NCBI GenBank assembly: GCA_038850115.1
Contig: JAWCMB010000002.1
Coordinates: 4,385-68,384 of the forward strand
Origin: Thermoproteota archaeon
GTDB taxonomy: Archaea; Thermoproteota; EX4484-205; JAAOZP01
Reading direction: 5' to 3'
Length of the DNA: 64,000 bases
Shown: positions 1-64,000 of the stretch, piece by piece
How positions within the stretch are numbered: position 1 is the stretch's first letter
How the letters are laid out: each line of letters starts with the position of its first letter
Notes under the pieces: generated by a model
Told to the model about the DNA's origin: nothing
Databases searched by the model: none
Seen by the model: the letters and a program-made list of their open reading frames with translations, nothing else
Program-made: the position numbers and the translations under genes

Positions 1-216
1 CGGGTGCCTCGGAGTGTGCTTCGGACTCCTAACGCTCTTTATGTCCAGGAAACGAGCGTATTCTCTGGTAAAGCTCCCCTTTCTCCCGGAGACCCTTGTC
101 TTCTCAGCGTTAACCACGTACACCCTGTATCCTTCAAGAAGCCTCTTAGCTACGATTGAACACATCCTGCCAAGAACCTGATCAGTAGCATCCACCACAA
201 GAACCCTTTCAGACAA
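1..216 (-). CDS. rpl13: 50S ribosomal protein L13 (uL13), N-terminal part, truncated by window edge
   Basis: Minus-strand translation (TTG)SERVLVVDATDQVLGRMCSIVAKRLLEGYRVYVVNAEKTRVSG matches the uL13 N-terminus. The TTG at 214-216 overlaps the rpl18e stop. Position after rpl18e is the conserved one. Confidence 0.75.
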   Translation of the reverse strand, partial: MSERVLVVDATDQVLGRMCSIVAKRLLEGYRVYVVNAEKTRVSGRKGSFTREYARFLDIKSVRSPKHTPRHP

Positions 217-553
217 TTATCTTCACCCTTGAACCCTTCTTCTCCAGCCTGGCGAACTCGTCGAGCCGCATAACCGTGCATCCAGCCGACCTAAGCTTAG
301 CAAGCGCGGCTGAGGAGAATGAAAGAGCCGCAACCGTGACACCGTGGCTTATCTCCCCCTTTCCGAGAACCTTTCCCGGGACCACCACGCGGTCCCCCTG
401 CTCCGTTAAACGAGCTATCTTACCCACGTTAACCTCAGCCATCCTGCCCCGTGGCCTAGATAAAAGCCTCTCAACGCTCCTCCAGAACCTGGAGCTGCCT
501 GCCTCCTCCCTAACGGACAGCGACACTCTCCTCGCCGCCATGCTTCTCTTCAA
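209..553 (-). CDS. rpl18e: 50S ribosomal protein L18e
   Basis: 114-aa ORF with VNVGKIARL...VVVPGKVLGKGEI...AALSFSSAA pattern typical of L18e. Lies between rpoD and rpl13. Confidence 0.85.
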   Translation of the reverse strand: MKRSMAARRVSLSVREEAGSSRFWRSVERLLSRPRGRMAEVNVGKIARLTEQGDRVVVPGKVLGKGEISHGVTVAALSFSSAALAKLRSAGCTVMRLDEFARLEKKGSRVKIIV

Positions 554-1181
554 CCTCAGGGAGCGTGACAGACTCCAGAAGCGTTTTAAACTTATCTCTC
601 AGAATAGAGAGGGCCTGCCTGAAAACCTCTATTGCAGGCAGGGAACCGGTGGATTCAAGCCTGAAAACGAAGGTGCCCGGGGAATCTGTGAAGGCGTAGG
701 TAGCCAAGGAGGCAGGTTGCCATTTAGCGTGCATCCTACCCCTGCCCAGCCTGGCTACTGCTTCAAGCCTAAGCTTCCCGCCGGCGGGAAGCCTAGTTAT
801 AGGAATGTTCCCGTAGACCGGGTAAACCTCCTCATCCCTGCAAACAAGGTCCTTAGAGTAGACTGTGATGGGAGAATCTCCCGCGGAAACATCTAGGCTG
901 AGGGAAGTGAAGCATCTCTCGTTAGAACCCTCCAGACACTCCTGGGAATCCATCGGCAGGTATTTGCCAGCCGGGGTTCTCAGGGGTATTAGGCTAAGCC
1001 TGTTTGAAAGAGCCTCATCGAACATTGGGCTGGAATTCTCGAAGATGAAGACCTCGTGAATAGCTAGTGTCGGAACCTCTTCAAGAATGACTCTTCTTAT
1101 GGCGTTTACAAGGGCCTCTGAGCAGCCCTCCAGCCTAGCCTCCAGATAGTCGTCGCTCAGCCTAAGTATCTTTATATCCAA
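510..1181 (-). CDS. rpoD: DNA-directed RNA polymerase subunit D (Rpo3)
   Basis: 223 aa. N-terminus (TTG)DIKILRLSDDYLEARLEG..ALVNAIRRVILEEVPTLAI...NRLSLIPL is the RpoD/Rpb3 signature. TTG start at 1179-1181. Confidence 0.9.
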   Translation of the reverse strand: MDIKILRLSDDYLEARLEGCSEALVNAIRRVILEEVPTLAIHEVFIFENSSPMFDEALSNRLSLIPLRTPAGKYLPMDSQECLEGSNERCFTSLSLDVSAGDSPITVYSKDLVCRDEEVYPVYGNIPITRLPAGGKLRLEAVARLGRGRMHAKWQPASLATYAFTDSPGTFVFRLESTGSLPAIEVFRQALSILRDKFKTLLESVTLPEVEEKHGGEESVAVR

Positions 1182-1298
1182 TATTAACGTGCTATTTCCC
1201 TGAGAAGGTATTTAAGGGTTAGTATCGTGGAATCAACAGGCCTTGCTTAACCCGGAGGCTAGGGAACGCTTATTAACCTCTTTAAACAGGAGGGCTGC
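1182..1298. promoter_or_regulatory. Divergent promoter region between rpoD (minus) and inverted rps11 (plus)
   Basis: TATA-like TTAAATA (revcomp of 1209-1217) lies about 27 nt upstream of the rpoD TTG. TTATTAA (1270-1277) and CTTTAAA (1280-1286) plus GGAGGG (1288-1294) lie upstream of the rps11 GTG. Confidence 0.4.
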
Positions 1299-1694
1299 GT
1301 GAGCAGCGAACCCGAGAAATACGCGGTTGTACGAATATACTCCTCCGGCAACAATACTATAGTGCACGCTACAGACCCGAGCGGCTCCTCAACCCTCGCA
1401 ATATCCGCGGCAGGACAACATGTTAAGGCTGACAGGCTTGGTGGAAGCCCGTACGGTGCGATGGTGGCTGCGAACACTGTGGCGGGGGCCTTGAAGAAGC
1501 TTGGGATAACAAGCATAAAGGTGAAGGTGAGAGCACCCGGGGGAATAAAGTCTAGGACTCCTGGGCAGGGGGCGCAGGCAGCCATAAGAGCCTTGACTAG
1601 GGCTGGGCTGAGGATAATAGCTATCGAGGACATTACGCCGATTCCTACTGACGGAACTAGGAAGCCTGGTGGCAGAAGAGGAAGAAGATTCTAG
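1299..1694 (+). CDS. rps11: 30S ribosomal protein S11 (uS11), encoded on the opposite strand to its neighbours
   Basis: 131 aa. [19 protein letters not shown]...[34 protein letters not shown] is an unambiguous uS11. GTG start. Confidence 0.9.
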
Positions 1695-1695
1695 C

Positions 1696-2187
1696 CTAGG
1701 CTGCCTTCGTCTCTCCGGCTGTTTTAACCCTTATGAGAGGCTCCTCGTCTTTCATAACGAAGTATCCTGGAGACCTTACAACCTGGTCCCCTATCATGAT
1801 ATTGCCGTGCACTATCGCCTGCCTAGCGCCATGCATGGTCTTTGCTAAACCCTTTCTGCAGACTATTGTCTGAAGCCTCCTTTCAAGAATGTTTGAAATA
1901 GTTAGTGAAAGAACATCGTCCAGCTTAGCATCCTCGCCGACGAGGCCCAGCCTTTGAAGCCTTGAAATCAGCTCAGACTCCCTCTTAACTCTCTCCTCAC
2001 CCGTGAGGCTTAAGTAGGAGCGGGCTGAAGCCCTCACCCCCCTAAGGAAGGAGGCGGCTCTCCACAGCTCCCTCTTGTTTCTCAAACCGTATTCCCCGAC
2101 CAGGACCAGTTCCTCCGCCAGTCGCTCCTTAACCCACGGATGCTTTGGATGCAGGATCTTGCTCCTAATCTTGCGCGGGTCACCCAT
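1696..2187 (-). CDS. rps4: 30S ribosomal protein S4 (uS4)
   Basis: 163 aa. MGDPRKIRSK...YGLRNKRELWRA... with an S4 RNA-binding C-terminal domain. Confidence 0.9.
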   Translation of the reverse strand: MGDPRKIRSKILHPKHPWVKERLAEELVLVGEYGLRNKRELWRAASFLRGVRASARSYLSLTGEERVKRESELISRLQRLGLVGEDAKLDDVLSLTISNILERRLQTIVCRKGLAKTMHGARQAIVHGNIMIGDQVVRSPGYFVMKDEEPLIRVKTAGETKAA

Positions 2188-2196
2188 ATCTAATCA

Positions 2197-2697
2197 CTAT
2201 TTGCTGCTCTCAGCCTGCTTCGCCGCAGCCTTTGAAAAACCTACGGGGCCGCCTGTCCTTCCTGTTGTCCTAGTCCTCTGACCCCTAACCTTCAAGCCTA
2301 GCGAATGCCTAACGCCTTTCCAAGACTTGATCCTCATCATCCTCTCAACATCCATCTTCTGAGTCAGCTCCAGGTCAGACGTCAACAGATGCTTATCCTC
2401 ACCCGTCAGAGGATCCCTTCTCCTGTTGAGCATCCAAACAGGCATGTCTAGAGACCCAGGATTGTTCAGCGCAGCCTCTATTCTCGCAACCTCCTCCTCA
2501 GACAAGTAGCCCAGCCTAGTGTCCATAGGTATGTTTAGAGCTATGCACAGCGCTCTGGCTGTAGACCACCCTATGCCTTTAACCAGCGATAGACCGTCCA
2601 ATACTTTCCTCTTCCCGTCGCAATCCACGCCGGCGATCCTTACTATCTCCTTAAACTCCCTGTTGCTCATAAGCAGGCCTAACGGGGCTTTGGACAA
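2197..2697 (-). CDS. rps13: 30S ribosomal protein S13 (uS13)
   Basis: EFKEIVRIAGVDCDGKRKV..GLSLVKGIGWSTARAL motif. The ORF-track start is TTG 2697; an alternative ATG at 2670 (MSNREFKEIV) is also plausible. Confidence 0.9.
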   Translation of the reverse strand: MSKAPLGLLMSNREFKEIVRIAGVDCDGKRKVLDGLSLVKGIGWSTARALCIALNIPMDTRLGYLSEEEVARIEAALNNPGSLDMPVWMLNRRRDPLTGEDKHLLTSDLELTQKMDVERMMRIKSWKGVRHSLGLKVRGQRTRTTGRTGGPVGFSKAAAKQAESSK

Positions 2698-3247
2698 GGC
2701 TGGTTATAAACATTATTTTTAAAAAAGCCGAGTAGAGGTGTTTAAAAACCGGCGGGACGACTGCCAGCGTATGGGAAACAGGGTTTAATCCTCCGGCTGT
2801 TGAAGCCTGTAGAACCTGCTCAACGATTCCAACGGGTTCCTGGCCTCTAAACGCACATTCGGCCGCGCGCATAAAAACCCTTCTTCCGGTGTACTTAATA
2901 CCCTAGATTCGTCCTTCGCCTAACGCTGTCATCGTTGCAGCAATATCCTCTCAAAATGCCGTCGCAACCTGGTTAACAGAAGCAGTAATAAGGACAGACA
3001 CTCCTCAACAATCCTCCTAAACATACGTTCAAGTGTTTTCCACACTTGTGTTAGGTGAGCCACGCCATTGCAGAGCATGTATCGATGCTTAGGCCTTGGC
3101 CCGTCATCTTGACAGAATCTTCTGCAAGCATCCTCCGAACCTCCGGAGGAGCATGCGCAATAGTTTAGCATCCAACCACAAGCCACTACAGCCAGCAGAC
3201 CCTCCACACAGTAGTTTGTCAGACACAAATAAAAATATAAATAGTTA

Positions 3248-3352
3248 CGCCGAGGAGGGGATTTGAACCCCTAAGACCCTGATGGGTCACAAGCTTTCTG
3301 AAGATTTTGTCTTCTCCAGGCTTGCCCCTTGGCCAGATTCGGGCACCTCGGC
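3248..3352 (-). tRNA. tRNA-Ser(GGA), class II, with 18-nt canonical-position intron (3296-3313)
   Basis: Hand fold: acceptor GCCGAGG/CCTCGGC, 3-bp D stem, anticodon stem CAAGC/GCTTG, loop CU-GGA-G|intron|A, variable-arm hairpin GACCC-ATCA-GGGTC, T arm AGGGG-TTCAAAT-CCCCT. The intron forms a full hBHBh' motif (central helix CTGG/TCAG, bulges AG|A and AA|A, inner AGA/TCT). Confidence 0.85.
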
Positions 3353-3456
3353 AATCAGAGAATGCTTGCAGAGGGATGTTTTTAAGTTTTAGGAAAAAGT
3401 TGTTCGCCAGAAACGCTGAACACTGGAATGGGGGACGAGCAGGTTTAGCAGTCTTC

Positions 3457-4453
3457 TTAGCCACCCCACATCTTCGGGTAGAGGCCCCTATCCATCACAA
3501 CCCTTTCTACGGAAACCACTATCCCGCTCTTGGCTTGGAGAGCCTCGTCTGAACTCATGGTGAGGGTTCCGAAGCCTACGCATTCTCCCTTCAAGGTTTT
3601 TATGCATACTACGTCGCCCTTGGAAAGCGGGTGATCTATTTTCGAAACCCCTTTGGAGGCGAGTGGAGCGCCGTGGGCAACCGCCGCGACCGCGCTGTCC
3701 TTAATGTAGATTGAGGGGAAGCCTTTGAAAGCGTCTTCAACAGGCTTAACGAGCTTTCTGAGAAGAGTCTCATCGCTCTTCTCATAGAGCTGCCAGGCCG
3801 CGTAGAGTTCGAGGAGGGTTGTTGAAGAATCCTCGTTGAGAAAACCGTCCCTAACCCTTCTGAGCTCAACCATGTGCGCGCCAGTACCCAACAGGAGACC
3901 CAGGTCGTGGAGAAGCTTCCTAACATATGTGCCCGGCTCGGTGACAACTCTGAAAACAAACCTCCTGTCTGAAACATCTTCCACCGTAAACTTTAGAACA
4001 ATCCTCCGCCGCAGCGATCTCTTAACAGACGATTTAACCGGGGGCCGCTGGTATATTGGGCCAGTCATTTTCTCAACCCATCTTCGCAAAGCCTTCTCGT
4101 CGAAACCCCCGTGGATCTCGCATACTCCGACATACTCTTTACTCATCATGTGAAGGTACTCTATTGTTTTAGTAGCGTCGTTAAGGCAAACGGGTAGAAC
4201 ACCGGAGACGCCGGGATCTCCCCATTGCTTCAAGGGTCCCGGCGTGTCCAGCCTTCCCAGCGTTGAGAATCCTCTTAACTGTTGAAGACACGTCGTGGCT
4301 CGAGGGCCCAGGCGGCTTATCCAGGTTCACAACCCCCAGCTGCAGAAGCCTCGAGATGCTCCTCTTATCCGGGTGCTCCCCGTACTTCTCGTCGGTTTCA
4401 CACTCCTCCTTGACAAGCGTCCGGAACCTCACGAAGTCAACCAGCGTCCTCAA
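3457..4453 (-). CDS. cbf5: tRNA/rRNA pseudouridine synthase Cbf5 (TruB family + PUA), reading frame interrupted by a 13-nt intron-like element at 4218-4230
   Basis: Track ORFs 4181..4453 (..VVNLDKPPGPSSHDV..KAGHAGTL) and 3457..4233 (..DPGVSGVLPVCL..PUA) are the two halves of Cbf5. Joining 4231 to 4217 restores GHAGTLDPGVSGVLPV and gives 327 aa. N-terminal start (TTG 4453) is uncertain. Confidence 0.8.
4218..4230 (-). other. Putative 13-nt bulge-helix-loop (BHB-type) mRNA intron in cbf5
   Basis: mRNA ACGCCGGGA-CCCU-UG|AAGCAAU-GGGG-AG|A-UCCCGGCGU. It has a 9-bp outer helix, a 4-bp central helix CCCU/GGGG, a 3-nt bulge AGA, and both cuts 2 nt 3' of the central-helix strands. The predicted junction CTT G|AT CCC is in frame. 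Confidence 0.6.
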
Positions 4454-4730
4454 CCCTCATTATCTCCCTCATGAATTCTTTCAAGCCGCTTTTCTCTATT
4501 GCCGCCATAACAGTCTCATCCTTAGAGTTAACCCTTATCCTAACGGTTTCAGCAAGAGGCGTGAGGTGGAGGATGTTCTTCCTACCCCTCTTAACTCCGT
4601 TCAACTCCTTCGGCCCTGTTACGAGAACACTCGTATCGTCAACGCTGCCAACCACCACGCATTTCTTCCCCCTGTCCCTGCCGCGGGTTACCACGCATAT
4701 TCTTCCTGGGCGCAACACTTCCCTAGGCAT
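4437..4730 (-). CDS. rpl14e: 50S ribosomal protein L14e
   Basis: 97 aa. GRICVVTRGRDRGKKCVVV...VLVTGPKELNGVKRGR.N..HL.P matches the L14e KOW pattern. Lies in the cmk-rpl14e-cbf5 context. Confidence 0.85.
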   Translation of the reverse strand: MPREVLRPGRICVVTRGRDRGKKCVVVGSVDDTSVLVTGPKELNGVKRGRKNILHLTPLAETVRIRVNSKDETVMAAIEKSGLKEFMREIMRVEDAG

Positions 4731-4736
4731 TTCCCC

Positions 4737-5300
4737 TCACCATTTCTCCTTTAAGTAGGCTGAGACAGCCAACTTAAGTATTCTACTCAAAGATCCTCGG
4801 GATAGGCTTCCGGTGTCGAGAACCATATCATAGATGCTTAAATCATCTATGTTGAACCCATAGTATTCCATAAACCTTTTTCTTTCAGAATCCTCCCTCG
4901 TAGCCGTCTCCGAAACTATTTCTTCAATCGGCCTGTTCTCTCTCGCAGCAATCCTTCTGCACCTAACTTCGAAAGGTGCTTTCAAATATATTTTAAAGGA
5001 TTCAACGTCTCTGGCGAACCATCCTGCGAGGAGGCTGTCTAAGACTACTCCGCCAGAGTCAAGCAGGGAAAGAGTTACGCTGTCTATCTCCCTGTCGAAC
5101 TCGGATGATTCCTTGCAGATTTCCGAAAGCTGAGACAGCGTAAGCCCTTTTTTCTCAGCTATTGAACGGAATACGGAGCCTGTTGAAACATATTTGAGGT
5201 TAAACTCTCTTGCAAGCGGGACCGCGTACGTTGATTTCCCAACCCCATGCATGCCAGTTATTATTATTATTGGGTTCATTGGTCTTTTCAACTTGATCAC
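4737..5300 (-). CDS. cmk: Cytidylate kinase, archaeal type
   Basis: 187 aa. P-loop ITGMHGVGKST with ...RIAARENRP...ET..RE.SE..RF..YYG.NIDD typical of archaeal Cmk. Confidence 0.8.
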   Translation of the reverse strand: MIKLKRPMNPIIIITGMHGVGKSTYAVPLAREFNLKYVSTGSVFRSIAEKKGLTLSQLSEICKESSEFDREIDSVTLSLLDSGGVVLDSLLAGWFARDVESFKIYLKAPFEVRCRRIAARENRPIEEIVSETATREDSERKRFMEYYGFNIDDLSIYDMVLDTGSLSRGSLSRILKLAVSAYLKEKW

Positions 5301-5301
5301 C

Positions 5302-5754
5302 TCAGCTGCTTACCTCCAATGCTTTCCTGAAGACCTGCATGAAAAAGGAGAGGCATATGAAGTACCAGAAGCCATAATTCAACTGTATCTCCCCACCGCC
5401 ACCGTAAAGCGATGCTGGAAAACAACCGGCAACATCTCCCATCGGTATAGTAAACCAGAGGAGGTAGAATGTTGAAAACATTACGCCCATGTTTATAAGC
5501 ATTGTTTTAAGCTGGAACGAAGAAACCTCCTGTTCAACCTGAGACATGTAGACCTTCTGCTTATCAAGCTTCTTGAGAAGCTTCTGATCTTTAAGCCTGG
5601 TCGCGGCAGCACGCTCCATTCTGAAGGATTTCAGCATTTCAGTTTTCTCCCTAACCCGTTCAGGATGAAGAATAAGCCTCGTTATTAGGAGGCTGAGAAA
5701 CGACGAGGCTGCTGAAACCAGCGCCACCATAATAACCCCGCTAGCGGCAGGCAA
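5302..5754 (-). CDS. DUF106/EMC3-like membrane protein (archaeal YidC/Oxa1-like insertase candidate)
   Basis: 150 aa with a TM helix, a charged coiled-coil hairpin (KLLKKLDKQKVYMSQVEQE) and further TM helices. Sits immediately downstream of secY, as DUF106 genes usually do. Confidence 0.55.
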   Translation of the reverse strand: MPAASGVIMVALVSAASSFLSLLITRLILHPERVREKTEMLKSFRMERAAATRLKDQKLLKKLDKQKVYMSQVEQEVSSFQLKTMLINMGVMFSTFYLLWFTIPMGDVAGCFPASLYGGGGEIQLNYGFWYFICLSFFMQVFRKALEVSS

Positions 5755-5866
5755 TCCGACCAGCCTCCATGGCGAATAAGTGTTTCAAACCGTTTAGCGA
5801 GCACGGTTCAACCGTACGTGTCATGCTTAATCTCCAGGATTCTGCACATTAGATAAATTTTTCTGG

Positions 5867-7273
5867 CTACTTGCCCAGTATCCTCATCAAGCCTGGGTAC
5901 GTTTCAACAGTCTCCTCCATAATCAACTGGTAATACTGCTGCACTATGTCCACAGCCAGCAGAACACCCATTCCCCCGCCTATGACGGCAAGCACGTCCC
6001 CCACGCCAGCGATAAGCCCGATTGCCATACCCCCCAGTAGTGCAACCGTTTTAATGTAGGGGGCTATCTTACTCTCTATTACTCCAGGGGTAGACCTGAA
6101 GCCTCTCAGAAAAACGTCTGAGTCGACAAGCTGAGTGGATACTGAACGAGCATCCATGCCTGAAACCGAAAGCCAAACCATCGATAGGCCGAGGCTGCAC
6201 AGGGTAAGTATTAATATGTAGCCTATTGCGCGAAGGGGCTCGTTGACAGCCTGCACGACACCCCTGGGAGGAGTCACCAGCCAAGCTAATCCTGAGACAG
6301 GCACGTAGGAGCCGTTGACCACACTAACCCTCCCTATGAAATCCACTATAGGAGTGTTCGCCAGCGGGGTTCCGCTCAGAACATTAGCCATCATCATTAT
6401 GTTTGTGAAGATGGCTGCAGTCAATATTACAGGAATATTTGAAACATACAGGAGTTTAATCGGGAACCCTCTTGAAAAGCCTCTGAAACGGCCGTGGGAG
6501 ATGGGAACGTTAACCCTCACGTTCTCAAGGTAGATGATCATAAGTATGAACAGCACGGTTACGACGAGTTGGAAGAGCGTTGGAAGAGCTTGGCCACCCC
6601 TGTAGAAAAAGTCGACCAGAGGACTCTGAAGGGAGAAAGCCTTCTGGAAGAAGAAGAGTAGCACGCCCCACATGTAGCCGTCGGGCGCCGGCAGAGGGCT
6701 TAGGCAGGCCCACCATATTTCCTTAGCTACACCAGCCAGTATGAAAAGGCTTATCCCGCTTCCGAGGCCCCAGCCCTTTTGAAGCGTCTCATCCATGAAA
6801 AGCAGGAGGATGGAGGCTGCTGAAAGCTGTGCCACCGCTATTGTTTCAGCCTTTAAATCAAGCGACCCTAGGGAGCCGGAGAAAACGGTAGCCGCTGCTG
6901 AGAAAAGAATCAGCATTACTGTTGCGAGCTTCGTCGCAACCTGCATCATCCTCCTGTCGTATTCTGAGCCCGGGTCAAACCTGATTAAACCCGACCCTGC
7001 TAGAAGCTGAACAACTAGGCTGCCTGTTACAAGAGGGCCGATGCCAAGGTGGAGGAGGGAACCCTGCTGTCCGCCTATTATGATCCTCATCGTTGCCCAC
7101 ATGTCAGCCCCTCCGGCTGCAACCCCGTAGAGGGGAATATAGCCCATCACAAGGTAGACTGCGAGAATTAACCCTGTCCAAACCAGTCTGACTGTGAAGC
7201 TAACCTTCCTAGTCGGCGGCTCTACCTGGGGAATATACGGCTCAAGGCCCTCCATGGCTTCCAGAAAGCCCAT
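5867..7273 (-). CDS. secY: Preprotein translocase subunit SecY
   Basis: 468-aa polytopic protein. ...RIIIGGQQGSLLHLGIGPLVTGSLVVQLL... in the conserved rpl15-secY position. Confidence 0.95.
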   Translation of the reverse strand: MGFLEAMEGLEPYIPQVEPPTRKVSFTVRLVWTGLILAVYLVMGYIPLYGVAAGGADMWATMRIIIGGQQGSLLHLGIGPLVTGSLVVQLLAGSGLIRFDPGSEYDRRMMQVATKLATVMLILFSAAATVFSGSLGSLDLKAETIAVAQLSAASILLLFMDETLQKGWGLGSGISLFILAGVAKEIWWACLSPLPAPDGYMWGVLLFFFQKAFSLQSPLVDFFYRGGQALPTLFQLVVTVLFILMIIYLENVRVNVPISHGRFRGFSRGFPIKLLYVSNIPVILTAAIFTNIMMMANVLSGTPLANTPIVDFIGRVSVVNGSYVPVSGLAWLVTPPRGVVQAVNEPLRAIGYILILTLCSLGLSMVWLSVSGMDARSVSTQLVDSDVFLRGFRSTPGVIESKIAPYIKTVALLGGMAIGLIAGVGDVLAVIGGGMGVLLAVDIVQQYYQLIMEETVETYPGLMRILGK

Positions 7274-7692
7274 CAGGGTTCACCCGGCTTAACTACCTTA
7301 CCTCCCTTAGCCTCTATCTTAAACCTAGCCTTCTCGCTCCAACTAGCCACTTTAACAACGTAAGCTGTTGAAACATCTCCTGAGCCGAGAAGCTTACAGT
7401 AGCCTAGCGCAGAGAGATCCAGCGTTTTCCCGCCCTCCGCGGCTTGCACACCCGTCTTCCTGAAGAGCGCGTCAAGCTCCCCAACGTTTATCGTTTTTCC
7501 TTCAATCTTTGGAACCCTCCTTACGAAGCCTTTCTCCTTCTCCTCCCCGTAGAACGTTAGAAACTTGTGGCCCATGCTTCCAGCCCTACCAACCCCGCCT
7601 CTCCCCCCTGATTTACGGTGCTGGCCAACTTGGCCCCAGCCGTGGGTCCTGCTGCCCCGCATCTTTCTCACTTTTCTCAACCTGGTCGGCAA
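7273..7692 (-). CDS. rpl15: 50S ribosomal protein L15 (uL15)
   Basis: (TTG)PTRLRKVRKMRGSRTHGWGQVGQHRKSGGRGG. The TTG start is the only start codon between the upstream stop and the conserved K.RK.RGSR motif. Confidence 0.9.
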   Translation of the reverse strand: MPTRLRKVRKMRGSRTHGWGQVGQHRKSGGRGGVGRAGSMGHKFLTFYGEEKEKGFVRRVPKIEGKTINVGELDALFRKTGVQAAEGGKTLDLSALGYCKLLGSGDVSTAYVVKVASWSEKARFKIEAKGGKVVKPGEP

Positions 7693-7832
7693 TTTCTCGG
7701 CGAGATGAGCATCCTGGACTTTTTAACCCTTACCGTCAGGCTTAACGCAAGCCTAAACCGGTTTTCCAACCTCAGCCGGCAATCCTCCATTTTTTAGCGT
7801 GTGCGAGCCACCCTAGGCTGAATCCGTTTCAG

Positions 7833-8324
7833 CTAGACCATTCTCCGCAGAATCCAGCCCACCCTGTCACCCCAGTCCCCCAGCACCCCGCCCCTCTTAA
7901 CAGGCTTCTTAACACTCCTCTTAAACCCGCCCTTGGGCGGGGTTAGTCTGAAAACAGGCTTAACCGGCTTAATAGCTTCAGCCGGGGTGCTGCTCAGCCA
8001 GACTGCTTCAACCAGCTCATCCAGCGACTTAAACCCGGTGTATTTCGAAAGATTCTCGTCGCTTAAACGCCTGTTGCCTGGCAGCCTGCCCCTTTTCAAC
8101 AGGAGGAGGCGAAGCATACTCCTGTCAACCCTCCCCCAGAAAAGGCAGTCCTTAGCCTTTCTCAACATGCCTTCAGCCTGGGGAGTCAGACGGATGAGCG
8201 TTGAAGAGTAAACCCTGAGAAGCCTAAGCCTGCTCAGCGTTGCTGAAACATCCTTAGTAATGTTCACAGAGCCCCTTACCCTAACCACCACCGCGAGTGG
8301 AGGAAGATTCTCCTCAGCCTTCAA
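7833..8324 (-). CDS. rpl30: 50S ribosomal protein L30 (uL30)
   Basis: 163 aa. LAVVVRVRGSVNI.KDV..TL.RLRL.R....LIRLTP...GMLRK pattern. Confidence 0.85.
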   Translation of the reverse strand: MKAEENLPPLAVVVRVRGSVNITKDVSATLSRLRLLRVYSSTLIRLTPQAEGMLRKAKDCLFWGRVDRSMLRLLLLKRGRLPGNRRLSDENLSKYTGFKSLDELVEAVWLSSTPAEAIKPVKPVFRLTPPKGGFKRSVKKPVKRGGVLGDWGDRVGWILRRMV

Positions 8325-8973
8325 CGCGAACAGCCTCCGACGCTAGAAAGCTGGTTGTGAAAAGCTTTTTGAGAGCAAGGTAGGCGGCTGTGACGAATGA
8401 GTGGCTCGTAGAGGTTGAGCCCTTAGTCTTAGACCAGACGTCCCTTATACCCGCCAGCCTGAAAAGAGGCTTCGCAGCATCTCCTACAACCAGCCCTAGA
8501 CCCTTAGGCCCCGGGAAAAGCCCGACCGTGACGCTTCCAGTCTTTCCGAACGTCTTGGAAGGTATGGAGTGCGGCTCCCCGCATTTACACTCCCAGGAGC
8601 CGCATCCCCTGGGGACAGGTATTATGTTCAGCCTAGCCTTCCTCGCAGCCTTCTCAATCGCATCCCTAACCTGCTTAGCCTTGGCTGAGCCTATGCCGAC
8701 GTGACCATCCTCGTCCCCGACAACAACCAGTGCTCTGAAACGAGTCTTCTCGCCAGCGTCGCTCTGCTTTTGAACAGGGCTCATCGATATGACTTCCTCC
8801 CTTATCTTGCGCAGCAACAGGTCCATCGCCTCAGGCTCCCTGATCTTCAGACCCATGTTGAAAATGTCTTCAACAGACGAAACCCTGCCCTCTTTAATCA
8901 TCCTTATTAAAGGAGTTTCGACAGCAATTTCCCCGATAGCCTCCTCAGGCTCTCCCGTCTCCTCTTCAGCCAT
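8314..8973 (-). CDS. rps5: 30S ribosomal protein S5 (uS5)
   Basis: 219 aa. RFRALVVVGDEDGHVGIGSAKAKQVRDAIEKA...GLGLVVGDAAKPL..LAGI.DVW. Confidence 0.9.
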   Translation of the reverse strand: MAEEETGEPEEAIGEIAVETPLIRMIKEGRVSSVEDIFNMGLKIREPEAMDLLLRKIREEVISMSPVQKQSDAGEKTRFRALVVVGDEDGHVGIGSAKAKQVRDAIEKAARKARLNIIPVPRGCGSWECKCGEPHSIPSKTFGKTGSVTVGLFPGPKGLGLVVGDAAKPLFRLAGIRDVWSKTKGSTSTSHSFVTAAYLALKKLFTTSFLASEAVRVEG

Positions 8974-9541
8974 TTACCACAGCCTCCCTAATCCTGTTCT
9001 TAACCTCTTCGAAGACCCTCGGCATCTCATCCACCTTCAGGCCGGATTCAACATACCTTGAAAACCCTTCGCCTCCAGACGCTTTAAAAAAGCCGGCTAT
9101 GTGCTCCCCTGAAACCCTGTTCTTAGCCGGAAGCATAGACTCGTCAACCCTCACCTTGAACCCTGCGTCTAGAAGCCCGCTGCAGGCTGCGAAAACCCTC
9201 CCCCCCTTAACCGGCTTATGAAGCCCCGCATCCAGAACACCTTCTGAAACATTGTTCTTCAAACACCTTAGGCCGGCTAGGTATGCCGTGAGGTAGGCTG
9301 CCGGAGTATTGTTGAAGCTGAAGGGCCAACCGAACCGCTTAAGCTCCTGCGAGAACGCTGACGCCACCACAATGTCCCCAGTAGGCCTGCTTGAAACCGT
9401 GGACACGCGAACATGCTTGTTTGAAACCCTTACTACAACCCTGGGCAAACCCGACCTGAGAAGCCTTGTTCTCAAATAGTAGTCTGTGAGGCCTTTCCTG
9501 CGCCGTTTAAACTTAACCCTGTAGGATGCGGACCTAGCCAT
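8966..9541 (-). CDS. rpl18: 50S ribosomal protein L18 (uL18)
   Basis: 191 aa. YRVKFKRRRKGLTDYYLRTRLL.SGLPRVVVR.SNKHV. Confidence 0.9.
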   Translation of the reverse strand: MARSASYRVKFKRRRKGLTDYYLRTRLLRSGLPRVVVRVSNKHVRVSTVSSRPTGDIVVASAFSQELKRFGWPFSFNNTPAAYLTAYLAGLRCLKNNVSEGVLDAGLHKPVKGGRVFAACSGLLDAGFKVRVDESMLPAKNRVSGEHIAGFFKASGGEGFSRYVESGLKVDEMPRVFEEVKNRIREAVVNG

Positions 9542-9972
9542 TAAGCAGCCTCACCCCTCTCCTTCAAGGACGCAACATAGTTCATCAACACTCTTCTGCT
9601 TGGAAACGCTCCTCCCTTAACCATCAGGTAGAGCCTCCTGTAGAGCCTCCTTGAAATAATCTTCCTGTCACGAAGCTCCTTGAGAAGCCTTCTTTGAGCC
9701 CTGGCTTTCTCAACCCATGTCACAGTCACCCTGGCGCCTTTAGCACCTTTCCTGCTGCCCGGGCCGCTCCTGCCGCTTCTCACCCTGGTCCTGCCCCTGC
9801 TGGGCGTGGATGCAGGCCTCTCCCTTACCACGCCGCTTTTTATAAGCCTCCTGACGTCAGCCCTCGTCACAGCGTTCTCAACATCCTCAATCCTCTCTGG
9901 GTCTATCCATATTCTTGACACGCCAACTTTCAAAATATCCGCGGCAAGCCTCTTAACAGTCTTGACACTCAA
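9541..9972 (-). CDS. rpl19e: 50S ribosomal protein L19e
   Basis: 143 aa. KRLAADILKVGVSRIWIDPERIEDV..A.TRADVRRLIK.G. Confidence 0.9.
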   Translation of the reverse strand: MSVKTVKRLAADILKVGVSRIWIDPERIEDVENAVTRADVRRLIKSGVVRERPASTPSRGRTRVRSGRSGPGSRKGAKGARVTVTWVEKARAQRRLLKELRDRKIISRRLYRRLYLMVKGGAFPSRRVLMNYVASLKERGEAA

Positions 9973-10400
9973 CCTTCATCAGCCTTCTCAACAATCTTTT
10001 TCTCATAGTTCGCTACGACGAACCCCTTGGAGGACGCTTCTTTCGCAATGGCCTCTCGAAGCCTTCTCCCAAGCTTTGAGGAGAAAACAAGTATCTTGCC
10101 CTCTGGGGAGCCGGCTTCCTCCAGATCCTTTTTCGACGAGACCAGAACAGGCTTTAAGCCTGAAGGATGAAGGCCCCTCGCCTCCCTTGGCGTACCGTAT
10201 CCGATTCTAACGGTCCTAGGCCAGCCCTTAGCTCTGAGCCTCATCTTACTGTCTTTACCCCTTGGCTTACGCCAGCTTTCACTAAGCCTAGTGTACCTCC
10301 AGCTTTCCTGCCTGACGAAAACGGGCTTTGTTTCCCTGCGCCTCCTTCTCGAAGAAAGCATCCTCTTAGCTTCAGCGGTAGGCATCACTACTTCCTCCAT
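9969..10400 (-). CDS. rpl32e: 50S ribosomal protein L32e
   Basis: 143 aa. RQESWRY.RL..SWRKPRGKDSKMR...KGWP..V.IGYG.P...RGLHPSG. Confidence 0.9.
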   Translation of the reverse strand: MEEVVMPTAEAKRMLSSRRRRRETKPVFVRQESWRYTRLSESWRKPRGKDSKMRLRAKGWPRTVRIGYGTPREARGLHPSGLKPVLVSSKKDLEEAGSPEGKILVFSSKLGRRLREAIAKEASSKGFVVANYEKKIVEKADEG

Positions 10401-10963
10401 AATCCTTTCTCAACAACGTATATGCCGTCTATGTAAATCCTCGGATCCTTACCCTTAATTCTGGTGGCTGATTCAAACATCGCCGCCACCTGAGTAACCT
10501 CGTTCTTGTCAAGCCCGGTGACGATTATATCTTGCCCAGAAACCTGAATGTCGACGCTTGGAAACGAGACTTTGAAGAGCCTCGGCGATTTTTCACCCAT
10601 GAAGTTATGTATGGAAACAATCCTCGTGGATTTGTCGTACTTAACTGTAACTGGAAAGTGGGAGTAGACCACCTTCAGCTTAGCCGCATACCCGTGGAGA
10701 ACGCCTTCAATCATGTTTCTGACGAGCTTGGCCACTGTCCCCACTCTAGCCCTAAACCTTCTGCCTTCATTGACGCTGAAAACCTTCAAAGCATTTCCTT
10801 CAAGAACCAGTTTTAAACCTGTGTGCGAGAAGTCCTTAGAAATCTTTCCAAGCGGACCCTCCACGGTCAGGGTTAAATACTGCAGGCTGATTTTCACATC
10901 AGCCGGTGCTTCAACAGTCTCAACGTATGCAGCCGACTCCAGAATGCTAGTAGACATATGCAA
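10388..10963 (-). CDS. rpl6: 50S ribosomal protein L6 (uL6)
   Basis: 191 aa with two-domain uL6 pattern (...VTVEGPLGK...[11 protein letters not shown]...). Operon position is correct. Confidence 0.9.
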
Positions 10964-11348
10964 TCAGCCTTCCTCCGATCTTCCTGCTCTTAGCCTCCGA
11001 ATGCGTTATTAAACCGGATGGTGTTGAAACGATTAGAACCCCCACGCTGTAGGCAGGGAGAAACATTTTCTCAAGCTTCTCAATATCTCTGTGGGAAGCG
11101 GGAAGCCTCGGCTTAATCGCCCTACACTTGTTGATCCTCCCTATCAGCTGGACCCTGAAGAACCCCGCCTTACCGTCGTCGACGAACTCGAATTCCCCTA
11201 TGTAGCCGGACTGCTGAAGTATCTTAAGCACATGGCCTATAAGGTTTGAGGCGGGAGAAATCACGCACTCCCTCTTCCTCCTAAGGTCAGCGTTTTGAAG
11301 AGCCGTCAACGCGTTCGCCAGAGGATCATTAAGAGTCATAGTCAACAC
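10947..11348 (-). CDS. rps8: 30S ribosomal protein S8 (uS8)
   Basis: 133 aa. [17 protein letters not shown]...[25 protein letters not shown]. Confidence 0.9.
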
Positions 11349-11349
11349 C

Positions 11350-11511
11350 CTAATTATACTTCTTGAAGCCTAGCAGTGGAGCAACCTCCCTGAAGCAGTG
11401 CCTGCAATAGTTCAGGCCGTACTGCCTGATTATAGGCCCGTATGCGCCGCACCTGACACAGGGTCTAGAGCCCTTGCCGAAAGACCTCTTCCTAGGGTTT
11501 TGACGAGCCAT
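11350..11511 (-). CDS. rps14: 30S ribosomal protein S14 (uS14, zinc-ribbon type), 53 aa, below the ORF-track cutoff
   Basis: Hand translation [53 protein letters not shown] with CxxC...CxxC. Fills the gap between rpl5 and rps8. Confidence 0.85.
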
Positions 11512-11512
11512 G

Positions 11513-12052
11513 TTAAACAACCTCCAGGCTAAACCGCTCCCTCATAAAGTTAATCGCCTCCTCCCTGGTGACTCTTTGAGCCCTGCCTACGCTGCTCCTC
11601 CGGCGCCTCCTATACATCACGCGGAACCCTGGCCTGCAAAGCTTAACGCAAACATCCATGCCGAGCACACCGGTCTTAGGATCATACTTAACCCCTGGAA
11701 ACTGAATATGCTCCTTGACGCCGAAGCTGAATACACCGTTCTGGAAGCTGGACGCCTCCACCTTCCCACCAACAGCGCTTAAAGCCCTCTTGAGAAAATC
11801 CTCAGCCTTACTGCCCCTAAGAGTCACTATTGCCGCAATAGCTTCACGCCTCCTCACGCCGAACTCCTTTATGGTTTTCCTGGCTCTTCTTTCAGCCGGC
11901 TTCGCCCCGGTTAGGAGGGCCAGAACATGCTTAGCCTTCTCCAGCGGCTCACCAGGCTTACCTGGACATATGTTGACAACAACCTTCTCAATCCTTATCC
12001 TTCTCATAGGATTCCCGGTCCTGCTTCTCTCCTCTAAAACAGTTTCAGCCAA
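11513..12052 (-). CDS. rpl5: 50S ribosomal protein L5 (uL5)
   Basis: 179 aa. [16 protein letters not shown]......L.KA..VL..LTG.KP. Confidence 0.9.
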
Positions 12053-12756
12053 GGCCTATCCCTCCCGACGATCATAACGTAGTCCCTTACCGTGTTAACC
12101 TCCCTCCCATCTCCGAGAGCCAGCGTAACCATGCTCTCCCTCAGCAGGCTAGACTCCGAGACTTTTTTAACGACACCAATAGTGCCCGCACGCTTACCCA
12201 TGAAAACATACCCCGTGTTCCCCTCGGCAAGCGGAGCCTTGTCTACGACGACACCGTCTGGAATCTTCACGAGAAGCGAGCCGCCTATGTTTAAAGACTG
12301 CTCGTCTGTCTCAAAAGTCCTGCCATCTTCCGTTGAAAACCTAAGCCTGCCTCTGTAAAGATGCTTCCCGTTAACCCTGCATATCTTCAGAGAGGCCTCC
12401 TCCGGAGGAACCTCTATCGGCGTAAGCCTACCCTTCTCGTTAACGAGAACCCGGTAGTGTCTGCCAAGCTCCTTAACGCTTACAACATCCATAATGCCGA
12501 CTGGAAACTTGTAGGAGGTTCTCGCAACCCCGTCTACGAGAATCATCGAGTGGCCTATCACGTACTTGGCCTCCCTACCTGTCTCAGCCATTTTCAAAAC
12601 GTCTCTGACGACAACCTGCAGAGGAAGAGAGAGGGAAAGGCGATGCGGACCCGGCTTAGGCTTAGCGACAAACTTCTTCTCCTTAACGCTGGAAACCTGC
12701 ATCACCGGCGGGGCAGCATATCTCTTCAGGCTCCTAGAGCCTCCTTTACGAGCCAT
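12034..12756 (-). CDS. rps4e: 30S ribosomal protein S4e
   Basis: 240 aa. GGSRSLKRYAAP......KEKKFV.KP.PGPH....SLPL... Confidence 0.9.
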   Translation of the reverse strand: MARKGGSRSLKRYAAPPVMQVSSVKEKKFVAKPKPGPHRLSLSLPLQVVVRDVLKMAETGREAKYVIGHSMILVDGVARTSYKFPVGIMDVVSVKELGRHYRVLVNEKGRLTPIEVPPEEASLKICRVNGKHLYRGRLRFSTEDGRTFETDEQSLNIGGSLLVKIPDGVVVDKAPLAEGNTGYVFMGKRAGTIGVVKKVSESSLLRESMVTLALGDGREVNTVRDYVMIVGRDRPWLKLF

Positions 12757-13093
12757 CCTGTGAAACCTCCTCAGCAGGCTTAAGCTTCCTCTCTATCAAA
12801 CGCTTCCTCCACTTATCCTTATCATCAACCTTCACAAGTATGACGGAGGCCACAGGTATGGGTATTAAGCGCTGCTCGCCGCGAGCATTCTCACGGTAGA
12901 CTCCTGAAACATACACGCGGCCCCTAGCCCTGTCAACCCTGTTCACATCCCCCTCGACACCCTTGTAGTCCCCCCTGATTATCATAACCCTGTCCCCAGC
13001 CCTAACCGGCAGGCTTCTGAAACCATACTTACCTCTGAGCTCACGGCTCAGATGGACGGAGGAAGCCTTGTATGCTAAGTGTTTCTCGTTCAT
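12746..13093 (-). CDS. rpl24: 50S ribosomal protein L24 (uL24)
   Basis: 115 aa. KOW motif RAGDRVMIIRGDYKGVEGDV.RVD. Confidence 0.9.
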   Translation of the reverse strand: MNEKHLAYKASSVHLSRELRGKYGFRSLPVRAGDRVMIIRGDYKGVEGDVNRVDRARGRVYVSGVYRENARGEQRLIPIPVASVILVKVDDKDKWRKRLIERKLKPAEEVSQDGS

Positions 13094-13101
13094 TCTCCCA
13101 C

Positions 13102-13539
13102 CTACACCACCGACGAAGCCAGTGCTGAAAGCTTAGGCCACAGGTCTACAGCCTCCTTGGCAACCGGGCCCTTAACCTCAGTACCCTTCAAGTCCCCCTC
13201 CGGAGTCATTAACACGGCAGCATTATCCTCGAAAACAACTCTCAACCCGTCTCTCCTCCTCACGGGGAAACGCTGCCTAACTATTATCGCCTTCATAAGC
13301 TTATTCTTAAGATCTGGAGTACCCTTCTTAACTGAGACGGTCACCAAGTCGCCGACCTTGGCTGAGGGCACACGCCTAAGCCTGCCTCCTGACTTAGCAA
13401 CCTGAACGATCCTGAGGAGCTTTGCACCAGAGTTGTCGGCGCAGAAAACGTTTGCGCCAACAGGCAGCCCCCTGGAGCCGCGTAGCCTATACTCTAGAAT
13501 ACCCTTAGCGGAAACCGCCCTGGATTTCTTCACAGCCAT
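13102..13539 (-). CDS. rpl14: 50S ribosomal protein L14 (uL14)
   Basis: 145 aa. GLPVGANVFCADNSGAK.L.I..V......RR.P.A.VGD.V.VSVKKG. Confidence 0.9.
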   Translation of the reverse strand: MAVKKSRAVSAKGILEYRLRGSRGLPVGANVFCADNSGAKLLRIVQVAKSGGRLRRVPSAKVGDLVTVSVKKGTPDLKNKLMKAIIVRQRFPVRRRDGLRVVFEDNAAVLMTPEGDLKGTEVKGPVAKEAVDLWPKLSALASSVV

Positions 13540-13540
13540 T

Positions 13541-13864
13541 CTAACCCACCTTCCCCAGCACTACAAAGTGCACCGTCTTGCTTAAAGGCCTGCTTTCACC
13601 TATTATAACTCTATCCCCCCTCCTGGCGGCGATGCAGGGAGGGTTATGGGAGGGGATCCTGCTCCTCTTCCTCATGTAGCGCTTGTACTTCGGAACATAC
13701 TGCAGATGCTCCCTCATAACAACCACGGTGCTCCTCATCCTGTCTGAAACCACAACCCCTTCGAAGACGCTTCCCCTGACCCTGACGCTTCCGTGGAACG
13801 GACACTTCTTATCGCTACACCTATTCTCCGGAGGGGAAATGTTCAAATCCTTCAGGAAGCTCAC
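13541..13864 (-). CDS. rps17: 30S ribosomal protein S17 (uS17)
   Basis: 107 aa. C.D..CPFHG...VRG..FEG.VVS..M..TVVV.RE...YV.KY.RY. Confidence 0.9.
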   Translation of the reverse strand: MSFLKDLNISPPENRCSDKKCPFHGSVRVRGSVFEGVVVSDRMRSTVVVMREHLQYVPKYKRYMRKRSRIPSHNPPCIAARRGDRVIIGESRPLSKTVHFVVLGKVG

Positions 13865-14130
13865 GGGTCCACCCTCCTCGTCCTGTCCTCAGGCCTGTAG
13901 AGGATCAAGTTGCCTTCAACAGCAACATCTGAGACGCCGAGTTTGAAAACGAACTTCTTATTCTTCTTAGGTACTGTTAAACGTCTGCCTTTCTCGGAGA
14001 CGATGGTGAAAGTGTTCCTCGTCTCCCAGACAACTCTGCCTGAGGCGACTGTGGAGCCCCTGCTCAAATCCACCACTCTAACAGGAAGCCCTATAAGCTC
14101 ATGGTTCGCAAGGTTGCTAGGCGTCCTCAT
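13861..14130 (-). CDS. rnp1: RNase P protein component 1 (Rpp29/Pop4)
   Basis: 89 aa. HELIGLPVRVVD......ASGRVV.ETRNTF.I......R..VPK. Lies in the conserved rpl29-rnp1-rps17 position. Confidence 0.8.
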   Translation of the reverse strand: MRTPSNLANHELIGLPVRVVDLSRGSTVASGRVVWETRNTFTIVSEKGRRLTVPKKNKKFVFKLGVSDVAVEGNLILYRPEDRTRRVDP

Positions 14131-14333
14131 CTACCCTCCTCCTCTCTTTCAACCGTCAGTATCCTGGCTATAGCGCGCTTCAACTCTCTAACCGTCTTAG
14201 TGTTCTCCTCCAGACCTGAAGCAGTCCTCATCCTAGCAGTCATAAGCTCGCTCTTAAGCTCCTGGAGCCTTTTAAGCCTCTCCTTCTTAGACATGGATCT
14301 TATTTCACTCGCCTTTAGCCTCGCCAACCACAC
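14127..14333 (-). CDS. rpl29: 50S ribosomal protein L29 (uL29)
   Basis: 68 aa helical. LKASEIRSMSKKERLKRLQELKSEL...VRELKRAIARILTV. Confidence 0.85.
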   Translation of the reverse strand: MWLARLKASEIRSMSKKERLKRLQELKSELMTARMRTASGLEENTKTVRELKRAIARILTVEREEEGR

Positions 14334-14955
14334 CAGCCTCCTGCAGAGCCTCCATTACCTGAACCTCATCCGGGAAGGATACTTTACGGAGAATCTTAAC
14401 CTTGACTCCTATTAAGCCCTGGGGCAGCAGAATGCTCGCCCTCCCGATTTTAACATGCTTCGCAGCAGGGTCCCCAGCCGTAGGCATGTATCCGTACGTA
14501 AACTTTTCAAACCTACTTCTGTCAGTCGTCAGCTTGCCAGCCACCCTTATCTCACATCCAACGGCGCCGGCTGCAGCTATTCTTCTCAACGCTATCCTGG
14601 CCGCCCTACGGTATTTAACGCCACGCTCCAGAGCCCGGCATATCATTTGCGCAACCAGCTGAGGCTCCAGGTCAGGGTTCTCAACCTCAGTCACGTTAAC
14701 CTGAGGATTATCGAGGCCGAACTTGGTTTGAAGAGCGTTTTGAAGCTCCCTTATGTTCCTCCCGTCTGGGCCTATAACGAGCCCCGGCTTACTCGTGTAT
14801 ATTGTGACGATCAGGCCCATCGGAACATTCAGAAGCCTCACGCCATTATACCCAGCCTCCTTCAAATAGTCTCTCAGGAAATCGTCAACCTTCTGGTGGA
14901 GCTTCCCAAACTCGAGGACCCTCCTGTAGAAAATCATCTTCTTTCTAGAAGACAT
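14305..14955 (-). CDS. rps3: 30S ribosomal protein S3 (uS3)
   Basis: 216 aa with a KH domain. GLVIGPDGRNIRELQ...RALERGVKYRRAA..ALRRI..AGA.G.EI...GK. Confidence 0.9.
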   Translation of the reverse strand: MSSRKKMIFYRRVLEFGKLHQKVDDFLRDYLKEAGYNGVRLLNVPMGLIVTIYTSKPGLVIGPDGRNIRELQNALQTKFGLDNPQVNVTEVENPDLEPQLVAQMICRALERGVKYRRAARIALRRIAAAGAVGCEIRVAGKLTTDRSRFEKFTYGYMPTAGDPAAKHVKIGRASILLPQGLIGVKVKILRKVSFPDEVQVMEALQEAGVVGEAKGE

Positions 14956-14956
14956 T

Positions 14957-15433
14957 TCAACCAGCCTCCTCTACGGCGATAGCCTCGACGTGCGTCAGGG
15001 TTTCGAACCTGGGTGAAGCCCTTCCGAAAGCCCTAGGCGTGTACCTTTTCAGCTTCCTCCCGCGGTGGACCACCACTCCGGTTATCCTCATCTTCTCCGG
15101 GGAAAGACCCTTAAACTCGGCGTTAGCCTCAAGCTGAGACAGAAGCCTCAGGAAAAACCTGGCGGCCTTAACAGGGTACCTCCCAGAGCCGGTTTTAAAA
15201 ACCCCGCGCCTATGCGGAACCTTCTTCCTATACCTTTTAAACGGCACCGGGAGCCTTTTACCAGCAACAGCCTCCAGCCTCTCCCTGGCCTCGGGAACCC
15301 TTAAACCGCCTATAAACCTGGCTAGTTCAACCGAGTGTTTAGGGGACACTCTAACCTCTCTAAGGCTGGCCTTAGCCGAACGGGCCTTATCCACCTCCAC
15401 CAGACTGTATTTGAAGCTTGGCAAACTTAACAC
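14957..15433 (-). CDS. rpl22: 50S ribosomal protein L22 (uL22)
   Basis: 158 aa. A.L.EVRVSPKHSVELARFI.G..V.EA...LE.V.....PVPF.RY. Confidence 0.9.
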   Translation of the reverse strand: MLSLPSFKYSLVEVDKARSAKASLREVRVSPKHSVELARFIGGLRVPEARERLEAVAGKRLPVPFKRYRKKVPHRRGVFKTGSGRYPVKAARFFLRLLSQLEANAEFKGLSPEKMRITGVVVHRGRKLKRYTPRAFGRASPRFETLTHVEAIAVEEAG

Positions 15434-15540
15434 CCTTTAGCTTGCGGGAGCAGGACAGGAATATGTGCCAATTATTAAATATTTTGCCTGCTTATAGGCA
15501 AGGCTTAAATCCTAGGATAAAGTAGCTTTAGCGATAGAAA

Positions 15541-15765
15541 ATGAGTAAGGAGGCTGAAGCTGAGCCAAGCATACGTAGAGCAGTAAACGTCGAGAAGCTC
15601 GAGAGGACTCCTGAAGGATACGTTGCACACGTTAAGTCGCTCGAAGGACTCAGGAAGATAGCTACAATACTGAAGAAACCCATGGTCTCCGTTAAGGACA
15701 GCGGCGAATACCTGGTTGTGGATGAAAGGGTAACCTACGTTTGGAAGGAGCAGCCTAAGAAGTAA
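15541..15765 (+). CDS. Hypothetical 74-aa protein inserted antisense between rps19 and rpl22
   Basis: Clean ATG ORF (MSKEAEAEPSIRRAVNVEKLERTPEGYVAHVKSLEGL...). Has AT-rich TATA-like sequence upstream and a T-run (15788-15795) downstream. I recognised no family. Confidence 0.45.
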   Translation: MSKEAEAEPSIRRAVNVEKLERTPEGYVAHVKSLEGLRKIATILKKPMVSVKDSGEYLVVDERVTYVWKEQPKK

Positions 15766-15800
15766 TAGGGCTGGACACTTACCCCAATTTCATTTTTTCT

Positions 15801-16211
15801 TCATTTCAACGGCACGTAAGTAGAAGCTTTGCTGGCTCCTACACCAGGCTTCCCATGCGTAACTCGCTTGTTGGTTATTGCAAACTCGCCAAGATAATGG
15901 CCAACCTTATCGAGAGTAATCTCGACAGGTATGAAATCCTTGCCGTTGTGAACCTCGATCGTCAATCCAACCATCTCTGGGAGAATAGGCATGTCTCTCC
16001 TGTGAGTCCTTATCCTCCTAGGCTGGACCCCGGTGGAAGCCATTTCAGCCTTAACCCTCCTAATATTCTCCAGCAGTTTCCTAGCCTCAGGGTGAAGCCC
16101 CCTTCTAAGGCTCCTCCTGACACGGGCTGGGAGAAGCCTCATCAACTCGTTCATCGAAATACTGTTCAGCTCCTCCAGAGTCCTACCCCTGTATGTTTGA
16201 ACTGTAGACAT
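15801..16211 (-). CDS. rps19: 30S ribosomal protein S19 (uS19)
   Basis: YRGRTLEEL......EL..LLPAR.RRSL.RGL......L...HNGK.F..V.I....[11 protein letters not shown] 16211 is preferred over the track TTG 16232 because TATA GGTTATATAGCC lies about 21 nt upstream of it. Confidence 0.85.
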
Positions 16212-16363
16212 CCCTAACCATTCGGCGAGCAAGGCTATATAACCCTTTTCCCCTATCCTAGTCTAAACAAATAGTGAAAGAGGCTTTGAAAGCCTTAAAC
16301 AAGGTACATCAGCCTCAGCTTATTCGGAGCAGAATCTGATTACAGGTTAAGAGGCTTGGAAAC

Positions 16364-17476
16364 CTAATCCAGACGCCCAAGCTCAGCGCAAAGATCCAGG
16401 TAGAGTTTCACAGCCTGCGGAGGAGTATTCCACGGAATATGATTCCCGATGCAGAAGGCGTAGCCCCCTGCTTTTTTAGCGGTCTCCACCATTCTCCGCA
16501 CCATTTTTTCAATCTCAACCGGGTCGTTGCGCAAGAGTATGCGGCAGTCACCCTCGCCAGCCAGGAAAACATCCGGATGCTTATGCGCTATAGCCTGAAT
16601 ATTCGTGTAGGGCTCAGTGATTATTCCTTGGGCGCCGCAAGCGAAAACGTCTTCTGCAAAAACATCAACACACCCGTCTGACATGAAGATAACAGTCTTG
16701 CCAGCGTCCCTTAGGATCCTCCAGAACTCTCTGTAGCGTGGAAACACGTGTCTCCGCATCCAAGCCGGGGAGAGAATAGGCCCGCTGGAAGTAGCAATAT
16801 CATCGTGGCAAACCACGAAGTTAACAGGCAGCCTTGCGAAAACCCTGAAGACACGCCTGCTGAGCTCGGCAAACTCATCCATTATTCTTTCGAAACGCTT
16901 ATCCAAACAGGTTCTCAGAAACAGTCTCCACCCGAAGGTGAGAAGCGGCCACATGAACATTGTGTTGTAGAAAGAAACTGAGGCTGTTGAGCCCTGCGGA
17001 GCCTCATCCCCCCACTCAACAGGGTAGTGGGCGCGATACTCGCGGTAAAGCTTCTCCTCGTCACGGTAGTCACGAGACTCAACCACAGGAATATTAGTGA
17101 AGTCGCCCTGCTTCAGCGGGGAGAAGGCGAACACATCCTCCGGCGTCTTGAAAAGCTCCCCCCAGTTCCAATGGTTGCTGAGGGAATCACCCCATCGGAC
17201 ATGCCTACGACCATGCTCGTCAACATACGAGCTCCCACCGTTCATCAAGCTCTCTGGACGGGGAATAGGCTCGTCCCTCTCAGGAACCGGGAGCTCAAGC
17301 TGCGGGTAGAGCTCAGCCATCTTCAAACGGCAGAGACGAGGATGCTCATAGTAGTCTATGCCAGTAATGTATGTTTCAGCATCAGGACAGGACCAGTGTT
17401 CCAAGTGCGGGACACGCTTAGGCCTGCCGAAACGGCCTCCCGTGAGAGCCAGAAACCTATCGCTGTACGTGACCAT
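16364..17476 (-). CDS. Uroporphyrinogen decarboxylase (URO-D/MtaA-like) superfamily protein
   Basis: The C-terminal half (VVCHDDIATSSGPILSP.W.R..VFP.Y.....I...GK.VIFMSDG....F..) resembles URO-D-like enzymes. Start moved to ATG 17476 (MVTYSDRF), with TATA TTTAAAA 26 nt upstream; the track ORF extends to 17653. Confidence 0.45.
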   Translation of the reverse strand: MVTYSDRFLALTGGRFGRPKRVPHLEHWSCPDAETYITGIDYYEHPRLCRLKMAELYPQLELPVPERDEPIPRPESLMNGGSSYVDEHGRRHVRWGDSLSNHWNWGELFKTPEDVFAFSPLKQGDFTNIPVVESRDYRDEEKLYREYRAHYPVEWGDEAPQGSTASVSFYNTMFMWPLLTFGWRLFLRTCLDKRFERIMDEFAELSRRVFRVFARLPVNFVVCHDDIATSSGPILSPAWMRRHVFPRYREFWRILRDAGKTVIFMSDGCVDVFAEDVFACGAQGIITEPYTNIQAIAHKHPDVFLAGEGDCRILLRNDPVEIEKMVRRMVETAKKAGGYAFCIGNHIPWNTPPQAVKLYLDLCAELGRLD

Positions 17477-17709
17477 TTTCAGAAAAAAGTTTCTAACAAC
17501 GCTTTTAAACCCTGTTTTCAAGCCCTGGCTCAACATTAAGTCTTTGAACACGCTAAGTTTTAGGACTAGGCGGCTAGCCCATCTGCTTGCCAGAATGGAG
17601 AATGTAGCATGACGCATGGAAGGATCAGCGAGAACAAGGGGCTTTGAAAGCAAGCATTCCAGCCATTTAGGTTTAAATCCCCAGCTCTGTTTACACGTGG
17701 GAGAGAGAA

Positions 17710-18498
17710 ATGAGGGGGAGATTCAATATTTACGAGCAGCCTGAGCTTAAAGAAACCCTGTTCATACTCGGGTTCAGAGGGTGGGCTGACGCTGGAAGAA
17801 TATCAAGCGGATGCGTAGGCTACCTGATAAGGAAACTGGGAGCGAGAAGGTTTGGCGAAATGGTTCCAGACGATTTCTACATTCTTCAAAACTCTCGGCC
17901 ATTAGGATGGATTGAGGAGGGCATTATAAGAAAAGTAGAGTGGCCGTGCGCTGAACTATTCTACTATAAGAATGCGGAGGGCAGCGATCTAATATTCCTG
18001 CTTGCCGATGAGCCTAATTTCAAGCCCAACGAGTACGCGGAGGCGATTATTGATTTAGCAAGCTTTTACAAGGTGAGAAGGATATACTTGATTGGCGGAG
18101 TGGTGACTCCAGAGTTTTCATCCATGGGAGAACAGACGGTGGAGGCGGTAGTCGGAGACCCAAGGCTGAAAAACGAGTTGAAGGAATATGGAGTAGGATG
18201 CGTAACATACGGGAGCAGCAGGCAGCCCGCACCAATAGGCATACACTCGCTTCTCGTGCTCGCCTGCCAGAAAAGAAGCGTTGAAATCATAAGCCTGTGG
18301 GGGCATGCTCCACCCTTTGCCAACATATATCCTAAAAGCATTCATGCAGTCCTTGAGAAACTGGTTAAAATGTTGAAGATAGATATTGACCTGGAGGATA
18401 TTGAAAGGACGAGCAGAGACTTCGACAGGTTGATGGAGGAAGCAGCCAGACAGCGGGAATTAGCTGAGGGAGGGAAGCAGCCCGAGTATTTCTATTGA
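17710..18498 (+). CDS. PAC2-family protein (proteasome assembly chaperone-like, PbaA/B-type)
   Basis: 262 aa. LFILGFRGWADAGRISSG...LLADEPN....Y......LA......RIYLIGG is PAC2-like. The C-terminus ...EYFY resembles an HbYX-type tail. Confidence 0.55.
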   Translation: MRGRFNIYEQPELKETLFILGFRGWADAGRISSGCVGYLIRKLGARRFGEMVPDDFYILQNSRPLGWIEEGIIRKVEWPCAELFYYKNAEGSDLIFLLADEPNFKPNEYAEAIIDLASFYKVRRIYLIGGVVTPEFSSMGEQTVEAVVGDPRLKNELKEYGVGCVTYGSSRQPAPIGIHSLLVLACQKRSVEIISLWGHAPPFANIYPKSIHAVLEKLVKMLKIDIDLEDIERTSRDFDRLMEEAARQRELAEGGKQPEYFY

Positions 18499-18527
18499 GA
18501 CGTTGAATATTCAAGCTTAACCCAATT

Positions 18528-19502
18528 TTACACCGTCTTATTAAGGAAGACTTGTTCAGCAGCCTTCAACTGCTCCTTGAAAGACTTCCTGTTCAACTCC
18601 TTGAAAACATCCCTGCCCTCCTTTTTAACAATTAAATCGTAAGTCGCCTTCTCAACAGCAAGAATATCGCTGCCCGCTAGAATCCCTATGTCGGCGATAA
18701 CGGGCTCCAACGGTTCATTATCGCAGTCGCAAAACCTCGTCATCCTCTGCAGAAAATTCACGAAATAAACCCTCCTGAATTTTGAAACAGCCGCCTTAGC
18801 AGCCTCCGCCAGCAGGAAGTCGAAGGTAGCTATTCTCGGCTTCAAGGCTTCCCGGGGGCAAACCAGCGTGCAGTTAGAACACCCCCAGCAGTCAGCCATA
18901 GAGGGCCTCGGCCTCTCCTCATCCTCGTCAAGCCTCATAGCGTTAAAAGGACAGTTCTCGACGCAAGCACCGCAAAGCTGGCAGCCCCCGACGTAAACAG
19001 GTTTCCCTCCCTCATGGATTTCCGACTTAGTTTTCTTAGTCATCGCCCCCATTCCCAGATTCTTTATAGCAGCACCTATGCTGGAGCAAGCATGACCCTT
19101 AACGTGAGTCAGGACCAGAACAGAAACGCCGCAAAGCTTCTTAGCAACCCGGTATTCAAGCCTGCCTTTCACAACCTCGTGGTCCTCGCCGCCGATCACT
19201 ATTGGGCAGCCCATGAAAGCCTCTGTGAAACCGTTTAAAGCAGCCACTTCCAAATAGCCCTCCACGCTATTCCTCCTGCTGGGATAAGTAACAGTCGTGT
19301 CGAAAAGGAAGGGTTTGCAGCCTATTTCCTTCAACAGGCCGATAAACCTCTTCACCTCCTCAGCCTTCAAATGATTCTTATTCTTGGGCTCACCCATGTG
19401 AAGCTTTATCGCAACAACCTCGTTTTCAAAAGGCATATCATCCCTCAAATCCTCAAGGAAACTGTCGTTCAGGCTTTCGGAGAAAAGAACACGGGTTCGC
19501 AT
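18528..19502 (-). CDS. DUF362 domain protein with inserted 2x[4Fe-4S] ferredoxin domain
   Basis: 324 aa. VAIKLHMGE...THVKGH..S..G.AIKNLGMG plus CQLCGACVENCP and CWGCSNCTLVCP cluster motifs. Confidence 0.6.
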   Translation of the reverse strand: MRTRVLFSESLNDSFLEDLRDDMPFENEVVAIKLHMGEPKNKNHLKAEEVKRFIGLLKEIGCKPFLFDTTVTYPSRRNSVEGYLEVAALNGFTEAFMGCPIVIGGEDHEVVKGRLEYRVAKKLCGVSVLVLTHVKGHACSSIGAAIKNLGMGAMTKKTKSEIHEGGKPVYVGGCQLCGACVENCPFNAMRLDEDEERPRPSMADCWGCSNCTLVCPREALKPRIATFDFLLAEAAKAAVSKFRRVYFVNFLQRMTRFCDCDNEPLEPVIADIGILAGSDILAVEKATYDLIVKKEGRDVFKELNRKSFKEQLKAAEQVFLNKTV

Positions 19503-19597
19503 AGAGCCGCGAGATGATTCGCGGTTATTTAAACCTTATGGAATATGTATCAAGAAAATTAAGAATGAATGGGCGGGTGCAAGCCCGCGTAGAGACC

Positions 19598-21289
19598 CTA
19601 TCCTGTTTGGGAAAGAGAGAGCATTAAAAGCCTCCTGGCCTCATTAAACTTGGAAACATCCTTCTCGTAGTCAGTTATAGTTCTGACAACATCGTTTGCC
19701 AGCTCCCTAGCTTCAATAGGATTCTGCTCCTCCAGCATTTTAAGAAGCTCGTAATCCTGGACACCCAGCCTTAGAACCTCAAACCTTATAGAGCTCAGTG
19801 GGCCTTCTTTTCCAGGGTATATTATGAAGGCGTCGCCAGGAGGCAGGTTGCTAGGTTCCACGTTTTTAAACGGGTCTTCAAACCAATAGTTTAACCCCCA
19901 GTGAAGATAGCCTGAAAGATTGTACTTGAAGTTTATCCAGTGCAGGATTCTGATTTTTATTGAATGGTAGTCAATAAACCTATTTGGATACTTCCCGGTT
20001 GGGGCGAGACAAGTGTAGAACCATACTTCTTCTCCGGCTGTTTTCCTCCGGTTGTAAAAGTCCTGATTCTCGTCAAACTGATTCAGCAGCGGAACCCAGA
20101 TGTCTAAAGCTCCAACAAGCTCTTCAGTAGCCTGGTTTGCCTCAATAATCTTAATTTTCGGCGCCAGTTCTCTAACATAGCCGGCGAATAATCTATAGCT
20201 CTCCGAATTCACTGGAATCGGCTCATCAGCCAGGTGTTGCACGTAGATATTTAACCACCCTTTTTCTTCTAAGTGCGTCTGCAACTGGGGGAGAAATCTA
20301 GAGATAAACTGATAGTACTCTCCGGAAGCTACGCTCACAGAAGGCATCTTATAGGCTTCCTCCCCATTCTTTTTGTAGACAGTCATTTCGTAAGAGTAAA
20401 AATCGCTTGCTTCCCATTCCTCCCTATAAGCAAGGTGTCCTCCTTCAATCCTCCCAATTACACCTTCCTCAATGAAAAGCCTAACCCAGCGGTCGAAGTT
20501 TGAGAAATCGCATTCAAACGCTCCGGTTGGTGCTTCTATGAGCCTTATTAATTGGAGTAACGGAGTTATAATCACGTTTTGACGATACTTGGAAATAAAC
20601 CTTGCATAACTTCTAATCAGCCCCCAGTGTTCTTCACTCCATGGCTCCACGCCATAATAGCTAGCTAGACCCTCTGCGTTAAACCAGTTTGTTAACCATA
20701 ACACCCTTTTTGAAGCAAGCGTAACAGGGTGAACCTTTAAAGTAATTTGTATTGAAGCATTCTTCTTTTCTGAAAACGCATAAATTTTCCCAGTATAGTT
20801 TCCAGGAGGCGCTTCTGGCGGTACAAAAATCGTAGCCCAGACTGGTTGAGTTTCTCCAGCCTTTAAACAAACAGAGTCGACGCTTAACAGAGGATCTGGA
20901 AAATCGAATGGAGCCGGGTGAACCAGCTCTTCAGCAGGAGTATTCGGTGTGTTCCTAGAAACAGGAACATAGCCGACAAAATTAATAGAAAAGCTTATTT
21001 TAAAGCCATATGGGCCTTCAAGGGGTTCGGATTTAATACGAATTTCCGGATTCCCACTCTCTACGGTTATGGCGAATTGAGCTGCAGCATACTCGTTTCT
21101 AACTGCCTCAACATGCAGGGAAGAATTCCCGCTTGCAGCTGGCTTCGTATCCTTAAAGATCTTTACAAGCGGGTCTGAGGCCCAGACTAAAAATTTTTCT
21201 TCGAAACACATTTGGTTAACCCGCAGTAGAACTAAACATAAAAATATTGCTGAACCTGCGAGAGCAAGTACAACCTTCAGTTTCTCCAT
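19598..21289 (-). CDS. Secreted/membrane-anchored DUF4091 (GH123-like glycoside hydrolase) protein
   Basis: 563 aa. N-terminal signal/anchor VVLALAGSAIFLCLVLL. C-terminal VWFYTCLAPTGKYPNRFIDYHSIKIRILHWINFKYNLSGYLHWGLNYW is typical of DUF4091. Confidence 0.55.
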   Translation of the reverse strand: MEKLKVVLALAGSAIFLCLVLLRVNQMCFEEKFLVWASDPLVKIFKDTKPAASGNSSLHVEAVRNEYAAAQFAITVESGNPEIRIKSEPLEGPYGFKISFSINFVGYVPVSRNTPNTPAEELVHPAPFDFPDPLLSVDSVCLKAGETQPVWATIFVPPEAPPGNYTGKIYAFSEKKNASIQITLKVHPVTLASKRVLWLTNWFNAEGLASYYGVEPWSEEHWGLIRSYARFISKYRQNVIITPLLQLIRLIEAPTGAFECDFSNFDRWVRLFIEEGVIGRIEGGHLAYREEWEASDFYSYEMTVYKKNGEEAYKMPSVSVASGEYYQFISRFLPQLQTHLEEKGWLNIYVQHLADEPIPVNSESYRLFAGYVRELAPKIKIIEANQATEELVGALDIWVPLLNQFDENQDFYNRRKTAGEEVWFYTCLAPTGKYPNRFIDYHSIKIRILHWINFKYNLSGYLHWGLNYWFEDPFKNVEPSNLPPGDAFIIYPGKEGPLSSIRFEVLRLGVQDYELLKMLEEQNPIEARELANDVVRTITDYEKDVSKFNEARRLLMLSLSQTG

Positions 21290-21342
21290 CTCTCTACAAA
21301 CGCTTCTCGTTAAGACTTAAATTTTTTAGAATCCTTCTAAGC

Positions 21343-21486
21343 ATGAAACTCGAGTTTAAGAAAAACCCAGAGAATCCTCTGCGCCGCCTCATACTCATGC
21401 TTCTTACGCCTTACCGCCTCGGATCAATAGTGAATATAGAAAAACTGTATTTTCAAATAGTTAAGGCGAGGGCGGAGGTCGGATAA
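21343..21486 (+). CDS. Candidate 47-aa small ORF (unknown function)
   Basis: ATG ORF MKLEFKKNPENPLRRLILMLLTPYRLGSIVNIEKLYFQIVKARAEVG. An AT-rich block at 21315-21330 lies upstream. Hairpin GAGGTCGG(21475-82)/CCGACCTC(21508-15) plus a T-run lies downstream. Weak call: the AT block may only serve the divergent gene. Confidence 0.25.
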   Translation: MKLEFKKNPENPLRRLILMLLTPYRLGSIVNIEKLYFQIVKARAEVG

Positions 21487-21550
21487 CGATCTATTCACAC
21501 ACTAATCCCGACCTCTTTATTTTGACATGTTTAAACTGTTGGAAGCAAGT

Positions 21551-21585
21551 AACAAGAAAAAATAACCGCGCGCTAAAACCGTCTT
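21551..21585 (-). terminator. T-run terminator after the oxidoreductase operon
   Basis: The minus strand reads TTAGCGCGCGGTTATTTTTTCTTGTT immediately after the porB stop. This is the oligo-T signal typical of archaeal termination. Confidence 0.4.
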
Positions 21586-22533
21586 CTAGAAGACTCTACC
21601 AGCTTTCTCCAGGTTCTCCAAGCGCTGCCAGTTCCACTCCGCCCAATCCTTAAGACGTTGAAGAGTATCCGCGTTCTTAGGATCCAGAAGATGCCTCGTC
21701 CGCCTCTGAATCTTAAGATAATCCTCAACCGGCGTAGGCTTAGAGACCTTGTAGTTAATCTTGAGCTGACCATCCTCAATCTCGTAGATGGGAAACAGCC
21801 TTGTCTCAACAGCCATCCTTGAAACCTTAACCGTCAAATGAGGATCGTAACGCCAGCCGAACTGGCATGGAGCAAGAATATGTAGAAACGCGGGACCCTG
21901 CTCACTATAGTTAACAGCCTTCCTAATCTTGTTAACCATGTCACGCCAAAGCCAAATAGTTGCGGTAGCAGCGTACGGAACATGGTGGGAAGCAACAATC
22001 CCGACTAAATCCTTCTTGTTCTCCTGCTTACCAGGAATCACCCTGCCAGCTGGACTAGTCGTCGTCGCGCTACCCAGAATAGATGCTCCTGACCTCTGGA
22101 TTCCGGTATTCATGTACGCCTCGTTATCATAACATATGTAGACAAACCTGTCTAGTCTTTCCAGTGCTCCTGAGATTGCTCCAAGCCCTATGTCGAATGT
22201 TGCACCGTCTCCTCCGAGTGCTATCACGGGGACTTTCCTCGCTCTTCCTTCCGCTGAGAGTTTTTCAAGCGCTGCAGCTATGCCTGAAGCTACAGGCGCG
22301 TTGTTCTGGAAGAGCACGTGGACCCATGGTGTTTTCCACGCTGAGTATGGGTAGATTGTTGTCCCTACTTCAACACAGCCTGTTGCGTTGACGATTATTG
22401 CCTCAGGTGCTGCAAGCGTTATGAGTTTCGCGGTTATCGCTGGCCCGCATCCTGCACACAGCCTGTGTCCCGGTCTGAATCTCGATTCTTCAGGAAGGTC
22501 GGATATTTTCGCTATTGGGTTCAGCTTGCTCAT
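21586..22533 (-). CDS. porB: 2-oxoacid (pyruvate/ketoisovalerate):ferredoxin oxidoreductase, beta subunit (TPP-binding)
   Basis: 315 aa. GHRLCAGCG......L.........ATGC.EV....YP.SAW..PW.H..F.N....ASG...GGDG.TFDIG. Confidence 0.85.
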   Translation of the reverse strand: MSKLNPIAKISDLPEESRFRPGHRLCAGCGPAITAKLITLAAPEAIIVNATGCVEVGTTIYPYSAWKTPWVHVLFQNNAPVASGIAAALEKLSAEGRARKVPVIALGGDGATFDIGLGAISGALERLDRFVYICYDNEAYMNTGIQRSGASILGSATTTSPAGRVIPGKQENKKDLVGIVASHHVPYAATATIWLWRDMVNKIRKAVNYSEQGPAFLHILAPCQFGWRYDPHLTVKVSRMAVETRLFPIYEIEDGQLKINYKVSKPTPVEDYLKIQRRTRHLLDPKNADTLQRLKDWAEWNWQRLENLEKAGRVF

Positions 22534-23726
22534 TCTCCCCTCACCCCGTGGAAGAAAACCCTGTCCATCCTACCCTTGTCTATGAGCCCCTTCCCCTTGT
22601 TATAGACCTCTATGATTCCCTGTGTTGAGATGTCTCTTCCTCCCAAGCCGTATGTGAAGCCCACCATTTTCACGTTATAGTTGGGGTATAGTGTTGCAGC
22701 AACATCCTCGTAGACTGGCCCTGCTCTCGCGCCTGGGCTCATAACCCTCTCCATGATTATCACTTTTTTGAATCTTGGAAAAAGTTGCTCGACCTCTTTA
22801 CTCGGCCACGGCCTGTATTGTAGTATTCCTACAACGCCTACTTTCTCGCCTCCTTCCCTCAGCATCTTGGCTGCATGTCTTGCTGTCCCTACGGTGCTCC
22901 CCATTGCTACTATGCAAGTCTCAGCGTCCTCTGTCATGTATTCTTTCAATGGAGCGTATTTTCTTCCCGAAACTTCCTCGTATTTCTGGAAGACTTCTTT
23001 TATTACTTGCCTAGAGTTCTCCATCGCCTCGTACTGTTGCCTTTTGAACTCGTAATAGGAGTCTTGTAGGGCTAGGACGCCGAAGGTTCTCGGGTTGTCC
23101 AGGCTTATCTTTGGCCCCGTTGTTCTTACACCCAGGAATCCCCTGACAACATCGTCGTTTAAAGCGTAGAAGTTGGTTATCGCATGAGACACTATGAAGC
23201 CGTCGTACGAGACTACGACTGGCAGTAGTACTCTAGGGTCTTCAGCGATTTTGAAAGCCATGATCGTGAGATCGTAGGTTTCCTGCGCCTCCTCACCGTT
23301 GAACATTATCCAGCCTGCGTCCCTCATTCCGAAGAAGTCTGAGTGATCGTTGTGGATGTTTATCGGTGCTGAGAGTGCTCTCGCCGCTAGTGCCATGACT
23401 ATTGGCAGCCTTAATCCTGAAGCTGCGTAGAGCGCCTCCCACATGTATGCGAGGCCCTGGCTTGCTGTCGCGGTGAATGCTCTCGCCCCGGCTAGCGAGG
23501 CCCCTATTACCGCGGAGAGAGCCGAGTGCTCAGACTCCACGTTTATATACTTGGCGTTCAGCTCCCCGTCGTTCACGTATCTTGAAAGCGTCTCGACGAC
23601 GAAGGTTTGGGGGGTTATCGGGTAGGCGCTTATCACGTCGACGTTAGCCTGTTTAACCGCGTAAGCAACAGCGTCGTTCCCGGTTAGCGCTATCCTGTGC
23701 TGCCTTGCTAAAGCTTCAGTCATCAT
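22530..23726 (-). CDS. porA: 2-oxoacid:ferredoxin oxidoreductase, alpha subunit
   Basis: 398 aa. LTGNDAVAYAVKQANVDVISAYPITPQT.VVE.LS......L.A.YI.VESEHSALS...GASLAGARAFTATASQGL. Confidence 0.85.
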   Translation of the reverse strand: MMTEALARQHRIALTGNDAVAYAVKQANVDVISAYPITPQTFVVETLSRYVNDGELNAKYINVESEHSALSAVIGASLAGARAFTATASQGLAYMWEALYAASGLRLPIVMALAARALSAPINIHNDHSDFFGMRDAGWIMFNGEEAQETYDLTIMAFKIAEDPRVLLPVVVSYDGFIVSHAITNFYALNDDVVRGFLGVRTTGPKISLDNPRTFGVLALQDSYYEFKRQQYEAMENSRQVIKEVFQKYEEVSGRKYAPLKEYMTEDAETCIVAMGSTVGTARHAAKMLREGGEKVGVVGILQYRPWPSKEVEQLFPRFKKVIIMERVMSPGARAGPVYEDVAATLYPNYNVKMVGFTYGLGGRDISTQGIIEVYNKGKGLIDKGRMDRVFFHGVRGE

Positions 23727-23727
23727 T

Positions 23728-24006
23728 CTATATCTCCTCCGGAACCATTGTTATCGCCTTCTTTGGACACTCCTCGGCGCATATGCCGCAGCCCTTGCAA
23801 TAGTCGTAGTCTATCTTGACCTCGCTTCCGTTTCTAATTATCGCTGGCTCAGGACAGTAGAGCCAGCATATCAGGCATCTCACGCACTTCTCGTAGTCTA
23901 TGATGGGTTTCTCAACCCTCCAGTTGCCGGTCTTGTATTTTTCGCTCGTTCCGCCGGCTACGCTTCCACCGAGGTCTATCTCCCTCCAGGTTACGGTTGT
24001 GCTCAT
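23728..24006 (-). CDS. porD: 2-oxoacid:ferredoxin oxidoreductase, delta subunit (2x[4Fe-4S])
   Basis: 92 aa. CVRCLICWLYCPEPA and CKGCGICAEECP motifs. Confidence 0.85.
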   Translation of the reverse strand: MSTTVTWREIDLGGSVAGGTSEKYKTGNWRVEKPIIDYEKCVRCLICWLYCPEPAIIRNGSEVKIDYDYCKGCGICAEECPKKAITMVPEEI

Positions 24007-24578
24007 TGGGTCGCCACCTCCTCGTATCCCCTCTTAAGCATTTTCACGTTAAGCTCCCCAACCCTGCCCGGAAACCTGCTTAAAAAAAGTTTTTCAAGCG
24101 TCTCAAGCCTGACTATGCTCGTCAGCCTCACGACACCCCCTATGACAGGCGTGTTGAAAACGTAGGTTCCGAAGACCTCCTTCGAGATCCTGGCGGCATC
24201 TACGACTCCCAGGGTCTTAACGTTTAAACCCAGCTTCCTCCTCAGGTCTCCCGGGTTTTTAGCGGAGTTGACTACTGCAACACCCTCAGGTTTAAGGCCT
24301 GTGTAGACGCTAGGGTCCTCAGCCAAGTAGGGGTCTATCACCGCCAATATGTCGGGCTCGTATACTGAGGAATGTATGTCTATGGGTTCCTCTGAGAAGC
24401 GCGTGTAACCCCTTACTGGGCCGCCTGTTCTCTCTGGGCCGAAGTCCGGGAAAGTCTGAATGTTTTTGCCTTCTTCGAAGAGAGCCATGCCTATGAGCTG
24501 GTTCGCAAGCACAACGCCTTGACCACCCCTGCCGTGCCACCTTATTTCAACGATCCTGCTAGTTTTCACCATTCTCAT
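24003..24578 (-). CDS. porG: 2-oxoacid:ferredoxin oxidoreductase, gamma subunit
   Basis: EIRWHGRGGQGVVLANQLIG.A...GK..Q.FP.FGPERTGGPV. Start set to ATG 24578 (MRMVKTS), with TATA GTATAAGG about 28 nt upstream. The track ORF extends to 24671. Confidence 0.8.
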   Translation of the reverse strand: MRMVKTSRIVEIRWHGRGGQGVVLANQLIGMALFEEGKNIQTFPDFGPERTGGPVRGYTRFSEEPIDIHSSVYEPDILAVIDPYLAEDPSVYTGLKPEGVAVVNSAKNPGDLRRKLGLNVKTLGVVDAARISKEVFGTYVFNTPVIGGVVRLTSIVRLETLEKLFLSRFPGRVGELNVKMLKRGYEEVATQ

Positions 24579-24750
24579 CAGCCTCGGGAAACGTGGAGAA
24601 CACTGCCTTATACACTTTGCCCCAACCCTAGACCCTGGGGGTGGAAAATGTTTAACACAGGTTTCTGCCAAAAAGATTTTAAGTTTTCAGTAGGGCCCCC
24701 TAGTGCTGATAGTGGTTAAATAGGGGGGCTTAACCTGATTCTGCGTCTAA

Positions 24751-25647
24751 ATGTCTAGGAGGCCTCTTAGAATAGGCGTGGTGGGCGCTTTAACGATAGA
24801 CGTTAACAGGAGCAGGGGCGGATCCTACAGTTACATGGGCGGGGGAGGATTCTACTCTTCGCTCAGCCTCTCCAGAATAGGTGTTGAAACAGTTCTTTTC
24901 ACAGCCTACGGGCCTGATATGAACCCGGAGTGGGTGGAGGGTCTTAAGCGGAAGGGTGTTGAGGTTTACGCTACGGAGCTTGATAGAAGCATACTGTTTG
25001 AAAACGTTTACCAGGATTCCAATAGGATTCAGAAGAGTTCTGGCGAGCCTTCCAGAAAGATTGTTGTCGACAGAAGCAGGCTTACGGGCTTTGACGCCGC
25101 CCATGTTACGCCTGTTCTAAACGAGGTTGACCAAAGGGTTTTCAAGGAGCTTGAGGAAGCAGGCTGCAGGGTTTCTATTGACGCGCAGGGGTTCATCAGG
25201 ACTAGTGGTGACGACGGGAGTATTCACCATGTTAAGAGGATGCTCCCGGAGAATGTTCTCAGCAGGGTTAACTACATCCACATGAATGTTGACGAGCAGC
25301 TTTTCTTTCTGAACCGCGACGTTAAGGAGCTTTTCGAAACCAACCCGGGCATGATTGTTGAGCTGACTAACTCTGAACACGGCTCCATGATTGTTTATAA
25401 GCAGGGTTGCTTCTTCACGCCTATTGTTGAGGTGGAGACGCTTGACCCGACTGGGGCCGGGGACGTTTACGCGGCTGTTTTCCTGGCGAAGCATCTTGAA
25501 ACAGGAAGCCTGTTAGAGTCGAGCCTGTACGCGTCAGCATGCGCAAGCATTAAGGCTGAGAAAACAGGGCCCTCCTTCGACTTCAGCATTGAAGAGGTTG
25601 AACGCAGGGTTGAAACGTTGAAGAGGCTTCTTGAAACTTTATATTAG
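24751..25647 (+). CDS. PfkB-family carbohydrate/nucleoside kinase
   Basis: 298 aa. The C-terminal DPTGAGDVYAAVFLA motif is the PfkB signature 2. Confidence 0.7.
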   Translation: MSRRPLRIGVVGALTIDVNRSRGGSYSYMGGGGFYSSLSLSRIGVETVLFTAYGPDMNPEWVEGLKRKGVEVYATELDRSILFENVYQDSNRIQKSSGEPSRKIVVDRSRLTGFDAAHVTPVLNEVDQRVFKELEEAGCRVSIDAQGFIRTSGDDGSIHHVKRMLPENVLSRVNYIHMNVDEQLFFLNRDVKELFETNPGMIVELTNSEHGSMIVYKQGCFFTPIVEVETLDPTGAGDVYAAVFLAKHLETGSLLESSLYASACASIKAEKTGPSFDFSIEEVERRVETLKRLLETLY

Positions 25648-25668
25648 TGTCCCTGAGCGTAAAGGCTG

Positions 25669-26214
25669 ATGAGCATACTGGGGAAAAGCGAGCTGCTGAA
25701 GATGATTAGGAGACTACCAGTAATACACCCGTTTAAAGAGAAGTATATGGATGGAGACGGGTATGTTTTAACAGTGATGGAGGACGTTAAGCTCCAATAC
25801 CTTGAGCATAAGAACGTGATTTCTAACGAGATTGTTTTCACGCCGCCAAACATTGTTGCACACCTCACTGCTAAAAGCCGTTACGGGAGAGCAGGCCTAT
25901 CATTTTTAAACGCGGCTAAGGTTCACAGCGGCTTCGTCGGAAGGCTTGCGCTGGAGATTGTGAACCTGAACAACGAGAGGGAGCCTGTGGTTGTTAGAAA
26001 GGGAGAACCCTTCATGCACATAGAGTTCATAACCAGAGTTGGGGAACCTTCCCCATACGAGGGCGAGTACCAGTTTCAATACATGACTAGCGAGGAAATA
26101 AACTTCTACCTACCATACCTTAGAAAGGTTTTCAAAAAGGATTTTGAAACGCTAGCATCAAAGTGGAGGCTGAAGGAAAGGCTGAAAAGCCAGCAGCCGG
26201 TTCACCACCGTTAA
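25669..26214 (+). CDS. dcd: dCTP deaminase/dUTPase-superfamily protein
   Basis: 181 aa. N-terminal ILGKSELLKMI.....I.PF......DGDGY.L.V plus S..GRAGLS........SGFVG.L.LEI.N........G....HIEF. Confidence 0.55.
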   Translation: MSILGKSELLKMIRRLPVIHPFKEKYMDGDGYVLTVMEDVKLQYLEHKNVISNEIVFTPPNIVAHLTAKSRYGRAGLSFLNAAKVHSGFVGRLALEIVNLNNEREPVVVRKGEPFMHIEFITRVGEPSPYEGEYQFQYMTSEEINFYLPYLRKVFKKDFETLASKWRLKERLKSQQPVHHR

Positions 26215-26253
26215 TCCTTATTAACCCTGTTCTGCTTCAAAACCGTCTGTAGA

Positions 26254-28152
26254 ATGGGGTTTCTGGAGGAGGCTGAAAGAATAAGGTTTCACGTGGACCA
26301 GGCGCTGGAGAGACTCGGTTTTACTGTTAGGGCGAGGGTTGAGGAGCCGCCCATCCCTGAGCTCGGCGACCTTGCAACCCCCGTGGCCTTCGACTTGGCT
26401 AGGAAACACGGTTTAAACCCTGTGGAGGCAGCTGACAGGATTATAGCAGCCATAGACGCGAGCAAGATAGAGGTTTTGAAGCATGTTGAAAACGTGAACG
26501 GCTTCATCAACTTCCGCTTCGACCCAGTGAAATACTCCGTCAAAGTTTTGAACGAGGCTCTCTCTAAACGCGGTGATTACGGAAAGTTTCCCGTCGCCAG
26601 TAGGAAAACACTCATAGAGCATACTAATTCTAACCCGAATAAGGCTCTGCATGTTGGAACCCTTAGGAACGCTGTCATCGGAGACGTTTTGGCAAGGCTC
26701 CTAAGGTTCCTGGGCCACGAGGTAACCGTTGTAAACTATATTGACGACAGCGGCTCCCAGGTTGCAGATAATGTTCTTGCCCACTACTTTATGAAGACGC
26801 CTCTGGAGCCTCCGGAGGGCATAAGGTTCGACGAGTACAGTAGCAAGGTTTACGCCGAGTACAGTGAGAAGATTGAGAAGGATGAGGAGCTTAGGAGGCT
26901 GAGGAGCGAGATAATAAGAAGGATTGAGGAGGGTGGGAACGAGGTGGCTGATTTCGCCAGGTTTTTCTCGGAGAAGGTTGTAGAATGCCAGCTTGAAACA
27001 GCCTGGGGCTTCAGAATATTTTACGACTTGCTAAACTGGGAGACTGACGTGTTGAGGTCAGGGATATTCGAGTGGGCTGTGAACGAGTTGAGAAGCAGTG
27101 GCGAAGCCTACTTGGAGGAGGAGGGTGAAAACAAGGGGTGTCTAATGATCAGGCTTAGGGATGTTGAGGAGTTCAGCAGGCTTAAGGCGCCTGACGAGGT
27201 TCTAGTCAGGTCAGATGGCACAGCCACCTACGTTGGCAAGGATATTGCTTACGCAGCGTGGAAGCTTGGTTTAACGCCGAGAAGATTCAGAGTGAAGAAA
27301 TGGGTTGACCAGCCGAACGGGAGGACTCTGTTAACGACGCACTGGGACGGGGAGGAATATGATTACCGCGGGGCAGACTTGGCAATAACGGTTGTTGACA
27401 AGAGGCAGGAGTACCCGCAGAAAGTTGTTGAGCATGCTCTGAGAAAGCTCGGAGCGCCGCCTGAGAAAAAGTACCTCCCGTATCTCTACGAGGTTGTCGC
27501 CCTCTCCGGTGAGACAGCCAGCGAGCTGACGGGGGTCAAGGAGCTGAGGGAAAGAAGGATGGTTCACATGTCCGGTAGGAAAGGAATAGTTTTCAACGCT
27601 AACGACCTTTTTAAGACAGTGTTTCAGAAGGTTTACGAGGAAACCCTGAGGAGAAACCCGTCTAAGGATGAGGAATGGGTTAGGAGTGTGAGCACGCATC
27701 TGAGCGTCGCATCCATAAGATACTCGCTCTTCAAGACTGATAAAAACAACATAATAGTTTTCGACGTTAAGGACGCCACGAGGCTGGAGGGCGACACCGC
27801 CCCGTATCTCCAATACACCTATGCCCGAGCATGCAGAATACTTGAGAAAGCAGGCGTCGACGTGAACAGCTTGACCGAAGCCTCCTTCAACACTCCTGAG
27901 GAACTGAGCTTGGTCAGGCAGATAGGCAAATTCTCATGGGTTTTAAACATGGCTAGTGAAACACTGGCGCTGAACATTATTGCAGTATACATGAGGCATC
28001 TTGCAGACATTTTCAACAGTTTCTACGAGAAGTGCCCCGTGATAACGGGGGAGGGCATTAGAATGGACAGGCTGGCGCTTGTCAAAGCCTTCGTGATAAC
28101 CATGGGCAACGCTTTTGAAATAACGGGTATTGAGAGGCTGAATGAAGTTTAA
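26254..28152 (+). CDS. argS: Arginyl-tRNA synthetase
   Basis: 632 aa. HTNSNPNKALHVGTLRNAVIGDVLARLLRFLGHEV.VVNYIDD.G.Q (HIGH region) and a DALR-type C-terminal domain. Confidence 0.9.
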   Translation: MGFLEEAERIRFHVDQALERLGFTVRARVEEPPIPELGDLATPVAFDLARKHGLNPVEAADRIIAAIDASKIEVLKHVENVNGFINFRFDPVKYSVKVLNEALSKRGDYGKFPVASRKTLIEHTNSNPNKALHVGTLRNAVIGDVLARLLRFLGHEVTVVNYIDDSGSQVADNVLAHYFMKTPLEPPEGIRFDEYSSKVYAEYSEKIEKDEELRRLRSEIIRRIEEGGNEVADFARFFSEKVVECQLETAWGFRIFYDLLNWETDVLRSGIFEWAVNELRSSGEAYLEEEGENKGCLMIRLRDVEEFSRLKAPDEVLVRSDGTATYVGKDIAYAAWKLGLTPRRFRVKKWVDQPNGRTLLTTHWDGEEYDYRGADLAITVVDKRQEYPQKVVEHALRKLGAPPEKKYLPYLYEVVALSGETASELTGVKELRERRMVHMSGRKGIVFNANDLFKTVFQKVYEETLRRNPSKDEEWVRSVSTHLSVASIRYSLFKTDKNNIIVFDVKDATRLEGDTAPYLQYTYARACRILEKAGVDVNSLTEASFNTPEELSLVRQIGKFSWVLNMASETLALNIIAVYMRHLADIFNSFYEKCPVITGEGIRMDRLALVKAFVITMGNAFEITGIERLNEV

Positions 28153-28177
28153 ATAAGCCCGGCGTCGAAACTTTAAA

Positions 28178-28271
28178 GGGCCCGTGGCCAAGCCAGGATA
28201 AAGGCGTCGAGAGGCTTACTCGCGCAGGCCTGCGGAGCCGGAGAACCTGGGTTCAAATCCCAGCGGGCCCG
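28178..28271 (+). tRNA. tRNA-Arg(GCG) with 18-nt non-canonical intron (28210-28227, position 29/30)
   Basis: Acceptor GGGCCCG/CGGGCCC. The 3' half CTGCGGA-GCCGG-AGAAC-CTGGG-TTCAAAT-CCCAG is canonical. Removing AGAGGCTTACTCGCGCAG restores anticodon stem TCGGC/GCCGG. BHB core: central GCGT/GCGC, bulges CG|A and AG|G, inner GAG/CTC. TATA GTTTAAATAAG lies 20-30 nt upstream and a T-run follows. Confidence 0.75.
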
Positions 28272-28351
28272 TTTTAACTCTGGCAGATAAAAATATGCAG
28301 CCGGCGGGAGCAGATGCTGATGGAACAGTAGTGTTAATGCTTATTGAAAAA

Positions 28352-29122
28352 TTATTTTCTTCTCAGAAGAACCATGTTAATGTTGCTCGGTTTCTCAGCC
28401 TTCTCAAGAGGCCTGTCTAGGAACCATCTGCTTTCAGACCCCTCCCACCAGCCTAAGAACTCGAATTTCCCGTTCAGCCTTATAAGCATCTTGAATTCCT
28501 GTGGGAAAACGAACTTCAAATCCTCCTCATCCTCTAGCTTTAACATTCTTCCATGGTCATTAACTTCGAGAGTAATCTTTTCCGTATAAGTCTGGTTGAG
28601 CAGGTTTTTCCAACGAGTATTATAGGTTGTTTTAATGGTTATTCCATCTCTTTCCATCGTCCAGCTCTGCTCCGCGTTCTGCGTCCAGTCTACAGCCATA
28701 TTCTGAATGAAATATAGACCGCCTTTTTTCAGCGAATACGCTACTGAATCTAAATGACTTAGAAGCTCGTCGTTCGAGCCAGCGTTGAATGAACCCATCA
28801 TTATGAAGGCGAAATCCACTTTCCTCTTCAGCCTGAAACTATACATGTCTGCCCGCAATGTCTCTATTTTTAAACCCTCCTCCTCAGCCTTCCGCCGTAA
28901 ATAGGCCAGCATCTCTGGGCTTGAATCCAGTCCAACAGCTTCATAGCCTCTTTTCACGATCTCGCGCAGCTGCAGGCTCGGTCCGCAAGCTATGTCTAGG
29001 AAACGTTCAACGTTGATTTTACTAAACTTGCGAATTATTTCCTCAAAGCAGTCAACCTGCTCCTTCACGTTGAAAAAGCTGAATGCAATCTCATAGTAGA
29101 GTGGATTTTTGTAAACATCCAT
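28352..29122 (-). CDS. Class I SAM-dependent methyltransferase
   Basis: 256 aa. Motif I FLDIACGPS with downstream GLDSSPEML and F.FIMMGSFN. Confidence 0.65.
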   Translation of the reverse strand: MDVYKNPLYYEIAFSFFNVKEQVDCFEEIIRKFSKINVERFLDIACGPSLQLREIVKRGYEAVGLDSSPEMLAYLRRKAEEEGLKIETLRADMYSFRLKRKVDFAFIMMGSFNAGSNDELLSHLDSVAYSLKKGGLYFIQNMAVDWTQNAEQSWTMERDGITIKTTYNTRWKNLLNQTYTEKITLEVNDHGRMLKLEDEEDLKFVFPQEFKMLIRLNGKFEFLGWWEGSESRWFLDRPLEKAEKPSNINMVLLRRK

Positions 29123-29296
29123 GCCTCTAAGATTGCTTAATCTTCAAAATAAACTTAGCGTCTAACATTCGACGATGCTTATAGGCTGTAGATTAAGCAC
29201 GCTATTCTTTGCAAGAACCATAGAACATGCAGGGAATACTGTTTGCTTGCCTCGGAAAACGAAAACTTTTATTACAGTCAAGGCTAACTGTCTCTA

Positions 29297-29630
29297 ATGG
29301 ATTTAAGTATTGTAGATGCAGACAAGAGTGATGCTGAAAAACTTATCCAAATCTACAGTTCGCCAGGCCTTTACCACACGATGCAAGAGGCATCTTGGTT
29401 CGTCAAGTGCTACTTTGATTATCATCATATTAAGGTGGCTAAACTGAAGGATGAAATTATTGCATGCTGTTCTGGAGGGTTAACGAGGAGAAGCACCATG
29501 GAATAGTTGTCATAGAGGACTTTTGGGTTGACGAAAAACACAGGAGAAAAGGGATTTGAGAGAAACTGTTAAGAACTGCTATAGAAGACGCTAAAAAGCT
29601 TTTTGAAAGCAGTGGTTATATTTTAAGGAA
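29297..29630 (+). pseudogene. GNAT N-acetyltransferase pseudogene (frameshift + in-frame stop)
   Basis: Frame 1 MDLSIVDADKSDAEKLIQIY...KLKDEII switches near 29455-29465 to a second frame, ..MLFWRVNEEKHHGIVVIEDFWVDEKHRRKGI*EKLLRTAIEDAKKLF. A TGA at about 29547 sits where the GNAT motif-A Gly is expected. Confidence 0.5.
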
Positions 29631-29635
29631 AGGTT

Positions 29636-30226
29636 TTGGAGCAGGCGGGTGTCACCAAGGTTGCTGAGGAGGCTGGAGCCGAGGTTAGAGTATTCGGAAA
29701 AGACGGCTGGCAAGCAGTGTTCGACCGCGATGGGTGGCGGCGTGTCGAAGTCAAGGGCGGGCGATACTTGCGAAAAGTCTCGCTAGCTAGGGAAGCACTG
29801 GAAATAGAGAAGATTGTTTACGCTCCGCTCATTAAAACTCATCACGCTGCAGACTTCACAGGATCCATTAAGCTCGCGATGGGGTTCGTCAAACCGTTTT
29901 TTGACCAGATAACGTTTCACATGAAGCACCTCCAAGAGAAGCTTGCGGAACTAAGCCTGGTAGTAAAACCCGATTTGATAATTATGGATGCGAGAAACGT
30001 CTTCATCACTGGGGGGCCGGCTAAAGGCACTTTACGTGAACCAAACCTTATTCTGGCTTCAGGTAATCAGGTGGCAATAGATGTGGAGGGTGTGAAGATA
30101 TTGCAAAGCTACTCTAGCAACAGCTTGGAAGGTAGAAACGTTTGGAGCCTTAGGCAGATTAAACACTCCGTAGAGCTCGGGCTTGGACCATGCAACGATA
30201 ATGAATATGAAGTAGTAACATCCTAA
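29636..30226 (+). pseudogene. DUF362-family remnant lacking the N-terminal third (possible pseudogene or truncated gene)
   Basis: The 196-aa ORF aligns by eye only to the C-terminal two-thirds of DUF362 (PLIKTHHAADFTGSIKLAMG...DLIIMDAR..FITGGP..G...). It directly abuts the GNAT remnant with no promoter-like gap. Confidence 0.45.
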
Positions 30227-30304
30227 CGCCTATGGCCGCCATACTAAAAATTCTGCAAGGGAGGAAGCCTTATATTTTCTCACTGGGTTTTTAAGCGTTA
30301 AGCG

Positions 30305-30787
30305 GTGTTGGTAAAGATCTACGAGTGTAAACCTGAGGATGTAGACGAACCGTTGAAGCAGTTATGGTTAAGTCTGGCTCGTGAAATGTTCGAGATTGAG
30401 CGTTTCATACTGCCTTCAGAGGAGAACGCTGATAAATGGATTAGTTTTACTCGCGATACCTTAGTAAGAGGGAAAGGCTTCCTTTTCGTGGCGAAGATCG
30501 ACAATAAGCCTATAGGGTTTTGCACCAGCTCTATTTTCGAGATCCCCCTCGAAGTTTCAAAGCTCATGGGCAGTATAAATGATCTTTACGTTCTACCGGA
30601 GTTTCGTAGAAGAGGTGTTGGCAGGAAACTAATGGTTGAAAGCTTGAGGAAGTTGAAGGCTAAAGGTGTGGAAGCTGTTAGGCTAAGCGTGTTGAAAGAA
30701 AATAGGGTGGCAATTAGACTCTACGAGAAGCTCGGCTTCAAGATTTATCAATACGGGATGGAGAAGACTTTTAAAAAGCAGATTTAA
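30305..30787 (+). CDS. GNAT-family N-acetyltransferase
   Basis: 160 aa. DLYVLPEFRRRGVGRKLMVESL..LK.KGVE.V.L.V...N..A..LYEKLGF. Confidence 0.75.
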   Translation: MLVKIYECKPEDVDEPLKQLWLSLAREMFEIERFILPSEENADKWISFTRDTLVRGKGFLFVAKIDNKPIGFCTSSIFEIPLEVSKLMGSINDLYVLPEFRRRGVGRKLMVESLRKLKAKGVEAVRLSVLKENRVAIRLYEKLGFKIYQYGMEKTFKKQI

Positions 30788-30817
30788 TTTTTGCGTCTAT
30801 TTAAATTACTGGGAGAC

Positions 30818-31543
<726 letters not shown>

Positions 31544-31552
31544 TTAACCCTT

Positions 31553-33331
31553 CTAATAATAGTACTTGCCCTGGGCCCTCTGCGTCCTGTCAGTCTTAGA
31601 ATCCTTCTTGTTTATCCTTGGACGAAGGTTTTCAGGCTCCCTTCTAAGGGTTATGTCAAGATACTTCAGAAGACTGTTCATGCCTTCAGCAACGCTTAAG
31701 GGTTTTGAGGCGTGCCCCTGAACACCCGGCTCCCCGCCGATGAAGACAAGCCTATCCGACAGGAAGTCTAGGGCGGCAATGTCGTGTTCAACCACGAAGG
31801 CTGAAGCCTTTTTAGTCATGACGGTGTGGCGTACTGCGCGTAACACGACGAGCCTCTGCTCAACATCCAAGTACGCGCACGGCTCATCCAGAAAGTATAT
31901 TGGAGAATCCTTCAAAAGAGCTATTGCTATCGCGAGCGCTTGAAGCTCCCCGCCGCTAAGGGTCTCCGCAAGCCTGTCTAAAAGCCTATCCAGCTTAAGG
32001 GGTTTTATCAGCTCGCTTTCAAAAACCTCAGGTATCTCGCCACCATAAGCCTCCTTCAAGAGATCGCCCACAGCCCCGTTAAACAGGCCGGAGACATACT
32101 GCGGCTTGTAGCCTATAATCCTAACCAGGGCCTCATCCGTTAAAGATTCTTCTCCAGAAAAGTATTTCAAAAGCTCTTTAAGCATCGTTGTCTTACCTAT
32201 CCCATTTGGGCCGGCTATGCCTACGACCTCCCCGACGCCTATGAAGCCTTTTTCAGCCTGAAGCCGGAACCCTCCTAGAGAAACATCTATGGAGGGCCAT
32301 TCGAACATTTTCACGACCGGAGACTCCTCCGCTGGGCTGTGAGGATGGAACCTTATCCTGTCTTTTCTGAAACGAATGTTCTCCTGCCTTATGTAGCCGT
32401 CCAAGTAAGAGTTTATCCCAACGCGTGCCGAAAGAACCTGTGAAACGATACCGTAAACCGTAGGCTTACCGTAGATTATGACCAGATAGTCTGCAAGATA
32501 GTCCAGCAGAGTAAGGTCGTGCTCGACGACCACAACTATCTTACCTTCCTCCTTCAGAGAAGTTATCAGCTCAGCCACTTTGAGACGCTGCTTCACATCC
32601 AGGAAGCTGGAGGGCTCGTCGAACAAGTATACGTCAGTCTTCCTCATGAAGGCTGCTGCAACAGCCAGCCTCTGCAGCTCCCCGCCGCTTAAAGTGCTCA
32701 CCCTGTTCTCCAGAACACTGCCGAGGCTGAGCTTCTCCACAACCTCTTTCAAAACCCCCTTTTCATCTATTTTCTCAAGCGTTTCTCTAACGCTTTTATC
32801 GCCGATGAGCCTCGGAATATCGTCCAAGTATTGCGGCTTATAGATGCACCTCGCCTTACCCTTGAAAATCTCTTCAACAAGGTTGAAAGAAACGTTCCCC
32901 CTTAAGAAGGACAGGACTTCGTCGACACTCACATCATCCCCAACCCTGCCCAGATTAGGCTTAATAAGACCACCTATTATTTTAAGTATTGTCGACTTGC
33001 CTATTCCGTTTTCTCCAAGTATCCCTGTGACCGCGCCTCTTGAAAGCACCGGAAAGCCGTAGAGCTTGAAAGCGTTAACACCATACCTGTGGAAAACCTT
33101 CTTTTCAAGCTCGTCCGGAAGGTTCACAACGGATATAGCGTTGAAGGGACACTTCTTCACGCATATGCAGCAACCACTGCACAAGTATTCGTTGACCACC
33201 GGAGGATTCTCGCCGCCGACGAAATATATTGCCTCCTGGCCTATCCTAACTATGGGACAGTATTTCCTGCAGGGTTTTCCACACTTCGTGGGTTTGCAGG
33301 AGTCCCTGTCAACTACAGCTATTCTAACCAA
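31553..33331 (-). CDS. ABCE1/RNase L inhibitor (ribosome recycling ATPase, FeS + twin ABC)
   Basis: 592 aa. (TTG)VRIAVVDRDSCKPTKCGKPCRKYCP...CSGCCICVKKCPFNAI followed by two ABC cassettes. Confidence 0.9.
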   Translation of the reverse strand: MVRIAVVDRDSCKPTKCGKPCRKYCPIVRIGQEAIYFVGGENPPVVNEYLCSGCCICVKKCPFNAISVVNLPDELEKKVFHRYGVNAFKLYGFPVLSRGAVTGILGENGIGKSTILKIIGGLIKPNLGRVGDDVSVDEVLSFLRGNVSFNLVEEIFKGKARCIYKPQYLDDIPRLIGDKSVRETLEKIDEKGVLKEVVEKLSLGSVLENRVSTLSGGELQRLAVAAAFMRKTDVYLFDEPSSFLDVKQRLKVAELITSLKEEGKIVVVVEHDLTLLDYLADYLVIIYGKPTVYGIVSQVLSARVGINSYLDGYIRQENIRFRKDRIRFHPHSPAEESPVVKMFEWPSIDVSLGGFRLQAEKGFIGVGEVVGIAGPNGIGKTTMLKELLKYFSGEESLTDEALVRIIGYKPQYVSGLFNGAVGDLLKEAYGGEIPEVFESELIKPLKLDRLLDRLAETLSGGELQALAIAIALLKDSPIYFLDEPCAYLDVEQRLVVLRAVRHTVMTKKASAFVVEHDIAALDFLSDRLVFIGGEPGVQGHASKPLSVAEGMNSLLKYLDITLRREPENLRPRINKKDSKTDRTQRAQGKYYY

Positions 33332-33387
33332 TTCATGCCAACCCGAAAAACCTTTTAAAAACTATCTGAGAAAAACTTTTCGCGTGT

Positions 33388-33501
33388 TTACCATTCTTCC
33401 TCTAGGTCTTCCTCTTCCCAGTCTTCCTCCCAGTCTTCTTCCTCTTCCTCCCACTCCTCTTCCTCTTCTTCCTCCTCTTCATCGTCAAAATCTTCACTCA
33501 T
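33388..33501 (-). CDS. Candidate 37-aa hyper-acidic Trp-periodic mini-protein
   Basis: ATG ORF MSEDFDDEEEEEEEEEWEEEEEDWEEDWEEEDLEEEW, hand translated. TATA TTTTTATA lies about 29 nt upstream of the ATG. Same strand as ABCE1 and 56 nt upstream of it. Confidence 0.3.
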   Translation of the reverse strand: MSEDFDDEEEEEEEEEWEEEEEDWEEDWEEEDLEEEW

Positions 33502-33577
33502 CTTAGGTCGGATGGAACTTTGAAAAGCAGTATAAAAACATATCCCTGGTTAAAAACGTCTGGATACGCTTGCCAAC

Positions 33578-34303
33578 TTATATTTCTCCAGCAGTCAGTG
33601 TGACTGTTGTCCTCTCCTCAATCCTCTCTATGACGCCGTCTCTAAGCCAAGCCAGCCTGTCAGAAACATCCACCATTTTAAGGTCGTGGGTGGCACATAT
33701 TACTGTAGTATCTCTCTCCACTTTAAGCCTGTAGAGCAGCTGGACTATTGAAAGCCCTGTGGAGAGGTCGAGGTTACCCGTCGGCTCGTCCGCAAGTATT
33801 ATAGAAGGGTTGTTCGCCAATGCTCTCGCTATCGCAACCCTCTGCTGCTGACCCCCGGAAAGCTCCTGCGGCCTATGCGTAAGCCTGTCCCCTAAGCCGA
33901 CTGTGCTCAGCAGCTCCGCCGCTTTCCTGCGTCTTTCCTCTTTATTTATGCCCAGGAAAACCATTGGCAGGGCGACGTTATCCTGGGCGGAGAGCACGGG
34001 TATCAGGTTGAACGTTTGGAATATGTATCCTATTTTTCTGCTTCTAACCCATGCGAGCTGGCGGTCGCTCATCTGCGCCAAGTTTATCCTGTCTATGGAA
34101 ACGCTTCCACTCGTAGGCTTGTCTAAGCCACCGATCATGTTGAACAGCGTCGTCTTCCCGCTTCCAGAGGGACCCATTACGACTACGTACTCCCCCCTCC
34201 TTACCTGCAGGTCAATACCTTTTAAAGCCTTCACAACCCCGCTCCTTAAAGCATAATCCTTAGTGACTCCTTTAACGTCTACTACTATTTCCGGTCCCTC
34301 CAA
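33578..34303 (-). CDS. ABC transporter ATP-binding protein (MacB/LolD/FtsE-like)
   Basis: 241 aa. Walker A GPSGSGKTT, signature LSGGQQQRVAIARAL, Walker B ILADEPTGNLD. Confidence 0.8.
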   Translation of the reverse strand: MEGPEIVVDVKGVTKDYALRSGVVKALKGIDLQVRRGEYVVVMGPSGSGKTTLFNMIGGLDKPTSGSVSIDRINLAQMSDRQLAWVRSRKIGYIFQTFNLIPVLSAQDNVALPMVFLGINKEERRRKAAELLSTVGLGDRLTHRPQELSGGQQQRVAIARALANNPSIILADEPTGNLDLSTGLSIVQLLYRLKVERDTTVICATHDLKMVDVSDRLAWLRDGVIERIEERTTVTLTAGEI

Positions 34304-34491
34304 TGTCGTTTATTTCGCGTATAAACTAGTATTTTAATCTTTGCGAGCCGCCGGAACGTGAATAAAGAGTTGCTTAAACGAGAAGGCTCGCTAAAAAGTT
34401 TTTTAGACTGTTTAAGCAGTTTCCAGAATCCCTACTCAGACTCGCGCCTCAGCCTGTTCCCATGCTGAAGCAAGCATGGTCTCCAGTAATG

Positions 34492-35034
34492 CTAAACATA
34501 TGTCAGCGCTATCCTTTCTTTAACGAACTCGAACACGTCAGAATAGCTCAAAGCCCTGAAGCCAAAATCTTTGGAGAGCAGGCTGCTCCAGAAGGACGTG
34601 AACAATTGCCTATCTTCCTTAAAAGGTTTAACCACCAATCCTCTTTTTGAAAACTCTTCCTTCAAAGCGTTCACTGTCTCCTTCAACGTTAAAGCATCCC
34701 CTGAGATTATTAGTATGGCTGCTTGTCTCGAAACCGATGCCCCCACTGTCGACGATGCTTCCTGGAAGCTCCTCTTCCCGTAGAGCGCCACAAGAAGCTC
34801 CTGCTCGAAGCCTCTAAGCATATTGTAACCATGTTTAAAAGCTTGGTGAACGTTGTAGGCTAGGAAAGGTATTAATTCGCTCACCAAGCAGCTGGGGTTA
34901 AAAAACTGTATGAAAACAGTCCTATTCTTCTTAAACTCGGCCACTAGACTAACCCATTCCTCAGGCAGGCTATCGACCGATAGGAGCGTGAAGTACATGT
35001 CTAATGGATCTATCCTCCTGACAGGCTCCAACAT
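34492..35034 (-). CDS. KEOPS complex subunit Cgi121-like protein
   Basis: FFNPSCLVSELIPFLAYNVHQAFKHGYNMLRGFEQELLVALYGKRSFQEA resembles the Cgi121 pattern. Start moved to ATG 35034 (MLEPVRR) rather than the track start 35127. Confidence 0.5.
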   Translation of the reverse strand: MLEPVRRIDPLDMYFTLLSVDSLPEEWVSLVAEFKKNRTVFIQFFNPSCLVSELIPFLAYNVHQAFKHGYNMLRGFEQELLVALYGKRSFQEASSTVGASVSRQAAILIISGDALTLKETVNALKEEFSKRGLVVKPFKEDRQLFTSFWSSLLSKDFGFRALSYSDVFEFVKERIALTYV

Positions 35035-35097
35035 GGCTGATTGGCCATGGACTCGATAAAAACATTTATTTTCAGCCTTAAAGCGTTGAAGGCCGGA

Positions 35098-35691
35098 ATG
35101 GAGTTTGAAGTAATAAGCTGGGAGCATTTCTACCAGCTCACCCTAGAGCTTGTTGAGAAAGTTTTGAAGTCGGGATACGTGCCAGAGGCGATAATCGGGG
35201 TTTCTAGAGGAGGACTGGTCCCGCTCAGGATTTTCTCCGACGAGTTTGAAGAACCAGAAATAGGCATAATAAGAGTTGCTTTCTACGAGGATGTTAAGAA
35301 AACCGGAAGCGAGCCCAGGATAATACAGGATGTTAACGTTGATGTTTCTGGGAGGAGGGTTCTAGTGGTTGATGACGTCGCGGACACTGGGAGAAGCTTG
35401 GAGATGGTGCGCAGGCATCTTGAGAACAAGGGTGCTCGCGAGGTGAGGGTCGCAACCGTCTATTACAAGCCTTGGAGCACGCTGAAGCCCGATTACTACG
35501 TTAAGAAAACCGAGAAATGGATTATTTTCCCGCACGAGATCGGTGAAACCGTTAGAAGCCTAGCTAAAAAGAATCTTAAGGAAGGCGGTAAAACTCTCGA
35601 TGAATTTAGGAACATGCTGATAGATATTGGGCTGCCGCCTATGATCGTCGACAGCTACTTGAAGAGGCTAGGCCATTTTGAACAAGGTTGA
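35098..35691 (+). CDS. Purine phosphoribosyltransferase (Hpt/Gpt-like)
   Basis: PRPP-binding motif RVLVVDDVADTGRSL. Start set at ATG 35098 (MEFEVISWEHF); the track ORF starts at 35041. Confidence 0.7.
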   Translation: MEFEVISWEHFYQLTLELVEKVLKSGYVPEAIIGVSRGGLVPLRIFSDEFEEPEIGIIRVAFYEDVKKTGSEPRIIQDVNVDVSGRRVLVVDDVADTGRSLEMVRRHLENKGAREVRVATVYYKPWSTLKPDYYVKKTEKWIIFPHEIGETVRSLAKKNLKEGGKTLDEFRNMLIDIGLPPMIVDSYLKRLGHFEQG

Positions 35692-35813
35692 AAAATCAGA
35701 GAGGTGCATGATCTTCATAGAGGAATCTCTCAGAGCAGGTCAGTTCTCATCATTGGAAAACTAATGCTTCAAGAAGGTATTTAAACCTGAAAACCTGTCA
35801 GAATCAGATTGAG

Positions 35814-36197
35814 CTAGTTCTTGCTCAGGATCTGCTCAAAGATGGTTGACGAAAGAGTGTATAGGAAATCGCTGATCTCGACAGCCTCGTCTTCTGAAAG
35901 CTGTATCTTATCGACTTTCTCAAGAGCCTTATCGTATAGGTTTCTAAGCCTATACTCAATAGGGTTAGAAGCTTCTTCATTAACATTAATGTTCTCGTAC
36001 CTGCTTATGGGCGGGAAAAGCATTGTAATCATCATCCTGCTTGAAAGAATGGACATCCTCGCATACACGAGTTTTAACGGGGAGGAGGCCTTCTTAGACT
36101 CCTTAAGATAGGCTTCGGCTTCCCTCAGCGCCCTCTTAAGCCAGCCGTAGTCGAAAACCGATAGGAATAGTGGAAAATCATTCTTCTCCAGCCTCAA
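35814..36197 (-). CDS. Hypothetical 127-aa helical protein
   Basis: ATG ORF overlapping the rps17e 3' end by 20 nt. I recognised no family. Confidence 0.35.
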   Translation of the reverse strand: MRLEKNDFPLFLSVFDYGWLKRALREAEAYLKESKKASSPLKLVYARMSILSSRMMITMLFPPISRYENINVNEEASNPIEYRLRNLYDKALEKVDKIQLSEDEAVEISDFLYTLSSTIFEQILSKN

Positions 36198-36405
36198 TCA
36201 CCTCCTCCTTTAAATCTCTTCCAGCGGAGGATTTAACCGACGTAATATAACCGGCAACCCTGTTCAAAAGCTTCTTAGACCTGAAAACAGCAATCTTCTT
36301 TAAAACCTCCTTGTTCGCATAATAATCGTCGCTGAAACGATCACCGTATTTAAGCAGCAGCATCCTCGCAATCCCTTTAATCCTGCTGTCGTAGATCTTC
36401 CCCAA
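36178..36405 (-). CDS. rps17e: 30S ribosomal protein S17e
   Basis: (TTG)GKIYDSRIKGIARMLLLKYGDRFSDDYYANKEVLKKIAVFRSKKLLNRVAGYIT matches eS17. The real start is TTG 36403-36405, inside the longer track ORF. TATA TTTATTA lies about 25 nt upstream. Confidence 0.8.
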   Translation of the reverse strand: MGKIYDSRIKGIARMLLLKYGDRFSDDYYANKEVLKKIAVFRSKKLLNRVAGYITSVKSSAGRDLKEEVIEAGEE

Positions 36406-36500
36406 ACTGAAGGCTGGGAAAGACCCTAGCCTAATAAATGTTGTCTCGGTGAGAAAAGCTTTTAAAAAGTGTTTTAAAATGAGTACCGAGGTGATGCGAA

Positions 36501-38099
36501 ATGGCCTATGATCAGTCAAGACCAGCGATAGTGCTTAAAGAAACAACTATTAGGAGGAGCAAGGAGGAGGCTTATGAAAACAATATTGTCGCCTCGCTAA
36601 TAATAGGCGAGGTTGTTAGAACCGCCTATGGTCCAAGAGGCTTAAACAAGCTTCTAGTGGGCTCGGTTGGAGATGTCACGGTGACCAAGACCGGCGTAAC
36701 TATTCTAAGCGAGGCGAACATCGAGCATCCTGTTGGGAAGATAATTATAGACGCCGCCAAGGCTCTTGAGAAGGAGGTTGGAGACGGCACTACCTCGCTC
36801 ATACTTTTAACTTGCGACTTGGTTAAAAACGCGTACAGCTTGTACAAGCAGGGCATAAGCCCGATTTCAATAGTCAAAGGATACAATAGTGCCCTCTCAG
36901 AGGCTCTTAGAAAACTTGAGGAAGACGCTAAGCCGATTGACCTCTCCAATAGGGAGAGGATGAGGAATATTGCTGAAACAGCAATCACGTTCTTCTCATC
37001 CCCCGATGAGAGGAAGCAGCTAACCGAAATCGTTCTGAACGCCGCTGAAAAGATCGTTGAGAAGAGGAACGGGGGGTACTACGCAGACATAGACTGGGTG
37101 AGCATAGTTAGGAAGCGTGGACACGAGGTTTTAGACTCAAGGCTTGTCAACGGTGTTATAGTTGACAAGGAGGTCGTTCATCCAAACATGAGTAAAACGG
37201 TTAAAGATGCTAAGATCGCGTTGATAGACTATGCTCTGGAGGTTAAGAAGACTGAAATATCGACTGAAATAGAGGTTAAGACGACTGAGGAGCTCCGAGG
37301 GTTTATGAGAGAAGAGGAGGAGATGATAAGGGAAAGAGTTGACAGGATAGTTAAGTCGGGAGCAAATGTGGTTTTCTGCCAGAAGGGCATAGACGAGCTT
37401 GCGCAGCAATACTTGTATAAGAATGGTATTACAGCAGTTAGAAGGGTTAAGAGATCCGACATGGAGAGGTTGGAGAGAGCAACATACGGGAAAATAGTTT
37501 CAGACCCGGAGGATATTTCTGAGGAAAAGCTTGGGCGAGCAGACATTGTTAAGGAGGAGGTTTTCGAAAACGAGAAAATAGTCTTCGTGGAAGGCTGCCG
37601 CGAGCCTAAGGCTGTCTCAGTACTGCTGAGAAGCGTGAACGATGATCTTTTGAAAGAGTATGAAAGAGAGTTTAAGCATGCTCTTTCAGCAGTCCTCAGT
37701 GTATATAGGGATCCGAGGTATGTAGTAGGTGGAGGGGCGGAGCTACTTGAAATAGGAAGAGTTTTAAGAAGAAGCGCGGAAAGCCAGAGGGAGGAGGATA
37801 GGCTGATTTACGAGGCTTTCGTGGATAGTGTGGAAACCCTTGTTAAAACCCTCGCAGCCAACGTGGGAATGAAGCCGCTGACAGCAATATCCCTGCTTAA
37901 CAGTAAGCATGCGAAAGACGGTGCGGGATACGGTATAGACGGTGTTAGGAGGGAAGTGGCTGATTTAGACGGAAGAGTGATCGACCCGTATTTCGTCGTA
38001 AAAAGCTGGCTTGTTTCCGCCGTGGAACTGGCTACGACAATAATAGGTGTTGACGAAGTTATATTGACAACGAAGCCTAGGACGGAGGAGAAAAGCTAA
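36501..38099 (+). CDS. ths: Thermosome subunit (group II chaperonin)
   Basis: 532 aa. VRTAYGPRGLNKLLV...GDVTVTKTGVTIL......HP..K....AAKA...EVGDGTTS. Confidence 0.9.
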   Translation: MAYDQSRPAIVLKETTIRRSKEEAYENNIVASLIIGEVVRTAYGPRGLNKLLVGSVGDVTVTKTGVTILSEANIEHPVGKIIIDAAKALEKEVGDGTTSLILLTCDLVKNAYSLYKQGISPISIVKGYNSALSEALRKLEEDAKPIDLSNRERMRNIAETAITFFSSPDERKQLTEIVLNAAEKIVEKRNGGYYADIDWVSIVRKRGHEVLDSRLVNGVIVDKEVVHPNMSKTVKDAKIALIDYALEVKKTEISTEIEVKTTEELRGFMREEEEMIRERVDRIVKSGANVVFCQKGIDELAQQYLYKNGITAVRRVKRSDMERLERATYGKIVSDPEDISEEKLGRADIVKEEVFENEKIVFVEGCREPKAVSVLLRSVNDDLLKEYEREFKHALSAVLSVYRDPRYVVGGGAELLEIGRVLRRSAESQREEDRLIYEAFVDSVETLVKTLAANVGMKPLTAISLLNSKHAKDGAGYGIDGVRREVADLDGRVIDPYFVVKSWLVSAVELATTIIGVDEVILTTKPRTEEKS

Positions 38100-38142
38100 G
38101 GCTTGTTAAACAGCCTTTCAAACATGCAGCCTTTTTAAAAAT

Positions 38143-39387
38143 TTAACTAAGATTTGCTTCAAGGTGTACGCGCATTTTTCTTTTTAGGAAAAAAGTCATC
38201 CAAGGCGTGAGAAGTATTGCAGAGGCCCATGATAAAGCTGAAGACATGGCGAACATGGCCCACAACCCGCGGTAATCTGAGACCAAGCCCCCTAAATATG
38301 GGCCGGAGGCGAATCCAAGTTGAAGCGAGAGGTTGTAGAAACCTGCGTAAAGCCCCCTTCTCCTGCTTCCACCAAGGCTTGAACTAATCGACATCCCTGA
38401 GACCGTGTGTAAAGCGTAAAGAATCCCTCGAACACCCTGAATCAGCAGATAGCTGTAGAGATTCTTTACGGTTCCGTAGAGCCAGTAAACCATACCGAGA
38501 CCTACTTCTCCGAAAACTAGGACGGGAAGACCCCCGATCCGGTCGGATAGCCAACCACCTAAATACATAGCGGGAACTTCGAGAAGAGCTCCTATCGCGA
38601 CCACGAGACTCATGAAAAAAGGGTCGCCGCCCAGCTGCGACAACGAAATGGTAAGGAAGGAGGATGTTGCCCCCATGCCTACTCCAGAGATCAAGATGCT
38701 CGCCGTGAAGCAAGCGGCAAGCTTAACAGACGAGACTCCTCTGTGCTGAGTACTGCCGAGGCGGCTCCCGCCCGTGCCCTCAACACTTGGCAGAAACAAG
38801 CTTACCAGAAAAGAGATTGCGGAGAACGCTAGGGTCAGTGGAAAAATGTTCCACAGGCTTTCTCCAGCAAGCAAACCAGTAAGAATGCAAGCAGCTGCCC
38901 AACCTATGGATCCGAACAATCTGTATCTCCCCATGTAAACACCGAGCCTATTGTCTCCAGAGAAATCTGCAACCATGGATTGGGCAAGCGGCATGAATCC
39001 TGCTAGAAACAACCCGGCGGCAACATAACATATTGTCAGGCTCACAACATCTGTAGACAGCATCAGTAGCAGGTAGGCTAGACTTCTGAAGAGGAGAGAC
39101 ATTGAAACTATTGCTTTCCTGTTCCCATATTTATCGGCAATAGCGCCGAACAGAGGCTGGAGGAAGGGAGAGAGAAAGCTGGAGACAGTCATAAGCAGGC
39201 CGATAGAAGCATAGGATAGCCCTAGGGACCTTAAATAGACGCCAAAAAGGAGGGAAAGTGGTGCGAATGAGGCCCATACCAGCCCGCCGATTACGGAGAT
39301 TGTTAACAACGCATGGCCCGATCCCTGTTTCAACTTTCCGCACCATTGTTTCCTAGCGTATTTGAATTTTACTAATCTAGCTTGCAA
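38143..39387 (-). CDS. MFS transporter
   Basis: 414 aa with about 12 predicted TM segments and the MFS loop motif GAIADKYGNRK. Confidence 0.75.
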   Translation of the reverse strand: MQARLVKFKYARKQWCGKLKQGSGHALLTISVIGGLVWASFAPLSLLFGVYLRSLGLSYASIGLLMTVSSFLSPFLQPLFGAIADKYGNRKAIVSMSLLFRSLAYLLLMLSTDVVSLTICYVAAGLFLAGFMPLAQSMVADFSGDNRLGVYMGRYRLFGSIGWAAACILTGLLAGESLWNIFPLTLAFSAISFLVSLFLPSVEGTGGSRLGSTQHRGVSSVKLAACFTASILISGVGMGATSSFLTISLSQLGGDPFFMSLVVAIGALLEVPAMYLGGWLSDRIGGLPVLVFGEVGLGMVYWLYGTVKNLYSYLLIQGVRGILYALHTVSGMSISSSLGGSRRRGLYAGFYNLSLQLGFASGPYLGGLVSDYRGLWAMFAMSSALSWASAILLTPWMTFFLKRKMRVHLEANLS

Positions 39388-39714
39388 AATGCTTGAAGCA
39401 GAGGCTTAAAAAGAGGGATGGGTGCTGGAAAAAGGCGAGAGTTAAAAACTTCCTAATGTTTTCTACATTGGACTTGGAAAAGGACTTTTTTTACTGATCC
39501 TTTGATTCTCCAATGGCCAATAGCATTCTTTACAAACATCAAACCCGCACCAACACATTCTAATAGCGAGACCAATATTCTAAACTGCCTCGTCTTATTC
39601 AGCTTTAAAGGTTTCAGTGAAAACACGTCTCTTAAGCCTGTTTGGCGAGCTTACAACGAGTGGGTGAATGATGCTAGTCTACAGGTTGAAAAATAAAAAG
39701 CAGAAATATTTAAA

Positions 39715-39789
39715 TGCTCCGACCGGGATTTGAACCCGGGCCCCGAGCTCGAGAGGCTCGTATGCTTGACCGGGCTACACCATCGGAGC
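39715..39789 (-). tRNA. tRNA-Glu(CUC)
   Basis: 75 nt. Acceptor GCTCCGA/TCGGAGC, anticodon stem CGAGC/GCTCG, loop CT-CTC-GA, T arm CCGGG-TTCAAAT-CCCGG, discriminator A. Confidence 0.85.
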
Positions 39790-39891
39790 TGGGGAAACAT
39801 GCTTCAGAGGAGGAAATAAATCTTTTGTCACCGCCCCCATATTTTTCACGCAGCTATGGATTTTTATATACCCGTCTAAGCGCATCTAGCG

Positions 39892-40518
39892 ATGAACGGG
39901 AAGGTCATAGTGGTAACCGGTACGCCCGGCACTGGAAAGACATCCCTATGTAAATACATTATTAGGAGAAGCGCCGGCTGGGTTCACCTGGACCTAGGCA
40001 GGTTTGCAGTCGAATCGAATGCTATTGTCGAGTACGACCGTTCTCTGAAAACCAGTATCGTAGACACGGGTGTTTTGAAGAAGGCCTTACGCGCACACGT
40101 TCTGAGAAACGTTGAGAAAGACGTTAGGCTTCTGATAGATGGTCACTACGCTGCCGAGGTGGCTCCGTCGAAGCATGTTGACTACTGTGTTGTCTTAAGA
40201 TGCAGGCCAGATGTTCTCTGGAGGAGGCTTAGAAGTATAAGGGGATACGTGGAGGAGAAGGCGAGGAGGAATGTTGAATCCGAGCTTACGGATTACTGCT
40301 ACCTCGCGGCGAAGCTTCACCTAAAGAACAGCAGGATCGTACAGCTGGATACCACTAGGACGAGTACCGGAAGGCTTTACACCCGGTTTATGGGGTTCTA
40401 TAAAGACGGTTTTAAGCGTGAGGGAGATAGGGTGGACTGGACTGAGTTCCTCCTGAAGCATCCTGGGAAAATGAGTTTTCTTTTCCGTGAAGATCTGTCG
40501 CGAAAAGTATTGGTTTAG
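39892..40518 (+). CDS. Fap7/adenylate kinase isoenzyme 6-like nucleotide kinase
   Basis: 208 aa. P-loop VTGTPGTGKTS with LIDGHYA.......VDYCVVLRC.PDVLWRRL...GY...K...N.ESE, typical of AK6/Fap7. Confidence 0.7.
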   Translation: MNGKVIVVTGTPGTGKTSLCKYIIRRSAGWVHLDLGRFAVESNAIVEYDRSLKTSIVDTGVLKKALRAHVLRNVEKDVRLLIDGHYAAEVAPSKHVDYCVVLRCRPDVLWRRLRSIRGYVEEKARRNVESELTDYCYLAAKLHLKNSRIVQLDTTRTSTGRLYTRFMGFYKDGFKREGDRVDWTEFLLKHPGKMSFLFREDLSRKVLV

Positions 40519-42277
40519 AAAAACCCTCCAACATTAGAAACCCATACCCTGGCGTCAGCTTCCTGAGAAGCTCGTAGTCTCTTTGTGACAGCCCCATTAC
40601 GTCTGTCAGAACCCTTGACTCCTCCCCCTCGCATATCCTGTGAGATATTTTCAGGCTTGTGGACTTCACTATCTCGGGGGAGATTTGCGACGGGAACTGT
40701 GACACCAGTATCAGGCTCTCGTTGAACTTTCTCATCTCCAGAAAAAGTTTTTCAGCAATTCCGGGTGGGGAGTCGCGCCTCCTGTACGGAAGGATGTTGT
40801 GCGCCTCCTCTATCACCGTGAAGTGGCATTTAGCACTCTTGTTTTTCAGCCTAAACTCGTAGAGCAGCGCGAGAATAAACAGTGACGCTAGTTTCCGCAC
40901 GTCCACCTCAACTATATCACCCAACTCGAAAACCACGTTTCCATCTATTATGTCCCCGATCCTCACAAGCCTATCCGTGTTACAGAATATTTCCCTGCTC
41001 TGCCCAGTCACCAGGGGCCTCAGCCGCCTTAACAATGCAAACTTCGTCTCGTTCTCGTAGAACGATTTAATGCTCCATCTTTCCAAAGTGTCTACGAAGC
41101 CTTTGAGAAGGCCCGGAGCATTAACCAAAAGCCCCTTCTCCATCAAGGTTTGCAGAAGCACCTCTCTAAACATGTATGACTGGGATGGGGTGAAACTATA
41201 TATCTGGTCAAAAATATCAGTGACTATAGCGATGTGCTCAGATAAGCTGTTGGCCTCGATGGGGTTAAGTATGTCAAGGGAAAAGGTTCCCAGTGGGAAA
41301 ACACGGCCGTTAAGCTCCTCAGCTAAACGCCCATACTCATTATGCCAGTCTAGAACCATGAACGGGTACCCGAGCCCCGCGAGCCCTCTTAAAACATGTT
41401 TCACGGTGGTCGTCTTACCAGACCCTGTTGATCCGTAGGCAGCCACATGCTTCTTAAACTTGTCCGCTTCAAGCTGCAGCGGGACTATTTTCGAACCGTT
41501 GAAAACAATCGACCCGAGGCTCAAAGTTTCCCGGCTTTCAGAGGAGCCGACAGGAGGCTGGTAGGAGGATGAGAAGAGGCAAAGATCATCGTTAGGCATG
41601 TGGGGAGTAAGCAGTTTGACTGAGTCGTCTGCTTTCAGTTTCCGCGGAAAAGAATTGTCCACCAGAATCCTCCTTAAGCATTTAAGCAGGTCTCTTTCCT
41701 TCAGCCTGACCAGCTTCAACTCTGGGAAAACAGTGTTGTAGACCGATCTTATTTTTTCAAAATCGGTTTCAAGCATCTTCGCAGCCTCATCGATCCCTCC
41801 GCGGCCCACTTCCCTGCTGATAAGGAGAACCTGCGCGAGAAGAATATCCTTATCAGGATCCCCGGATGGGAGAATATGCGTTATGAAGCTCAGTGGAACC
41901 CCTGCTTTCAAGAGGCCGCTAACAAGGCCTCTAGTCCTATGATAGAAATCCTGCCTAGCATCAACGCTCTCCGAACTCTCCTCAAGAAGTATTGAAGCGG
42001 CTCCAACAACCATTTCTGAAGAACCTGTTTTCGCGACGAAATATTCTCCGTCTCCACCGAACAGTAAACGCTCGATAAAGCGTGGACGCTTGTAGAATAG
42101 AAAAAACAGCAGGGTAAGCAGGAGGATCGTCAGGGAGACTGCTTGAAGAATCAGCGGCTGGGGAATGTTGAGGGGAAACAGAGTAGGACTAATAGTGTTT
42201 TTAAGTATGCTTATCAGCAGTACGATGGCGACAATTACGTATACCGGATCCCACTTTCTTTCCTTGCTGCTAAGCAT
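40412..42277 (-). CDS. Membrane-anchored FtsK/HerA-superfamily ATPase (VirB4/CedB-like)
   Basis: 621 aa. Two N-terminal TM helices (VYVIVAIVLLISIL; LILQAVSLTILLLTLLFFLF), Walker A YGSTGSGKTTT, Walker B HFTVIEEAHN. Start shares TAATG with the upstream ORF. Confidence 0.65.
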   Translation of the reverse strand: MLSSKERKWDPVYVIVAIVLLISILKNTISPTLFPLNIPQPLILQAVSLTILLLTLLFFLFYKRPRFIERLLFGGDGEYFVAKTGSSEMVVGAASILLEESSESVDARQDFYHRTRGLVSGLLKAGVPLSFITHILPSGDPDKDILLAQVLLISREVGRGGIDEAAKMLETDFEKIRSVYNTVFPELKLVRLKERDLLKCLRRILVDNSFPRKLKADDSVKLLTPHMPNDDLCLFSSSYQPPVGSSESRETLSLGSIVFNGSKIVPLQLEADKFKKHVAAYGSTGSGKTTTVKHVLRGLAGLGYPFMVLDWHNEYGRLAEELNGRVFPLGTFSLDILNPIEANSLSEHIAIVTDIFDQIYSFTPSQSYMFREVLLQTLMEKGLLVNAPGLLKGFVDTLERWSIKSFYENETKFALLRRLRPLVTGQSREIFCNTDRLVRIGDIIDGNVVFELGDIVEVDVRKLASLFILALLYEFRLKNKSAKCHFTVIEEAHNILPYRRRDSPPGIAEKLFLEMRKFNESLILVSQFPSQISPEIVKSTSLKISHRICEGEESRVLTDVMGLSQRDYELLRKLTPGYGFLMLEGFSKPILFATDLHGKENSFSQDASGGTQSSPPYLPHA

Positions 42278-42531
42278 TATTTAGGAGGAATAAGCCAACC
42301 GAATAGGCTGGAGCCGAGGTTACCCACTTCCTTTAACAGAGTGTCGAAGAAGCCGGAAATGTTGTCCACGATCTGCTTTGAAACCCCGAAAACAGCCCCC
42401 AGCATCACTAGAGCTAAGACTATCAGCAGCCCCTCCTCTATAAGTTGCGAAGCCTTCAACCTTGTCTTCAAGTTTTTCACCAACCCGGTAATACACTGCT
42501 CTGAAACAGATTTAAGCGCCAATGGCTTCAC
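42277..42531 (-). CDS. Small hydrophobic protein (84 aa; predicted helical hairpin)
   Basis: GTG start in a GTGA overlap with the upstream ORF. LIEEGLLIVLALVMLGAVFGV-SKQ-IVDNISGFFDTLLKEVGNLGSSLFGWLI. Confidence 0.4.
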   Translation of the reverse strand: MKPLALKSVSEQCITGLVKNLKTRLKASQLIEEGLLIVLALVMLGAVFGVSKQIVDNISGFFDTLLKEVGNLGSSLFGWLIPPK

Positions 42532-43328
42532 TTGGAGACCTGCGCCGCGAAGCCGCTGATCACGCTGTTGAACAGTAGGAAGGAAACTATGAAGCTTGAT
42601 GCAGAATAAAACAGTGTTTTTGAGAGCGTTCTACACGCTAGGGAATGGTGAACAAGCAGAGAGACGCTTAACACGTATAAGAACAGGGAGAAAGGCTGTG
42701 AAAGATCCTGCTGTAAAACAGGGTTCAGGGAGAAGGTGGAAAAAGTGTTGAGAACGGGAGCCGCGGCTGAGAGGAAACCCATTAGGGAGGCGCTTACGCT
42801 CAGCATTATCCTCGCTCTGAACCGGGCTTCGGAGAACAGGGTTCTCCTCTCGCTCTTCAAAGTCTCGTTCTCCCTAAGGAGAAACACGTAGCTCCTCAGG
42901 ATCTTTTTAGCAGAGACAGCGTCTTTAGCGAAAAGGCTTGAAACAAGCCTGATTAGAAATCCGCCTGTTCTATCAAGGGCCTTGGAGCAGGAGCTGAAAG
43001 TCTCTTCCACGGGACGCCCGTTTATGTTGTCGCGCACAGCTTTTTCGAAAAGCCAGCGGTAATCAGTCTTGAAATCCACGTTCAACAGCGTTTTGAAAAC
43101 CGAATCCTCCAGGTTTAGGTTTTCAGGGTAGTCCAACATCTTCTCCACCAGCGTTAAATCAGCCTTCCTCGACAAGTCTTCACCACAGTTTTCCTCCTTC
43201 CGAGTCAATATGAGCGTGTAGGCTAGGAGCTGAATCGAGTTTGCAACATATGGCTTGAGCCTTAAGATAGGCATTAGGAAGGCGAGTGCCCCCAGCCCGA
43301 TTACCAGAAGCAGGTGTAGCCTTTTCAA
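42528..43328 (-). CDS. Polytopic membrane protein, TadC/FlaJ-half (T2SS-F-like)
   Basis: 266 aa. Two N-terminal TM helices, a helical cytoplasmic domain of about 130 aa, and three C-terminal TM helices. Assigned from architecture and context only. Confidence 0.45.
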   Translation of the reverse strand: MKRLHLLLVIGLGALAFLMPILRLKPYVANSIQLLAYTLILTRKEENCGEDLSRKADLTLVEKMLDYPENLNLEDSVFKTLLNVDFKTDYRWLFEKAVRDNINGRPVEETFSSCSKALDRTGGFLIRLVSSLFAKDAVSAKKILRSYVFLLRENETLKSERRTLFSEARFRARIMLSVSASLMGFLSAAAPVLNTFSTFSLNPVLQQDLSQPFSLFLYVLSVSLLVHHSLACRTLSKTLFYSASSFIVSFLLFNSVISGFAAQVSK

Positions 43329-43888
43329 CCTAATAGAACACCTTTAATCCTCCCGATCTTTTTGAAAAAGATTCTGAACACCACCATGCTCGTGATGAAA
43401 AACAGCGAGAACATGATGTTTGAAGCCTGCGGCGAAAAGCTGGAGGCCAATATTATTGGTGTCGGAACCAGAAACACGTAGAAAAAGAAAACGGAGATTA
43501 TGGAGGTGAGTTTCAACGTGTATTCGCGATACTTCATTCTGGCTTTCGATTCGAGAAGCCTGAAGAAAATCAGCGTCTCCTCAGGGTTAGCCTTTCGCCC
43601 GAAGCCGCTTTGAACCACGTGGCAAATAGCTTGAACCAGATCAGGATAGCCCTGTAAAGCCTTGTTCAACCCTCTTTGGATATCTACACCGTCCAGATTA
43701 TTTTTAAGACAATTCTGCAGGCTTTTTGAAACATTCTCATAGTCTTTCGTTGAAATATCTCGAACAGTCTTATACAGGTCGTTGTAGGCGGATAAGGATA
43801 TTATTATTTCAGCCAAGATTGGAGTTATTGTTTCGCAGGAATAATCATCGTCTTCTTTAAATATTTTTCTAAAAAACATTTCAAGCAT
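43325..43888 (-). CDS. Membrane protein, TadB/FlaJ-half (T2SS-F-like)
   Basis: 187 aa. A helical cytoplasmic domain of about 110 aa (..GVDIQRGLNKALQGYPDLVQAICHVVQSG..) followed by two TM helices. Coupled to its neighbours by 1-4 nt overlaps. Confidence 0.45.
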   Translation of the reverse strand: MLEMFFRKIFKEDDDYSCETITPILAEIIISLSAYNDLYKTVRDISTKDYENVSKSLQNCLKNNLDGVDIQRGLNKALQGYPDLVQAICHVVQSGFGRKANPEETLIFFRLLESKARMKYREYTLKLTSIISVFFFYVFLVPTPIILASSFSPQASNIMFSLFFITSMVVFRIFFKKIGRIKGVLLG

Positions 43889-45774
43889 TATTCCAGCAGT
43901 CCCCCTCCGGCTTTATTAAGCATCTCCCCATGGATTTTCTGAACAAGCCTTCTGACACTACGATTATCCGGAAAACAGTTTCCCCTAACTGCACCCAGAA
44001 TAGCCTCATACTCCCTGTAAAGGTCTTTCTCGTCAAGATGGTTTAGACTCGCCAGCTTCCCGAAAACCACTGAGGCTTCTAAGCCTGGGCCGCAGCGCAG
44101 CTCGTTGGACACAGTGTTCCTAGAAAACATTTCGTTAATGTTCGAATCATCGTCCACCTCGGCTATCTCGCCAATAAACCGTTTAACACGATTATTCGAC
44201 TCCAGCTTCTTCATGACTATTATCAGGTCGAGTTCTGAAACCAGCACCCTAGGAATATTGTGGACATTCACAAGCCTTTTAATGAAGTCGCCGCTGTCTG
44301 CAGCATGCGCAGTATGCATGACCCTTAGCCCAGCGGAAACAGCACGAAACATTGCCCTCACATGGCTCCCGGTTTGAACCTCGCCAAGTATAAGGTAGGA
44401 GGGGGTCCTGTGGAGAACCTTAACTATTTCAAGCGTCTTCGTATCAGTTTTACCCCTGCTTTCAAAAGGCTCCACAATGTAGACTACTCTATGCTGGTTG
44501 AAGATCCTTGGAGGAAGGGTTTCAAGAGCATCCTCTATATGTATTATACGCCACCAAGAGGGAGCAAAGTAGCTCAGAAAGTTCAGGAGAGAGGTTTTAC
44601 CAGAGTTAGGCTCGCCCACGATGGAAATGTTAGCACGGTTAAGCATCGCGAAGACTAGGAACGCCGCGGACTCCGTTGAAAAATACCCGGATTCTAAAAG
44701 GTCTCTTAGAGAAAGTATGTCCACCATGTGCTTCCGCACGTCCAAAACGCCTCTTCCTAACGCTAGGGGAGGAATGTCTATTGAGACCCTTGTCAACACC
44801 CTGTTGAAAACAATGGAGGCTTTAATCGAAGGATTGGAGTAGTCCAAGTTTAAGCCGGATTCTCTTCTCACCAGCGTCGCAAGGCTTTCAAAGTCTTTCT
44901 CGTTAAACACTAGGTTTGTGTCCAGTCTTCCGAAATACGCATGGTCAACGTAAAGTCTTCTTCCAACATCATCAAGGAAAAAGCATTGCACATCACCATC
45001 AATTATCAAAGGGTATATTTTCGACAGGCCCATGGAGGAATATGCTGCATGCTTGACGATTGAGCTCCCAACCGGCTCCGCCATTTCCTCAGTGGTTAAA
45101 ACCTTCAAAAACCTTAAGCCAGCCTTAAACCTGTATTTAGAAACATCTTTAATCCTCCCGGTTTTAAGCATTTCTTCAGAGTATATGAAACGCAGGATTT
45201 TTGAAAGCTCCCTCTTAATCCAGAGATAATCATCCCTCTGAAAAGAAACCCTGTATAAACTTTTTTTAGAATCAATGCGATAAAAAAGATGCCCCCGCGT
45301 ATAGCTATGCTCAACCATATCCCTCCTGTAGAAGACTCTTTCAAACCCTTGGAGCCTACACTCGGAAAAAAGCTCGTTGGCAGCAGGAAGCCGTAGTAAC
45401 GGTTTCGAGTACAAGCCGCCGTAAAAGGGCCGTATTAAAAGCTTCCCACGGGCACTAGCCAAGTCAAAACCTTCTCCCCCGTATGCTTCAGAAAGCCCCC
45501 TGTAAATCCTTATTTTCTCCTTCTCAACCTCCCGCGAAAATTTTTTCATCAGCCTAACGTGTTCCCCGCGGACCTCCAGCCAACGGCCTTCAAGACAAAC
45601 CAGTATTCTTTCCGGGTGGAAAAACGTAAGCTTATACACAATATCGCAGATAAGCTGGGGATCCGTTTCAGAAGAACCGGGGGTGGAGAGCAAATATAGG
45701 ATTTTCCTCCTGCCATCCCAAAACCATTTTCTTTCAACACCAGCCTGTAGAAAACTACTTTGGACACTGCTCAT
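43888..45774 (-). CDS. Secretion-superfamily ATPase (PilB/FlaI/VirB11/TadA class) with long unassigned N-terminal region
   Basis: Walker A IVGEPNSGKTSLLN, HIEDALE, LRTPSYLILGEVQ, MHTAHA (His box). Start moved to ATG 45774 (MSSVQSS), which forms an ATGA overlap with the upstream mini-ORF. The track ORF runs to TTG 45942. Confidence 0.75.
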   Translation of the reverse strand: MSSVQSSFLQAGVERKWFWDGRRKILYLLSTPGSSETDPQLICDIVYKLTFFHPERILVCLEGRWLEVRGEHVRLMKKFSREVEKEKIRIYRGLSEAYGGEGFDLASARGKLLIRPFYGGLYSKPLLRLPAANELFSECRLQGFERVFYRRDMVEHSYTRGHLFYRIDSKKSLYRVSFQRDDYLWIKRELSKILRFIYSEEMLKTGRIKDVSKYRFKAGLRFLKVLTTEEMAEPVGSSIVKHAAYSSMGLSKIYPLIIDGDVQCFFLDDVGRRLYVDHAYFGRLDTNLVFNEKDFESLATLVRRESGLNLDYSNPSIKASIVFNRVLTRVSIDIPPLALGRGVLDVRKHMVDILSLRDLLESGYFSTESAAFLVFAMLNRANISIVGEPNSGKTSLLNFLSYFAPSWWRIIHIEDALETLPPRIFNQHRVVYIVEPFESRGKTDTKTLEIVKVLHRTPSYLILGEVQTGSHVRAMFRAVSAGLRVMHTAHAADSGDFIKRLVNVHNIPRVLVSELDLIIVMKKLESNNRVKRFIGEIAEVDDDSNINEMFSRNTVSNELRCGPGLEASVVFGKLASLNHLDEKDLYREYEAILGAVRGNCFPDNRSVRRLVQKIHGEMLNKAGGGLLE

Positions 45775-45920
45775 TTTGAAGCAACCCGTATGAACTCGTT
45801 TAGCTCGCGATACTTCTTCTCCAGATTTAGAATTCTGCTGTTTAACCTGCTTATGTTTTCCTTCAAATCCTCTATCTCCTGAAGTATAGCGTTGACCAAC
45901 AGCTCGTCCTGGGAAATCAT
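45771..45920 (-). CDS. Candidate 49-aa coiled-coil protein, first gene of the operon
   Basis: Hand translation MISQDELLVNAILQEIEDLKENISRLNSRILNLEKKYRELNEFIRVASK. TATA GATAAATA (45946-45953) lies about 29 nt upstream of the ATG. The stop overlaps the ATPase ATG. Confidence 0.4.
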   Translation of the reverse strand: MISQDELLVNAILQEIEDLKENISRLNSRILNLEKKYRELNEFIRVASK

Positions 45921-45942
45921 CTTCAAACCTAAAAGGCGTCAA

Positions 45943-46051
45943 GCGTATTTATCCGCCAATGCCGGAAACCATTGGTGATTATAAGGCGTGGAACATTACT
46001 CTACTCGGAGGTTGAAAATGAGCATAAAATTAGGTGGTTCGAAGGAGGAGG
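45943..46051. promoter_or_regulatory. Divergent promoter region with central inverted repeat
   Basis: TATA GATAAATA (minus, 45946-45953) and GATTATAAGG (plus, 45978-45987) flank the perfect inverted repeat CCAATG-N8-CATTGG (45956-45975). GGAGGAGG precedes the plus-strand ATG at 46052. Confidence 0.4.
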
Positions 46052-46201
46052 ATGGCTGTGAGCAACCTGCTTGAGAAAACACTAGTAACACTGCTTTCCG
46101 CAATTTTTCTGGGTTTAAGCTTAGCCTACGTAGCGGACCGAGTGATACCCTTGCTTAAGCAGGTATATGAAAGCGTTGTAAATCTGCTCGCCGCCGGTTA
46201 G
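46052..46201 (+). CDS. Candidate 49-aa helical-hairpin membrane mini-protein
   Basis: MAVSNLLEKTLVTLLSAIFLGLSLAYVADRVIPLLKQVYESVVNLLAAG. SD-like GGAGGAGG lies upstream. Below the ORF-track cutoff. Confidence 0.35.
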   Translation: MAVSNLLEKTLVTLLSAIFLGLSLAYVADRVIPLLKQVYESVVNLLAAG

Positions 46202-46219
46202 GAGCAGGAGGAGAACAGG

Positions 46220-46600
46220 TTGAACGAAATTCTTGAAGAACATTTGAAAGACGCGCTCTGGATATCTTTAACAGTTGCAGTAAGTTTCACACTGTTCCAA
46301 GCTACGGGCGCTGTCAGGATGATGCTTCTGAAAAGGGTTTCTGAAAGCATCGTGCTGCTGATAGGAAAGTATGCGGATCTCTCGGCAGAATACGGAGGAG
46401 AATTCACCGTGTCGATCCCAAGGACATTATTGTTTAACTATTCAATAATACTGAATGATAATGAATACTCCGTTCTGATTCAGGGAATCCAGGTGTTTAA
46501 CGGGACTGGGAAACACAGGTTTAGCAGCGTAACTTTGGAGGCCGGCGAAACATACTCCGTCAGAACGCTGGGCAATAGGATTGTTTTGACTAAACGTTGA
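46220..46600 (+). CDS. N-terminally anchored 126-aa protein (beta-rich ectodomain predicted)
   Basis: TTG start after GGAGGAG. EILEEHLKDALWISLTVAVSFTLF then ...FTVSIPRTLLFNYSIILNDNEYSVLIQGIQVFNGTG.. Confidence 0.45.
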   Translation: MNEILEEHLKDALWISLTVAVSFTLFQATGAVRMMLLKRVSESIVLLIGKYADLSAEYGGEFTVSIPRTLLFNYSIILNDNEYSVLIQGIQVFNGTGKHRFSSVTLEAGETYSVRTLGNRIVLTKR

Positions 46601-46728
46601 GCGACAAGATCCTGGATTTCCTAACGTCATCGTTCGTAATGTTCCTCCTGGTCTTGGAACTGGGGCTGGCTGTTCTGCTTACTTTAAGCAATGTTTCCAC
46701 TCTAGTTGAGCTTATTGGGCAAGCGTGA
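46597..46728 (+). CDS. Candidate 43-aa hydrophobic mini-protein
   Basis: TTG start overlapping the previous stop (gTTGA). (M)SDKILDFLTSSFVMFLLVLELGLAVLLTLSNVSTLVELIGQA. The stop overlaps the next GTG (GTGA). Confidence 0.3.
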   Translation: MSDKILDFLTSSFVMFLLVLELGLAVLLTLSNVSTLVELIGQA

Positions 46729-47120
46729 AGAACATGCTGTTCTTCGAAGATATTTTGACGGTTGCCTTAAGCACCCTCCTACTAATATTGATAATATCTG
46801 TCTCGCAGAGCGTTAAAGCAAGGTTTGGGAAACTAGACGTGATGGAAGCCGATTTAGCTTTAGGGAACAGTATTGCCGGAATACCCGTGGAGGAGCTGGG
46901 GGATGCTGAAAAACTGCTTAGCGGGGTGGTTGAAACCCTGGATTCCAGCGGAGTCAAGTGGGTCAGCATAGAGCTCTTGAGCAGGAAGCATGGAAGAATA
47001 TTCTTGGAAAATAAACGGGTTTTGGAGCGTTCGAGTGGACGGGACGCGAGATACGTTAGAATCGTCAGAGTCAGCAGCGGGGACACGGTGGTCATAACGG
47101 TAGGCGTCGAAAATGATTAA
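46725..47120 (+). CDS. N-terminally anchored 131-aa protein
   Basis: NMLFFEDILTVALSTLLLILIISV then a soluble domain. Translationally coupled to both flanking ORFs. Confidence 0.45.
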   Translation: MKNMLFFEDILTVALSTLLLILIISVSQSVKARFGKLDVMEADLALGNSIAGIPVEELGDAEKLLSGVVETLDSSGVKWVSIELLSRKHGRIFLENKRVLERSSGRDARYVRIVRVSSGDTVVITVGVEND

Positions 47121-47610
47121 AACATGGTTGATACCGATAGTTGTCTCAACGATAATCATGGTTTCTCTACTAACAGTGAACACGATGGTTTTCACTGGCT
47201 GCATTTTTCTAGAAGGCTTTTTAAAACAGAAGGCGAAGGCTGTTTTAGCCGACACTATAGCAAATGATGTTTTCAAGACTGTGGAAAGCATTGCGGAGGC
47301 AAACGTTTATTCTTCAAGAAACAATTTCTCTGAATTAGAGAAAAGCCTCGCAGGTGAGATGGAACGGTTCAGAGAAGAAATCCTTGGCAGTGAGGAATAC
47401 TTCAACAGGTGTGGAGTATCCGTCCAGTTCAACTATCGTATTGAAACCCGTGGGGAAACATGCCTAGTGGAAATCGTAAGCAGCGTTAACGTGAAAGATC
47501 TTGAAGGCTTCTTCACGATGGAACGTGCTCACGACACTGTTATAATCGCCGGGTTCTGCGCGGGTGTTGAAACGTCTGGTGAAGGTGCTTTCCCGAAAAA
47601 CTCTTCATAA
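47113..47610 (+). CDS. N-terminally anchored 165-aa protein
   Basis: MIKTWLIPIVVSTIIMVSLLTV then a mixed alpha/beta domain. Overlaps the previous ORF by 8 nt and the convergent TFB gene by 82 nt. Confidence 0.45.
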   Translation: MIKTWLIPIVVSTIIMVSLLTVNTMVFTGCIFLEGFLKQKAKAVLADTIANDVFKTVESIAEANVYSSRNNFSELEKSLAGEMERFREEILGSEEYFNRCGVSVQFNYRIETRGETCLVEIVSSVNVKDLEGFFTMERAHDTVIIAGFCAGVETSGEGAFPKNSS

Positions 47611-48479
47611 GTTTCTCTAACACTGTATTCAGCATACCCAACATACCCCGCCAGCTCCCTTTGAGTCACAGGGTTTTTAATCCTCAGCATGGCTGCGGCC
47701 TCTTTCGACGCAGCATAAATGGCTGCTGCTAAACATATCATTGGGTTTTTACCGTGAAAATAGTAGTGCCTAGACTTCAAATCGTTGAACAGTTTTACCG
47801 ACATGGTTCTAAGGGCACTGAGAAAAGCCTCTCTTTCCTCGAGACCCCTTAGCTTGCCGTTACTCCTCCTCATCACAGATATTATTTCGTTAATAGTTTT
47901 AATAGCGTCGATTTTCGCTTCAACAACCCCAATTTCCCTAGCATTATAAATCACGTTGAACAGGTCTCTCGGCTTGATCTTGAAGCCTATACTCTGAAGA
48001 TAAGCCTGGATCTTCTTGTACTGGGGAACTATGTTCAGACTGTAGGATCTTGCTGCACTGACTACGGAGTACGTTGCAATCGCCGCCAGATTTGCCTTCC
48101 TGTTTCTACCACGAGAATCATGCAGCAGGGTTAAGCCGATGCTGTGGGAAAACATTCTTATCGAGGGCCCCAGGTGGAAATTGCTACATATCTTGTCGAT
48201 TATCCATTTCAACTCGTTCTCCTTCCTCGCGGCCGAGTAGAAGATGTTTCTTTGAAGCCTGGAAAGATTGTTCCCAGGACCCTGATCCGCAATCAGGCTC
48301 CCATAACAGGAATCCTCCTGAACCACATGATCCTGATCGTAGGATGTAACATATTTGTCTAAAACATCAATAACCAAGCCGCATCTGCTGCAGACAAGCT
48401 CGTTACCCGAGTTAACCAGCTGGGAGCTGCAGCTGGGGCATTTGGCGGGAGCGGGTTCTGCGGCGGCTTCCTGCTTCAT
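47529..48479 (-). CDS. Divergent transcription factor B (TFIIB) paralog
   Basis: N-terminal Zn ribbon CPSCSSQLVNSGNELVCSRCG followed by two cyclin-like repeats (..AAIATYSVVSAAR.., ..ICLAAAIYAASKEA..TQRELA). Start set at ATG 48479, with TATA TTTTATT 24 nt upstream. The track ORF runs to 48518. Confidence 0.7.
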   Translation of the reverse strand: MKQEAAAEPAPAKCPSCSSQLVNSGNELVCSRCGLVIDVLDKYVTSYDQDHVVQEDSCYGSLIADQGPGNNLSRLQRNIFYSAARKENELKWIIDKICSNFHLGPSIRMFSHSIGLTLLHDSRGRNRKANLAAIATYSVVSAARSYSLNIVPQYKKIQAYLQSIGFKIKPRDLFNVIYNAREIGVVEAKIDAIKTINEIISVMRRSNGKLRGLEEREAFLSALRTMSVKLFNDLKSRHYYFHGKNPMICLAAAIYAASKEAAAMLRIKNPVTQRELAGYVGYAEYSVRETYEEFFGKAPSPDVSTPAQNPAIITVS

Positions 48480-48599
48480 TTTCAAAAATACTGTTTGCAG
48501 AACAATAAAAGTAGCCATGAAAAAAAGTTATGGCTTAGAATAAGCCTCTTACTTCAGAAAGTATTAAAAATAGGGAGTGTACTGTAAAAGTGATGTTAA

Positions 48600-49025
48600 A
48601 TGATGAGAACAGGGTTTACGACAGAAGTTAACCGTCTGATAGGAAAAAAGGTTGTCGTCGCCACTCAGAGCGGCGAAGAGCTTTCAGGCGTTTTGGCTTC
48701 ACTGGACACCGACACATTCTCAATCATTTTGAACGACGTTGAGTTGAAAGACGGCAAGAAGATTCCTAAGGCAATACTCAACGGCAGAGACGTAAGGAGG
48801 ATAGAGCTTAGAACCGCGATAGTGGATATGAGGAAGCTGGCTGAGAGAATAGAAAGAGTATTCCCCAAGATGGTCCAGTATAATGAGGAGGCTGGAGTCA
48901 TAGTAGTGATGAACAGGATAAGAGTTACTGAAAACGGCGTCATAGAGGGAAGCGGGCTCGCCGCTGAAAAGGTGAACGAGATATACCACGAGTATATTAG
49001 GGAGAGTTCCGCGGAGAAGCCATAG
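48600..49025 (+). CDS. Sm-like (LSm) protein with C-terminal extension (SmAP3-like)
   Basis: 141 aa. N-terminal LIGKKVVVATQSGEELSGVLASLDTDTFSIILNDVE is Sm-fold-like. It carries an extra C-terminal domain, as in crenarchaeal SmAP3. Confidence 0.5.
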   Translation: MMRTGFTTEVNRLIGKKVVVATQSGEELSGVLASLDTDTFSIILNDVELKDGKKIPKAILNGRDVRRIELRTAIVDMRKLAERIERVFPKMVQYNEEAGVIVVMNRIRVTENGVIEGSGLAAEKVNEIYHEYIRESSAEKP

Positions 49026-49034
49026 CGCGCGCAA

Positions 49035-49670
49035 TCAGGACTCGGAAAAATATTTTTTAAGGAAGCTTAGAACACCACTGTAAGCAGTTTTAGCCGCAGT
49101 AAGGTCGGGGCTCTCTCCACCGGTCTCTACGAGAATACATGCACTATCCAAACCGTGTAGGCTTGCAAGCCCAGGTATCAAGCCAGCTGCCCCCACAACG
49201 GTCCCCCTCAAAGGCAGGAAGCCAAGAGAAGCCCCAAGCAGAGAAACCTTCCAGTTTGTTGAAGAAACATAGATTCTTCTCTTCTCACCCACCCGGGCGA
49301 TAGCGTACCCGCCAATACCGATGACGACTCTCAACCCTGAATCCTCGGCGATCTCCACCAGCTTCCTGGCTAACTCATACTGGCCAGTTTGGTTAGCCGG
49401 TTGGGAAGCCCCTCTTACGACAATAATCCCCTTCAGCTCGCCTACACGTATTTTACTGACAGTTATTTTCGGGGGAGTTATCAAACCCTCTCTGGAGGTT
49501 ACTGACACGTATAGAAGAGACTCCGGGTAAAGCTCTAACAAGGGGATGTTTTCAGCCGCAGACTCCATGAGGAGCTCCCCCGTTAAAGAGCCCACTAATC
49601 CGATGCCGGGCAGACATACTAGCATGCAATCTGCAGTCCAAGCCTCATTCCTGAGGATTTTCTTCAGCAA
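49035..49670 (-). CDS. PAC2-family protein (second paralog)
   Basis: 211 aa. MLVCLPGIGLVGSLTGELL...RGASQP......YELA..L.E.A...G...VIGIGG. Confidence 0.55.
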   Translation of the reverse strand: MLKKILRNEAWTADCMLVCLPGIGLVGSLTGELLMESAAENIPLLELYPESLLYVSVTSREGLITPPKITVSKIRVGELKGIIVVRGASQPANQTGQYELARKLVEIAEDSGLRVVIGIGGYAIARVGEKRRIYVSSTNWKVSLLGASLGFLPLRGTVVGAAGLIPGLASLHGLDSACILVETGGESPDLTAAKTAYSGVLSFLKKYFSES

Positions 49671-49920
49671 CCTCCCCCCCTCCGCGTAGAAAAACCATCC
49701 TCCTTATTAAAACTTTTTAGGGTTTTTCAAGCCTAGAGGAAGAAGGAGGCCAATGGGCATTATGAAAAACGCGTTTTCTGTTCCAAGACACCCATCGTGA
49801 TTCCTTTTCAACCCAGAGAAAAATTGCATGTAGCTGTCACTTCAGAAGGCCTTATAGAATATGATAGTATCCCACTCTACTTCAAATCAGTGAATTCATG
49901 CAACAAATTTCCTTCGGCTC

Positions 49921-50544
49921 TTAACCCGCGGCAATCGCATCGTTCTGGGGCTCTACGAAGAAAACAGAATATTTATACTGCCATGTACCGTTAGGCCAGA
50001 AGAATTTACTCCTGATCAGGACGAGCACGAAGCTGTGCCACTCAGGGGCTGTAATTACGGAGCCTTTATGCATCGCGTAGGAGAAGATGACGTTGTACGA
50101 TAAAGGGTTCATATAAGTCATGTAGACACCCTTGTAACCATCTGCACGCATCCTTTTTACGAGCGTCTCGGAGAAGTTGACGCATGTGAAGCTCTCGTTG
50201 TAGGCGAGCCCGTCAGTGTCATCATTTTCCAACCAGTGCCTGAGATCCTCGAAGCTTTCGAAGAATTTTCCGGCTTCCTCCTTCTCGAGCATCAGAGTAT
50301 AGTTGGTGGAGAGGGATTCATATTTTCTCTCCAGTTCGGCGAGAAGGCTTTGTTTCTCCTCAATAGCGTTTATCATCACACGCTGGCTTTCAACAATACC
50401 CCTGAGCCTACTGTTCTCGGCAAACAGGAAAATCGAGGAAACAAGTAATACGAGCAAGAGCACGAACTCTATTATCCTCCCCCTTTTTCTCATCCTGAAA
50501 ATGCTACGGACCCGCAGGTTAAAAATCTTGGGCAGTTCTTCCAT
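49921..50544 (-). CDS. Membrane-anchored hypothetical protein with coiled coil and Cys/His-containing ectodomain
   Basis: 207 aa. TM helix IIEFVLLLVLLVSSIFLF, a coiled-coil stretch, then ...FTCVNFSE...HSFVLV...EPQND, a possible transglutaminase/peptidase-like C-H-D arrangement (speculative). Confidence 0.35.
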   Translation of the reverse strand: MEELPKIFNLRVRSIFRMRKRGRIIEFVLLLVLLVSSIFLFAENSRLRGIVESQRVMINAIEEKQSLLAELERKYESLSTNYTLMLEKEEAGKFFESFEDLRHWLENDDTDGLAYNESFTCVNFSETLVKRMRADGYKGVYMTYMNPLSYNVIFSYAMHKGSVITAPEWHSFVLVLIRSKFFWPNGTWQYKYSVFFVEPQNDAIAAG

Positions 50545-50793
50545 GTTTTCAGCCGGAAAAAAGAGGAAGTGTTCAGCAGAGCTGATTAGGGCTAAGGGAG
50601 GGGGACCGAGAAAGTATTCTTGAGCACCGGGTCCGAGCCCGCTGCAGCCTGGTAGGCAGCAGCGAGGATATATGCTAGAGCAGTATTAGACGCCCTTAGG
50701 AACTAGATAATACGGGATTCAAACGCATATTCTGGAGAAGGCTTAAAACTTTAAATAAAAGAAGGAGAAACCCCCAGTGAAGAGGATTAAATC

Positions 50794-52050
50794 ATGCTTA
50801 TAAAATTTCTTGGTGGAGTACGTGAAGTAGGAAGATCCGCCATTTACTTGGCGGGCGGGGAAAAACGCTTCCTCCTAGACGCTGGAGTAATGCTCACCGG
50901 GAGGAAGGTAAAGTACCCTATGCACATCCCGCCGAGGGAGGTGGATGGAATCATCGTAACGCACGCCCATTTGGACCATGTGGGAGCCGCGCCCATATTT
51001 TTCATAAGCGGGGAGAGAGACGCTTTTTTAACAAGTTTAACAGCACCCTTGGCAAAACTCATTCTGCTAGACTTCCTCAAGGTTTCTAAGGAACTAGTCC
51101 CGTTTGAAGTGCTTGAGGTAGATAGATTCATAAGTAAATCGAGAAAGCTGGATTACCAGCAGGAGTACTCTAGGGACGGGTTTAAACTAACCTTTTTATC
51201 AGCAGGCCATACTCCAGGTGGTGGACAGGCACTGCTTGAGCTTGACGGGCGGAAAATCCTTTACACTGGAGACATTAACACTATCGAGACAACCTTGCTT
51301 AAAGGAGCCTACACCAATTATCCTAAGATCGACATAGCAATAGTTGAGAGTACTTATGCAAATAAGAATCATCCTCCTAGAGAAGAGGTTGAAGAGAAAT
51401 TCGTCAGAAGACTTAAGGAGACTGTTGAACAAGCCGGCATAGCGCTTGTACCAGCCTTCGGATTGGGAAGGTCTCAGGAAGTGATAACGATACTGGCTAA
51501 ACATGGTTTCCCCTACGACGTCTATTACGACGGCATGGCTAGAACGGTGACTGAAGTACTGTTTGATTTCCCGGAGTGGCTGGCTGAGCCGGGTCTCCTG
51601 GAGAGGGCGGCTAGGCAAGTAATATGGGTAAACACTCAGAGGCAGCGAGAAGGAGCCTTAAAGAAGCCGGGTGTGATCGTCACGCCCGCAGGAATGCTTC
51701 AAGGGGGGCCCGTCAACTTTTATCTGAAAGAGGTTGGAAAATCGGACAGGAACCTTATAGCTTTCGTCAGCTACCAGGTTGAGGGAACGCCTGGAAGGCT
51801 TGTCTTAGAGAAGAAAATAGTAACAGTTGAAGGGAAACTGGCTAAAGTTAAGGCTGAAGTAAAACAGTTCGAATTATCCTCTCACAGCGGGAAGGATCAG
51901 CTTAAGGAACTGCTAAGCAGGATTAACGCGGAGAAAACTTTCATAGTCCATGGTGATGAGGACAACTGTGAGAAACTGGCGGAGTACGCTAGAAACAGTC
52001 TTGGGCTTGACGCGACAGCCCCGAGACTTGGGGAAAGCTACACTGTTTAA
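50794..52050 (+). CDS. Beta-CASP/metallo-beta-lactamase ribonuclease (aCPSF2/RNase J-like, no KH domains)
   Basis: 418 aa. GGVREVGRS..YL......LLDAG then VTHAHLDHVGA..., GHTPGG, and C-terminal SSHSG...L......VHGD. Confidence 0.7.
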   Translation: MLIKFLGGVREVGRSAIYLAGGEKRFLLDAGVMLTGRKVKYPMHIPPREVDGIIVTHAHLDHVGAAPIFFISGERDAFLTSLTAPLAKLILLDFLKVSKELVPFEVLEVDRFISKSRKLDYQQEYSRDGFKLTFLSAGHTPGGGQALLELDGRKILYTGDINTIETTLLKGAYTNYPKIDIAIVESTYANKNHPPREEVEEKFVRRLKETVEQAGIALVPAFGLGRSQEVITILAKHGFPYDVYYDGMARTVTEVLFDFPEWLAEPGLLERAARQVIWVNTQRQREGALKKPGVIVTPAGMLQGGPVNFYLKEVGKSDRNLIAFVSYQVEGTPGRLVLEKKIVTVEGKLAKVKAEVKQFELSSHSGKDQLKELLSRINAEKTFIVHGDEDNCEKLAEYARNSLGLDATAPRLGESYTV

Positions 52051-52097
52051 CCATGCTGTGCAAGGGCCTGGTTCACGCTTAGACCGAACAGAGAAAA

Positions 52098-52192
52098 TGG
52101 GCCGGGCCGGATTTTCGATAATCTGCATGCTTTTCGAACCGGCGACCTCTGCCGTGTGAGGGCAGCGTCCTAACCATCTGAACGACCGGCCC
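52098..52192 (-). tRNA. tRNA-Val(CAC) with 21-nt intron in the T-loop (52112-52132, position 59/60)
   Basis: Acceptor GGGCCGG/CCGGCCC, D stem GTTC/GGAC, anticodon stem CTGCC/GGCAG, loop CT-CAC-AC. The T arm GCCGG-TTCGAA|intron|T-CCGGC becomes a 7-nt TTCGAAT loop after removal. BHB ruler: central TTCG/CGAA, bulges AA|A and AA|T. Confidence 0.8.
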
Positions 52193-52302
52193 AACCATAT
52201 CTTAAAGACGCTCTTTTATATTCTTTTCTCCTTAATGCAGACATTGGGATTTGGGACGGGGACCAGCGGAGATTAGGCGAATATTCAGCCAGAGATGACC
52301 TA

Positions 52303-52470
52303 TCACTTCTTGGCTCTTCTCTCAGTCCTCTTCGGCCTCAAATTCTTACTGTGGCATTTCCGGCATTTCTTTGCTTCAATAGCGTTTCTTGCGCCACAGT
52401 CCCTACATATCATGAACCGTAGCCTCCGCTTCTTAACGATTTCAATCAGCACAGGGTCGCTTATCTTCAT
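52303..52470 (-). CDS. rpl40e: 50S ribosomal protein L40e, 55 aa, below the ORF-track cutoff
   Basis: Hand translation MKISDPVLIEIVKKRRLRFMICRDCGARNAIEAKKCRKCHSKNLRPKRTERRAKK (CxxC...CxxC ribbon). Confidence 0.8.
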   Translation of the reverse strand: MKISDPVLIEIVKKRRLRFMICRDCGARNAIEAKKCRKCHSKNLRPKRTERRAKK

Positions 52471-52588
52471 GCTGCCGACATCTCCGGTTAATTAGCGGTT
52501 CCAGCACGCCTTTTAAAAGGTTTTCTTCAAGCACGGTTATTGGAGAGAAGGAAGATTTAAAAACAGTTTAATGGTGCCAAGGTAGTAT

Positions 52589-53086
52589 ATGAAAATACCT
52601 TTCTGCGATTTCTGCGTGAAAAGCGGAAGTTTATGCCAGAAATGTAAAGAGCTCATAGACAGCGGTAGGAACAGCGCATTGGATCTAACGCTTTCCAGAA
52701 TCCTGCTGGAGGAAGCCGGCAGGATGCATGAGCTCGACAAGGTTGAGTTTAGAAAAGCTTACGCAGAGGATGATTTTCTACTCGTTTTAAGCAACAACGA
52801 GGGAGTGAAAGTATTTAGGGACAGGGAGGAGCTTAAGGAGAGAATCAGAAGGGAGACAGGCGTCGAGAAAGTCATCGTAGTGGATTACAGGAAAGACCAG
52901 AAGAGGAAGCTTGAGGAACTCGTATACCCCCTTAGAATAGTCGGGCTAAGCAAGGTTTGGCTTCCAGGAAACATGATGGAGTTTAAAATCCTGATTGAGG
53001 GAGGAGAATTGGATGATAAGCGTCTTCAGAAGCTTGAGAAGCTTGCTAAAAAACTCGGTATCAGCGTCAGGATTCAAGCTTCCTGA
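52589..53086 (+). CDS. Zn-ribbon + KH-like (NusA-like) RNA-binding protein
   Basis: 165 aa. N-terminal CDFCVKSGSLCQKC then a domain resembling archaeal NusA-like KH proteins. Assigned from memory of the family; not verified. Confidence 0.4.
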   Translation: MKIPFCDFCVKSGSLCQKCKELIDSGRNSALDLTLSRILLEEAGRMHELDKVEFRKAYAEDDFLLVLSNNEGVKVFRDREELKERIRRETGVEKVIVVDYRKDQKRKLEELVYPLRIVGLSKVWLPGNMMEFKILIEGGELDDKRLQKLEKLAKKLGISVRIQAS

Positions 53087-53098
53087 GAATGATGAAAA

Positions 53099-54391
53099 AT
53101 GCTTAAAGAGAGGAAGAGAAGTATCGACATAACGCCTGAAGACGAGGATAAGACGATTAAGGTCTATGGGTGGGCGCTTGACAGAAGAGACCTTGGCGGT
53201 GTTAAATTCATTGTTCTAGCCGATCGCTGGGGAAGAGTACAGGTAACATGGGTCAGAGGAAAGTCAAACCCTGATGTTGAGAACATGCTTAACAGCATAA
53301 AGCTTAACGATGTAATAGAGGTTACTGGAAGAGTGAGGAAAACTCCCCAAGCCCCAAGAGGACTTGAGGTAGATCCTGTCGAAATAAAGATTCTAAACGC
53401 TTCTGAACACCCCTTGCCATTGGACCCCACTGAGAGGATAAAAAGCAATCTGGACACCAGGCTGGATGCGCGACCACTAGATGTTTTCAGGCCGAAGGTT
53501 AGAAGCATATTCATGATTAAGAGCGCTCTTCTAGAAATCTTGAGAGATTTTTTCCATGAAAACGATTTCGTTGAAATAATCACTCCCAGAATAATAGCTT
53601 CCGCGACTGAAGGTGGGGCAGCTCTTTTCCCCCTGCCTTATTTCGACAAGATAGCTTACCTTGCCCAGAGCCCTCAGCTTTTCAAAGAACAGATGGTGAT
53701 AGGCTTCGAAAGAGTTTTTGAGATAGGGCCGTTTTTCAGGGCGGAGCCTTTCAACACGACCAAGCATCTTAACGAGTTTACTTCAATAGATATTGAGGTG
53801 GCGTTTGCAGACATGGAGGATGTCATGCTTATTTGCGAAAAAATGATAAGGTATGTGCATGAGAAAATAAGTGAAAAATGTAAAGATGAGTTGGATACTT
53901 TAGGCTTAAAGATAAGTATTCCAGAGGTTCCATTGAAAAGGTTTAGATACGGGGAGATCCTCTCCATGCTTAGCGAGAGGGGGGTTGACGTGAGTTTTGG
54001 GGAAGACGTTGGAAGCGAGGAGCTGAGGAGCCTTGAGGAGCTGGGGCAAGAGTATTATTTCATAACTCATTGGCCGAGCAAGACGAAGCCTTTCTACATA
54101 AAAGTTAGGGGTGACGGTTCTTCAGAATCCTTCGACCTGAACTATGGCCCGTTGGAGCTTGGCTCCGGCGGGACGAGGGAGGAGAACAGAGAGAAACTGG
54201 TGAGCCAATTGATGGAGAAAAACCTGAATCCGAGCGATTTCTCCTATCACCTTAAGGCTTTCGGATACGGCATGCCTCCTCACGCAGGATGGGCGGTTGG
54301 CCTTGAAAGACTTCTAATGAGTATTCTGGGGCTCGACAACATAAGGGAAGCAATGCTTTACCCGAGGGACAGGTTCAGGCTGGAACCCTAG
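53099..54391 (+). CDS. aspS: Aspartyl-tRNA synthetase (archaeal type)
   Basis: 430 aa. N-terminal OB fold (V.GW....RDLGG.KF..L.DR.G.VQV), class II motifs FFRAEP, ...GSGG.RE, and GLERL.M. Confidence 0.9.
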   Translation: MLKERKRSIDITPEDEDKTIKVYGWALDRRDLGGVKFIVLADRWGRVQVTWVRGKSNPDVENMLNSIKLNDVIEVTGRVRKTPQAPRGLEVDPVEIKILNASEHPLPLDPTERIKSNLDTRLDARPLDVFRPKVRSIFMIKSALLEILRDFFHENDFVEIITPRIIASATEGGAALFPLPYFDKIAYLAQSPQLFKEQMVIGFERVFEIGPFFRAEPFNTTKHLNEFTSIDIEVAFADMEDVMLICEKMIRYVHEKISEKCKDELDTLGLKISIPEVPLKRFRYGEILSMLSERGVDVSFGEDVGSEELRSLEELGQEYYFITHWPSKTKPFYIKVRGDGSSESFDLNYGPLELGSGGTREENREKLVSQLMEKNLNPSDFSYHLKAFGYGMPPHAGWAVGLERLLMSILGLDNIREAMLYPRDRFRLEP

Positions 54392-55410
54392 CCTTCTTCA
54401 CCGTAGGCTTCTTCCTCAACGTCAGTTATGCCGTTTTCAGCAATCTTAAACAAGCATTCTCCCTCAGGCCTGTCCAGGCTAACTATTAGGCGGGCTACTC
54501 TCAAACCCTGCTCTCCTCTGGCTTTACGCAAATATATTCTTGTGTGACTCCTATGCGCGAGAATATGGCCGCCCACAGGGTATGCTCCCATGCCGAAGAT
54601 CTCGTCCGGCTTAGCCATAACCTGATTCGTAACGACGATGACAAGGTTGAAAGCCTTTGAAAGACGTTCAAGCCTGTGAAGATGAGCGTTAAGCTTCTGC
54701 TGCCTTTTAACAAGGCTCTCTCGGCCCAAGTATTCGCTTCTAAAATGAGTCATCAAGGAATCCACTATGACAAGCTTCACCTTCTTACTTTTAATGACTT
54801 CATCCAAACGTTCAGCTATAAGCACCTGATGATCCGAGTTGAAGGCTTCCGCCACAGTAATGTTTTCAACAGTCTTAATCGGGTCCAGCTTCAAATACTT
54901 AGCCATTGCAACAATGCGCTCAGGCCTGAAACTGTTTTCAGTATCTATGTAGACAACGTTTCCGTTTAAACCCCCTCTCTCCGCAGGGAGCTGAACGTTA
55001 ACGGCAAGCTGATGGCTTATCTGAGATTTCCCGGTTCCATACTCCCCGAAGAACTCGGTTATCGTCATCGTCTCCAACCCTCCTCCTAGAAGAGCATCAA
55101 GCTTCTTGCTCCCCGTAGTAAGCTTCTGAATGTGCTCCCGCTGCTTCAGAATATCTAGGGCTGAGATGAACTTGACCTCGATGCTGCTTCTCGCTAGGGA
55201 TATTATCTTGGCGGCAGTCTTATCAGGAATGCCCCCGCTCACAAGCTCGTTTACAGTAGCCGTCGCCAGCGCCTCGACAGTAGTGTAGCCGAGCTCCTTC
55301 AGCTTAGCAGCGGTGGAGGGACCTATGCCAGGAATATCCTCTATTGATTCGAAAACCTCCACACCCTTAGATTCTTCCTCTTCCTCTTCTCCAGCTTTCC
55401 TCCTAACCAT
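54388..55410 (-). CDS. radA: DNA repair and recombination protein RadA
   Basis: 340 aa. HhH IEDIPGIGPSTAAKLKELGY, Walker A GEYGTGKSQ, then ...VYIDTENSFRPERI. Confidence 0.9.
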   Translation of the reverse strand: MVRRKAGEEEEEESKGVEVFESIEDIPGIGPSTAAKLKELGYTTVEALATATVNELVSGGIPDKTAAKIISLARSSIEVKFISALDILKQREHIQKLTTGSKKLDALLGGGLETMTITEFFGEYGTGKSQISHQLAVNVQLPAERGGLNGNVVYIDTENSFRPERIVAMAKYLKLDPIKTVENITVAEAFNSDHQVLIAERLDEVIKSKKVKLVIVDSLMTHFRSEYLGRESLVKRQQKLNAHLHRLERLSKAFNLVIVVTNQVMAKPDEIFGMGAYPVGGHILAHRSHTRIYLRKARGEQGLRVARLIVSLDRPEGECLFKIAENGITDVEEEAYGEEG

Positions 55411-55526
55411 GATTTTTTCCTTCTGTCCGAACTAATAGGTTCTCGGAAGGGTAGCTTATAAATGTGAATTCGATTCTCACGCGAAGGATTTTCAAGCTTA
55501 TAACTCCAGCATAGTGGAAACTTCAG

Positions 55527-56195
55527 ATGGAGGGAGATTACCGGGAGGAAGTCCGTAGGCTATACGACACCATATCTGAGGAGTTTGACAAGACGAGGGT
55601 TAAACCAGACCCTCTCCTTGAAACACTGGTTAAGAGGAGTTTTTCAAGAGAAGCTGCGTTAATACTTGACAACGGTTGTGGAAACTGCAGGAACCTCAAG
55701 GCTTTCACCGGGGGCACTATGGTTGCAGGAGACTTTTCGAGAAACATGCTTAAACAATGCGTGAGAAACGTTTCAGGAAGGGAGGTTCACTATGTGCAGT
55801 ACGAGTTAACGCACCTGCCTTTCAGGAATAGTGTTTTCGACAGCATAGTGTGTATTTCAGCAATACACCATTTGAGGAAGAAGGATTCTGAGAAGGCTCT
55901 TGTAGAGATGGAGAGGGCTCTGAGGGAAAGGGGCTGGATGCTTGTCTCCTCATGGTCTATAAAGATGACTAGGGACAAGAAGTTTCTACGCAGGGCTAGG
56001 AAGATCAACGGTAACTATTTCTTGGTGAGCTGGGGGCCGCATAGAAGGTTCTACTTCCTCATGGATGCGAAAACCCTTTGGTCTATATGCAGGAAAGCCG
56101 GTTTCGAGGACACGATTATTCTAGAATACGGGATGAACAATTACATCCTGGTGGACAGGAGAACTAGGGGAAGCAGGCCTCAGCTTAAGGAATAA
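55527..56195 (+). CDS. Class I SAM-dependent methyltransferase (Methyltransf_11-like)
   Basis: 222 aa. ILDNGCGNCRN motif I and FDSIVCISAIHHL. Confidence 0.65.
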   Translation: MEGDYREEVRRLYDTISEEFDKTRVKPDPLLETLVKRSFSREAALILDNGCGNCRNLKAFTGGTMVAGDFSRNMLKQCVRNVSGREVHYVQYELTHLPFRNSVFDSIVCISAIHHLRKKDSEKALVEMERALRERGWMLVSSWSIKMTRDKKFLRRARKINGNYFLVSWGPHRRFYFLMDAKTLWSICRKAGFEDTIILEYGMNNYILVDRRTRGSRPQLKE

Positions 56196-56237
56196 AACTT
56201 TTAAACCGTCCAGCCTTTTTTTAATCCCCCAGTGCCT

Positions 56238-56312
56238 GCGGCGCTGGTCTAGCCTGGTTAGGACACCAGCCTTCCAAGCTGGGAATCCCGGGTTCAAATC
56301 CCGGGCGCCGCA
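56238..56312 (+). tRNA. tRNA-Gly(UCC)
   Basis: 75 nt. Acceptor GCGGCGC/GCGCCGC, D stem GTCT/GGAC, anticodon stem CCAGC/GCTGG, loop CT-TCC-AA, T arm CCGGG-TTCAAAT-CCCGG. Confidence 0.9.
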
Positions 56313-56360
56313 TAAATCTAAATCCTAATAACCTTCAAGCGTTTTTCTTGAAGCGTTTAA

Positions 56361-56672
56361 ATGGTGAAGAGGAAGGCGGTGGGCATCGCGAGGGAGAGGA
56401 TAGACATCCTGCTTAAACTGGCGCTGGACACTGCGGAGTCTGACTTAAGCGAGGCAGAGTCCTACGTGAGGCTTGCCTGGAGGATCGCTGAGAAGTTTAA
56501 CCTTAGGAATAAAGCCGTGTTAAGAAGGTATTTCAGGTGCAGCAGGTGTAAGGATTTCCTGATACCCGGCCGTGGCCTAAAGATAAGGGTTTTAAAAGGC
56601 AGGGGAGTAGGGCTTATCTGCCTGAAATGCGGCAGCGTCAAGCTCATCCCTGTTTTCAACGAAAAAAGATAA
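56361..56672 (+). CDS. rnp4: RNase P protein component 4 (Rpp21/Rpr2)
   Basis: 103 aa. IARERIDILL.LA........A..YV.LA..I..K......K...R.FC..C...L.PG......CL.CG zinc ribbon. Confidence 0.8.
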   Translation: MVKRKAVGIARERIDILLKLALDTAESDLSEAESYVRLAWRIAEKFNLRNKAVLRRYFRCSRCKDFLIPGRGLKIRVLKGRGVGLICLKCGSVKLIPVFNEKR

Positions 56673-56706
56673 GAGCCCCGGGTGTTGAAGCCTATTCCGA
56701 TTAGGC

Positions 56707-57324
56707 TTGAGCATAGAGCCCGCGGTTGAGGCGGAGCGTTTCGCGAAAGCATTCATACTGTTGTTCGTCATACTGGATTCTGTCGGAAACATTCCCGTCT
56801 TCCACACTTTCCTAGAGTCTTTTTCAAGCGAGAAGAAGAGGAAAATAATAAGGGAGTCTATTGTCGCTGCGACGGCCGTGCTAGTGTTCTTCGCCCTACT
56901 TGGGTCCATGCTGTTCAGCTTCCTTGGAATAAGGCTGTTCGACTTCTATATTGCTTCAGGAATGGTTCTCGTAGCAATATCCTTAAAGTACATACTTGTG
57001 GGTGAGGAGAGCGAGGTGAGGGGAGAGAGGCCTGAGGAGATATCTGTCTTCCCCTTGGCTACACCGCTTCTCGCAGGACCGGGAAGCATATCCACAGTCA
57101 TAATAATATCAAACCCTCCCTACAATATTCTCATGTGCGTGCTCGTAATACTTCTGAACTCGGTTTTAGCATACGTGATTCTCGTAAACGGCGAAAGGAT
57201 TATGGGGAGCATAGGCAGAACGCCCTCTAAGCTTATCGCGAAAATATTCAACCTGATAATAGTGGCTTTCGGAATAGTTATGATCAGAAACGGTTTAGAA
57301 GGTTTTCTACAGTTATCCGGCTGA
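56707..57324 (+). CDS. MarC-family (UPF0056) integral membrane protein
   Basis: 205 aa. FAKAFILLFVILDSVGNIPVF and FPLATPLLAGPGSIST motifs. TTG start. Confidence 0.7.
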   Translation: MSIEPAVEAERFAKAFILLFVILDSVGNIPVFHTFLESFSSEKKRKIIRESIVAATAVLVFFALLGSMLFSFLGIRLFDFYIASGMVLVAISLKYILVGEESEVRGERPEEISVFPLATPLLAGPGSISTVIIISNPPYNILMCVLVILLNSVLAYVILVNGERIMGSIGRTPSKLIAKIFNLIIVAFGIVMIRNGLEGFLQLSG

Positions 57325-57499
57325 CGTAGAAAAGTTAATATAGTACTCAAGCATAATCCGCCGAGGAGGTGTATCACGTGTACACGAGACTTAACGCCCG
57401 AAGGGGGCGAGATTACCTGCGTTCCAGCGACAGCGACACCTCTAGAGGAAACTGTTGAAAAACAATATTCTTTTAAACCTGTTTTAGGAGGGAGGCCTG

Positions 57500-59038
57500 A
57501 TGGTTTGGAGAGAATACTTTACTGAGATAAGCCTACCTGGCAGAGTGGTTCTTTTCGACACTACTCTGAGAGACGGCGAGCAGACTCCTGGAGTAGCTCT
57601 CACGCCTGCAGATAAGCTTAAGATAGCTAGGCAGCTTGACGCGCTCGGAGTACCCGTAATAGAGGCGGGTTTCCCGGCAACTTCCCCCGGAGAAGAGGAG
57701 GCTGTCAAGCTAATAGTTGGAGAGAGGCTTAACGCGGAGGTAGCCGCGTTATCCAGATCCTTAAAGCAGGATATTGAGGCAGCCGCCTCAACAGGCGCTC
57801 AAAGAATACATCTCTTCATAGCCACCTCAGACGTACATTTGGCTAAGAAGCTTCACATAAGCAGAGAGGAGGCTGTTAAAAGGGCTGTCGAGTCAATCGA
57901 CCACGCGAAATCATACGGTATGAAAATAGAGTTCTCAGCGGAGGATGCTACCAGGACAAGCATCGACTTCCTATTGGAGTTCTACAGGGAGGTTGAGAAG
58001 GCGGGGGCAAGCATAGTGGATATTCCTGATACTGTTGGCGTTGCAACACCGTTAACCATGAGGGAGATAGTTAGAAGGGTCAGCGGAGCCTTAAGGATCC
58101 CGGTTGCTGTACACTGTCACAACGATATGGGTTTAGCGGTTGCGAACACGCTGGCAGGCATTGAGGGAGGCGCTGTTGAAGCCCACGTGACTGTCAACGG
58201 GCTTGGAGAGAGAGCGGGTAATGCGAGCCTGGAGGAAGTAGCGGTTTCGCTGAAAGTGCTTTACGGCGTTGAAACAGGGGTAAGGTTCAACGAAATATAC
58301 AGCACGTCGAGACTGGTTTCCTCAATAACCGGCATAACGATACCTGTGAACAAGCCTATAGTGGGTGAGAACGCTTTCTCCCATGAAAGCGGAATCCATA
58401 CTCACGGCATAATATCCTCCCCAGAGACATATGAGCCTATACTCCCCGAGTTCGTCGGGGCCAGGAGAAAACTCGTAGCGGGAAAACACGCCGGCATACA
58501 CGGGATTTCCGCGCAGCTCGAGGAGATGGGATACAGGCCGAACGAGGAAGAGTTGAAAAAAATCCTGAAAATAGTTAAGGATATTGGTGACAAGGGTAAG
58601 AGGGTTACTGACGCCGAGCTTGCTTCGATAGCTGAAAGCGTAATGGGGTACGGAGTCGGGGAGAAGAACCGTATTGAGCTGGATGAGCTGCTGGTTGTGA
58701 CAGGCTTGAACACGACGCCGACGGCGACGATTAAAGTAAGGTGGGGAGAAGAGTCGTTGAGGGGAGCGGAATTCGGCGTCGGGCCCATAGATGCTTCGAT
58801 GAAGGCTGTGAGCAGGCTTCTCGGCGACCTGATTAAAATAAAGCTTGAAAGCTTCAGGCTGGAGGCCATCACCGGCGGGACGGATGCGCTTGCAGAAGTG
58901 ACTGTCAGGGTTTCGGATGAGGAGGGCAGGAGCGTGACCGCTAAAGGGTTCAGCGAAGACATAGTTTTAGCAGGAGTATATGCGATACTTAACGGGGCGA
59001 ATAGGCTTCTTCAGATTAAGAAGGGAACAGTTAGATGA
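57500..59038 (+). CDS. leuA: 2-isopropylmalate synthase / (R)-citramalate synthase family
   Basis: 512 aa. [30 protein letters not shown] and a C-terminal LeuA-dimer regulatory domain. Confidence 0.85.
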
Positions 59039-60300
59039 CTGGTTTAACGGCGATCCAGAAAGTGGTCTCCGGGAAAACCGGTAGGCCGCGCGTAGAGATA
59101 GGGGAAATAGTTGAAGCCAAGGTTGATTTCCTAATGCTTCACGAGGTAACTGGGCCGCTGGCGGTTGAAGAGTTTGAAAAAATATCTGGGAAAGTCTGGG
59201 ATCCGAGTAGAGTCATAGTGGTGTTTGACCATGATGCTCCCCCGAGCACGATAGAGCTGGCAAACCAGATGAGGAAAATGAGGAGCTTCGTTAAAAAATA
59301 CGGGGTAAGCAACTTCTTTGAAATAGGCAGAGGGGGCATAGCTCACCAGGTTCTGTTCGAAGAAGGCTTCGACATTCCAGGGTTCCTTATAGTCGGAGTT
59401 GACAGCCACACTTGCACGGCGGGGGCAACAGGCGCTGTTGGAATAGGCGTCGGCTCCACGGATGCTGCCGTTGTTCTAGCTTCCGGAGAAATATGGCTGA
59501 GGGTTCCTGAAACAATTCTCGTCGAGGTGAAGGGCAGGCTTAAGAAAGGCGTCTTCGCGAAGGATGTTGCTTTAAAGATTGTTGGGACAATCGGCAGTAA
59601 CGGTGCAACCTACAGGGTGCTTGAGTATGCTGGTGAGACGGTGAGCATGATGAGCCTGTCGGAGCGCCTGACTATAGCGAACCTGTCTGTTGAAACAGGC
59701 GCTAAAACCGGGATTGTCCAGACTGATTCCAAGAGCCTCGAGTATGCTGAGCGTTACGGGAGGAGCAGTAAGCCCATGGATGTAAGGAGCGACCCTGATT
59801 CCAACCTGGAGAGGATTGAGGTCGATGTTTCAGAGCTGGAGCCGGTTGTAAGCGTTCCCTACAGTGTGGACAACGTTAAGCCGGTTAGTGAAGTCGAGGG
59901 GCTTGAGATAAACCAGGCTTTCCTCGGCTCCTGCACAAACGGGAGGCTGGACGACCTGCTTGTAGCATTCAGGATCCTTAAGGGCAGGAGGGTTGCACCG
60001 GGCGTGAGACTCGTGGTGAGCCCAGCCTCAGCCAGGGTGTACGCAGAGGCTTTGAGAACAGGTATTATTGAAGAGATTGTTAGGGCGGGTGGAGTAGTAA
60101 CCTCGCCGACGTGCGGCGCATGCCTAGGAATGTCTAGGGGGGTTCTCGCAGAGGGTGAGGTGGCGGTTTCAAGCAGCAACAGGAACTTCATCGGGAGGAT
60201 GGGCGATGAGAAGAGCAAGGTTTTCCTAGCTTCCCCGGCGACGGTAGCCGCGTCAGCTATAAATGGGAGGATAACTGACCCTAGGAGGCTTCTGGCTTGA
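59035..60300 (+). CDS. leuC: 3-isopropylmalate/homoaconitate dehydratase large subunit
   Basis: 421 aa. VDSHTCTAGA, GSCTNGR and ...PTCGACLG aconitase-family cluster ligand motifs. Confidence 0.85.
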   Translation: MTGLTAIQKVVSGKTGRPRVEIGEIVEAKVDFLMLHEVTGPLAVEEFEKISGKVWDPSRVIVVFDHDAPPSTIELANQMRKMRSFVKKYGVSNFFEIGRGGIAHQVLFEEGFDIPGFLIVGVDSHTCTAGATGAVGIGVGSTDAAVVLASGEIWLRVPETILVEVKGRLKKGVFAKDVALKIVGTIGSNGATYRVLEYAGETVSMMSLSERLTIANLSVETGAKTGIVQTDSKSLEYAERYGRSSKPMDVRSDPDSNLERIEVDVSELEPVVSVPYSVDNVKPVSEVEGLEINQAFLGSCTNGRLDDLLVAFRILKGRRVAPGVRLVVSPASARVYAEALRTGIIEEIVRAGGVVTSPTCGACLGMSRGVLAEGEVAVSSSNRNFIGRMGDEKSKVFLASPATVAASAINGRITDPRRLLA

Positions 60301-60830
60301 AGATACGCGGGAAGACGATTAGGCTGGGCGATAATATAGATACTGACGTCATAATTCCTGCAAGATACTTGGTGACGCATGACGCTGCAACCCTGGCGAA
60401 ACACGTGTTCGAAGACTACTATCCTGAGTTCAGGATTAAGGCGGCGGAGGGAGCGGTGATTATCGCAGGCGAGAACTTCGGCCTAGGAAGCTCCAGGGAG
60501 CATGCGGCTATTGCTTTGAAGCATTCAGGTGTGAAAGCAATAGTGGCGAAGTCTTTCGCAAGAATCTTCTACAGGAATTCTATCAACATAGGGCTGCCTG
60601 CGCTTGTCCTTAGGGAGCGGGGGGTGTTCGACAGGCTTTTGGAAGGTGACGAGGTTGAGCTCGACATTGCGAAGGGGGTTTTAACGATCGTTAAAACCGG
60701 GGAAACGTTTTCCTGCGATAAAATGCCTGAATTCATGATGAAAATAATAGAAGCAGGCGGTTTAGTAAACTATTTTAAGAAAAAGAGCGGGGAAAACCAG
60801 TGGAAAGCGAGGCCCGATAACTATTTATAA
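60297..60830 (+). CDS. leuD: 3-isopropylmalate/homoaconitate dehydratase small subunit
   Basis: 177 aa. (TTG)KIRGKTIRLGDNIDTDVIIPARYL and GENFGLGSSREHA. The TTG overlaps the leuC stop. Confidence 0.85.
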   Translation: MKIRGKTIRLGDNIDTDVIIPARYLVTHDAATLAKHVFEDYYPEFRIKAAEGAVIIAGENFGLGSSREHAAIALKHSGVKAIVAKSFARIFYRNSINIGLPALVLRERGVFDRLLEGDEVELDIAKGVLTIVKTGETFSCDKMPEFMMKIIEAGGLVNYFKKKSGENQWKARPDNYL

Positions 60831-60841
60831 ACCGGCTCCGC

Positions 60842-61687
60842 ATGAAACTACTACTGTTGCAGCGGAGAGAGACAGTTAGCAGTTACTCTTGCACAGTCTG
60901 TGGACGACCACTCAGCCCCGAATACAAGTTCTGTCCCTCCTGCGGAGCCCCCAGGAAGGGAGTCTCGTACGTGAGAAGAGTCTCCACAGGCAACCCTGCT
61001 ATAGACGAAATCCTGGAGGGCGGGTTCGAATCCGGGAAGACATACTTGATCGCGGGGGAGGCTGGAACCGGGAAAACAATATTCAGCCTGCAGTACCTCA
61101 TATACGGTGCGAAGAACAATGAGCCCGGGATCTATGTGACGATAGACGAGAGGCCGGAGATGCTGATAAGGGACGTTAGGAACTTCGGCTGGGATCTTCA
61201 GCCCCTGATAGAGGCAAGGAAACTGGCGATCCTCCCGGTGAGAAGATACTTCACGTCTAAAATGTGGGGCAGAGAGATGGATGCTATAGTCAACAATATA
61301 ATAGAGGAGCTTGAGAAGAAGAGGAGGGACATAGGGGCTAAGAGGCTCGTCATAGACCCGATAGCTCCGCTCGTAACCACTTATTCAAACGAGGTTGCCT
61401 GGGTTAGGGAATACATTAGGAGCCTCATATTCTCGATTGAGGAGAAGCTTGGCGTAACCACCCTGATAACCTCGGAGGTCCCCACGGGGGAGAACACGAT
61501 GAGCAGGTATGGTGTTGAAGAATTCTTGACGACGGGCGTCATAATTCTTTCACTGTCGAAGATTGGGAACACGATCGCTAGGACGATGTTCATAAGGAAA
61601 ATGCGTTGGACAGCTGTGGACCCCACAATCTACAGGTTTGAAATAGAAAGGGGCCGCGGCATAGTTCTTAAAGAACCGTTAACTTAA
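60842..61687 (+). CDS. KaiC/RecA-superfamily ATPase with N-terminal zinc ribbon
   Basis: 281 aa. CTVCGRPLSPEYKFCPSCG, then STGNPAIDEILEGGFESGKTYLIAGEAGTGKTIFSLQYL (KaiC-like Walker A). Confidence 0.7.
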   Translation: MKLLLLQRRETVSSYSCTVCGRPLSPEYKFCPSCGAPRKGVSYVRRVSTGNPAIDEILEGGFESGKTYLIAGEAGTGKTIFSLQYLIYGAKNNEPGIYVTIDERPEMLIRDVRNFGWDLQPLIEARKLAILPVRRYFTSKMWGREMDAIVNNIIEELEKKRRDIGAKRLVIDPIAPLVTTYSNEVAWVREYIRSLIFSIEEKLGVTTLITSEVPTGENTMSRYGVEEFLTTGVIILSLSKIGNTIARTMFIRKMRWTAVDPTIYRFEIERGRGIVLKEPLT

Positions 61688-62259
61688 GAAGGCAGCCTGG
61701 TTCCGCATCTGAAGCAGAACTTGTAGCGCGCATTGTTTACGGCTCCGCATTTCGGGCAGGTTTTAGTGTTCGGAGCCCCGCCGCCCTCCTCGACGCCCGT
61801 CTGCGGCACCGCCGCCACGGTTTCACGCTCAAAGGCTTCCTCGTATTCAGCAGGCTCTCCGACAGGGGGCTGTGCTTCAGCGGCTCCGACTCCGCTGGCC
61901 GGAGCAGCCTGAGCCTCCGGCTCTCTAAGCCCGTACACTGGAGGCTTCGCCGAGACCGGTGGGCTCGTAGACACCTGCTCCCTCACCGCGGCCTTCGGCT
62001 CCTCACGGGTTTCTACAGCGGGCTTCGCAGGCGCTGGGGGCGCAGCCGGAACAGTAACCTCCTTCTTAAGTATCACTATGTCTTCAGCAGCGTCAACCTC
62101 GCTCCAGATAAACTCTATCTCACGGTTGTCTCTTCCAACCACAACTATCCCAACAAGGTTTTCGCCCAGAACGAACCCTATGTCTTTAACGGTGCCGACG
62201 TAGCGGCCTCTCTTATCGTAAACTTGGAGGCCTATTATCTTGTCCTTTCTAATGAGCAT
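61684..62259 (-). CDS. PRC-barrel domain protein with Pro/Ala-rich linker and C-terminal zinc ribbon
   Basis: 191 aa. N-terminal IGLQVYDKRGRYVGTVKDIGF......VGIVV (PRC-barrel-like), a P/A/E-rich segment of about 90 aa, and C-terminal CPKCGAVNNARYKFCFRCG. Confidence 0.5.
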   Translation of the reverse strand: MLIRKDKIIGLQVYDKRGRYVGTVKDIGFVLGENLVGIVVVGRDNREIEFIWSEVDAAEDIVILKKEVTVPAAPPAPAKPAVETREEPKAAVREQVSTSPPVSAKPPVYGLREPEAQAAPASGVGAAEAQPPVGEPAEYEEAFERETVAAVPQTGVEEGGGAPNTKTCPKCGAVNNARYKFCFRCGTRLPS

Positions 62260-62395
62260 CCCGTTGAGAAATGTCCTTGCGGTGGCTTTTATTCTTTATC
62301 TCGACATTAGTATACAACACTAACGACTGTTGTTAAGCAGCGTTTACCACCAATCTGCGAAACGTTTCACCAGCGCTTCAAGGAGAAAAAAGCCT

Positions 62396-63916
62396 TCAAT
62401 AGGCGTGGAAACAAAAGCCTTCGACAAGCCTGCTTACAGAGTCTTCGAGAAGAATTCGAGCCTCCCTGTCCTTCTGAACCATCAGGCTCAGCCTGGAAGA
62501 GCATTCCTGCAGAAGCCTTTCCCTATCTGCAAGCATCTTCCTGTCGGCTTCCGGGGAGCCTGCGCCCTGAGAAACCCTTTTTGAAACAAGACTGTTCAAA
62601 TCCGCCTCGCTCAGAAGACGGAGGAGAATCTTGCTTAAATCCCTGCCGAGCACGCGCGAAGAAACCTCCTTCAAACCCTCTTCGCTAAGGCGAACAATGC
62701 TTCCCCCGGTCTTAATGCTGAGCTTCACCATTTCCCCAACCAGCTTATGGGCGAGCCTGAAAGGCACCCCAGCCTCCTCAACTATTCTCTCAGCAACATC
62801 CAGGGCAATAATGCTTTCCTCCGTGAGGCGCCTGATTCTTTCACGGTTCCCCTGCAGGTTCTCCAGAACCACCCTGGCCATTCTAACAGCCTCCTTAACT
62901 GTTTCAACAGCCTCGATCAACGGGGGCTTAGTCTCCTGAAGATCCCTGACGTAGCCGCTCGGCAACGCTTTGCAAACCATTGAAAGCTGAGCCAGGCTTG
63001 AAAAAACCCTCCCGGTTCTTGCACGCGTCAACTCGAGTATGCACGGGTTCTTCTTATTCGGCATCGCGCTCGACGGGAAAGCCAGCTCGTCTGGAAGCGT
63101 GAAGAACCCGTATTCTGGGGAAAGCCAGATTACAAGGTCCTCCATAATCCTGCTCAGGTTAAGCATGAGAATATTAAGGTTTGAAACAACCTCCAGCGCG
63201 AAGTCCCTGGTGGAGACAGCGTCGAAAGAGTTCTCCAGAAGCCCGTCGAACCCAAGCAGCCTCGTCGTAAGGCTCCTGTCTATTCTAAGCGAGGTCCCCA
63301 CTATCGCCACGCTCCCCAGAGGATTCAGGTTAACCCTTTTCAATGATTCTGAGAGACGGTTGAAGTCCCGTAGGAACGCGTCGAAATAGGCGAGGAAGTA
63401 GTGTGAGAGCGGAGCAGCCTGAGCCTGCTGCAGGTGAGTGTGGAACGGGAAAACCAGGTTAACGGTCTCCCCAGCCTTCTTGAGAAGAGCCTCCTCGAGG
63501 CCGAGCATCTCCCCCAGAATACTCAGAATCTCCCTCCTGGTCTTCAGCCTCACCGCAGTCACAACCTGATCGTTCCTGGAGCGCGCTGTGTGAACCAGCC
63601 CGCCGACCTCAAGCCCAGCCTCCCTCACTACGAACGACTCTATGAACTCGTGAACATCCTCATGCTTCTCCGGGTCTAGCTGGCTCAACCCCTCCTCCCG
63701 CAGTTTTTTAAGGGCATGAAGAATCTTCTTAAGCTGGTCCTCAGAAACATAGCCCTGCTTCATAAGCATGAAGTCGTGTGCAACCGTGCACTCAATATCC
63801 TCGTTGAATATCCAAGCGTCCTCTCTAATGCTGGAAACATATCTCGTCGCGTCTGAGGAAACCGGCCCCAGCCTGCTCCGGTATATGTTTCCGCCAGCAT
63901 CCTGTTTCCCAGACAA
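62396..63916 (-). CDS. argH: Argininosuccinate lyase
   Basis: 506 aa. TARSRNDQV and the fumarate-lyase signature SSAMPNKKNP. Confidence 0.9.
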   Translation of the reverse strand: MSGKQDAGGNIYRSRLGPVSSDATRYVSSIREDAWIFNEDIECTVAHDFMLMKQGYVSEDQLKKILHALKKLREEGLSQLDPEKHEDVHEFIESFVVREAGLEVGGLVHTARSRNDQVVTAVRLKTRREILSILGEMLGLEEALLKKAGETVNLVFPFHTHLQQAQAAPLSHYFLAYFDAFLRDFNRLSESLKRVNLNPLGSVAIVGTSLRIDRSLTTRLLGFDGLLENSFDAVSTRDFALEVVSNLNILMLNLSRIMEDLVIWLSPEYGFFTLPDELAFPSSAMPNKKNPCILELTRARTGRVFSSLAQLSMVCKALPSGYVRDLQETKPPLIEAVETVKEAVRMARVVLENLQGNRERIRRLTEESIIALDVAERIVEEAGVPFRLAHKLVGEMVKLSIKTGGSIVRLSEEGLKEVSSRVLGRDLSKILLRLLSEADLNSLVSKRVSQGAGSPEADRKMLADRERLLQECSSRLSLMVQKDREARILLEDSVSRLVEGFCFHAY

Positions 63917-64000
63917 CCCTCAAACGGATAACGTGTGGAAACCGGCTAATAAGGGTTACATGAAACGTTTTCGAAGCTTTGCTCCAAAAACTTAAAAGCC

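Follow-up and report, generated by a model that had tools for sequence, protein, structure and literature searches.

Whether a cbf5 gene with a reading frame interrupted at its catalytic residue is a broken gene, or a gene whose transcript is repaired before translation, is the question raised by one locus in the window, meaning here the whole 64,000-nucleotide stretch of DNA that was analysed. On the minus strand, an ORF running from 4453 to 4231 ends with ...KAGHAGTL and then continues to a stop codon, and the remainder of the gene lies downstream in another frame. The two halves are separated by nucleotides 4218-4230, whose minus-strand sequence is AAGCAATGGGGAG, and deleting these creates a single 984-nt ORF of 327 aa in which the catalytic motif GHAGTLDPGVSG is intact. 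A first-pass annotation had described two cbf5 halves in different frames, split by 13 nt, and the coordinates, the ORFs and the deletion product all agree with that description. The same annotation had favoured a short relaxed intron over a pseudogene, a reading supported here by conservation of the insert, by constraint on the helix sites, by relatives with Asn in place of the catalytic Asp, and by a cutting rule that holds in seven further lineages. Judged from sequence comparison, the 13 nt are probably a spliced intron of the relaxed bulge-helix-loop (BHL) type and not the mark of a broken gene, with a probability of about 0.88.

The interrupted cbf5 gene and its relatives

The host gene is an orthologous cbf5, encoding a pseudouridine synthase of the TruB family that has a PUA domain, and it is found in a conserved ribosomal-operon context, with the gene order secY - EMC3-like - cmk - L14e (rpl14e) - cbf5 - (tRNA-Ser) - S13 (rps13) - S4 (rps4) in both the window and the relatives. 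The insert interrupts the catalytic Asp codon of the GTLD motif, creating the arrangement CUU G/AU CCC, where a slash marks the predicted point of joining or cutting. The parts of the gene are as follows:

4231..4453, minus strand: cbf5 exon 1, 223 nt, covering residues 1-74 and the opening G of the codon for the catalytic Asp
4218..4230, minus strand: predicted cbf5 intron AAGCAAUGGGGAG, 13 nt, phase 1, within the Asp75 codon (G/AU)
3457..4217, minus strand: cbf5 exon 2, 761 nt including the stop codon, starting AU CCC GGC, (..D)PGVSG

The DKCLD domain and the beginning of TruB_N come from exon 1, whose product ends in GHAGTL, and exon 2 supplies the remainder of TruB_N, TruB_C_2 and PUA. In the joined product, which reads ...KAGHAGTLDPGVSGVLPV... 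across the junction (also written ...GHAGTLDPGVSGVLPV... for the same 327 aa and 984-nt ORF), DKCLD, TruB_N, TruB_C_2 and PUA are all above the Pfam cut-offs.

The interruption is not peculiar to this genome. Among 5.8 billion proteins, the 13 closest are 78-92% identical and all are without the N-terminal quarter, indicating that the whole lineage has a split cbf5; no intact close paralogue was found among the same proteins, with the best full-length match at most 51% identical. In every genome of the lineage, cbf5 is annotated as a truncated protein of 230-263 aa together with an orphan 90-aa ORF. The comparison set assembled here consists of 30 genes, 26 of them distinct, namely the window gene and 29 relatives from independent assemblies, with amino-acid identities of 77-92%. 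The relatives comprise 15 loci (77-88% identity) from a search in which each GTDB species was represented by a single genome, 11 metagenome loci and 3 protein look-ups. They are metagenome-assembled genomes from many hot-spring and sediment samples, some labelled by their depositors as Candidatus Brockarchaeota (DRTY-6.bins.80, GD2_1, JZZ.bins.4, QC4_43), and others carrying the generic labels Thermoproteota, Nitrososphaerota, Thaumarchaeota or Crenarchaeota.

Comparison with related genomes, which the first-pass annotation had proposed as a check, reveals a 13-nt insert at the identical nucleotide in 30/30 genes. The insert exists as eight sequence variants, with the lineage consensus RRGMDWUGGGGAR, in which UGGGGA is invariant and variation is confined to the loop positions and to the last base, which lies in the 3' bulge described below. 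The middle base of that AGA bulge is G or A among the relatives. In five of the 30 genes the intron ends in A and not in G, such that the unspliced downstream frame reads G-N-P (for instance, MKQWGNPG in P0001), and excision by the cutting rule gives L-D-P in all 30.

Predicted fold and constraint on the pairing bases

A 9-bp helix followed by a CCCU/GGGG helix, with an AGA bulge and a 9-nt loop, had been proposed for the transcript, and precisely this arrangement is the minimum-free-energy fold of 4195-4255 on the minus strand. The fold has a predicted energy of -33.2 kcal/mol (z = -3.8), with no equally good fold among 200 shuffles, and the 46-nt core folds alike (-26.0 kcal/mol, z = -4.0). 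Its elements, listed from 5' to 3' along the transcript, are:

4247..4252, minus strand: outer-helix extension GCUGGA, pairing with UCCGGU at 4201-4206 beyond a 1x1 internal loop (4246/4207)
4237..4245, minus strand: outer (exon-exon) helix, 5' strand ACGCCGGGA, 9 bp with 4208-4216
4233..4236, minus strand: central helix, 5'-exon strand CCCU, from Thr ACC and Leu CU., pairing with 4220-4223
4224..4232, minus strand: 9-nt loop UGAAGCAAU, replacing the 5' bulge and inner helix; predicted 5' splice site 4231/4230, UG/A
4220..4223, minus strand: central helix, intron strand GGGG, 4 bp, stacked directly on the outer helix
4217..4219, minus strand: 3-nt bulge AGA; predicted 3' splice site 4218/4217, AG/A
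4208..4216, minus strand: outer (exon-exon) helix, 3' strand UCCCGGCGU, partner of 4237-4245
4201..4206, minus strand: outer-helix extension, 3' strand UCCGGU, partner of 4247-4252

In archaeal bulge-helix-bulge (BHB) motifs of the canonical type, a bulge follows each strand of the central helix on its 3' side, and cutting occurs between the second and third bulge base. The fold described here has the BHL geometry, in which one strand of the 4-bp helix is flanked by a 3-nt bulge and the other by a loop, with the exon helix alongside. The proposal that cuts 2 nt 3' of each central-helix strand would excise exactly 13 nt, leaving CUU G/AU CCC, holds on this fold, and the predicted spliced junction consists of ...GGGACCCUUG joined to AUCCCGGCG, with 13 nt skipped. 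As predicted from structure, the exon-intron borders match cuts between the second and third bulge base of a relaxed BHB motif.

The geometry by itself is not informative. A scan for an outer helix of at least 9 bp (G·U allowed), a 4-bp helix, a 3-nt 3' bulge and a loop of 5-40 nt finds this arrangement 11 times when both strands of the window are counted, as compared to 5-22 times in ten shuffles, and the bare motif was rejected as evidence for an intron since it is as frequent in shuffled sequence. Because the geometry is common by chance, the evidence must come from position and from comparison with relatives. What is beyond chance is that the motif occurs at the one nucleotide, and with the one length, that repairs the split catalytic motif, and that it is conserved.

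Conservation extends to bases of the flanking codons that could vary without changing the encoded protein. The CCCU/GGGG central helix does not vary among the 30 genes of the lineage, nor in seven other intron-bearing lineages. Of the four-fold sites in the helices, those of Gly72 (GGG), Thr73 (ACC) and Leu74 (CUU) are invariant, and the third positions of Pro76 (CCY) and Gly77 (GGY) are only ever C or U, both of which are able to pair with G. The unpaired third positions of Gly69 and Val78, which form the 1x1 internal loop, vary freely and show all four bases, and the extension helix beyond them is less well conserved. Sites with two base types or fewer make up 5/5 in the core helices versus 7/73 elsewhere in the gene (Fisher p = 3.8e-5). 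Intron-less cbf5 genes provide a control, with all synonymous codons used at the matching residues among 41 distinct genes (GGA/GGC/GGG/GGU, ACA/ACG/ACC/ACU, CUC/CUU/UUG/CUG/UUA and CCG/CCA/CCU/CCC).

All 13 core pairs are formed in each of 20 distinct sequences, and the changes that do occur are one-sided, being C-to-U or G·U-compatible transitions. Pair counting across these 20 sequences found no two-sided compensatory change in the helices, as is expected because both helix strands are codons. Restriction at synonymous sites, with the intron-less genes as control, was accordingly used in place of covariation.

The insert in other lineages and competing readings

A cbf5 pre-mRNA intron of Sulfolobales and Desulfurococcales was reportedly described by Watanabe et al. 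in 2002 and by Yoshinari et al. in 2006. [quoted passage not shown] 2009, PMC2738675). Among the loci fetched here, seven lineages outside the Brockarchaeota also break frame at the catalytic Asp codon:

L106, Sulfolobales-like contig: intron of 23 nt
L088, metagenome: intron of 25 nt, with a perfect AGA-bulge / GCCCC-GGGGC hBHBh' motif
L041, labelled Geoarchaeota: intron of 26 nt
L038, Guaymas 'Thermoproteota': intron of 22 nt
L065, metagenome: intron of 16 nt
L067, metagenome: intron of 16 nt
L096, metagenome: intron of 13 nt, with an outer helix of only 4 bp

The Sulfolobales-like comparator in these comparisons is P0121/L106 (73% identical, 23-nt intron), and not a named Sulfolobus or Aeropyrum type strain; it was found by a protein search with an OCR-derived fragment of S. 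solfataricus Cbf5, which returned 24 short proteins. The cutting rule restores HxGTLDPxV/A-S/T-G in 7/7 of the lineages, for introns of 13, 16, 16, 22, 23, 25 and 26 nt, and all seven share the arrangement ...GGGACCCUNG / ... GGGGAN / AYCC... The phase G/AY of the 13-nt intron is identical in L106 and the six others. The idea that the lack of an inner helix is made up for by a long exon-exon helix is not established, as evidenced by L096, where a 13-nt intron accompanies a 4-bp outer helix.

These shared features support homology between the Brockarchaeota intron and the crenarchaeal cbf5 introns already published, both in position and in core sequence. In position and structure, the element in the window is the known cbf5 intron reduced to its 3' core, and it entails no new mechanism or biochemistry. 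With its 13 nt in an uncultured archaeon from hot springs that belongs to a Brockarchaeota lineage, it falls outside the published range of 16-44 nt in Desulfurococcales and Sulfolobales, and is almost certainly the shortest example of the known intron, in the most distant lineage so far.

Three other readings of the locus can be weighed against this evidence. A programmed +1 ribosomal frameshift at CUU-G would rejoin the frames without RNA processing, with peptidyl-tRNA-Leu slipping from CUU to UUG and the product reading GTL-KQWG-DPGVSG. The sequence is suggestive of such an event to the extent that 13 is 3n+1, so a single +1 shift suffices, that CUU-G is invariant with CUU and UUG both Leu codons, and that a stable downstream helix could serve as a stimulator. 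The product, however, would carry four extra residues immediately before the catalytic Asp of a universally conserved GTLD motif. All pseudouridine synthases rely on this Asp as their essential nucleophile, and in the 5/30 genes with Asn in its place the frameshift product would be inactive. Furthermore, frameshifting gives no reason for the conservation of GGGG, of an insert length of 13 nt or of synonymous sites compatible with pairing, and cannot account for the fit of the cutting rule to inserts of 16-26 nt in other lineages, including 3n+2 lengths with stop codons. Frameshifting is thus very improbable as the source of Cbf5 in this lineage.

A genuinely split gene would yield a 90-aa N-terminal fragment and, from a TTG at 4233, a 258-aa C-terminal fragment by independent translation, with the two then forming an active enzyme; this reading likewise carries very little credence. 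Such a split would be in keeping with the separate annotation of two ORFs by gene callers in every relative, and with purifying selection on both halves. Here, the break would fall within the catalytic loop, the C-terminal fragment would have Asn instead of Asp and so be inactive in the same five of 30 genomes, and the apparent TTG start simply arises where Leu CUU meets the first base, G, of the Asp codon. The RNA-structure constraints at synonymous sites would also go unexplained, and in the homologous Sulfolobus and Aeropyrum case, experiment has established a spliced mRNA (PMC2738675).

A pseudogene, or an assembly or sequencing indel, is effectively refuted: a frame-breaking insertion in an essential gene is typical of such artefacts in a single genome, but the 13-nt insert is at the identical site in 30/30 genes, 29 of them from independent assemblies, which together with a dN/dS of 0.06-0.08 in both halves excludes assembly error and decay alike. 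Over the 26 distinct genes, exon 1 has a dN/dS of ~0.08 and exon 2 one of ~0.055, low values that indicate that both halves are functional coding sequence and that neither is decaying. The synonymous difference (pS) in the flanking exons is ~0.65, near saturation, and the mean pairwise difference in the insert is 0.087 per site. The same 26 genes hold no other frame breaks of the kind expected under relaxed selection, and the second intact cbf5 copy that the first-pass annotation had named as evidence against an intron is found in no relative.

Proposed splicing pathway, origin and known systems

Splicing of the cbf5 transcript would depend on machinery that the organism needs in any case. A 760-nt 'gap' after cbf5 holds a conserved block that a sensitive Rfam scan identifies as a tRNA with a gap of 21 positions in the anticodon loop:

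3248..3352, minus strand: tRNA-Ser(GGA) gene, 100 nt downstream of cbf5, with an 18-nt intron (3296-3313) at position 37/38

This tRNA was missed by both ARAGORN and a fast Rfam run. Its fold is a cloverleaf that includes a long variable arm, and a CUGG/UCAG helix with AGA and AAA bulges surrounds position 37/38. Excision of the 18 nt by the cutting rule that was applied to cbf5 yields an 87-nt tRNA-Ser(GGA) that is recognised by ARAGORN. The relatives retain the tRNA gene, with an intron of variable length. A second tRNA, of 94 nt, has an extra segment.

As a positive control inside the window, the BHB intron of tRNA-Ser(GGA) means that splicing machinery is needed regardless of cbf5, and the organism depends on the EndA-plus-ligase pathway for BHB tRNA splicing. 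A Pfam scan of ten mid-size ORFs in the window, with the other ORFs inspected by eye, found no match to an endonuclease family. Sites of the BHL type require an EndA of broad specificity, either the alpha2beta2 form with a Crenarchaea-specific loop lysine or the epsilon2 form. Their cleavage is slower than that of BHB sites, and the cbf5 BHL substrate was hardly cut by one recombinant enzyme from A. pernix (PMC3241643).

Given the observed anatomy of the element, its conservation, the constraint on its pairing bases and the BHB tRNA intron in the window, we infer cleavage, ligation and the enzymes responsible along the following lines. The 13 nt would represent an archaeal endonuclease-type intron of the cbf5 pre-mRNA, in which the H-A-G-T codons pair with the D-P-G-V codons to form the 9-bp exon-exon helix, and the CCCU that follows in the 5' exon pairs with GGGG at the intron's 3' end. 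With this pairing, a canonical bulge of 3 nt would hold the 3' splice site (AG/A), and the 9-nt loop would hold the 5' site (UG/A) at a symmetric distance. Both sites would then be cleaved by the tRNA splicing endonuclease EndA, and CUU-G would be joined to AU-CCC by an RtcB-type ligase. The resulting mRNA would encode a 327-aa Cbf5, with the Asp75 codon rebuilt across the junction.

The age of the intron is a separate matter. The cbf5 intron was dated in 2009 to the common ancestor of Sulfolobales and Desulfurococcales (PMC2738675), and later reviews still confine it to a small group of related archaea (PMC10485636; PMC7714728). The Brockarchaeota are a phylum of the TACK group, basal to Aigarchaeota and Thaumarchaeota, and their description mentions neither introns, Cbf5 nor pseudouridine (PMC8065059). 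In the literature searched, no paper was found that links Brockarchaeota with a cbf5 intron. A tentative suggestion, held with less than even confidence, is that the intron predates the Sulfolobales/Desulfurococcales ancestor, being older than the split of Brockarchaeota, Geoarchaeota-like archaea and classical Crenarchaeota with many subsequent losses, or that it has been gained repeatedly at the same nucleotide. A single protein of 320 aa cannot resolve these depths, as was also found in the 2009 study (PMC2738675). Under repeated gain, the GGG-ACC-CUN-G/AU-CCC sequence of the GTLDP motif, which supplies eight BHB base pairs, may represent a pre-adapted landing site.

On either origin, the 13-nt Brockarchaeota form would, if the splicing interpretation is true, be, among natural mRNAs, the minimal substrate of the archaeal splicing endonuclease, with a motif reducible to 13 nt without an inner helix. 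The only well-established protein-coding intron of Archaea would thereby be extended to a phylum-level lineage and to several other uncultured lineages, and the dating of 2009 would be undermined. Such an intron would also mean that the mis-annotation of cbf5 across the lineage affects marker-gene and completeness analyses.

The closest known system is the cbf5 intron of Sulfolobales and Desulfurococcales, with which the intron in the window shares the gene, the site at the catalytic Asp codon, the phase G/AY (in L106), the CCCU/GGGG helix, the 3' end GGGGAG/A with a cut at the second/third bulge base, the relaxed motif, and the splitting of the ORF into two annotated genes. It differs in its length (13 versus the reported 16-44 nt), in having no inner helix, such that the 5' site lies in a hairpin loop, and in its exon-exon helix of 9 bp plus an extension, as compared to ~4 bp. 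Moreover, its host belongs to a Brockarchaeota lineage, outside both orders with published cbf5 introns, and splicing is predicted here but experimental there.

Non-canonical BHL/HBh' tRNA introns are said to have been described by Marck and Grosjean in 2003. Found in Crenarchaeota, Nanoarchaeota and Thaumarchaeota, these introns likewise have a 3-nt bulge and a loop, with a 4-bp helix between the sites (PMC3241643), and for tRNAs of A. pernix, BHL introns as short as 5-7 nt are on record (Hirata et al. 2011, PMC3241643). In contrast to these, the substrate in the window is the coding region of an mRNA, where the exon strands are also the codons of the catalytic motif, with no tRNA body aiding recognition. 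Another EndA-dependent intron in an archaeal mRNA is the BHB intron of HVO_1309 from Haloferax volcanii (Schwarz et al. 2020, PMC7714728), but this one lies in a 5' UTR, has a canonical BHB, belongs to a euryarchaeal host with an alpha2 EndA, and restores no frame.

In the case of HAC1/XBP1 splicing in eukaryotes, neither the endonuclease (Ire1) nor the stem-loop motif is related to its archaeal counterpart, the process is stress-regulated, and there is no evolutionary relationship to the archaeal intron. It nevertheless works alike, with Ire1 and a tRNA ligase or RtcB removing a short intron that is defined by structure (26 nt in XBP1), without a spliceosome, and thereby changing the reading frame.

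Public annotation of the split cbf5 gene

In public databases, the predicted intron in the pseudouridine-synthase gene cbf5 is annotated in none of the loci of the Brockarchaeota lineage (the window and 29 relatives, each with a 13-nt insert at the same nucleotide). All of these loci are instead annotated as a 90-aa DKCLD ORF and an overlapping 230-263-aa 'Cbf5', the latter beginning at a spurious TTG or ATG start codon, as in the fetched locus L108 (1293-2292) and in the protein-search matches P0001-P0013.

Neighbouring genes and tRNA introns

The following features of the window are considered here:
1299-1694 (+), rps11
1696-2187 and 2197-2697 (both -), genes of the rps13-rps4 pair
3248-3352 (-), unannotated tRNA-Ser(GGA) gene, found by a sensitive Rfam scan
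3296-3313 (-), 18-nt bulge-helix-bulge (BHB) intron of tRNA-Ser(GGA), position 37/38
28178-28271 (+), 94-nt tRNA gene, found by ARAGORN and Rfam alignment

The tRNA-Ser(GGA) gene lies ~100 nt downstream of cbf5, and the sensitive Rfam scan was the sole method of three to detect it, neither ARAGORN nor the fast Rfam 'gathering' scan having done so on the whole window. The gene is kept in all relatives, with an intron that differs in length among them, and is preceded by a conserved TATA-like motif resembling AAAACTTAAAAAC ~30 nt upstream. ARAGORN reads the 94-nt tRNA gene as tRNA-Lys(CUU), in which the variable arm is long and G32 G33 is unusual; under the Rfam alignment, the anticodon arm reads CAGGC-CUGCGGA-GCCGG, giving Arg(GCG), with ~22 extra nucleotides in the D region. 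This tRNA probably has an intron at a non-canonical position.

In the window, rps11 has the opposite orientation to the rps13-rps4 pair, which makes it convergent with rps4. All Brockarchaeota-lineage loci that extend that far share this inversion, as do L067 and L068, whereas S11 is co-oriented as usual in L016, L018, L019, L038 and L041. The inversion could serve as a lineage marker, and its sharing suggests that the L065-L068 lineage, with a 16-nt cbf5 intron, is related to the Brockarchaeota lineage.

Predicted cbf5 introns beyond the Brockarchaeota lineage

A candidate for a BHB intron at a new position is found in the cbf5 gene of a metagenome locus:
L107 (JGI 3300041075, Ga0452204_043989), 1330-2339, cbf5

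Here, the GTLD site is intact, but ...INLD is separated from KPPGP by an in-frame insert of 42 nt that contains stop codons and is bordered by a 4-bp CUGG/CCAG helix with bulges AUA and AAA. Cutting 2 nt 3' of each central-helix strand would yield the junction CTG GAT|AAA CCT. Another break, at ~1865, resembles a 5-nt tandem duplication (AACTA AACTA).

At the catalytic Asp codon itself, introns of 13-26 nt, all fitting the same cleavage rule, are predicted in L038, L041, L065, L067, L068, L085, L086, L088, L096 and L106, which represent several other uncultured lineages; one MAG among the sources is a 'Thermoproteota' from Guaymas, another is labelled 'Geoarchaeota', and there are also metagenome contigs with no assignment. 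As predicted from sequence, the spread of catalytic-Asp cbf5 introns is wider than the published range of Sulfolobales and Desulfurococcales.

Follow-up and report, generated by a model that had tools for sequence, protein, structure and literature searches.

What kind of machine is encoded by a compact group of eleven genes (positions 40412 to 47610) in a Thermoproteota archaeon, where two different classes of ATPase are found together with a series of small membrane proteins? A preliminary description of the window, that is, the whole 64-kb stretch of DNA analysed here, had placed eleven ORFs at this site, and all of them are present in the sequence. The minus-strand junctions also agree exactly: ATGA at 45771–45774, TAATG at 43886–43890, a 4-nt overlap at 43325–43328 (which reads TTGA on the minus strand), GTGA at 42528–42531 and TAATG at 42275–42279. 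The reported ATPase motifs were likewise found, GEPNSGKT and MHTAHA in the 628-aa protein and GSTGSGKTT and FTVIEEAH in the 621-aa protein, and searches with Pfam, NCBIfam and Foldseek agree that one tightly packed operon contains both classes, FlaI/PilB and HerA/VirB4. The cluster spans about 8 kb in the order TFB, five divergent small genes, ATPase, TadC-like, TadB-like, Flp-like and CedD-like genes, and a convergent AAA_18 kinase gene. The 125-nt divergent intergenic region (45927..46051), presumed from its sequence to be a bidirectional promoter, displays two A/T-rich TATA-like elements at approximately 45946–45954 and 45978–45985.

The 628-aa product (43888..45774, minus strand) belongs to the FlaI/GspE2/CpaF (T2SSE) family of secretion ATPases, according to Pfam (T2SSE, 3.5e-14, 52.7 bits against a gathering cut-off of 24.9), NCBIfam (FlaI, 1.6e-28) and PDB comparisons (2oap 1.5e-26, FlaI 6e-21, CpaF 3.6e-15); its top matches among plasmid sequences are CpaF proteins. 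The enzyme carries a lineage-specific N-terminal extension. Its first 400 or so residues had been considered unassignable, which holds for approximately the first 120–240 only; residues 239–545 align with FlaI residues 116–420. A different identity for this ATPase, as VirB11, would belong to another reading of the locus, namely a hybrid T4SS/Ced-Ted-like conjugation apparatus whose small proteins would be VirB2/CedA1-like hairpin pilins and whose polytopic proteins would be VirB6/VirB3-like. VirB11 does appear as a secondary NCBIfam match (5.4e-15), but the much higher scores to FlaI, GspE2 and CpaF speak against this identity.

Two polytopic proteins are encoded next, one of 187 aa (43325..43888, minus strand) with a cytoplasmic helical domain and two TM helices, and another of 266 aa (42528..43328, minus strand) composed of a TM helix, a helical domain and three further TM helices. 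The earlier proposal of split TadB/C-like proteins finds moderate support, obtained solely by profile–profile comparison (hhalign) with small reference alignments. The 266-aa family aligned with five bacterial TadB proteins over some 130 columns of the T2SSF domain (probability 89.6%, E 1.9e-6), an alignment that argues against the conjugation reading, whereas the 187-aa family was connected through the same-position family of thaumarchaeal loci (E 2.7e-5), which in turn matched bacterial TadC (E 6.3e-5, probability 64%); reversed and unrelated controls gave E values of at least 0.04. These comparisons suggest, weakly but specifically, that both proteins are halves of a TadB/TadC-like platform. 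HMMER searches against Pfam, PDB and 1.8 billion representatives gave no T2SSF link for either of them, the 187-aa protein had no direct family match in Pfam or NCBIfam, and the 266-aa protein, whose AF2 model is poor, had no sequence match in Pfam or PDB. Nor did the pair match any conjugation or DNA-import family in NCBIfam, a library whose CedA/VirB6 coverage is unconfirmed, which to that extent also speaks against a conjugation apparatus.

The 84-aa ORF (42277..42531, minus strand) had been described as a hydrophobic protein in a locus of helical-hairpin mini-proteins with no obvious class III signal peptides. This view has to be abandoned for that ORF: across 73 loci its product is Flp-like and has the leader of a type IV prepilin. 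Their alignment displays a near-invariant [KR][GA]|[ASV]Q[LI][IV]EE[AG]LL motif, with a basic leader ahead of the G/A (−1) and E (+5) of a prepilin signature, and hhalign matched the family to bacterial Flp (probability 92.4%, E 5e-7; reversed control 0.087), leader included. Predicted cleavage at ...RLKA|SQLIEEGLL would leave about 57 aa in the mature protein. Ortholog conservation begins at TTG 42483 or GTG 42480, so that the true start probably lies about 16–17 codons inside the ORF, giving a protein of about 67 aa, and the GTGA overlap at 42528–42531 may not mark a real start. Since this product is a Flp-type prepilin, the filament module suits the Tad/Epd type IV filament template and not VirB2/CedA1, and a G/A|xxxxE[EY] signature on a small protein is a further argument against a T4SS. 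No prepilin peptidase gene was found within the window.

The first gene of the minus-strand operon (45771..45926) encodes a coiled-coil protein of 49–51 aa, found only in Brockarchaeota-type loci (16 loci). On the plus strand, a leaderless, Flp-sized protein of about 48 aa (46052..46201) starts with MAV-SNLLEK (MSNLLEK in orthologs), followed by a TM helix and an amphipathic helix; its hhalign comparison with the 84-aa prepilin family was not significant (E 0.015). The next product, a leaderless pilin-like protein of 126 aa (46220..46600, plus strand), combines the start M-NEILEE with a TM helix and a beta-rich domain, its gene has GGAGGAG 6 nt 5' of a TTG start, and it belongs to the sole divergent-operon family detectable beyond the Brockarchaeota lineage (loci L004, L047 and L065–L069). 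It is followed by a 43-aa single-TM mini-protein (46597..46728, plus strand) starting MSDKLLDF, at a position where thaumarchaeal loci contain a TM mini-ORF of 40–50 aa. The last two genes, both on the plus strand and each encoding an N-terminal TM helix, specify a 131-aa protein (46725..47120; orthologs begin MQFLEG) with no Pfam or NCBIfam family match and a 165-aa protein (47113..47610) with orthologs in 15 Brockarchaeota-type loci and no family match in Pfam, NCBIfam or PHROG. Good GGAGG motifs precede the plus-strand genes, whose products open straight into a hydrophobic helix with no basic leader; class III leaders are absent from all five.

The 621-aa ATPase (40412..42277, minus strand) is confirmed as the membrane-anchored HerA/VirB4-class enzyme recognized in the preliminary description. 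TM helices are predicted at residues 11–32 and 40–62, the N-terminal domain is of alpha/beta type and the P-loop domain has the HerA/VirB4 fold (Pfam DUF87, 6.5e-14). Its closest family is CedD (NCBIfam, 2.3e-53), although the score of 181.6 bits stays far under the 600-bit equivalog cut-off and the N-terminal 250 aa fall outside the alignment; HerA came second with 44 bits. CedD was by far the top NCBIfam match of all family members tested (136–254 bits), one of which aligns to model positions 12–520 of 527. The AF2 model, with pLDDT 85–94 across residues 250–595, retrieved HerA (E 4e-17) and the C-terminal domain of VirB4 (4ag5, TMt 0.73–0.76) in Foldseek. This VirB4-like fold, a small TM protein gene placed just 5' of a VirB4-class gene as in virB3-virB4, and the mixing of both toolkits in thaumarchaeal ICEs would accommodate the conjugation reading. 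The 621-aa ATPase, however, gave no match to the CedB model (NCBIfam), and neither CedB nor a CedA/VirB6-like channel was detected in the locus with that library, whose CedA/VirB6 models are unconfirmed; overall we consider a T4SS/Ced-Ted-like apparatus improbable. The earlier conclusion that the locus fits neither known template is overstated, as it follows the type IV filament template with one additional CedD-like ATPase.

The arrangement is deeply conserved. Among 65 related loci with enough upstream sequence, the T2SSE ATPase was kept in 61, the small prepilin in 58 and the 266-aa protein in 56, far above chance, and the full gene order is shared by some 60 MAGs carrying the labels Brockarchaeota, Nitrososphaerota/Thaumarchaeota and Thermoprotei, at protein identities as low as ~30%. 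The tightest linkage is that of the pilin gene and the CedD-like gene, which lies directly 3' of it and is translationally coupled to it; the pair persists at the same chromosomal site where the remaining cluster was lost (L060). On one side, a TFB/TFIIB paralog of 329 aa with an N-terminal Zn ribbon (47529..48518, minus strand; Pfam Zn_Ribbon_TF 3.4e-5) lies upstream of the cluster in 58/65 loci, its thaumarchaeal and Thermoprotei counterparts matching the TFIIB repeat; this divergent TFB probably controls the expression of the cluster and is a candidate dedicated regulator. On the other, an AAA_18 (adenylate-kinase/Fap7-like) gene (39892..40518, plus strand; Pfam 4.4e-18), whose 3' end overlaps the CedD-like gene by 107 nt, is the convergent neighbour in 62/72 loci, probably a housekeeping gene and not part of the machine.

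Archaeal ICEs and viruses typically carry HerA/FtsK-class ATPases and TFIIB paralogs, a tRNA-Glu gene is found 100 nt past the AAA_18 gene and weak PHROG matches occur, all of which could suggest that the cluster is what is left of an integrated mobile element (ICE, plasmid or provirus), or its cargo, with ATPases serving element transfer or genome packaging. Yet the flanks (PAC2, Lsm, TFB and AAA_18 kinase) recur in matching order in distant lineages whose proteins are ~30% identical, they lack genes for an integrase, ParB, VirD4, replication or capsid proteins, and the window is uniform in GC content. With housekeeping genes on both sides, the cluster is not a mobile island, and we regard such an origin as very improbable; an ancient domestication of a mobile-element module is possible and compatible with the explanation preferred here.

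The best explanation, to which we assign a probability of roughly 0.5, is a vertically inherited chromosomal Tad/Epd-like type IV filament machine with an integral CedD-type pump, probably dedicated to DNA import. A FlaI/CpaF-class ATPase, two short single-domain platform proteins, a very short Flp-like prepilin and divergent leaderless pilin-like proteins would form the machine, with the CedD-type HerA/VirB4-fold membrane ATPase as a fixed core part. The 84-aa prepilin would be trimmed by a prepilin peptidase encoded elsewhere, and the 628-aa ATPase would use the TadB/C-like platform to build a short pilus or pseudopilus; once the filament touches free DNA or another cell, the CedD-like ATPase, presumably a hexamer located at that site of the membrane, would draw DNA inwards, in parallel to CedD in the DNA import of Sulfolobales and to the Com pseudopilus and translocase of bacterial competence. 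The association of a Tad/Flp-type pilus machine with a CedD relative thus makes the locus a candidate pilus-assisted DNA-uptake apparatus. The link to DNA transfer derives from CedD being the best match of the 621-aa family and experimentally essential to DNA import in Sulfolobales (PMC11868833, PMC11823120), and from thaumarchaeal ICEs, DNA-transfer devices in which HerA/VirB4-class ATPases and a TFIIB accompany FlaI, TadC and pilins (PMC6563490).

The same components might instead constitute an ordinary Tad/Epd-type adhesion or surface pilus with the CedD-like protein as a second motor or accessory ATPase and not a DNA pump. It might drive retraction, move the leaderless pilin-like proteins into or out of the filament machine, or occupy the FlaH/TadZ-like 'secondary ATPase' slot. 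A secondary ATPase normally accompanies the main one in Epd and Tad (PMC6668835), and retraction of archaeal T4P occurs although no PilT is known for them (cited in PMC11823120). The core set of type IV filament parts is complete, the tightest linkage joins pilin and CedD-like genes, and DNA-processing genes are not linked to the cluster, no nuclease, ComEC-, DprA- or ParB-like gene being conserved adjoining it. To our knowledge, however, the secondary ATPases of type IV filament systems belong to the KaiC/RecA or MinD type, unlike a TM-anchored pump with the HerA/VirB4 fold. The characterised proteins most closely related to the 621-aa protein (CedD, CedB, VirB4 and HerA) all act on DNA or in DNA-transfer machines (PMC11868833), and we consider a purely adhesive pilus unlikely, though a serious contender.

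Comparison with known systems places the DNA-import machine proposed here among the relatives of Tad/Flp (type IVc) pili, which derive from archaeal Epd-like pili and have two single-domain platform genes and a short pilin as their hallmark (Denise et al. 2019, PMC6668835). The locus shares with them an ATPase of the CpaF/FlaI class, a pair of adjacent short platform genes that each correspond to one T2SSF domain, a very short prepilin bearing the G/A|xxxxE[YE] motif and extra small pilin-like proteins. It differs in platform proteins diverged beyond Pfam T2SSF, leaderless minor pilin-like proteins, the absence of a peptidase gene and the presence, in place of a TadZ/FlaH-type secondary ATPase, of a TM-anchored CedD-like one coupled to the pilin gene. 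CedD itself (Saci_0667/SiRe_1715 of the Sulfolobales Ced system; TedD in Thermoproteales; PMC11868833, PMC11823120) has the same architecture of TM helices, N-terminal domain and HerA/VirB4-like ATPase. Crenarchaeal CedD, in contrast, works with CedA, CedA1 and CedB (VirB6, VirB2 and VirB4 homologs) and is unlinked to type IV pilus genes, and neither a T2SSE gene nor a prepilin was found near CedD in Hyperthermus, Pyrodictiaceae or Pyrobaculum.

Compared by description, the archaeal T4P-like loci of Makarova's subclade 4D/subsystem 4D (PMC4858521) also have a secretion ATPase together with short, strongly diverged membrane proteins of the TadC-like type and an adjoining TFIIB paralog. They are two-component loci confined to Pyrobaculum and Thermoproteus, with no pilin and no HerA-class ATPase reported. 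In bacterial competence, a ComG pseudopilus operates with ComEC/ComFA, and Thermus transjugation combines T4P uptake with the HerA-like TdtA. The shared logic of a type IV filament and a cytoplasmic-face ATPase moving DNA across the membrane is an analogy only; the translocases are non-homologous, ComFA being a DEAD-box-type protein, and a ComEC-like channel is absent from the locus.

Among described hybrids, the conjugation modules of thaumarchaeal ICEs (Krupovic et al. 2019, PMC6563490; Abby et al. 2018, PMC5797428), found in the same broad lineage as the cluster, come closest; they always contain a TFIIB paralog and bring HerA/VirB4-superfamily ATPases together with FlaI, TadC and pilins. 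Because VirB4/VirD4 are already described there alongside FlaI, TadC, a prepilin peptidase, pilins and TFIIB (PMC6563490), the earlier suggestion of an undescribed hybrid is overstated. A compact, chromosomal and widely conserved pilus operon with a CedD-type ATPase, of which no description appeared in the literature searched, is apparently undescribed. ICEs are mobile islands of 40–65 kb with integrases, VirB4 and VirD4, VirB6/VirB3, ParB, replication genes and a variable gene order, whereas the present cluster is strictly syntenic within ~8 kb, lies among housekeeping genes and contains a single CedD-like ATPase.

The locus at 40412-47610 is best read as a type IV filament system in which a CedD-like ATPase is a fixed part, and it occurs widely in Nitrososphaerota and Brockarchaeota. 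Listing the ORFs of the window reproduced the eleven genes of the preliminary description, six on the minus strand and five on the plus strand. The minus-strand series runs from a 51-aa ORF (45771-45926) through a 628-aa ATPase (43888-45774, length counted from ATG) and three ORFs of 187 aa (43325-43888), 266 aa (42528-43328) and 84 aa (42277-42531) to a 621-aa ATPase (40412-42277), and the five start/stop junctions that had been proposed to chain these genes were confirmed by reading the sequence directly, as ATGA, TAATG, TTGA, GTGA and TAATG. The divergent plus-strand genes occupy 46034/46052-46201, 46220-46600, 46597-46728, 46725-47120 and 47113-47610, and the GC content is flat over the region (0.45-0.49).

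The 628-aa protein belongs with the PilB/FlaI/CpaF-family assembly ATPases, as its Pfam match to PF00437 (T2SSE) reached 52.7 bits over a gathering cut-off of 24.9. Archaellum FlaI ranked first among its NCBIfam matches (1.6e-28), followed by TadA (5e-16) and VirB11 (5e-15), while comparison with PDB sequences returned A. fulgidus GspE2 (1.5e-26), FlaI (6e-21; residues 239-545 of the protein aligning with FlaI 116-420) and CpaF (3.6e-15); in plasmid records the top matches were CpaF genes in Tad loci. Two related loci from other genomes, L003 and L005, encode T2SSE ATPases of ~700 aa (P0026 and P0027) with 33% identity to the 628-aa ATPase, and neither contains a detectable CedD-like gene or prepilin. 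These loci may represent a sister system; a TFIIB gene lies ~9 kb upstream in L003.

The 621-aa protein matched Pfam DUF87, the HerA central domain, at 53 bits (gathering cut-off 23.2), and its top NCBIfam match was 'DNA-translocating ATPase CedD' (NF053655; 2.3e-53, 181.6 bits, residues 254-583), ahead of HerA (44 bits) and VirB4 models (at most 37 bits); the CedB model gave no NCBIfam match at E<=1. Neither this score nor those of its relatives (136-254 bits) reaches the NF053655 equivalog cut-off of 600 bits, and the family is accordingly assigned by sequence to a CedD-like clade, not to CedD equivalogs. An AlphaFold2 model built from 30 homologs showed pLDDT of about 85-94 over residues 250-595, with N-terminal helices predicted at 11-32 and 40-62. 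Foldseek searches of the PDB with this model retrieved HerA hexameric translocases (E about 4e-17), and the match to the VirB4 C-terminal domain had a target-normalised TM score of 0.73-0.76 and an rmsd of 4.5 Å. Walker A (GSTGSGKTT) and EEAHN are invariant across the family, and the P-loop, the hhhhEEAH Walker B and the fold place the protein in the HerA/VirB4 clade of the FtsK-HerA superfamily. In Saccharolobus and Sulfolobus, CedD itself is a TM-anchored, UV-induced paralog of CedB and is essential for importing DNA (PMC11868833, PMC11823120). Because of these Pfam, NCBIfam, PDB and Foldseek matches, T2SSE/FlaI for the 628-aa protein and DUF87/CedD with a HerA/VirB4 fold for the 621-aa protein, the two ATPase classes named in the preliminary description were correct.

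The 84-aa protein, encoded between the 266-aa gene and the CedD-like gene, is, as judged from its alignment, a predicted Flp-type prepilin. Repeated rounds of HMM searching across the retrieved loci gathered its family from 73 of them, in which a short basic leader is followed by a near-invariant motif, [KR][KR][GA]|[ASV]-Q-[LI]-[IV]-E-E-[AG]-L-L (the bar marking predicted cleavage), then by a hydrophobic helix and an amphipathic C-terminal helix. The window version reads TRLKA|SQLIEEGLLIVLALVMLGAV, placing K, A and E at positions -2, -1 and +5, in the same register as bacterial Flp (G|ATAIEYGLI, from four Tad loci). Alignment of the family to the four Flp sequences with hhalign gave a probability of 92.4% and E 5e-7 over 73 columns, leader included, against 0.087 for the reversed control. 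The family thus shows the hallmarks of a class III signal peptide: a basic leader, G/A at position -1 and, in the hydrophobic helix, E at +5. Since orthologs begin ~17 codons inside the window's 84-aa ORF, the true start is probably TTG 42483 or GTG 42480, leaving a leader of ~10 residues. A motif search for the A24 peptidase signature GxGD[..][KR] found it in none of the ORFs of at least 60 aa in the 64-kb window. The preliminary description had read the locus as a possible hybrid of PilB/FlaI and HerA/VirB4 machinery with an 84-aa hydrophobic protein and no obvious class III signal peptides; its pairing of two ATPase classes stands, the hydrophobic protein is instead this predicted prepilin, and a VirB-type reading of the locus is disfavoured, the Flp signature speaking against it.

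Platform proteins of the Tad type are probably encoded by the two remaining polytopic genes, the 187-aa product being TadC-like and the 266-aa product TadB-like. Neither has a family match in Pfam, NCBIfam or PHROGs (the presence of CedA/VirB6 models in the NCBIfam library is unconfirmed). For the 266-aa family, a profile HMM run against PDB sequences and Pfam scans of each member gave noise alone, an hmmsearch of 1.84 billion representatives returned just 11 relatives with no bridge to T2SSF, and the AF2 model from a 25-sequence alignment (pLDDT 52) was too poor to use. With hhalign references drawn from the TadB and TadC proteins of five Tad loci in bacteria, the 266-aa family aligned with TadB at a probability of 89.6% and E 1.9e-6 over ~130 columns of the T2SSF domain, and the thaumarchaeal family in the position of the 187-aa gene aligned with TadC at 64% and E 6.3e-5; controls with reversed alignments and six unrelated families stayed at E of at least 0.04. 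The 187-aa family of the window matched its thaumarchaeal positional counterpart by hhalign at E 2.7e-5, and its link to TadC runs solely through that counterpart, direct comparison with TadB/TadC being not significant (E 0.05-0.09). Position and topology of both genes agree with the two one-domain platform genes of Tad/Epd systems.

The five products of the divergent operon open directly with a hydrophobic helix bearing an acidic residue near position 5 (e.g. MSNLLEK, MNEILEEH, MSDKLLDF, MQFLEG); all lack a basic leader, and good GGAGG motifs precede the starts. From their sequences they look like already-mature pilin N-termini, recalling unprocessed archaellar FlaF/FlaG or TadE/F pseudopilins. 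Thaumarchaeal loci have a matching divergent set, comprising proteins that begin MVELVEY... (119-130 aa) and MPSETIE... (about 125 aa), then a TM peptide of 40-50 aa, a protein beginning MRxLDIAVAA... (about 120 aa) and one of 260-290 aa. The small plus-strand proteins had no match in PHROGs, Pfam or NCBIfam, and hhalign detected no significant similarity to the 84-aa family or to Flp, so they are called pilin-like by N-terminal pattern only.

Early homolog searches with both ATPases gave only Thermoproteota and Brockarchaeota MAGs; the 266-aa protein of the window has an identical counterpart in a MAG filed at NCBI as 'Thermoproteota archaeon', and the whole gene order is kept in loci whose orthologs share 54% and about 30% identity. 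Scanning the CedD-like alignment against one genome per species yielded 78 loci, comprising about 15 of Brockarchaeota type (58-74% identity), about 55 from MAGs labelled Nitrososphaerota/Thaumarchaeota (29-38% identity) and sourced from soil, peat and hot springs, several from Thermoprotei MAGs (Guaymas, Auka), one from a Bathyarchaeota MAG and three from crenarchaea (Hyperthermus, Pyrodictiaceae, Pyrobaculum). Where at least 4.5 kb of upstream sequence was available (65 loci), a same-strand T2SSE ATPase occurred in 61, a prepilin directly upstream of the CedD-like gene in 58, the 266-aa family in 56 and a TFB in 58; a convergent AAA_18 kinase, overlapping or abutting the CedD-like gene, was found in 62 of the 72 loci with downstream sequence. 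No type IV filament partners were found at the three crenarchaeal CedD-type loci. The Bathyarchaeota locus (L060, MAG HyVt-197, 5289-7272) keeps only the prepilin/CedD-like pair, directly after TGT and at the same Lsm/PAC2 site, lacks a T2SSE ATPase, any platform gene, a TFB and the divergent operon, and looks like a natural 'minimal pair'.

Both ends of the cluster are marked by convergent overlaps: the CedD-like gene (minus) and the AAA_18 kinase gene (plus) share 107 nt of their 3' ends at 40412-40518, where the ATPase finishes in an unconserved C-terminal tail of low pLDDT, and the TFB paralog (minus) and the last divergent gene (165 aa, plus) share 82 nt at 47529-47610. This TFB is very diverged, its Zn ribbon alone and not the cyclin repeats reaching Pfam significance, and its position beside the cluster is kept over phylum-level distances. 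A tRNA-Glu(CTC) lies at the cluster edge, ~100 nt from the AAA_18 gene (39715-39789, minus), and a tRNA-Lys(CTT) at 28178-28271 (plus), whose 94 nt exceed the standard tRNA length, probably carries an intron. Just past PAC2, a 207-aa ORF (49921-50544, minus) without Pfam match encodes an N-terminal TM helix and a coiled-coil stretch. The flanks of the window, PAC2-Lsm-TFB on one side and AAA_18 on the other, agree with those of a Nitrososphaeria MAG locus (L048), namely PAC2, TGT, Lsm and TFB, and AAA_18 kinase, HtrA-like protease, M48 peptidase, TatC, TIM and Sua5. The housekeeping flanks are conserved and contain no integrase, ParB, VirD4 or replication genes, from which it follows that the cluster is an ancient part of the chromosome, inherited vertically. 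A mobile island was rejected on this housekeeping synteny and the uniform GC composition; similarly, a mobile-element reading is disfavoured by synteny, and instead of the VirB4 plus VirD4, VirB6, integrase/att and patchy spread of a conjugative T4SS/ICE, we found one HerA-class ATPase and syntenic flanks.

From the gene content and conservation observed here, we infer a filament machine of the Tad/Epd type that incorporates a CedD-like pump and most likely serves to import or exchange DNA, a reading to which we assign a probability of about 0.5. It is favoured because no close relative of the pump other than a DNA-import ATPase has been characterised, because members of the wider clade (HerA, VirB4, FtsK) translocate DNA or build machines for its transfer, and because archaeal ICEs carry the same combination of tools. 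The main rival, in which the CedD-like protein serves as a second filament motor with no role in DNA transport, is compatible with the lack of linked DNA-processing genes and with the very tight linkage of pilin and pump, and appears less likely. A bolder reading, possible though less likely than not, is that the cluster is a single-operon, competence-like DNA uptake/exchange machine native to Nitrososphaerota and Brockarchaeota, in which the Tad-like pilus and the CedD-type pump form one working unit and pilin and pump are physically coupled. Were that true, the CedD of crenarchaeal Ced would descend from, or share ancestry with, a pilus-coupled pump, and these lineages, among them relatives of ammonia oxidisers, would have their first proposed system dedicated to DNA import. 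In Sulfolobus, the type IV pilus and Ced cooperate from separately encoded loci; the operon joins these two systems, combining in fixed form a CedD-type ATPase, a minimal pilus of Tad-like kind and a putatively dedicated TFB. With about 12 genes, the locus is a compact, testable candidate for pilus-coupled DNA import in widespread soil, peat and hot-spring archaea, and even if the substrate is not DNA, a filament machine with an obligatory second motor of HerA/VirB4 fold would be a new architecture for the superfamily.

What defines Tad and Epd-like systems is a pair of platform genes with one T2SSF domain each, together with unusually short pilins (PMC6668835), a definition that the locus, with its probable TadB- and TadC-like genes, fits. 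A HerA/VirB4-class partner is mentioned neither in the 2016 census of archaeal T4P (PMC4858521) nor in a 2026 preprint that treats the diversity of type IV filaments in archaea; Supplementary Table S4 of the former lists, uncommented, an arCOG00280 'HerA helicase' beside the FlaI gene of Cenarchaeum symbiosum (PMC4858521). There, at NC_014820 635182-639097, the FlaI gene, a 2-TM ORF and a 634-aa arCOG00280 HerA lie side by side, next to amoC. In C. symbiosum FlaI and HerA point away from each other and not, as in our cluster, in one direction; this ammonia oxidiser may therefore have the same system in rearranged form. Both CedD papers survey Crenarchaeota only and report no pilus linkage (PMC11868833, PMC11823120). 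NCBIfam searches of the locus revealed no CedB/TedB, CedA/TedA or CedA1/TedC encoded with or near the 621-aa gene, and the Ced/Ted pilin CedA1/TedC is VirB2-like, in contrast to the Flp-like 84-aa protein. In the searchable literature we found no description of a type IV filament system of which a CedD-like ATPase is a fixed part. Among described hybrids, the nearest is the thaumarchaeal ICE conjugation module, which comprises VirB4, VirD4, VirB6, VirB3, TadC, FlaI/PilT, a prepilin peptidase and pilins, and always TFIIB (PMC6563490; PMC5797428). Type IV pilus parts, a HerA-class pump and a TFB are common to these modules and to the cluster described here, which, unlike them, is compact, syntenic and non-mobile, and carries a CedD-like ATPase.
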